A DNA stretch of 22,534 nt from Candidatus Thorarchaeota archaeon. Its GTDB lineage: Archaea; Asgardarchaeota; Thorarchaeia; Thorarchaeales; Thorarchaeaceae. How positions within the stretch are numbered: the stretch's first letter is position 1; each line of letters begins with the position of its first letter. Under the pieces are notes generated by a model that did not search any database, was not told the DNA's origin, and saw nothing but the letters and a program-made list of their open reading frames with translations. This document shows positions 1 to 22,534 of this stretch, piece by piece. The stretch covers positions 1 through 22,534 of the forward strand of contig JBHLRZ010000044.1 of assembly GCA_048882045.1 (NCBI GenBank), read 5' to 3'. The position numbers and the translations under genes are program-made.

Positions 1-42
1 CTTATAGTCAACCGTTACCTTGTATATACGGGTGGTCGGGTC

Positions 43-315
43 TTGGATGACACATCGGAAGTAGAGGATAATCAAAATCAGCGCAAACCAATCAGAGGCA
101 GGGGCTCATCCTGGAGATGGATTGTATATCTAGCATTGTTCCTGATCTTCGGATTCTCGGTCATTGGAATGTTGTGGTTCATATTTGTAGAGGGATATGA
201 GATGAGGGATCAAGACTGGCTCATGTTTGGATTTGATGTGATTGGGACCTTGTTGGGAATTGCAGCCCTCTGGGAGGAGTGGCGAATGCGTCGCAGCAAC
301 GTAGCCGAGAGTTGA
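43..315 (+). CDS. Small hypothetical membrane protein (2 TM)
   Basis: 90-aa ORF with a TTG start. Two hydrophobic segments (WIVYLALFLIFGFSVIGMLWFIF; WLMFGFDVIGTLLGIAALW) are flanked by basic residues. Convergent with the next gene, 19-bp gap. Confidence 0.7.
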   Translation: MDDTSEVEDNQNQRKPIRGRGSSWRWIVYLALFLIFGFSVIGMLWFIFVEGYEMRDQDWLMFGFDVIGTLLGIAALWEEWRMRRSNVAES

Positions 316-334
316 CAGAGAAAGAGTAATCCCC

Positions 335-1882
335 TCACCATAACCAGAAACCAATTAGCTGAAGTAACACAGCTTGACCGAAGACAATTAGCAGCAAGAC
401 GGCTTTGTCTCGATTACTCATTCTGGTCTTGCGAATGTATGTTATGACAGGGATCAGGAGAAATGGGAGGAAGAACATACAGATCCTGGCTGTTTCACCC
501 TTCTTTGGGGCTCCTGCAAGAAAGAGAAGACCGAGGGCAATTAGAGCAGCGAGGACCAGGTTGTACTTCTTTGAAGAGTCGAGATCCTCAGCCGCATTTT
601 CTCGAAGCATCCCAAGTCCTTTGAACGCAAGTACCGAGAGGACTGGTCCAAAAAAGATCACGATGTCCATCACGTTCTGGGCTCTGGTGGCAATGTATTG
701 TGCAGGGTTTGCTAGAAGCATAAATCCACTCGGATTCTCCAAATAACTTGCGTAGAAGAACGCGTTGAGATAATTGAATCCAAGTGTCGCATATAGCACC
801 CCATAGACTGCTACTACGACCAGAGATAGGAAGAGAGGATATTTGACACTCTGAATTATCGCTCTCACCCTCTGGATAGTGCCACTCGTTTTGGTCTCCG
901 AATTAGCGTTTAACATCTCATAAATGAAGAGAAACAGGATCATGAAGGCTGAGAGGAATGTGATAAATGTCAGAAGGAACAGACTCACTGCAGTCCCAAC
1001 AGCTGAAATTCTCCTATCTGGATGGAGATAGAAGTAGAGAACTCCCAGGACCAATGTCGCAACAAGGGCGTAGATGTTGGCGAGATAATAGACCTGTACT
1101 GCTGGAAGTATAAGATACAGGAATACTGCGTATCGCGCAGAGTCTTCATCAAAGAGCCTCTTCACAATTCCTCGTAGAAAGAAGGCTGATCCAATCCCTG
1201 CTATGATTGAAAGACCAATGGCTATCAAGCTAGGATCGCTAAAAATCAGGTAGAGGAAGTAGATTGCCAAGACTGCTCCTGGTGGTTGAGTCTGAGCGTG
1301 AAGCGACAGTGTAGGTTGTAGGGCTTCAAAATTCGCAATGAAATCTACGAAGGAATTAACATTGACAGCATCTGAAAATATCTCACTTGCAGCTCCAATT
1401 GTCTGTTCAATGCCAGTCTGCCAACCATGGATCAGATTAGTGGCAATGATCAAGAGAATTCCAACGATAACTATCAGGAAGATGCTTGGACGTGAACCTC
1501 TCTTTCTGTACACGTATCCTATTGTCAATCCGAAGGCAACAAGAATCCCTATACCAATTGCCAACTCAAGAAGAGACGGAAGTACAAGGGTTCCCCAGAG
1601 TGGCCAAGTGCCCATTGTCATCAGACCTGTTCCAGTTATGGGTGACTGACCAGGCAATCCTCCTATGGGTAGACCTCCTACAGGTAGACCTCCTGGCGGT
1701 TGGCGGCCAGCTTGTTGACCTCCAGGAGGTCCCATTCCCACAGTTTGACCTGCAAGAAGATAGTAGAGAGCAATGATTATAGCAAATCCGAACAGGGTGA
1801 GGAGATATGCTTTGATGTTGTTCCTACTCAGCAGGCGATCAGAACTCGAGTAGTTATCCATTGATTGTTCGTTAGCTGTCAT
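335..1882 (-). CDS. Polytopic membrane protein, GT-C-type (GT39/PMT-like) glycosyltransferase-like
   Basis: 515 aa with >10 TM segments and a loop motif SLHAQTQPPGAVL (HPPG-like). Also has LYLILPA and a late GETARICMFFLPF motif (E-x-x-R-I-W-like), as seen in lipid-linked-donor glycosyltransferase-like proteins. Confidence 0.6.
   Translation of the reverse strand: MTANEQSMDNYSSSDRLLSRNNIKAYLLTLFGFAIIIALYYLLAGQTVGMGPPGGQQAGRQPPGGLPVGGLPIGGLPGQSPITGTGLMTMGTWPLWGTLVLPSLLELAIGIGILVAFGLTIGYVYRKRGSRPSIFLIVIVGILLIIATNLIHGWQTGIEQTIGAASEIFSDAVNVNSFVDFIANFEALQPTLSLHAQTQPPGAVLAIYFLYLIFSDPSLIAIGLSIIAGIGSAFFLRGIVKRLFDEDSARYAVFLYLILPAVQVYYLANIYALVATLVLGVLYFYLHPDRRISAVGTAVSLFLLTFITFLSAFMILFLFIYEMLNANSETKTSGTIQRVRAIIQSVKYPLFLSLVVVAVYGVLYATLGFNYLNAFFYASYLENPSGFMLLANPAQYIATRAQNVMDIVIFFGPVLSVLAFKGLGMLRENAAEDLDSSKKYNLVLAALIALGLLFLAGAPKKGETARICMFFLPFLLIPVITYIRKTRMSNRDKAVLLLIVFGQAVLLQLIGFWLW
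1652..1696 (-). repeat. 15-bp tandem repeat encoding (GGLP[V/I])x3 in a Gly/Pro-rich loop
   Basis: ggtagacctcct occurs at 1668-1679 and 1683-1694, with a degenerate third copy at about 1653-1664. The protein reads GGLPVGGLPIGGLPG. Confidence 0.85.
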
Positions 1883-1904
1883 TGCAGGTAAAAGGCTCAG
1901 GGAA

Positions 1905-1962
1905 GAGTATATAGTGATTTACCGAAATCAATCCAGTTTATACCCAAATCTCTCCATAATTG
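1905..1962 (-). promoter_or_regulatory. Putative TATA box plus upstream ~11-bp-period operator repeats for the GT-C-like gene
   Basis: TATATA at 1907-1912 lies 25-30 nt before the ATG at 1882. Upstream on the minus strand are attatggagag / atttgggtata / aactggattga / tttcggtaaat, with GG recurring every ~11 bp. Confidence 0.45.
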
Positions 1963-1965
1963 GGG

Positions 1966-2421
1966 TCAGTCGAGACTGATGTAGAGGAGCACACCAAGTG
2001 CGAAGGTTGTGAAGATGTCTGGCATCATAGCAAATGGACCAAGACCTTGAGCTTGAAATCCAAACAGAACATGAATGATAGGATTTGAAGTTAGAGCGTA
2101 CATTAGGAGTACAAACATTACGATGATGAGCCCCATGGTGAATTTGGACTTGACCTGACGATAGATATCATAGTATATTGATATCATCGAAACACTGAGA
2201 ACTACATTAACCAGTGAAACCATAGTCTTAACCTTCAAGTAGAAATCCATCAGAACACGGTCTGGCTCAGGAATTGGCGGAGGTTGTGTATGAGGCGATA
2301 ATAGCATGAAATTGGCTAGTACAAGTCCTAAGGCTGCCACAATTATCGCAGTCACTATAATCGTCAGGATTACTGATAGTTTTTTGTTCTGCATCTCATT
2401 ATTCTGATTCATCACTACCAC
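1966..2421 (-). CDS. Membrane protein (about 4 TM), partner of the archaeal wHTH regulator
   Basis: Contains Y-x-x-x-Y-R-x-V-K-S-K-F-T-x-G-L, typical of small archaeal membrane proteins encoded next to this wHTH family. The 5' end overlaps the stop of the wHTH gene. The start may instead be the third in-frame codon, Met (MNQNNE). Confidence 0.8.
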   Translation of the reverse strand: MVVMNQNNEMQNKKLSVILTIIVTAIIVAALGLVLANFMLLSPHTQPPPIPEPDRVLMDFYLKVKTMVSLVNVVLSVSMISIYYDIYRQVKSKFTMGLIIVMFVLLMYALTSNPIIHVLFGFQAQGLGPFAMMPDIFTTFALGVLLYISLD

Positions 2422-2731
2422 CTATACCACTTTTCCCAATTTGTTCCCAAATCTCTTCAAAACTCTCGAAGTTTGCATCAATCTCGCTTGAGAGGAAGAA
2501 GACTGAACCATACCCCTCTCCTTGCTGCACTAATACTCCGTGCTTCAACAAGTAGTCGATATGATGTCTGACCGTCTTGTAGTCAAGATCAAGAAGATTC
2601 GCGAGCTGATTGGCATTATACGGCCTTTCATGTATGAGATTTATGATTCTAGCACGGTTGATGCCGCCACGTGTGCCTGCAATCAACCACCAGAGAAGCC
2701 TCTTCGTTTTTCTCCAATCTGTTGCGCTCAT
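2399..2731 (-). CDS. Archaeal ArsR-like winged-helix transcriptional regulator
   Basis: Family signature LLWWLIAGTRGGINRARII...RPYNANQLA..LDLDYKTVRHH...GEGYGSVFFLS...FEEIW. Confidence 0.88.
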   Translation of the reverse strand: MSATDWRKTKRLLWWLIAGTRGGINRARIINLIHERPYNANQLANLLDLDYKTVRHHIDYLLKHGVLVQQGEGYGSVFFLSSEIDANFESFEEIWEQIGKSGIGGSDESE

Positions 2732-3036
2732 CTGTTCAGGAGGGGAAACTCCTCGTCCTTATAGATTGTCGTTGAAGGATATTCAGGAGTGAGGACTTCT
2801 CTTCCCGATATAGCTCGAATCAAAGATTCGTTTGAGATTGTTTGGACCTGAGAATACTCCTCATCAGGTCACACAGAGTCTGGTGACTCAGTGGGTTTCA
2901 TGAGTCCGTCGCCTTCCGATTGATTAATAACTATTGTTAAAGTTACATCTCTCGATTGTTGAGGGAATAGTGAAAGGATGCGCTCAATTCTTCAGAATTC
3001 AATATTGCCTCTCATAGATAGTATGTTTGACTACGG

Positions 3037-3948
3037 GTGAATCGTTTGGATCAACTTGACAAAATGATTGTATTGGATTTGCTTCAAAATTGCAGGCAGT
3101 CTTACCAAGGAATCGCCCGGAAAAATCGAGTTACAATGAATGCAATAAAGAAACGCATTCAGAAACTCCTGGAAACTGGAGTCATTGAATTCTGTATAGA
3201 ACCAAATGTTGGAATGATAGATGGGGACTGGGCGCTTGCCTTTATCTCGACCACTGGCGAAGAAGACCAGTCTGAGTTCATTATGAGTTTAGGTCGGAAC
3301 CGAATGATCAATGAAATTGGAACGGTTTCTGGAGGTGGGTACATCATTTATGCTGTGTACAGGGGACTTGAAGAGCTGGCTGAGTTCAACAAGTTACTTA
3401 GAAGTTTGCAACCTGTCAAGGATATTGAGGTCCATCAATTGCTCATGAACCGAGGTACTAAGACTGAGCTCTCTCAACAGGAAGTCAAAATTCTCCGATG
3501 CATTGTAAATGACCCAAGGATGCGTTTAAGTAAAATTGCAGAATGTACTGGGTACTCGGCCAAGACTGTGCGAAGAGTGTTGAATGACCTGATAGATGGC
3601 GACAGTATCTGGTTTGGGGCCAGATTGCGTCTGAACGCAGCGGACAGTGTGACATTCCTTGCTAAGATTGAATGGGATGAGCAACAAACAGAACTATCGA
3701 ATATTCTGAAGTGGCTCAGTACCGATTTCCCTGAATTCTGGGTTCCAATGATTTCAGCCACTGAACCAGTAGTTTTCGCTGCATTTCTTGTTGATGGTGT
3801 GAAAGGCATAACTCCACTCATTGAGAAAATTAGGTCTGCTGAATTCATAAAGTCTGCAATTTCAATAATGGGTGGCGAAAGTTATAGCTTTTCTGACGTA
3901 AGGAGATACTGGTTAGACGATAAATTTGCAGAGTATGGTCTCGATTAA
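3037..3948 (+). CDS. Lrp/AsnC-like regulator with two HTH modules
   Basis: N-terminal LDQLDKMIVLDLLQNCRQSYQGIA...IKKRIQKLLETGVI, and a second HTH LSQQEVKILRCIVNDPRMRLSKIAECTGYSAKTVRRVLNDL. Each HTH is followed by a RAM-like alpha/beta region. Confidence 0.85.
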   Translation: MNRLDQLDKMIVLDLLQNCRQSYQGIARKNRVTMNAIKKRIQKLLETGVIEFCIEPNVGMIDGDWALAFISTTGEEDQSEFIMSLGRNRMINEIGTVSGGGYIIYAVYRGLEELAEFNKLLRSLQPVKDIEVHQLLMNRGTKTELSQQEVKILRCIVNDPRMRLSKIAECTGYSAKTVRRVLNDLIDGDSIWFGARLRLNAADSVTFLAKIEWDEQQTELSNILKWLSTDFPEFWVPMISATEPVVFAAFLVDGVKGITPLIEKIRSAEFIKSAISIMGGESYSFSDVRRYWLDDKFAEYGLD

Positions 3949-4076
3949 GAGCCAGTATGAACTTATCCCTCTTTTTGAACAACTTGGTTCAGTTTTCTGA
4001 ATCACTGCTGTCATCCTCTCCCTCATTTCGCAACTGATTGCTCCCATCACATAATATAGTGTCAACTCCATGTCAT

Positions 4077-4096
4077 GTTACCAGAAAACTGGTAAC
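4077..4096. promoter_or_regulatory. Perfect 8-4-8 inverted repeat GTTACCAG-AAAA-CTGGTAAC (operator or hairpin)
   Basis: Seen directly. It lies between an AT-rich TATA-like stretch (4051-4058) and the GGAGA RBS (4101-4105) of the 63-aa gene. Confidence 0.55.
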
Positions 4097-4107
4097 GAAC
4101 GGAGAAA

Positions 4108-4299
4108 ATGAATATAATGTCAACTCAAATGTCCCCACAAAAAATCGTACTAGCAATCCTTTACGCGATTGCACTAGCAATGGGTATAGCAGTCATTGTA
4201 TTGCCTATACTTGGACAACCCGTAGATCAATCACTGATTGGAATTGCACTATTCTGTGTAGGTGTCGCAGGTCTCAACACCGTAACTGGAAAGGCGTAA
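4108..4299 (+). CDS. Small 2-TM membrane protein
   Basis: 63 aa with two hydrophobic helices (IVLAILYAIALAMGIAVIVLPIL; LIGIALFCVGVAGL). GGAGA lies upstream. The start could be 4108 or 4117. Confidence 0.75.
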   Translation: MNIMSTQMSPQKIVLAILYAIALAMGIAVIVLPILGQPVDQSLIGIALFCVGVAGLNTVTGKA

Positions 4300-4327
4300 A
4301 GACATCTTTCTGAGGTCTAGAATCAAC

Positions 4328-4720
4328 GTGGGATCCAACATGGACGCTACAGAACTTAGAGAGGAGTACAGGCAAGCGATTGCCTCTCCTCTCATTCTTT
4401 CTGAACTCGACCCAGAATCCGGACTACCATTTATTTTGTATAATAATAATTGGGTCAGAATCCTTCTCGTCAGACGAGCTGATGATTCGCCCGATTCGAT
4501 CGAGGTTGAACTCTCTGTTTCAGAGAGATGTGATGTATTACATATGGATCATCACGAAACAGTATCCAGATTGATCTCTTATTTGAATTACATCTTGTTG
4601 CTCCATGATCGTGGATTCAAATTAGATTCTATGGAGGATGACGTCCTTTGGACTGCATCCTTAGATGTATCTGCTGAACCTGATATTGAACTGTTCGAGA
4701 TCTTGTTACCTTCGGTGTAG
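4328..4720 (+). CDS. Hypothetical acidic cytoplasmic protein
   Basis: 130-aa ORF with globular alpha/beta-like composition and GAGGT upstream. The ATG at 4340 is an alternative start. No family recognised. Confidence 0.7.
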   Translation: MGSNMDATELREEYRQAIASPLILSELDPESGLPFILYNNNWVRILLVRRADDSPDSIEVELSVSERCDVLHMDHHETVSRLISYLNYILLLHDRGFKLDSMEDDVLWTASLDVSAEPDIELFEILLPSV

Positions 4721-4797
4721 TTTTCTCCATCAATTGTTCGTTTCGTCGCTTTAGCTTTTGTTCATTTGATGTGAACCAAAGAATTGACGAGTCATGA

Positions 4798-5367
4798 CTA
4801 TGATCGAATTGCACTCCATGCAATCTCACATGCCTGCTCAATTTGATTCTCATCTATCTTGACGATCCCAACACGATGGTAATTGAGAAGGGTGATAATG
4901 GGGGCGTAGGAGAAAGCTGTCAAGATTGGTAGGGGCAAGTCTTTGATTGTCTTCTCCTTGATTCCACGCTTGAGTAGATTGTCGATTGTCTGGAATAGCT
5001 TGAAATCCTCTGTCTTGATGTTCCCCATCATTGTTGTCCGTTCAAACTGCTCTCGATAGGCGAGATACTCCGGATGCCTGAGATTGAATGAGAAAGCATG
5101 GTGCCAGATTGACTTGAAAATTTCCTCTGTTGTCATTCCCTCATTGACCCCCTCCAACGCCCCCTGACTCATCTCCCTTCTAATCTCGGTGTAGATCTTG
5201 GTGAAGAGGTCTTCTCTGTTCTTGAAGTAGATGTAGATTGTTGCTGGGGAAACCTTGGCCTTCTTCGCGATCTTTGAAATTGATATCCCATCAAAGCCCA
5301 ACTTATTGATCAAACTGATAGATGCATCAACAATTGAATCGTATTTGGCTTGATCTCGGGTTCTCAT
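4798..5367 (-). CDS. TetR/AcrR family transcriptional regulator
   Basis: N-terminal IVDASISLINKLGFDGISISKIAKKAKVSPATIYIYFKNREDL is a canonical TetR HTH. Confidence 0.95.
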   Translation of the reverse strand: MRTRDQAKYDSIVDASISLINKLGFDGISISKIAKKAKVSPATIYIYFKNREDLFTKIYTEIRREMSQGALEGVNEGMTTEEIFKSIWHHAFSFNLRHPEYLAYREQFERTTMMGNIKTEDFKLFQTIDNLLKRGIKEKTIKDLPLPILTAFSYAPIITLLNYHRVGIVKIDENQIEQACEIAWSAIRS

Positions 5368-5398
5368 GGCGAGTTATTGCATGGCAAGGAAGACATAT

Positions 5399-5444
5399 AA
5401 ATGAATGGCCATTCACTAATAGTAAAGTGAATGAACGTTCACTT
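5399..5444. promoter_or_regulatory. Two palindromic TetR-type operators in the divergent promoter
   Basis: 5399-5418 reads AAATGAATGGCCATTCACTA (perfect 14-bp core TGAATGGCCATTCA). 5425-5444 reads AAGTGAATGAACGTTCACTT (7-6-7 inverted repeat). A TATA-like ATATAAAT overlaps the first site. Confidence 0.75.
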
Positions 5445-5449
5445 ATGAG

Positions 5450-6025
5450 GTGAATCAAAAATTGGAAAGTTTGAATGGTGAAAATGGGAAACAACGATTG
5501 CGCCGCATGGCTGTTGTGAGTGGCTTCTTCATGATGGTTGCAGCGGTTCTTACGATTGCCCTGATACAGATGTCAGGGTATGCTGGCACAACTGAAGACA
5601 CTCAGCTCGGTTTCAATGCTGAGATTATCAGAAACTACTTCTCACTCATGAGTCCTGCAGATCTGGGGCTCTTCATAACAGCAAACCTCGCAGATTATCT
5701 CTTCATGCTATGCTATGGCATCTTCTTTTTCAGTTCCGCTTCACTCATCTCGTGGAACTATAAGACTGGTCTTCCAAAGAGGATTGGTCTATCGCTTGCC
5801 TGGGTCGGTGTCATAGCTGCAGTTCTAGATGGGATTGAGAATATGTTCCTGCTCTCGATGACTGCTGACCCAGTTGGATTTGCCAGCTGGCTCGCGATGG
5901 CTCACTCGAGCTTTGCCCTTGCTAAGTTTCTCTTCATGTATGTAGCAATGGCTTGGACCATGGTGGGTTTTGTGGCGAACAGAACCCCTCTAGCTACACA
6001 TCTGAATTCAATTCAGATTGTTTGA
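5450..6025 (+). CDS. Membrane protein (about 4 TM), probable TetR target
   Basis: Hydrophobic segments with ADYLF and LDGIENMF motifs. The true start is probably TTG at 5462, because GAGGTGA at 5447-5453 looks like its RBS. Confidence 0.8.
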   Translation: MNQKLESLNGENGKQRLRRMAVVSGFFMMVAAVLTIALIQMSGYAGTTEDTQLGFNAEIIRNYFSLMSPADLGLFITANLADYLFMLCYGIFFFSSASLISWNYKTGLPKRIGLSLAWVGVIAAVLDGIENMFLLSMTADPVGFASWLAMAHSSFALAKFLFMYVAMAWTMVGFVANRTPLATHLNSIQIV

Positions 6026-6041
6026 GATGAAAAGAAGATTC

Positions 6042-6060
6042 GGGGAGCTTGAAGCTCCCC
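6042..6060. terminator. GC-rich perfect hairpin between convergent genes
   Basis: GGGGAGCTT-G-AAGCTCCCC lies between the stops at 6025 and 6102. It is followed by TTCT on the plus strand and by TCTTCTTTT on the minus strand. Confidence 0.6.
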
Positions 6061-6101
6061 TTCTGATTCTGTGAAGATGATTTCATTTAGAGTCCATCTA
6101 T

Positions 6102-7583
6102 TCATACAGATATTACTCGAATGACATCAGTACCTACGAATAGACTACCATCAGGCAATGTGCCAGTAATTGTAACAGTGACTTCATCTCCGACCATGAG
6201 AACAGCTTGAACTGCACTACGGTCGAATTTCACCATCAGATCAATAATACCGTCCGCATCATAATCTCCAATGGCATACGGATTCGTTTCAGCACTTACA
6301 AGACCATTGAGCATCACTGTACTGATATCAATGTCCTCAGCTGTGTACTCAGAATCTCTCGGAAGCTCGATATAGACTGTGACCCATCTTCCTTTACTAT
6401 CGAGATTTAGGGTGTTGGGGTCGAAGTCCACATCACTAGTGGATGCCAATCCTGCTATGAAGATCTCATAGTCTGACCCTGTGCCTCCACCACGGCCCAT
6501 CCAGGTTACGAATCCACTTGTCACCCTTGCAATCTCGTCACCAATCAGATTGTCAGTTATCTGGTCTGTAACTCCAGTCACAGAATTATGGAGAAAGACC
6601 TCATAGTCGGATCCTCCCTCTATAGCAGTCCATACCACCTTTCCTGCGTAAAGATCATCCACATAGTCATCATAATCGTTTGTCGTAATCTGAGTCTTTG
6701 TATCATCAAAGTAGTCATAGAGAAAAATCTCGAAATCTGTTTCCTCCAGTGGAACATCTGGATTCTCAGGCGCAACATAAGCCACCTGTCCATCATGTAG
6801 CACGAAGCCGCGAGTATAAACTATGTCTTCAATGAATGTTGTGCTCTGACTGATAGAGTCATAGAGAAATAGCTTGACTGTTCCATCAACGAGTGCTCTC
6901 CATACTACCAAGCCTTCATGAATCTGAGGAGCATCGTCTATGTATGTGTTCTCTGTAATCTGAGTTGTGTGTCCTGTGGAATAATCATAGAGGAATATCT
7001 CAAGGCTTTGTGAATGACCCCTCCATGTGACCAGTCCATTTTGAATCTGAGGATAATAATTTGCATATGTGTTATGACTGATTTGGATTGTTTGGCCAGT
7101 CGAGGAGTCATACAGGTATATCTGGGCAAGACCTATAGCTGTTCCCTCCCACGCGTACCAGGTCACGAGGCCCTCATGTATCTGCGGGTGATTGTCGTTC
7201 AGGTCATTATCTGTAATCCTAGTCGTGATTCCAGAGCTATGGTCGTACAGAAAGACCTCATAATCATCGCCATCCGGAGGCCTTGCTAACCAAGTCACCA
7301 ATCCCTCATGGACCTTAGGAATAGTATCAGAATAATCGTTGTTTGTAATCTGGGTTATTGTGTCAGTGTTAGCATCATAGAGAAATATCTCTCTCGCATC
7401 CCCCTCACCACTATACCAGACAATGAATCCATCACTTGCACCTCCAAACCCATCGTTGACATCATTGTCTGTGAGCTGTATACTGGTGTATTCTACTGCT
7501 GCTGTAGTTATTGGAGCGATTGTCATGCTCAGGACAAGTGTGAGTCCAAGAAGCAACACCGCCCGTTTCTTATTTTTTTCCAT
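6102..7583 (-). CDS. Secreted 8-repeat beta-propeller (TolB/archaeal surface type) protein with a C-terminal beta-sandwich domain
   Basis: Signal peptide MEKNKKRAVLLLGLTLVLSMTIAPITTAA. Eight ~42-48-aa repeats QIT-x-N-x(3)-D-x-x-P-x-I-x-x-G-x-V-x-W...EIFLYD. The C-terminal domain reads DFDPNTLNLDSKGRWVTVYIELP...GDYDADGIIDLMVKFDR and contains a DxDxDG Ca-binding loop. Confidence 0.85.
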   Translation of the reverse strand: MEKNKKRAVLLLGLTLVLSMTIAPITTAAVEYTSIQLTDNDVNDGFGGASDGFIVWYSGEGDAREIFLYDANTDTITQITNNDYSDTIPKVHEGLVTWLARPPDGDDYEVFLYDHSSGITTRITDNDLNDNHPQIHEGLVTWYAWEGTAIGLAQIYLYDSSTGQTIQISHNTYANYYPQIQNGLVTWRGHSQSLEIFLYDYSTGHTTQITENTYIDDAPQIHEGLVVWRALVDGTVKLFLYDSISQSTTFIEDIVYTRGFVLHDGQVAYVAPENPDVPLEETDFEIFLYDYFDDTKTQITTNDYDDYVDDLYAGKVVWTAIEGGSDYEVFLHNSVTGVTDQITDNLIGDEIARVTSGFVTWMGRGGGTGSDYEIFIAGLASTSDVDFDPNTLNLDSKGRWVTVYIELPRDSEYTAEDIDISTVMLNGLVSAETNPYAIGDYDADGIIDLMVKFDRSAVQAVLMVGDEVTVTITGTLPDGSLFVGTDVIRVISV

Positions 7584-7624
7584 TTCATTCTCTCCTCTGA
7601 AGGATTTATTTCGTGCTCAAATCT

Positions 7625-10063
7625 TCATAATCTTCTGAATTTGATCTCTGACAACAACCACGAGTGTATGTCTTGAGATGATGCCATGGTGTATGATGTT
7701 TCTGTATCCGCTATCGAAAAACTGTCAAGCACAGAAGGTAGATAGTTAGGGTCTAACATTCCAAGAATTGTAAAATAGCCATTTGAGTTTGATATTATGT
7801 CAGGGACAAAAAGACCAGCTGCTTCTACTGAGCGAGTCCAAATACTGGTGCCGTCTGCATCAAAACACTCAAGGTGCAACCCTGAATTGCGCCCGCCCAT
7901 CCCACGTATGCCAGCTGCTTCAAAAGCTACGAATCGGTCTGGACTCAGCTCCATAATCCCATGCACATAGAGGCTGACATTCTTCTCCCATAGGATGACA
8001 CCTTCATTGTCAAATCGAATGATGTAACTATCGAACCAACCAAAGTAGTCACCGTTACTGCATTGTGTTATCCAGAGATTCCCATAGAAATCTTCGACTT
8101 CTGCGGTAGTGTAGATCCTTGAAAACTCCCCGCCCTGGTCGTCAAATCTGGCTACTCCAATGGGACCCTCCCATCCTGGTTCCAAAGGCATTGTGAACCC
8201 TCCAGCTAAATCCTCAGTAATGTCTGCGGATAAGGCATATCTCGGATGTTCACAGGGATACGTATTGTTCCAGACAACACTTAGGTCTGCATCAATACGC
8301 GCTATCCAATATGTCCAACCTGAATAATAAGGTGAGGTTTCCTTATGAAGAATGAATTCCCCATCACCATAGTGTGAAAATCCGTTCAAATAACCACAGT
8401 GCCATGTCCTTTCCCGGACTTGTTCGCCTTCATCGTCAATAATGAGAATCTGAAATCTAGCCCTATCAGACCATTCCCGTTCAAATGCGTAATCATCGAT
8501 GTAGTGTCCGATTGCGAGGTCCCCATTATTCCTCTCTGCTATTGAACGAATCTCCCAGGTTTTTCCGTATGTTCTGTTCCAAACTATGTTGTATTCCTCA
8601 TCAGTCCGGATGACCCACAGCTCGCGATCATCGTATTTTGAATCAGCAATGTCGATTTGGTGATAACCTGCAATTGCAAACCCTCCATCGGTCAACTCTG
8701 TTATCTTTCCCCAAAACGGAACGGAGCTCAGGCGAAAATTAGTATCATATGTCATATTGTGTACAAGATTGCCATCCTGATCCACATCTAATAGCCATAT
8801 ATCGAAATCTTCTGGTGTTTCTGATTCAAATTGGTAAAGTACAGAAGATAGATAGTGAGGATCCACCATCCCAAGAATAGATAGACCACCATCAGCGTTG
8901 CTTATGATGTCTGGGACGAAAAATCCATCAGCCTGAATTGAGCGTATCCAAATTGTAGTACCGCCAGCATCAAAGCATTCGAGATACATGCCTGAACCAC
9001 CCCACCTGTTGTTACGAACATCAACTGCTGAGAAGACAACGAATCGGTCAGGACTCAGCTCTTGAAACCCGTGCACATTGAAGTCAATGGTCTTCTCCCA
9101 AAGGATGTCTCCTTCAATGTTAAAACGGATGATGTATCTAGGACCTCCAGCCAGGTAGTCGCCATTACTGCATTGTATCAGAGTAAGATATTGCCCCGTT
9201 TCAATCGAATTTGTGAAGACTCTTGAAGTTTCATTACCTTGGTCGTCTAGTCTGACTATTCCGATAGGACCGTCCAACCCTGGTTCCAAGGGCATCGTGA
9301 ATCCTCCAGCCATGTCTTCTAGAATGTCTGTGTGTGTGGCAAAACTGGGGTATGTCTTGTTCCAGACAACACTCAGATCTGTATCAATACGAGCAATCCA
9401 AAAGGGAGAGCTATCTGGTGTGTGGTAGATCTCTTTTGCAAGAATGAATCCTCCATCATCACAGTGAGAAAATCCACTCAACCACCCATAACTAAAACTC
9501 CAACTCTGTTCCCTGACATATTCGCCTTCACCATCAATAACCAGTATCTGGAACGTACTCCTTTCATTTGCGTAATCATCAATATAGTGTCCGATTGCTA
9601 AGTCCCCATTATTCATCTCTGATATTGCACGTACTTCGAATGATATTCCATATGTTTTGTTCCAAACTATGTTGTAATCCTCATCAGTCCGTATAACACA
9701 CAGTTGATGATAGTAAGGGACTGAATACTGGGTGTCAGCATAACCTGCAATTGCAAACCCTCCATCGGTCAACTCTGTTATCTTTCCCCAAAATGGAACA
9801 GAGTCAGAACGGAGATTGGTTTCGTAGATAGCATTCTTCACAAGATTGCCATCCTGATCCACGTCTAGTAGTAACACATCGAATTCATACGATCCTGAAA
9901 AAAAGAATGGAAATATCATTTGGCTTGAGAGAACTGATATGTAGAGGATTGTCATCAGACTGATTGACATTAGGGTTGTCCGAGGATTCTGACGCCAAAA
10001 TCCACTCCTATGAATAGGAGGAATCTGGCAGACTCTCGATTTCTCCTTCATTATTTGTCCCAT
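7625..10063 (-). CDS. Membrane-anchored or secreted protein made of two tandem beta-propeller-like halves
   Basis: N-terminal hydrophobic segment, then repeated W-N-x-T-Y / D-x-x-G-x-x-x-W blade motifs. Two ~360-aa copies each begin FD[V/I]xLLDVDQDGNLV.N..Y.TN.R..SVPFWGKITELTDGGFAIAGY. Confidence 0.85.
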   Translation of the reverse strand: MGQIMKEKSRVCQIPPIHRSGFWRQNPRTTLMSISLMTILYISVLSSQMIFPFFFSGSYEFDVLLLDVDQDGNLVKNAIYETNLRSDSVPFWGKITELTDGGFAIAGYADTQYSVPYYHQLCVIRTDEDYNIVWNKTYGISFEVRAISEMNNGDLAIGHYIDDYANERSTFQILVIDGEGEYVREQSWSFSYGWLSGFSHCDDGGFILAKEIYHTPDSSPFWIARIDTDLSVVWNKTYPSFATHTDILEDMAGGFTMPLEPGLDGPIGIVRLDDQGNETSRVFTNSIETGQYLTLIQCSNGDYLAGGPRYIIRFNIEGDILWEKTIDFNVHGFQELSPDRFVVFSAVDVRNNRWGGSGMYLECFDAGGTTIWIRSIQADGFFVPDIISNADGGLSILGMVDPHYLSSVLYQFESETPEDFDIWLLDVDQDGNLVHNMTYDTNFRLSSVPFWGKITELTDGGFAIAGYHQIDIADSKYDDRELWVIRTDEEYNIVWNRTYGKTWEIRSIAERNNGDLAIGHYIDDYAFEREWSDRARFQILIIDDEGEQVRERTWHCGYLNGFSHYGDGEFILHKETSPYYSGWTYWIARIDADLSVVWNNTYPCEHPRYALSADITEDLAGGFTMPLEPGWEGPIGVARFDDQGGEFSRIYTTAEVEDFYGNLWITQCSNGDYFGWFDSYIIRFDNEGVILWEKNVSLYVHGIMELSPDRFVAFEAAGIRGMGGRNSGLHLECFDADGTSIWTRSVEAAGLFVPDIISNSNGYFTILGMLDPNYLPSVLDSFSIADTETSYTMASSQDIHSWLLSEIKFRRL
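7730..9886 (-). repeat. Intragenic tandem duplication of ~1.08 kb
   Basis: An identical 54-bp block occurs at 8663-8716 and 9740-9793 (offset 1077). Protein similarity extends through SILGMVDPHYLSSVL / TILGMLDPNYLPSVL. Confidence 0.9.
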
Positions 10064-10518
10064 CGCAGTCGTCTCCTGATAGTTTCGAACAAGAAATCAC
10101 CAAGCTCAGTTGGGGGCATATCCGGAGGAAGGGGAACATCCCACTCTTCAGCCAAGGTATGTAGGGTCTCCTTGCATTGTTCCTCCATGTCGCATGTTCC
10201 ACAGTCGCCCTTGTGGATGTACCAGTTCCGTACACCGATCTTGGGGGAATAAGTGATGTACGTCTGAGAGTCATAGGCATAACAATACCCCTCGGCAATG
10301 CCATATTGAGTACTCAGACGTTTTATCTTCACTCTGTTCACCGTTGCTGTGTGCTCTATGAGTTTCTTGATTCGACTCTCTGCTCTCTTCTGTTCCATGG
10401 TTACAAAGGGTCTTGACACCTTCAAGTCTTTCGCTATCTCTGACGGTCTGTCGTTTTGACGCCGTCTGTTCCAGATGAGGTTCTGCTGCTTAGTCGGATA
10501 TCGTAGGTTGCTGAACAT
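10051..10518 (-). CDS. HTH-containing protein with C-terminal His/Cys cluster (putative metal-binding regulator)
   Basis: HTH-like PSEIAKDLKVSRPFV and a cluster WYIHKGDCGTCDMEEQC (H-x3-C-x2-C-x5-C). GGAGAG RBS. Overlaps both neighbouring genes. Confidence 0.75.
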   Translation of the reverse strand: MFSNLRYPTKQQNLIWNRRRQNDRPSEIAKDLKVSRPFVTMEQKRAESRIKKLIEHTATVNRVKIKRLSTQYGIAEGYCYAYDSQTYITYSPKIGVRNWYIHKGDCGTCDMEEQCKETLHTLAEEWDVPLPPDMPPTELGDFLFETIRRRLRWDK

Positions 10519-11086
10519 CTAAATCTCTCCATTTATTATTCGACACATTCGAGTTATCTCCTGAGGATGTTACGGAAAAGTACGGTGACCCTAGGTAAAT
10601 GACCAAGGCTAGATTCAAAATCAGAGAGAGAGGAACCAAGTAGAAAAGAGTCCCCCATACACTGTCATATGAGTGCATAAGTTCCATAAACCATTCCTCC
10701 GGGCCTGAAAATTGTTCCATGTATCCAAGATATTGCACATTCATGATCATTGGAATGAAGATGGCTAGTATCAGAATGATTCCAAATAGACTGACCAGAA
10801 GAGATGAATTCCAGGCCTTCTCTTTTGATGCCAACAGTCCGTAGGACAATACTAATCCAATTGCGCCCCATATAAGTGGTAAATTCACAAAGAAGAGGGG
10901 TGAAAGAAAGTCCTTATAGTAATAGGACCAAGTCTCCCAGGGGAAGATAACCTCCCCTATGAGACTTGTAACGTTGGACGAATAAACTCCTAGAAGTAAA
11001 AAGAGAATTGCTGCAATCAACTGGAGAAATGCAGCTATTGACTTTTCACTCAGGGACATTATAGCTGTCCAAGGTTTCATATTCAA
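10490..11086 (-). CDS. Hypothetical membrane protein (about 4 TM)
   Basis: Four hydrophobic segments and a GAGGGAG upstream. Co-oriented and tightly packed with its neighbours. Confidence 0.75.
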   Translation of the reverse strand: MNMKPWTAIMSLSEKSIAAFLQLIAAILFLLLGVYSSNVTSLIGEVIFPWETWSYYYKDFLSPLFFVNLPLIWGAIGLVLSYGLLASKEKAWNSSLLVSLFGIILILAIFIPMIMNVQYLGYMEQFSGPEEWFMELMHSYDSVWGTLFYLVPLSLILNLALVIYLGSPYFSVTSSGDNSNVSNNKWRDLDVQQPTISD

Positions 11087-11104
11087 TCTCTCCCTCTTTT
11101 TCTT

Positions 11105-11707
11105 TCAATTGCTCTGTGGTTTGCTCATTAGAACGCCAGAGAAGGGTAATAACCAAAGAATGAGAGAATAGGCGTTCATTCTCTCCATTCCGCCCGGTCC
11201 TATTCCCAAATCTGTAGCAGTAAGAACTAGAACTGTTGTTAGGACACCAAGTACTCCCATGATTATGTGGATGTATGAGAAGGGAGGATTCACCAATTTG
11301 TATCCTACGAAGATTGCTCCTACAGCAGAAAAAATTCCCACGGTCGTGAGAAACACGTGCATTGGAAACCCACCAAAGAGATGACTTGTTGCCATTGGAA
11401 CAGCTCCTGCTCCCAAAATCCCTAATCCTCCCACACATAGGAGTATTGAAAATAATTTAGAAGGGAAGAAAGGTTCTTGAGCTGCAACTCGATATAGGAT
11501 GATTGCTCCAATTGCTACGAAACCACCCTGGATTATCATGATCATGTCAAAGATGAGTCCATTTGTGCCAAGAGCAAGCTCACTGACGAAATTTGCTGAA
11601 ATGCTATACCCTGGTTCCACCATTGCTAATATCATACTCATAAATACAAACTGGACAGTTCCAAAGAATATGAACAGCCCAGCTGTCTTTTCACTTACTA
11701 GATTCAT
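11105..11707 (-). CDS. DUF998-like membrane protein
   Basis: Motifs PGYSISANFVSELA, G-x-G-x-x-P, an intramembrane His (PMHVF) and GIGPGGMER. About 5-6 TM segments. GGTGA RBS. Confidence 0.8.
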   Translation of the reverse strand: MNLVSEKTAGLFIFFGTVQFVFMSMILAMVEPGYSISANFVSELALGTNGLIFDMIMIIQGGFVAIGAIILYRVAAQEPFFPSKLFSILLCVGGLGILGAGAVPMATSHLFGGFPMHVFLTTVGIFSAVGAIFVGYKLVNPPFSYIHIIMGVLGVLTTVLVLTATDLGIGPGGMERMNAYSLILWLLPFSGVLMSKPQSN

Positions 11708-12160
11708 AGTATCACAATCACCACGCGATTAACCAATCTCTATTAATGAGATTAACAAATATGTGTTAACAACTTCTTAATAAATCCTTCGACAATTCGT
11801 AACTCTTCCAATCTACTGAGTTACATAATATAATTTTCCCACTTGCCAAATCTCGTTCCTATTTTCAGATTGAAATGTTATTTTGAACAATGGTAACAAT
11901 CTGTTATAGTAATTAGTTGTTCAATGAAAGTTCCTACTCAACTTCCTCCTCAAGTCACCGATCACAAAAGAAAGATGACGGAACTCATCTTACTGCATAA
12001 GACTAGTTAATTGATCTAACTATGAACAATTTGCTATAATTCCGTCTTGACCATAGTCCGTTAAATTATTCCAGTCCATACCGTGTAAGGAAACAATGGC
12101 TCTATTATTTAGCTATTGTTAATACTTGCCAGTAAAATTGACAAGGAGCGGAGATTTACT

Positions 12161-15100
12161 TTGTCGCGAATCAGGAGTGCACTCCTGAAAAACACGAGAA
12201 GGAGTGCGTTAGCCGTAGCTATAATCCTCATTATTGTTGTGTCATCCTTTGGGATATTCTATTTTCTTCCACAGGGGCCAGGACCTATGGGAGGGGACAA
12301 TGATGGAATGCCCGACAGCTGGGAGATGTTGTATGGATTGGACATGAATGATCCCAGTGATGCACAGTTGGACAAGGACGGGGACGGACTTACCAATCTG
12401 GAGGAATACCTGCTTGGTACCAATCCCACGCTTGTGGATACGGATAGCGACGGTCTCTGGGATAAGGAGGAAGTCAACCTCGGTACTGACCCCACGAATT
12501 TCGATTCTGACAACGACACCCTCAGTGATGGCGAAGAAGTCCGGATTTACTACACCAATCCCTTGTCTCCTGACACTGATGCAGAAGGTCTCTCTGACGG
12601 AGCAGAAGTGAACACCGTTGGGTCAGACCCGAATGATCAAGACACTGACAATGACATGTTAACTGACTGGGAAGAGTATGTGGAACTCCACACGAATCCA
12701 TTGTTGAATGACACCGACCAGGACACTCTCAAGGACTGGGATGAGCTTCACATCTATGGTACCGACCCCAGACTCAACGATACGGATCAAGACCTCCTGC
12801 TGGACAACGAAGAGATCCAGTATGGTACTGACCCCCTTGATACAGATTCAGATGACGACGATCTGGCCGATGGTTCTGAACCTGACTGGAACGTGGACAC
12901 CGATGGGGACTCCCTGATCAACGCTCTCGACCCTGACTCCGACAATGATCTCCTGATGGATGGTGACGAGATTCTCCTGGGGGCCGATCCCCTTGACAAC
13001 GACTCTGATGACGATAATGTGATTGATGGCTGGGATCCTGCTCCTGTTGACAGTGATGCTGATGACGATGGAATTACCGACGGAAATGAGGCTACGACCT
13101 GGGCTTATTGGTATGAGGCCGAGGATTTGGACCTGGAACAGGGTGTTATAGGGGACGACCCTGATGCAAGGAACGGACGAGCAGTATACGTTTCAGGTCC
13201 AGGATTGGTGTTCAATTCGACGGTACCTAGCTCTCAGGCTGACTACAAGTTCTTCGTGAGGGCGAGGGCACAATTTCCTGAGTCTGCTAATAGATCGATA
13301 CAGCTTGCTATTGAGCAAGACAATGACACCATTGTAGCTTATGACATGCACCTCTTGACTGGTATTTATCGGTGGTATTCCACCCCCTTCTTTAACGCGA
13401 GTAATGGTCAGCTCCGGATTATAGTAAATGCCAGTCATGCCTGGGTTGTTATTGACCGTGTTGCGCTGGTCAGAATGGACAGTATCAACTCAGAGACGAC
13501 AGACCCTCTTGACCAAGATACCGATGGTGATGCGGTCATTGAAGGTCGTGAGTCTGTTCTGAATTCATATTGGTATGAGGTTGAAGATTTTGCTTGGGGT
13601 CCTACGCAAATCTTCGACAATGTGAATGCAAGCAACAGCAAACATGTCACTCCGTTGCCTGATGGACGGGTCGCATTCATTTCCGACCCGTCCTATATTT
13701 TTCCGATGGGGACCTATGTTGTATTTGTTCGCGCGATAAGCACCACCCTCAACACCAGTAACACTCTGGAGGTCGATATCACGCTTGGTGGAGACCCTAT
13801 TACCATTCCTCCGGTTCAATTTGCCCTTGTGAGACAGGTTGTCTATGGTGTGATAGTAAGGGATGTCAATCTCTACGAGTGGAACTTTGCCCTCAAGTTC
13901 GACCTCTTGCAGAATGACACAATAGACATCGATCTGAGGGCCCTCGGTTCACTGAGCGATATCTTTGTCGACAAGGTCCTGCTGATGAAGCTCGAGTACT
14001 GGCAGGACACTCAGTTCATTTCCTACGACAACGGTACTGTGATCGTGTCGTCTGTGATGAACGTCCCTAGAGGCATTTCCGACCCTATGGACATTGACAC
14101 TGATGGGGACGGATATCGAGCGGATGATGGATTTTCACCCGGCTCTTCTGGCTGGCTCACAGATGGCTTTGAGTTGAATGAGATTGGGACCAACCCATTT
14201 GACATCGATACAGATCGCGATGGAGACGCTGACAATGTCGATCCCAATCCCAACAGTGGGGATACTGATAAAGATGGCATCTTTGATTACATTGAGATTT
14301 TGAGCAGTTACAATGGAACTCCGACCGACCCGCTCAATGCAGACACAGACGGGGATTACATACGAGACGGTGACGAGGACCTGAACCTCGATGGAAGTCT
14401 CACGACAGGTGAGACCAATCCGACTCTCGTTGATACAGACATGGACGGACTTCAGGATGGTACAGAGATTGGTATCGTGAGTCCTGATACTGTTCCTGTG
14501 GGTCCTCCTGTCATCACAGATCCACTGAATCCAGACTCAGACGGGGACACGCTTTTGGATGGGTTCGAGGATGCTAACGCAAATGGGCAATATGAGCCAG
14601 CCCTGAATGAGACCAGGGCTGATAGACCTGACACCGACATGGATGCATTGAACGACAACGAGGAACCGATTTATTCCACAGATCCAAACAATCGTGATAC
14701 AGATTATGATCTGATTTTAGACGGCCATGAGATTTTTTGGTATGGTACGAACGCCACAGATTCAGACACTGATGACGAGGGCCTTCTTGACGGATTCGAG
14801 GTCCGCAGATTCTCGACAAACCCATTACTTCCGGACACCGATTCTGACACTCTCACAGATTGGGAAGAAATTGTGATATATCACACAAATCCATTATCGG
14901 ATGATAGTGATGGTGATGGTCTGTTCGACAATGAGGAAGTCCAGACATATGGAACGGACCCGAACCATCCTGATACGGATCGAGACGGAGTTTCAGACTA
15001 TGACGAGGTCCAAGCTGGTACAAACCCGCTGAACGCGCCTCCTGTGGCTCGTTTCGGACTGAGGAGAGATGCGTACAGGAATCTCGTGGTGCAGTTTGAT

Positions 15101-17452
15101 AGCACGAAATCGTACGACACTGATGGAGTGATCGTGGGATGGGGCTGGGCCTTTGATGACGGGAGCTTTGCTGTCGTAGCAAATCCAACGCACACATACT
15201 CACAGACGGGAGAGTATGATGTCACACTCACCGTGACGGATGATGATGGAGAGACAGGCTCAATCACGGAAACGGTCACAGTTCTTAATCAGCTGCCAAT
15301 CGCAGAGGCTGGTGAGGACCAGTCAGTGTTCACTGGTTTCAACGTGGACTTTTCCGCCACTGGTTCTACTGACCCAGATGGCACGATCATCTCGTATATC
15401 TGGGACTTCATGGATGGTCAGACTGCTCCTGGCGAAACCACAAACCATGTCTTTGGTCAACCCGGGACCTACTACGTGACTGTCACTGTTACCGATAACG
15501 ATGGGGCCAAGGATACCGATACCGTGGTCATCATCGCAGAAACTCCGAGGCCACCAGACCTCACAGTCGCTCTTGAGAATGTGTCATTTTCAACAGACGG
15601 AGAGCATGTCATGATGACTATGACTGTTGAGAACACCGGAGACCTAGATACCGGCTTTTTCTCATTCCAAGTACGGGATTTGGACATGACCTGGGGTACC
15701 CTGCGCAATAATCATGCAGGGCTCCAAGCTCACTCAAGTGTTGATTACAACATCACACTCCCTGATTGGCCTATGGGCTCCCACGACATCATAATAGAGC
15801 TCGATCATTTGCATCGACTTTCTGAGGCAGATGAAGAGAACAATAATCTCATAGTGACAGTGCCCGATGCTGATGGTGACAGTCTGCCAGATGTGGTTGA
15901 GGACTTCTATGGCTCGAACAAAAACAGTGCAGATTCTGACTCAGACGGGTTGAATGATGGGAAACTTGTAGAAAACAGATACGCTCCAATCGAGAAAGAC
16001 TGGAACATCGATTCAGATAGAGATGGACTGATCAATGCACTTGACAGCGACAGCGACAATGATGGCTACGTGGACGGTACAGATCTGGACCCCCTGCATG
16101 ACCTCCTGGTGAAGGTGAAGCTCTACAGGTTCGAGGTCGAAGACCCTATTGACTTCGAGATAGTCATGAAGTCCAAGACTATACGGGTTCCGTATGTGGT
16201 TGTCCACTGGTGGGGTGTCGAGATCAAATACGAGTCCTTGACAATCCGATATCCGGATATTGTGGAGAACAAAAATGCTGAACCATTCTTCAGAGCGTAT
16301 GCAGGAGACCAGTGGTCGACAGGGAACATGATGCACAGCGAGGTGCCTGTTGCTAGAAGTGTGACACAGCTTAGTTCCAGCCGTCTTCCACTTTTCGTGG
16401 CCAATGTTCCTGACGATGACCCCAGAGTGTACGTGGATATAGAGGCGTGGGATGTTGACCTTGATTTCGATGATCAGTTCGACCTAGCTGGATTCGGCAG
16501 GACCTCTCAAGCAGTCTTCAATCTAGCAGAGGCAGTAATGTATCAGCCCGGGGACTACCAGCAATGGGCTTCCTCAAGCGGGAGTGACGATGGAAGCACA
16601 AGCAGCGACACTGACGACGCCTATGTCAGATACTATATCTACCACGACTACGAACTTTCCTATCAGGAACAGATGGACCTGGCAGAGAAGTTCATGCCTC
16701 AGCTCTATTTCGATGTAGCAGAGGTCTGGCGGCCGCGTGACATACAAGACTTCCTAGACCATGCAATCCTTCGAGACTCTGATGGATCTCAAGCGGACCC
16801 TGATCCAACACCTGCTGAACTAGAAGCATATGCTGGAACTGGAGCCTACTTGGACCTTGATAATGCATACCATAGTCAGGACTCCTCAGCACACGGTCTC
16901 AAGATTTACTCACATGTGTTCACAGGTTACAACGACCACATCTTTGTACAATACTGGTTCTTCTATCTCTTTGACCTCTGGGTCAATCAACATGAGGGAG
17001 ACTGGGAGATGATCCAGCTGATACTACCGCAAAAGGGCTCTCAGGATGTGGATGTCTTGGTGCCTCTACAGGCAGGATACTCCTGGCACAATCATATCGT
17101 GACGAGTGGATGGTATTCCGGAGACCTGTCAAAGGTGGGTGTCAATCATCCTGTTGTGTACGTAGGGCTTGGTGGACATGCGAGTCGGTTCACTCCTCTT
17201 GGTGTCTACACTGCGGCGAACATGAACCAATACTCAATGGAGCTCTTGATCAATCAAGGATGGTTGAGATTTGATGGGGAGTGGGGTGATAGGTCTGTCA
17301 TACCTGGATTTTCTGGTTCTCACGGCCCGGTATTCAGGTCTGGTTGGGTGTTGCTCCCGGAGCATTTCGTCGTGACATTTCGAGGTACCTATCATGCGTA
17401 CATGTGGACTGATCCATGGTTCTGGCATTTCTACACCACTGAGCCGCCCTAA
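12161..17452 (+). CDS. Giant membrane-anchored surface protein: TSP3-like Ca-binding repeats, 2 CBM-like domains, 2 PKD, CARDB, C2-like, C-terminal Vps62-like domain
   Basis: The ORF is open from 12116, but TTG at 12161 follows AAGGAG/GGAG. Basic N-terminus plus one TM segment. About 30 D-x-D-x-D-x-L-x-D-x-x-E...GT[D/N]P repeats. Two WYE[A/V]ED beta domains (13109, 13571). PKD motifs (W-x-F-x-DG...H-x-[Y/F]..G-x-Y-x-V-T-x-TVTD) from 15032 and 15287. CARDB motif PDLTV...E-x-DE-x-NN. C-terminal QYWFFY...HEGDWE...HPVVYV...GGHA...WLRFDGEWG. Confidence 0.9.
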   Translation: MSRIRSALLKNTRRSALAVAIILIIVVSSFGIFYFLPQGPGPMGGDNDGMPDSWEMLYGLDMNDPSDAQLDKDGDGLTNLEEYLLGTNPTLVDTDSDGLWDKEEVNLGTDPTNFDSDNDTLSDGEEVRIYYTNPLSPDTDAEGLSDGAEVNTVGSDPNDQDTDNDMLTDWEEYVELHTNPLLNDTDQDTLKDWDELHIYGTDPRLNDTDQDLLLDNEEIQYGTDPLDTDSDDDDLADGSEPDWNVDTDGDSLINALDPDSDNDLLMDGDEILLGADPLDNDSDDDNVIDGWDPAPVDSDADDDGITDGNEATTWAYWYEAEDLDLEQGVIGDDPDARNGRAVYVSGPGLVFNSTVPSSQADYKFFVRARAQFPESANRSIQLAIEQDNDTIVAYDMHLLTGIYRWYSTPFFNASNGQLRIIVNASHAWVVIDRVALVRMDSINSETTDPLDQDTDGDAVIEGRESVLNSYWYEVEDFAWGPTQIFDNVNASNSKHVTPLPDGRVAFISDPSYIFPMGTYVVFVRAISTTLNTSNTLEVDITLGGDPITIPPVQFALVRQVVYGVIVRDVNLYEWNFALKFDLLQNDTIDIDLRALGSLSDIFVDKVLLMKLEYWQDTQFISYDNGTVIVSSVMNVPRGISDPMDIDTDGDGYRADDGFSPGSSGWLTDGFELNEIGTNPFDIDTDRDGDADNVDPNPNSGDTDKDGIFDYIEILSSYNGTPTDPLNADTDGDYIRDGDEDLNLDGSLTTGETNPTLVDTDMDGLQDGTEIGIVSPDTVPVGPPVITDPLNPDSDGDTLLDGFEDANANGQYEPALNETRADRPDTDMDALNDNEEPIYSTDPNNRDTDYDLILDGHEIFWYGTNATDSDTDDEGLLDGFEVRRFSTNPLLPDTDSDTLTDWEEIVIYHTNPLSDDSDGDGLFDNEEVQTYGTDPNHPDTDRDGVSDYDEVQAGTNPLNAPPVARFGLRRDAYRNLVVQFDSTKSYDTDGVIVGWGWAFDDGSFAVVANPTHTYSQTGEYDVTLTVTDDDGETGSITETVTVLNQLPIAEAGEDQSVFTGFNVDFSATGSTDPDGTIISYIWDFMDGQTAPGETTNHVFGQPGTYYVTVTVTDNDGAKDTDTVVIIAETPRPPDLTVALENVSFSTDGEHVMMTMTVENTGDLDTGFFSFQVRDLDMTWGTLRNNHAGLQAHSSVDYNITLPDWPMGSHDIIIELDHLHRLSEADEENNNLIVTVPDADGDSLPDVVEDFYGSNKNSADSDSDGLNDGKLVENRYAPIEKDWNIDSDRDGLINALDSDSDNDGYVDGTDLDPLHDLLVKVKLYRFEVEDPIDFEIVMKSKTIRVPYVVVHWWGVEIKYESLTIRYPDIVENKNAEPFFRAYAGDQWSTGNMMHSEVPVARSVTQLSSSRLPLFVANVPDDDPRVYVDIEAWDVDLDFDDQFDLAGFGRTSQAVFNLAEAVMYQPGDYQQWASSSGSDDGSTSSDTDDAYVRYYIYHDYELSYQEQMDLAEKFMPQLYFDVAEVWRPRDIQDFLDHAILRDSDGSQADPDPTPAELEAYAGTGAYLDLDNAYHSQDSSAHGLKIYSHVFTGYNDHIFVQYWFFYLFDLWVNQHEGDWEMIQLILPQKGSQDVDVLVPLQAGYSWHNHIVTSGWYSGDLSKVGVNHPVVYVGLGGHASRFTPLGVYTAANMNQYSMELLINQGWLRFDGEWGDRSVIPGFSGSHGPVFRSGWVLLPEHFVVTFRGTYHAYMWTDPWFWHFYTTEPP

Positions 17453-17472
17453 GATATGTGAGAAGAAATAGT

Positions 17473-18927
17473 TCACAATTCATTGGTCAAAACGAAATTC
17501 ACTAGTTCCTCCATATCTCCGAAAGGACTCTCATAATACACGTCAGGATGGACACATACCTCTTCATTGGCTTGACCGGTATAGTCGATACCCATCCCTG
17601 GAGTGAACCTCACAAGTATCTTCGAATTTGGAAGGATGTAGTAGATTGGAGAGTCACTAATTCCATCACCACCAGATGGAATTCCATACAGCTTGGCAAA
17701 TCCTGTTTCTTTACAGAACAAGGCGAAGGCATCTGTTGCAGAGAACGTTATTGCATCAATCAAGACAATGATTCTTCCTCTGAAGTCAATTTCACCTGAA
17801 GGATCTACCGTCTGAATATAATCGTAAATCGTGAAGTCTTCTGTCAAGACTTCGGGTGGTAACTTTTTGAAACGCTCTTTTGAAACGATGGAGCCTATGT
17901 CCGCAACTCTTCTGAACATCTCGACATAATTTCCAGATCGGAAAGCCAGATGCATCTTGCTACTCAGCTTCTCTCTTGCAAGGGGTGCGATTACATTGCG
18001 CATCCAAGGTTCATAAGATCCTCCTTGGTTTCCACGAACATCGATGATTAGAAGTTTATAGTCCTCAATCTGTTTGTAGAACTCCATCAGTACCTTGTTG
18101 TCATCGTCTGCGAAAGAATCTTCAAAGTCACCAATACGAACATACCCTGCCTGTTTTTCAGGCCATACTCTAGTTTCTAATCTAAGAACAGGATAAACAG
18201 GTGTGAGAGAATACCGAAACTCATAACCTATCTCAAAAACGACGTTCTTCTTCTCACCAGAATCTGTTTCTAGTGTAAACTCAGCATCTGGTCTGAAATG
18301 CTTCGGCTGTATTCGGAAGAGGTAGAATAACTCTCTTTTGAAATCCCAGTTGAAAATCCCTTTTTCATAGCAATCTTTGACAGCTTCGTGGATTGGTATA
18401 CCATTGACTGCTATAACTCTTGAATGGATGCCATATTTCTCCTTCCAATCTCCATAACCAGCTTCAATGAGGTAATCCCCGTTGTTATACCAAAACTCAG
18501 CATCATAGTTGAGAGAGTTGCGTTCTCTTAAGAATTCCTCAATGATAGGTTCCCAATACCTGTAGTATTCCTTCAAGCGCTCACTGAATACTTCACTAAA
18601 TGGTTCAGTATTTCGATAGTATTCAACTTCATAGAAGCTGTCTAACCAGCTTGGTGTAACAATTGACGCATGCCCATTTTGTAGTGCTTGTACTGCATCG
18701 AACATGACCTCGAGATGGTCTGATATTGTTTTCCCGTTTCTTATACGGTCGCAATAGCTTTCATAGAAGTCAAGCCATCTATAACCCAGTTGTCGCTCTT
18801 TCAGTTTCATGTATGGATTATTTTCACGCATCACTGTGAAGAGTGCTTCTAGATCTTTCAACCATTCATCTTCTGTCATATCTTGCGGATGAATGTCATT
18901 AAACGTGATGATGGAGCCTGATGGCAT
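17473..18927 (-). CDS. S41 family peptidase
   Basis: Motifs GYVRI, LLIIDVRGNQGGS, TFSATDAFA (catalytic Ser region), YGIPSGG and VHPDV, plus a PDZ-like VIAVNGIPI. Start moved to ATG 18927 (GGGAG just upstream), which removes the head-to-head overlap with the next gene. Confidence 0.88.
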   Translation of the reverse strand: MPSGSIITFNDIHPQDMTEDEWLKDLEALFTVMRENNPYMKLKERQLGYRWLDFYESYCDRIRNGKTISDHLEVMFDAVQALQNGHASIVTPSWLDSFYEVEYYRNTEPFSEVFSERLKEYYRYWEPIIEEFLRERNSLNYDAEFWYNNGDYLIEAGYGDWKEKYGIHSRVIAVNGIPIHEAVKDCYEKGIFNWDFKRELFYLFRIQPKHFRPDAEFTLETDSGEKKNVVFEIGYEFRYSLTPVYPVLRLETRVWPEKQAGYVRIGDFEDSFADDDNKVLMEFYKQIEDYKLLIIDVRGNQGGSYEPWMRNVIAPLAREKLSSKMHLAFRSGNYVEMFRRVADIGSIVSKERFKKLPPEVLTEDFTIYDYIQTVDPSGEIDFRGRIIVLIDAITFSATDAFALFCKETGFAKLYGIPSGGDGISDSPIYYILPNSKILVRFTPGMGIDYTGQANEEVCVHPDVYYESPFGDMEELVNFVLTNEL

Positions 18928-19101
18928 GCTCCCAAAAAGTTGGCGAGATGATTTATGCTTCACTATGAACGCTACAATTTGATAGAATTGGTTACAAGTA
19001 AAAGAAACAGGGCAAGAGAGGAAGACCATCCACAGATCTCACGAACCATGACGATGCAAAGACTCATTTCCAACTCCAGATATAATTGCGATTCGGAAAG
19101 A

Positions 19102-20238
19102 ATGTGCACGAGAAGTGATCTGAATGCTAGTGTGCAGAAGGTTTTGGATGCATTAGTTGATTCAGGTGAAGAAATAGGTTTGCAGGTCGCAGCTTATGTT
19201 GATGGCGAACTTGTCGTCGATGCATGGGCTGGGGTTACAGATGAGATCAGTGGGAAACCAGTCAATGGTGATACACTGTTCACCTCTTGGTCGACTACCA
19301 AAGGTTTTGTTTCAACTTGTATTCACATTCTTGGTGATCGAGGTCTTATAGATTACGACACTTCAGTGGATACTTACTGGCCTGAGTTTGCAACACATGG
19401 CAAAGACAAGATTACTGTCCGTCATGTCCTTTCTCATTCCTCAGGGATACCACATATGCCTGAGGATGTGACTCCAGAGATGATAACAGACTGGGATGCC
19501 ATGTGCACAGCAATAGCTAACCTTAAGCCACTATGGCCTCCAGGGAATACAACACATTATCATTTTTGGACCTGGGGATGGATTATTGGAGAGGTAATCC
19601 GTCGAGTTGATGGTCGACCCGTTTTTCAGTTTGTTCAGGAAGAACTATGTCAACCTCTGGGTATCAATGATTTCTATCTGGGCATTCCTAACACTGTGGA
19701 ACATCGTGTCGCACCTGTTAGAGAAGAGCGTACTCGTGCTGCTAAAGCACCTGACAAAGATGATTTGGCTTTACGAGTGACGCCACCACAGATCACACGC
19801 GCTGAGATTGTCAATCGGCCTGATGTCCGACGGGCCTGCATCCCTGCAATTGGCGGAATCATGAATGCTCGCGCCATTGCCAGACACTACGCAATGCTTT
19901 CTGGCTACGGAGAGTTGGATGGAACCCGAATTCTATCAAAAGAACGAGTCGACCTGATTCACACTCTTCATAATGTTGATCCTGCCAAGTTGTTGGAAGG
20001 GCAGATTCCAATAGGTCTTGGATATCTCCTTGGTGGAAGTACCCATCATGACTGGAGCATTGCAATGGGTGAAACCGGTGGAGAATTTGGTCATCCCGGC
20101 CATGGGGGTTCACTAGGGTTTGCTGACCCGAATCGAAACATTGGCTTTGGTTTGACCAAGAATCTCATGAAAGAAGGAGATGAAACTGTACGCATGGTAG
20201 CTGAAACAATCAGAAATCAGCTTGATAGTACTGCTTAA
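19102..20238 (+). CDS. Serine hydrolase, class C beta-lactamase/EstA-like family
   Basis: SxxK motif (WSTTKG), VLSHSSG, PLWPPG...YH, and FGHPGHGGSLGFADP. Start moved to ATG 19102. Confidence 0.92.
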   Translation: MCTRSDLNASVQKVLDALVDSGEEIGLQVAAYVDGELVVDAWAGVTDEISGKPVNGDTLFTSWSTTKGFVSTCIHILGDRGLIDYDTSVDTYWPEFATHGKDKITVRHVLSHSSGIPHMPEDVTPEMITDWDAMCTAIANLKPLWPPGNTTHYHFWTWGWIIGEVIRRVDGRPVFQFVQEELCQPLGINDFYLGIPNTVEHRVAPVREERTRAAKAPDKDDLALRVTPPQITRAEIVNRPDVRRACIPAIGGIMNARAIARHYAMLSGYGELDGTRILSKERVDLIHTLHNVDPAKLLEGQIPIGLGYLLGGSTHHDWSIAMGETGGEFGHPGHGGSLGFADPNRNIGFGLTKNLMKEGDETVRMVAETIRNQLDSTA

Positions 20239-20422
20239 CTAGCTTTCTCCAACAGAAGAATGAAGAATATGATAGAGGTGAATCAAACCTCTTTCAATAG
20301 CCGAAACTACAATTGTTCCTCTTGCTTATATGGCAGATAGCCAGGTCCGAATTTCTCGTGCGTTATTACACTGATATATGAGGAAACATGTCACGGAATC
20401 AGGAACAATAGAGGGTGTCCAG

Positions 20423-21586
20423 ATGTCAAATGTTTCGATAGATCATTCAATCCTTCTCTCAAGACTCAGGGAATTGGTTGCCATTGAATCCATCAATCCT
20501 TCACTTGTAGAGGGCGGTAGTGGAGAACGCATGGTGGCTGATTACATTGGTGAATGCCTTGAAGCGATGGGGGCTAAAGTCACATTTCAGAGATTCGATA
20601 AAGATCGTGTCAATGTCATTGGAGTCCTGAGGGGAGAAGGTGATGGGCGCACTCTCATGTTAAATGGTCATATGGATACAGTTGGTGTTTCCGGAATGGA
20701 GATGGATCCCTTTGACCCTATATACAAAGATGGCAAGGTGTTTGGACGAGGTGCATTCGATATGAAAGCAAGTCTTTCCTCCATGCTTGCAGTTGGTGAT
20801 GCCTTTCTCCACGCAAATCCAAAGCCAAAAGGCAATCTCATACTAGCATTTGTCGCTGATGAGGAGTATGCCAGTCGTGGAACAGAAGCATTAGTAAAGG
20901 ATTTCACAGCGGACGCTGCGATAGTTACAGAACCAACTAACCTTGATGTGATTATCTCGCACAGAGGATTTGCATGGGCCAAGATTGATGTACTCGGTCG
21001 AGCTGCTCATGGCAGCCTCTACAATGAGGGCATTGATGCCATTGTAAAAGCTGGAAAGGTCCTTGTGGCATTAGAAAAATTGGACAGATCTTTTGAAGAG
21101 CGAACAAAACATCCAACTTTAGGGAGAGCTTCAATTCACGCTTCTCTGATTAAGGGAGGAACAGAGCTGAGCACCTACCCTTCAACATGCAAGATAGAAC
21201 TAGAACGAAGAACACTCCCGAACGAAGATAGGGAATTCATAGATTCTGAGCTCTCAGAGCTACTCTCAAACATTCACAATCAAGATGACGAATTCGAAGC
21301 TGAATCAAATGTGTTCTTCTTTCGACCCAGTCTGCAAATGGATTCTAATGCTGAAATCGTTACTCAGGTCATCCAATCCTGTAAAAGGTCTATAGGAAAG
21401 AATCCTGATCTTGTTGGTGCTCCTTGGTGGACCGATGCAGCACTCTTGCTTGATTCTGGAATTCCTGCCGTCCTATTTGGTCCGTCTGGGGATGGCGCAC
21501 ATGCTGCAATCGAATATGTAAATTTTGAATCTGTAATTCAAACCTCGACTGTTCTTGCTGATGTCGCATTGAGTTTTTGCAAGTAA
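20423..21586 (+). CDS. M20 family metallo-amidohydrolase (ArgE/DapE-like deacylase)
   Basis: Motifs LNGHMDTV, GRGAFDMK, ADEE, VTEPT, GRAAHGS, WTDA and GAHAAIEYV. ATG 20423 follows GAGGGTG; the ORF is open from 20378. Confidence 0.93.
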   Translation: MSNVSIDHSILLSRLRELVAIESINPSLVEGGSGERMVADYIGECLEAMGAKVTFQRFDKDRVNVIGVLRGEGDGRTLMLNGHMDTVGVSGMEMDPFDPIYKDGKVFGRGAFDMKASLSSMLAVGDAFLHANPKPKGNLILAFVADEEYASRGTEALVKDFTADAAIVTEPTNLDVIISHRGFAWAKIDVLGRAAHGSLYNEGIDAIVKAGKVLVALEKLDRSFEERTKHPTLGRASIHASLIKGGTELSTYPSTCKIELERRTLPNEDREFIDSELSELLSNIHNQDDEFEAESNVFFFRPSLQMDSNAEIVTQVIQSCKRSIGKNPDLVGAPWWTDAALLLDSGIPAVLFGPSGDGAHAAIEYVNFESVIQTSTVLADVALSFCK

Positions 21587-21639
21587 CTAAAACGAATTTA
21601 AACATGGAACTACATCCGCCTCTCTTGCCTATACAGCAT

Positions 21640-21684
21640 ATCGTCCTGTCTGAGCATCTCAGAGCCAAGACGATCTTTTTCTCT
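21640..21684 (+). terminator. Possible terminator: interrupted hairpin followed by a pyrimidine tract
   Basis: Nested pairs atcgtc(21640-45)/gacgat(21669-74) and tctgag(21649-54)/ctcaga(21658-63), then ctttttctct. Lies downstream of the M20 gene. Confidence 0.4.
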
Positions 21685-21749
21685 CAAATCAATTCTGCTT
21701 GAATCAACAATCAAATATTGGTTGTCCAATATATTTTGTCTGAAACATT

Positions 21750-22097
21750 ATGACCGATTCAGATAATCCATCTTTCTATGACCTAATCACAATTGTAGCA
21801 AATCTCGTTCCCGATTTGCCTAAACCTAGTGCGATTATGGCGGAGATACAAGACAATGATCGGACGCTCTGGCTTGAAGGCTGGTGCGACGGTTGTATTG
21901 CAGGTAAGGGGTTTCCACCAAAGGGTGAAGGAATGCTGCAAGAAAAACTCGATCACCTTCGGGAAATAACACCAGGACTTCTAGAAGAGAGAGCGAAGAA
22001 AAGAGGAATGACGGTTCAATGGTCCGGCTTTCTTCCCTTGAAAGATAAGGAGTTCCTATACGGAGTTTCTTGGGGAATCTTTCGCAAAGAACAGTAA
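21750..22097 (+). CDS. Hypothetical protein with CxxC motif
   Basis: 115-aa ORF filling the gap between genes, containing WLEGWCDGC. No family recognised. Confidence 0.7.
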   Translation: MTDSDNPSFYDLITIVANLVPDLPKPSAIMAEIQDNDRTLWLEGWCDGCIAGKGFPPKGEGMLQEKLDHLREITPGLLEERAKKRGMTVQWSGFLPLKDKEFLYGVSWGIFRKEQ

Positions 22098-22178
22098 CCA
22101 AATCAATGAACATCTTCTATGTTGTTGACCTCTCACGGTCCATGACGATTATATTTGGTGGCTCATATTTTATGTAAT

Positions 22179-22534
22179 TCATTCAGCCAAATATTCTGTC
22201 ATGTTCCAGTAGTATTGGAAGACCTCACTAATCCAACTATTAAACTCCTCACTTATGCCAGATATCATCACTGAGAGGTCGACTTTTCCATTTTTATCGG
22301 GAAAACAGACTCCTCCCCTGTCATCAAACACACCGACAAGTATTGGTACGGTTAGCAGCGTTCTAAAGTTTTTGCCATGCTGGCCAGCTATGTGTGTGTG
22401 CGTGTGCGTGTGTGTTCCTTTCTCCTCCAAGATGATTCTGACATCTATACCACTCGCAATCTTCTCGTCAAGAACTGAGCCAATCTGTCGATAAGGTTCA
22501 GGTGACACAATCCATATTCTTTCTTTGGACTCCG
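22179..22534 (-). CDS. C-terminal part of an archaeal wHTH regulator effector domain (DUF1724/TrmB-like); 5' end lies outside the window
   Basis: The frame stays open to the window edge (ESKERIWIVSPEPY...GIDVRIILE...FPDKNGKVDL...FNSWISEVFQYYW). This matches the pattern of this PLD-like effector domain. Confidence 0.7.
   Translation of the reverse strand, partial: ESKERIWIVSPEPYRQIGSVLDEKIASGIDVRIILEEKGTHTHTHTHIAGQHGKNFRTLLTVPILVGVFDDRGGVCFPDKNGKVDLSVMISGISEEFNSWISEVFQYYWNMTEYLAE
22389..22415. repeat. (TG/CG)n alternating purine-pyrimidine microsatellite encoding THTHTHTH
   Basis: tatgtgtgtgtgcgtgtgcgtgtgtgt, seen directly. Confidence 0.9.

Follow-up and report, generated by a model that had tools for sequence, protein, structure and literature searches.

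A predicted NLP-fold domain of the DUF946/Vps62-C superfamily at the tip of a proposed long stalk protein of Thorarchaeota

To our knowledge, what Vps62 does in vacuolar (Cvt) protein sorting has been learned from yeast genetics alone. The protein is needed for cytoplasm-to-vacuole targeting, as cited in PMC13159263, where the fungal motif is given as HVGDWEH. Its Pfam family (PF06101, formerly DUF946) is described by a profile of 541 positions with a cut-off of 22.1 bits, the N-terminal part of which is a beta-tripod joined to it in error (PMC8624791, PMC7613979).

A comparable motif, the heptapeptide GHRHDWE, is carried by the NLPs (NPP1, PF05630), small free secreted proteins of about 210 amino acids from plant-associated microbes, whose types 1 to 3 have a conserved cysteine pair forming a disulfide. 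In NLPPya, D104 and E106 are direct ligands of Mg2+ (PMC6743777), and the equivalent residues of NLPs function in binding Mg2+ and the sugar of GIPC (PMC6743777, PMC7031652). NLPs damage membranes after binding the headgroup (PMC8916740, PMC6743777), and many of them are non-cytolytic (PMC6743777). Finally, the TSP3_bac proteins CglD and MtsD of myxobacteria combine acidic TSP3 repeat tracts with Ig-like spacers. In the literature searched, the only relation drawn between the Vps62 and NLP families is a likeness of their motifs (PMC13159263). Here we describe a protein of Candidatus Thorarchaeota, encoded in a stretch of 22,534 nucleotides (the window), in which the Vps62/DUF946 motif series corresponds to a predicted NLP fold.

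The gene and its predicted stalk

The long open reading frame extends from 12116 to 17452 on the forward strand (1778 aa) and its last ~265 residues are occupied by the motifs. The real start is probably the TTG at 12161, because GGAG lies 7 nt upstream, the orthologues start with MSRIRS at this site and the ESM Atlas record begins at residue 16 of the reading frame, which is this same codon. The protein truly ends at the stop codon 17450-17452. Full-length orthologues were found only in Thorarchaeota/Promethearchaeota MAGs; sequence comparison thus describes a real gene conserved in Thorarchaeota, and the Asgard host that the earlier note had considered conditionally is borne out. The modules preceding the tip are as follows.

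12161..17452, + strand: whole gene, predicted N-anchored surface stalk protein (1763 aa; orthologues of 1747-1765 aa, 62-79% identity over the entire length)
12206..12268, + strand: single TM helix ALAVAIILIIVVSSFGIFYFL after a basic segment (Kyte-Doolittle scan; kept in orthologues)
12290..13090, + strand: TSP3-like Ca2+-binding repeats (DxDxDG), acidic, block 1 (Pfam TSP3_bac 1e-15, 8 stretches)
13091..14065, + strand: two beta modules starting with WYEAED and WYEVED (no Pfam match; a CBM6/CBM35-like nature is a lead only)
14066..15040, + strand: TSP3-like repeats, block 2
15041..15535, + strand: two PKD domains (Pfam PKD_4 5.5e-45, 2 stretches)
15554..15850, + strand: CARDB domain (Pfam CARDB 8.7e-6)
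15851..16090, + strand: TSP3-like repeats, short block 3
16091..16585, + strand: beta domain adjoining the tip (no Pfam match for aa 1326-1490; a C2-like nature is a weak lead only)

The TM helix is the only hydrophobic stretch of the protein in the Kyte-Doolittle scan, and a C-terminal anchor is absent. The whole reading frame contains 31 DxDxD motifs, 14.8% Asp and no Cys. Because of the TSP3_bac, PKD and CARDB matches, the single N-terminal TM helix and this composition, we read the protein as an extracellular stalk, an architecture which fits the extracellular location proposed in the earlier note. N-glycosylation sequons number 18, against 12.9 +/- 3.3 in shuffled sequences, an enrichment that is not significant.

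The resemblance to CglD and MtsD holds at the level of the repeats only: the NCBIfam CglD model matches with 2.2e-43, yet reaches 148 bits against a cut-off of 400 bits, and the myxobacterial proteins do not end in the tip domain described here. As for the unassigned modules, the ESM Atlas feature score of the two beta modules to a CBM_6/CBM_35 cluster was 0.82, under the trustworthy level, and that of the beta domain adjoining the tip was 0.76, also sub-threshold, to a cluster of which 30% of the members carry C2. This last domain always accompanies the tip, residues 1250-1778 being covered to 99-100% in the orthologues. CARDB is the most variable module, with 42-70% identity among the Thor orthologues. 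The tip shows 59-75% identity and its candidate pocket residues are invariant; a hypervariable tip, of the kind expected for a receptor-binding head, was ruled out, since its conservation is close to the average of the protein.

Family and predicted fold of the tip

The translation of 16589-17449 (+ strand) presents in order LAEKFMPQLYFDVAEVWRP, QYWFFYLF, HEGDWE, HPVVYVGLGGHAS and WLRFDGEWG...GP. All the motifs reported in the earlier note were recovered in place, with LAEKFMPQLYFDVAEVWRP beginning at 16679, QYWFFYLF at 16949 and HEGDWE occupying exactly 16991-17008. The features of the tip are the following.

16655..17434, + strand: predicted NLP-fold, DUF946/Vps62-C-type domain (residues 1513-1773; AF2 model, Foldseek, VIA-align)
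16949..16966, + strand: QYWFFY strand (Q121, Y122, W123 and Y126 at least 90% conserved, domain numbering)
16991..17008, + strand: HEGDWE motif with H1626, D1629 and E1631 (invariant in the 81-sequence and orthologue alignments)
17087-17089, 17147-17149 and 17177-17179, + strand: candidate pocket histidines H1658, H1678 and H1688 (conserved)
17111-17113, + strand: W1666 (invariant)

A phmmer search against 1.84e9 representative sequences gave 1533 matches at E<=1e-3, including 286 at E<=1e-10. In an alignment of 81 domain sequences, H135, D138, E140, H167 and W175 (domain numbering) are invariant, and QYW, E136, G137, W139, H187, H197 and W-G-x-W-G are at least 90% conserved. The motif pattern is not due to chance, given the number of homologues and these conserved residues.

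The earlier note had taken the motif series as characteristic of Vps62-related proteins and proposed Pfam Vps62 and NPP1 searches as a check. Applied to the tip domain and to longer pieces of the protein, Pfam and NCBIfam scans gave no match at the tip even at E<=10, for these two models included, and the PF06101 model searched against the six-frame translated genome found nothing at the tip, its lone match (E 0.31) being unrelated and on another contig. The relation was established through the homologues: 46 of 70 match PF06101 at E<=0.01 (best E 1e-12), over profile positions ~231-490 of 541, many of them exceeding the cut-off, with scores of 48.4 bits for a Bathyarchaeota protein, 36.2 for Aenigmatarchaeota and 33.7 for Planctomycetota, and one of them is named 'DUF946 domain-containing protein' in UniRef. 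The N-terminal ~230 positions of the profile remain unmatched, all the individually tested homologues starting at position 217 or later. Searched by phmmer and tblastn, the window domain reaches proteins that pass the Vps62 cut-off with E values of 1e-20 to 1e-43. To judge from these comparisons, the tip is tied to Vps62 indirectly, by way of its homologues, but strongly, and the motif series does mark a family of this type. H-x-G-D-W-E, QYW and GSHA are common to the Pfam Vps62 family and the homologues, whereas the window protein and a Thor orthologue fall below the detection of the model, from which the Thor clade is farther than the bacterial and other archaeal members. The tip is a divergent member of a large prokaryotic 'HEGDWE' branch of the DUF946/Vps62-C superfamily.

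The same host lineage has small Vps62-like proteins (~237 aa, GDHLGDWEHVEV) that align to the 81-sequence domain alignment with a probability of 99.5% in hhalign (E 5e-23, 195 columns). They differ from the tip in being single-domain, in having conserved cysteines and in passing the Pfam Vps62 cut-off; they have neither signal nor anchor and are therefore probably cytoplasmic. No such small leaderless protein was found in the present genome.

The fold was approached by structure prediction. The alignment-based AlphaFold (AF2) model of the tip has a pLDDT of 87 and a pTM of 0.87, against a pLDDT of 37 for the single-sequence run. With Foldseek, ranks 1 to 15 were all NLPs (14 chains, E 1.4e-7 to 8e-6, probability 1.00), the next match having an E value of 0.38, and the best one was the non-toxic HaNLP3. 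VIA-align, with matches spanning model residues 23-282, gave Z scores of 14.8 (194/222 residues, rmsd 3.7) and 14.1 for NLP chains and 4.7 for the next chain. In the model, the tip thus has the fold of the NLPs, a beta-sandwich with flanking helices (NPP1; 3GNZ, 5NNW, 5NO9, 3ST1, 6QBE, 9WSC), which are extracellular as well. Searches of PDB sequences with the single sequence and with a profile gave no match. The identity to NLPs is 12-18%. Profile comparison with hhalign (E 2.4e-4, probability 43.6%) pairs HEGDWE with HRHDWE, YSWH with 'SAH' and HP(V)VY with 'THPKIVY'. Moreover, although the tip itself has no Pfam NPP1 match, relatives score 21.1 bits (Njordarchaeota), 16 bits (Bathyarchaeum) and 13.7 bits (another relative) with this model, whose gathering score is 21 bits. 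The likeness of H-x-x-DWE to the NLP heptapeptide, noted earlier at the level of the motif, hence goes back to a real structural kinship.

In both families, the H-x-x-D-W-E strand follows an aromatic strand ('YWFFY' in the tip) and later conserved histidines align. By hhalign columns and motif order, H1626, D1629 and E1631 are the counterparts of NLP H101, D104 and E106 and would form a candidate cation pocket. Of the NLP pocket residues D93, H101, D104, E106, H128 and H159, four have hhalign-aligned equivalents, H1626, D1629, E1631 and H1658; for D93 and H159 the candidates are D1620/N and H1688, placed approximately only. A fold and a candidate pocket made of these four aligned residues can thus be assigned to an unannotated domain. 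We infer that QYWFFY is the counterpart of the NLP strand 'YSWYFPKD' preceding the heptapeptide, from the NLP consensus 'LYALYFEKDQ', this stretch lying outside the hhalign-aligned columns. In comparison with the NLP heptapeptide, the tip (QHEGDWE, 16988-17008) keeps H, D, W and E but not G100, R102 and H103. It is also longer (~265 aa), lacks the cysteine pair, belongs to an archaeon and ends an anchored stalk of 1763 aa instead of being free. Since the membrane-entering loops and the disulfide of NLPs are not kept, the functional analogy may hold for the pocket only.

Proposed function, distribution and origin

By analogy with the NLPs, we propose with a probability of about 60% that an N-anchored, Ca2+-stiffened stalk presents the NLP-fold tip as an adhesin or recognition head. 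The N-terminus would hold the protein in the membrane, and the stalk would reach out from the cell and carry the NLP-fold domain at its far end. A divalent cation may be bound in the HxxDWE/His pocket, and the cation-loaded pocket would then hold on to a headgroup (a hexose, a hexosamine or a phospho-sugar) of a glycolipid or glycan exposed at the surface of another cell or of a particle. The tip would thereby act in recognition and not as a soluble toxin. The tip is probably the working part of this protein, which ranks with the largest that Thorarchaeota display at their surface, and makes a candidate adhesion or partner-recognition factor of uncultured Asgard archaea.

That the tip could instead be a metal-dependent enzyme that attacks lipid headgroups or polysaccharides, for example as a phosphodiesterase, phosphatase or glycosidase, and is delivered to its substrate by the stalk, we regard as unlikely, and we know of no enzymatic activity found for NLPs. 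The NLP studies deal with binding and with damage to membranes, and no enzymatic activity is reported in them (PMC6743777, PMC7031652), and no hydrolase is among the Foldseek and VIA-align matches. The idea draws on a conserved polar set (H135, E136, D138, E140, S165, H167, H187, S196, H197) that exceeds the needs of cation binding, with four conserved histidines and Asp/Glu that would suit a metalloenzyme, on the phosphate ion held by the equivalent histidines of HaNLP3 (PMC6743777) and on family fusions to phosphoester or polysaccharide enzymes or modules (GPDPase_memb, Pur_ac_phosph_N, PcRGLX), fusions that a targeting or binding module would fit equally well. Quite improbable, in our view, is a contact-dependent cytolysin, serving predation, competition or the release of nutrients, that would bind the glycolipid of a neighbouring cell and perturb or permeabilise the membrane of that cell. 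The fold, the cation pocket and the membrane damage that follows headgroup binding in cytolytic NLPs speak for it; on the other side, the closest structure is that of a non-toxic NLP, neither the loop sequences nor the cysteines of NLPs are kept, no immunity-like partner gene is conserved, and the tip is tethered to a stalk of 1500 residues whereas NLPs are small free proteins assembling on membranes.

The earlier note had suggested that, in an Asgard host, the domain would bear on the origin of a eukaryote-associated domain, while allowing for bacterial homologues. These do exist: the domain is common in Actinomycetota and Chloroflexota, as well as in Bathyarchaeia and Thermoplasmatota, in genome collections restricted to prokaryotes and in protein searches whose matches were all prokaryotic. 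In the Asgard phylum it occurs in 34 of 201 sampled genomes, 32 of them within one family, and most other families have it in no sampled genome (e.g., 0/21, 0/40). The Asgard copies are not monophyletic, the Njord one clustering with Bathyarchaeia. A special tie to eukaryote origin is not supported by these sequence comparisons, because the nearest relatives come from Thermoplasmata, Aenigmatarchaeota, Bathyarchaeia and bacteria. The eukaryogenesis story is weakened by a domain so widespread in bacteria and other archaea and patchy within Asgard.

For the same reasons of patchiness and polyphyly, it is highly improbable that the domain is an Asgard forerunner of eukaryotic Vps62 bearing on the origin of a trafficking-associated protein. 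The Thorarchaeota host and the membership in the Vps62/DUF946 superfamily would favor such an ancestry, as would the motif HLGDWEH of the small leaderless Thorarchaeota paralogue, close to the fungal HVGDWEH (PMC13159263). However, the 272 homologues compared for this motif either carry one of the HE[G/S/A]DWE type or lack a clear one, and none has the fungal type, bacterial and other archaeal members outscore the Thor clade by far on Pfam Vps62, and the window protein is predicted to be extracellular, against a cytoplasm-to-vacuole targeting function for Vps62 (PMC13159263). A broader and speculative reading, which we hold to be rather unlikely, would see in HEGDWE/DUF946 an ancient, prokaryote-wide, metal-dependent reader of glycolipid headgroups, ancestral to both the NLP cytolysins and eukaryotic Vps62, which Thorarchaeota would mount on a Ca2+-stiffened stalk of ~1500 residues and use to read lipids or glycans on the surface of partner cells; if true, the tip would offer a molecular handle on Asgard cell-cell contacts.

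At the level of the locus, the gene stands alone, without a conserved partner: the loci compared share no neighbour gene with a same-genus genome. A search for ESCRT-II (PF05871) as a separate Asgard marker gave no match anywhere, the controls included, and is therefore uninformative. The neighbouring M20 peptidase, at 30%, is too far from the Thor and Prometheo MAGs to inform the taxonomy, and public records name the stalk protein only as 'PKD domain-containing protein'.

Gene and architecture of the putative stalk protein

The HEGDWE domain (the tip, 16655-17434) closes the reading frame of a long probable surface protein, the stalk protein:

12116-17452, + strand: single very long ORF, the tip being its final ~265 codons

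All the motifs that the earlier note had read in this domain are present in the translation in the same order, with HEGDWE exactly at 16991-17008. Translation most likely begins at TTG 12161: a GGAG precedes this codon by 7 nt, and both the orthologues (MSRIRS) and the ESM Atlas record start there. The predicted product is therefore of 1763 aa. The 1778-codon ORF 12116-17452 (+) contains no cysteine codon and 14.8% Asp. Pfam recognized eight stretches of TSP3_bac repeats, two PKD domains and one CARDB domain, and the NCBIfam matches CglD and MtsD are repeat-level only, far under their own cut-offs. No Pfam profile matched two modules (aa ~326-650) or the pre-tip domain (aa ~1326-1490), for which the ESM Atlas gave sub-threshold leads only (CBM6/35 and C2, respectively). 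With a sole hydrophobic segment (residues 31-51, a basic stretch ahead) and 31 DxDxD motifs, the layout reads as a putative N-terminally anchored, Ca2+-stiffened stalk with an NLP-fold domain at its distal end.

Searching with aa 1250-1778 among long proteins, we obtained eight clusters of matching architecture (55-73% identity, 1556-1765 aa where complete; 'PKD domain-containing protein' at NCBI), all from Thorarchaeota or Promethearchaeota MAGs, and a further relative of 1957 aa and 36% identity. Whole-length identity of the orthologues is 62-79%, the copy of a same-genus genome being 79% identical, and these orthologues establish a Thorarchaeota-type Asgard host, which the earlier note had left conditional. 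Among the orthologues the tip is 59-75% identical, about the protein average, and CARDB is the most variable and fastest-evolving module (42-70% versus 59-88% elsewhere).

The stalk gene has a divergent DUF998 gene as one neighbour and a convergent S41 peptidase gene as the other, the latter lying 20 bp past the stalk-gene stop. None of the window's neighbour genes lies near the orthologue of the same-genus genome, and different genes follow that of a Thorarchaeota MAG, so we treated the stalk gene as stand-alone. In that MAG, a 106-aa Lys-rich ORF (L002:3950-4270, +), absent from the window, lies 89 bp downstream on the same strand and is followed by a 184-aa ORF, perhaps PadR-like when read by eye. 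In the window, the S41 peptidase ORF 17473-19029 (-) and a beta-lactamase-family ORF 18955-20238 (+) overlap head-to-head by 75 bp, and one or both of them probably begin further inside. Two other proteins are repetitive: one of 812 aa (7625-10063, -; no Pfam match), whose two ~400-aa halves repeat long stretches almost verbatim (e.g., LLDVDQDGNLV...SVPFWGKITELTDGGFAIAGY), and one of 493 aa (6102-7583, -; no Pfam match at E ≤ 1e-3), with a hydrophobic signal-like start, ~9 propeller-like repeats '(I/V)T.N...D..PQIHEGLVTW' and a C-terminal DYDADGIIDL dockerin/EF-like segment.

Family and fold of the tip

The last 287 residues, compared by phmmer with 1.84 billion cluster representatives, matched 1533 proteins at E ≤ 1e-3 (286 at E ≤ 1e-10, 10 at E ≤ 1e-30), and scanning one genome per prokaryotic species gave at least 542 encoding loci. 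The domain alone was excised from the best 80 of these loci and aligned with the window's copy. In this 81-sequence alignment, H135, D138, E140, H167 and W175 are invariant (domain numbering; + 1491 for ORF numbering), and QYW, E136, G137, W139, H187, G-S-H197-A, W-x(4)-G-x-W-G and G-P-x-G-P are conserved at ≥90%. Judged by the number of homologues and this conservation, the motif series is that of a strongly constrained family, and a chance motif string is excluded.

The earlier note had called the domain Vps62-like, which holds for its relatives but not directly for itself: the window domain matched neither Vps62 (PF06101) nor NPP1 (PF05630) in the Pfam scan, even at E ≤ 10, and the PF06101 model did not recover the tip locus in the six-frame genome, but 46 of 70 homologues match PF06101 at E ≤ 0.01 (best 1e-12). 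Scores reach 48 and 42 bits in Bathyarchaeota, 36 in Aenigmatarchaeota and in Nanoarchaeia, 34 in Planctomycetota, 30 in Njordarchaeota, 18-28 in Chloroflexota and Actinomycetota and 12 (E 0.059) in the Promethearchaeota orthologue, with no match for the Thorarchaeota orthologue or the window. Since the homologues match and these last two do not, the predicted protein belongs to the Vps62/DUF946 superfamily by strong transitive homology, on a divergent branch; in UniRef, one homologue carries the name 'DUF946 domain-containing protein'. Individually tested homologues match only profile positions ~217-490 of 541, because an alignment error had merged a beta-tripod into the Pfam model as its N-terminal part (PMC8624791, PMC7613979). 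The tip family is already in Pfam, but under a misleading name and a composite model.

The structure was compared using an AlphaFold model based on the 81-sequence alignment (pLDDT 87, pTM 0.87; low confidence confined to residues 1-14 and ~251-270), the single-sequence model having a pLDDT of 37. Foldseek against the PDB placed NLP structures exclusively at ranks 1-15 (HaNLP3 6QBE; NLPPya 5NNW/5NO9/3GNZ/6QBD; MpNEP2 3ST1; PcNLP485 9WSC), with E from 1.4e-7 to 8e-6, probability 1.00 and target-normalised TM of 0.49-0.57, the next match having E 0.38. A Foldseek-independent VIA-align search of 48,161 representative chains likewise gave two NLP representatives (Z 14.8, 194/222 residues, rmsd 3.7; Z 14.1, 175 residues, rmsd 3.3) and then a chain at only 4.7, so that NLPs are the sole strong matches in both. 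Against a profile built from ten genuine actinobacterial NLPs (PF05630 E 1e-53 to 1e-62), hhalign gave E 2.4e-4 and a probability of 43.6% over 62 columns, pairing HEGDWE with HRHDWE, YS(Q/W)H with TSAH and (G)THPVVY with GTHPKIVY. The resemblance to NLPs pointed out in the earlier note thus reflects a shared fold and probable counterparts of pocket residues. The tip lies outside the NLP family proper because the heptapeptide, the cysteines and a passing NPP1 score are missing. Taken alone, the assignment to the NLP fold and Vps62/DUF946 superfamily is very probable; in the literature searched, this kinship appears only as a remark on the motif.

One tip-family member, from a Njordarchaeota MAG, scores 21.1 bits on Pfam NPP1 (cut-off 21) and passes Vps62 too. 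This single-domain homologue (L014:644-1630, +, equal to L101:722-1618, +; Vps62 27-30 bits, NPP1 20.7-21.1 bits) is, by its sequence, a natural bridge between the two families. NLP and HEGDWE/Vps62-type lineages coexist as distinct families, since the Kribbella jiaozuonensis genome (L063, L083) encodes a genuine NLP (PF05630, E 1.7e-54) alongside a HEGDWE/Vps62-type paralogue.

Proposed role and distribution

Asp104 and Glu106 of NLPPya coordinate Mg2+ directly, Asp93 and His159 do so indirectly, and binding of the GIPC sphingolipid sugar headgroup depends on this ion, while in HaNLP3 a phosphate is held by the two histidines of the pocket (PMC6743777); D93, G100-E106, H128, Y151, N158, H159, G193 and A195 are deemed critical (PMC7031652). 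In the hhalign alignment, H1626, D1629, E1631 and H1658 of the tip correspond to NLP H101, D104, E106 and H128, and they are invariant across the tip family and among Thorarchaeota orthologues. By analogy, we propose with a probability of about 60% that the tip is a tethered recognition head: the stalk would be anchored by its N-terminus and stiffened by Ca2+, displaying the NLP-fold domain distally, whose conserved predicted cation pocket would grip a sugar or phospho-sugar headgroup. The rich His/Asp/Glu/Ser constellation of the family and the fusion of some members to phosphoesterase-type modules would also suit an enzyme, which we consider unlikely. That the tip acts as a cytolysin, as the NLP analogy might suggest, is improbable given its tethering to a stalk, the unconserved NLP loops and cysteines and the lack of an immunity-like partner gene. 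The window's tip is a divergent member of the known Vps62/DUF946-type, NLP-fold domains, in an unusual display format.

Apart from Asgard archaea, the highest-ranking loci belong to Aenigmatarchaeota, Thermoplasmatota, Bathyarchaeia, Nanoarchaeia, Chloroflexota, Actinomycetota, Planctomycetota and Thermodesulfobacteriota. The alignment profile detected the domain in 34 of the 201 genomes sampled from the window's phylum, with 32 in the window's own family (the window's genome and 31 of 43 others) and two in the other 26 families (0/21 and 0/40 in the two largest), counts that refer to samples and MAGs, absence meaning not found among the genomes searched. In a quick ML tree of the best 80 loci and the window (prokaryotic copies without eukaryotic sequences, arbitrary root), the window joins Thorarchaeota and Promethearchaeota copies (SH-aLRT 98), followed by a Thermoplasmata (93) and an Aenigmatarchaeota copy (82); the Njordarchaeota copy groups with Bathyarchaeota inside a Bathyarchaeota and Thermoplasmatota clade (support 99), with bacteria on the other side. 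The 272 homologues compared for their motif all have an HE[G/S/A]DWE-type or HQ/HD-GDWE motif or no clear motif, and none has HVGDWEH, the fungal Vps62 motif (PMC13159263). The bearing on eukaryote origin raised in the earlier note finds no backing here, as distribution, prokaryote-only tree and motifs indicate no special Asgard-eukaryote link for this gene, and descent of the eukaryotic domain from an Asgard tip is very improbable.

A second Vps62-like lineage exists in Thorarchaeota, in other genomes of the window's family:

L112:1345-2055, + strand: ~237-aa Vps62-like protein
L109:1300-2052, + strand: ~237-aa Vps62-like protein

This leaderless protein, which a search of the window's own genome (93% complete) did not find, has conserved cysteines and the motif GDHLGDWEHVEV, which comes nearer to HVGDWEH of fungi and GHRHDWEHV of NLPs. 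At 22.6 bits it scores just above the Pfam Vps62 cut-off, comprises 134 clusters, every named one being from an Asgard MAG, and is related to the HEGDWE family with an hhalign probability of 99.5%.
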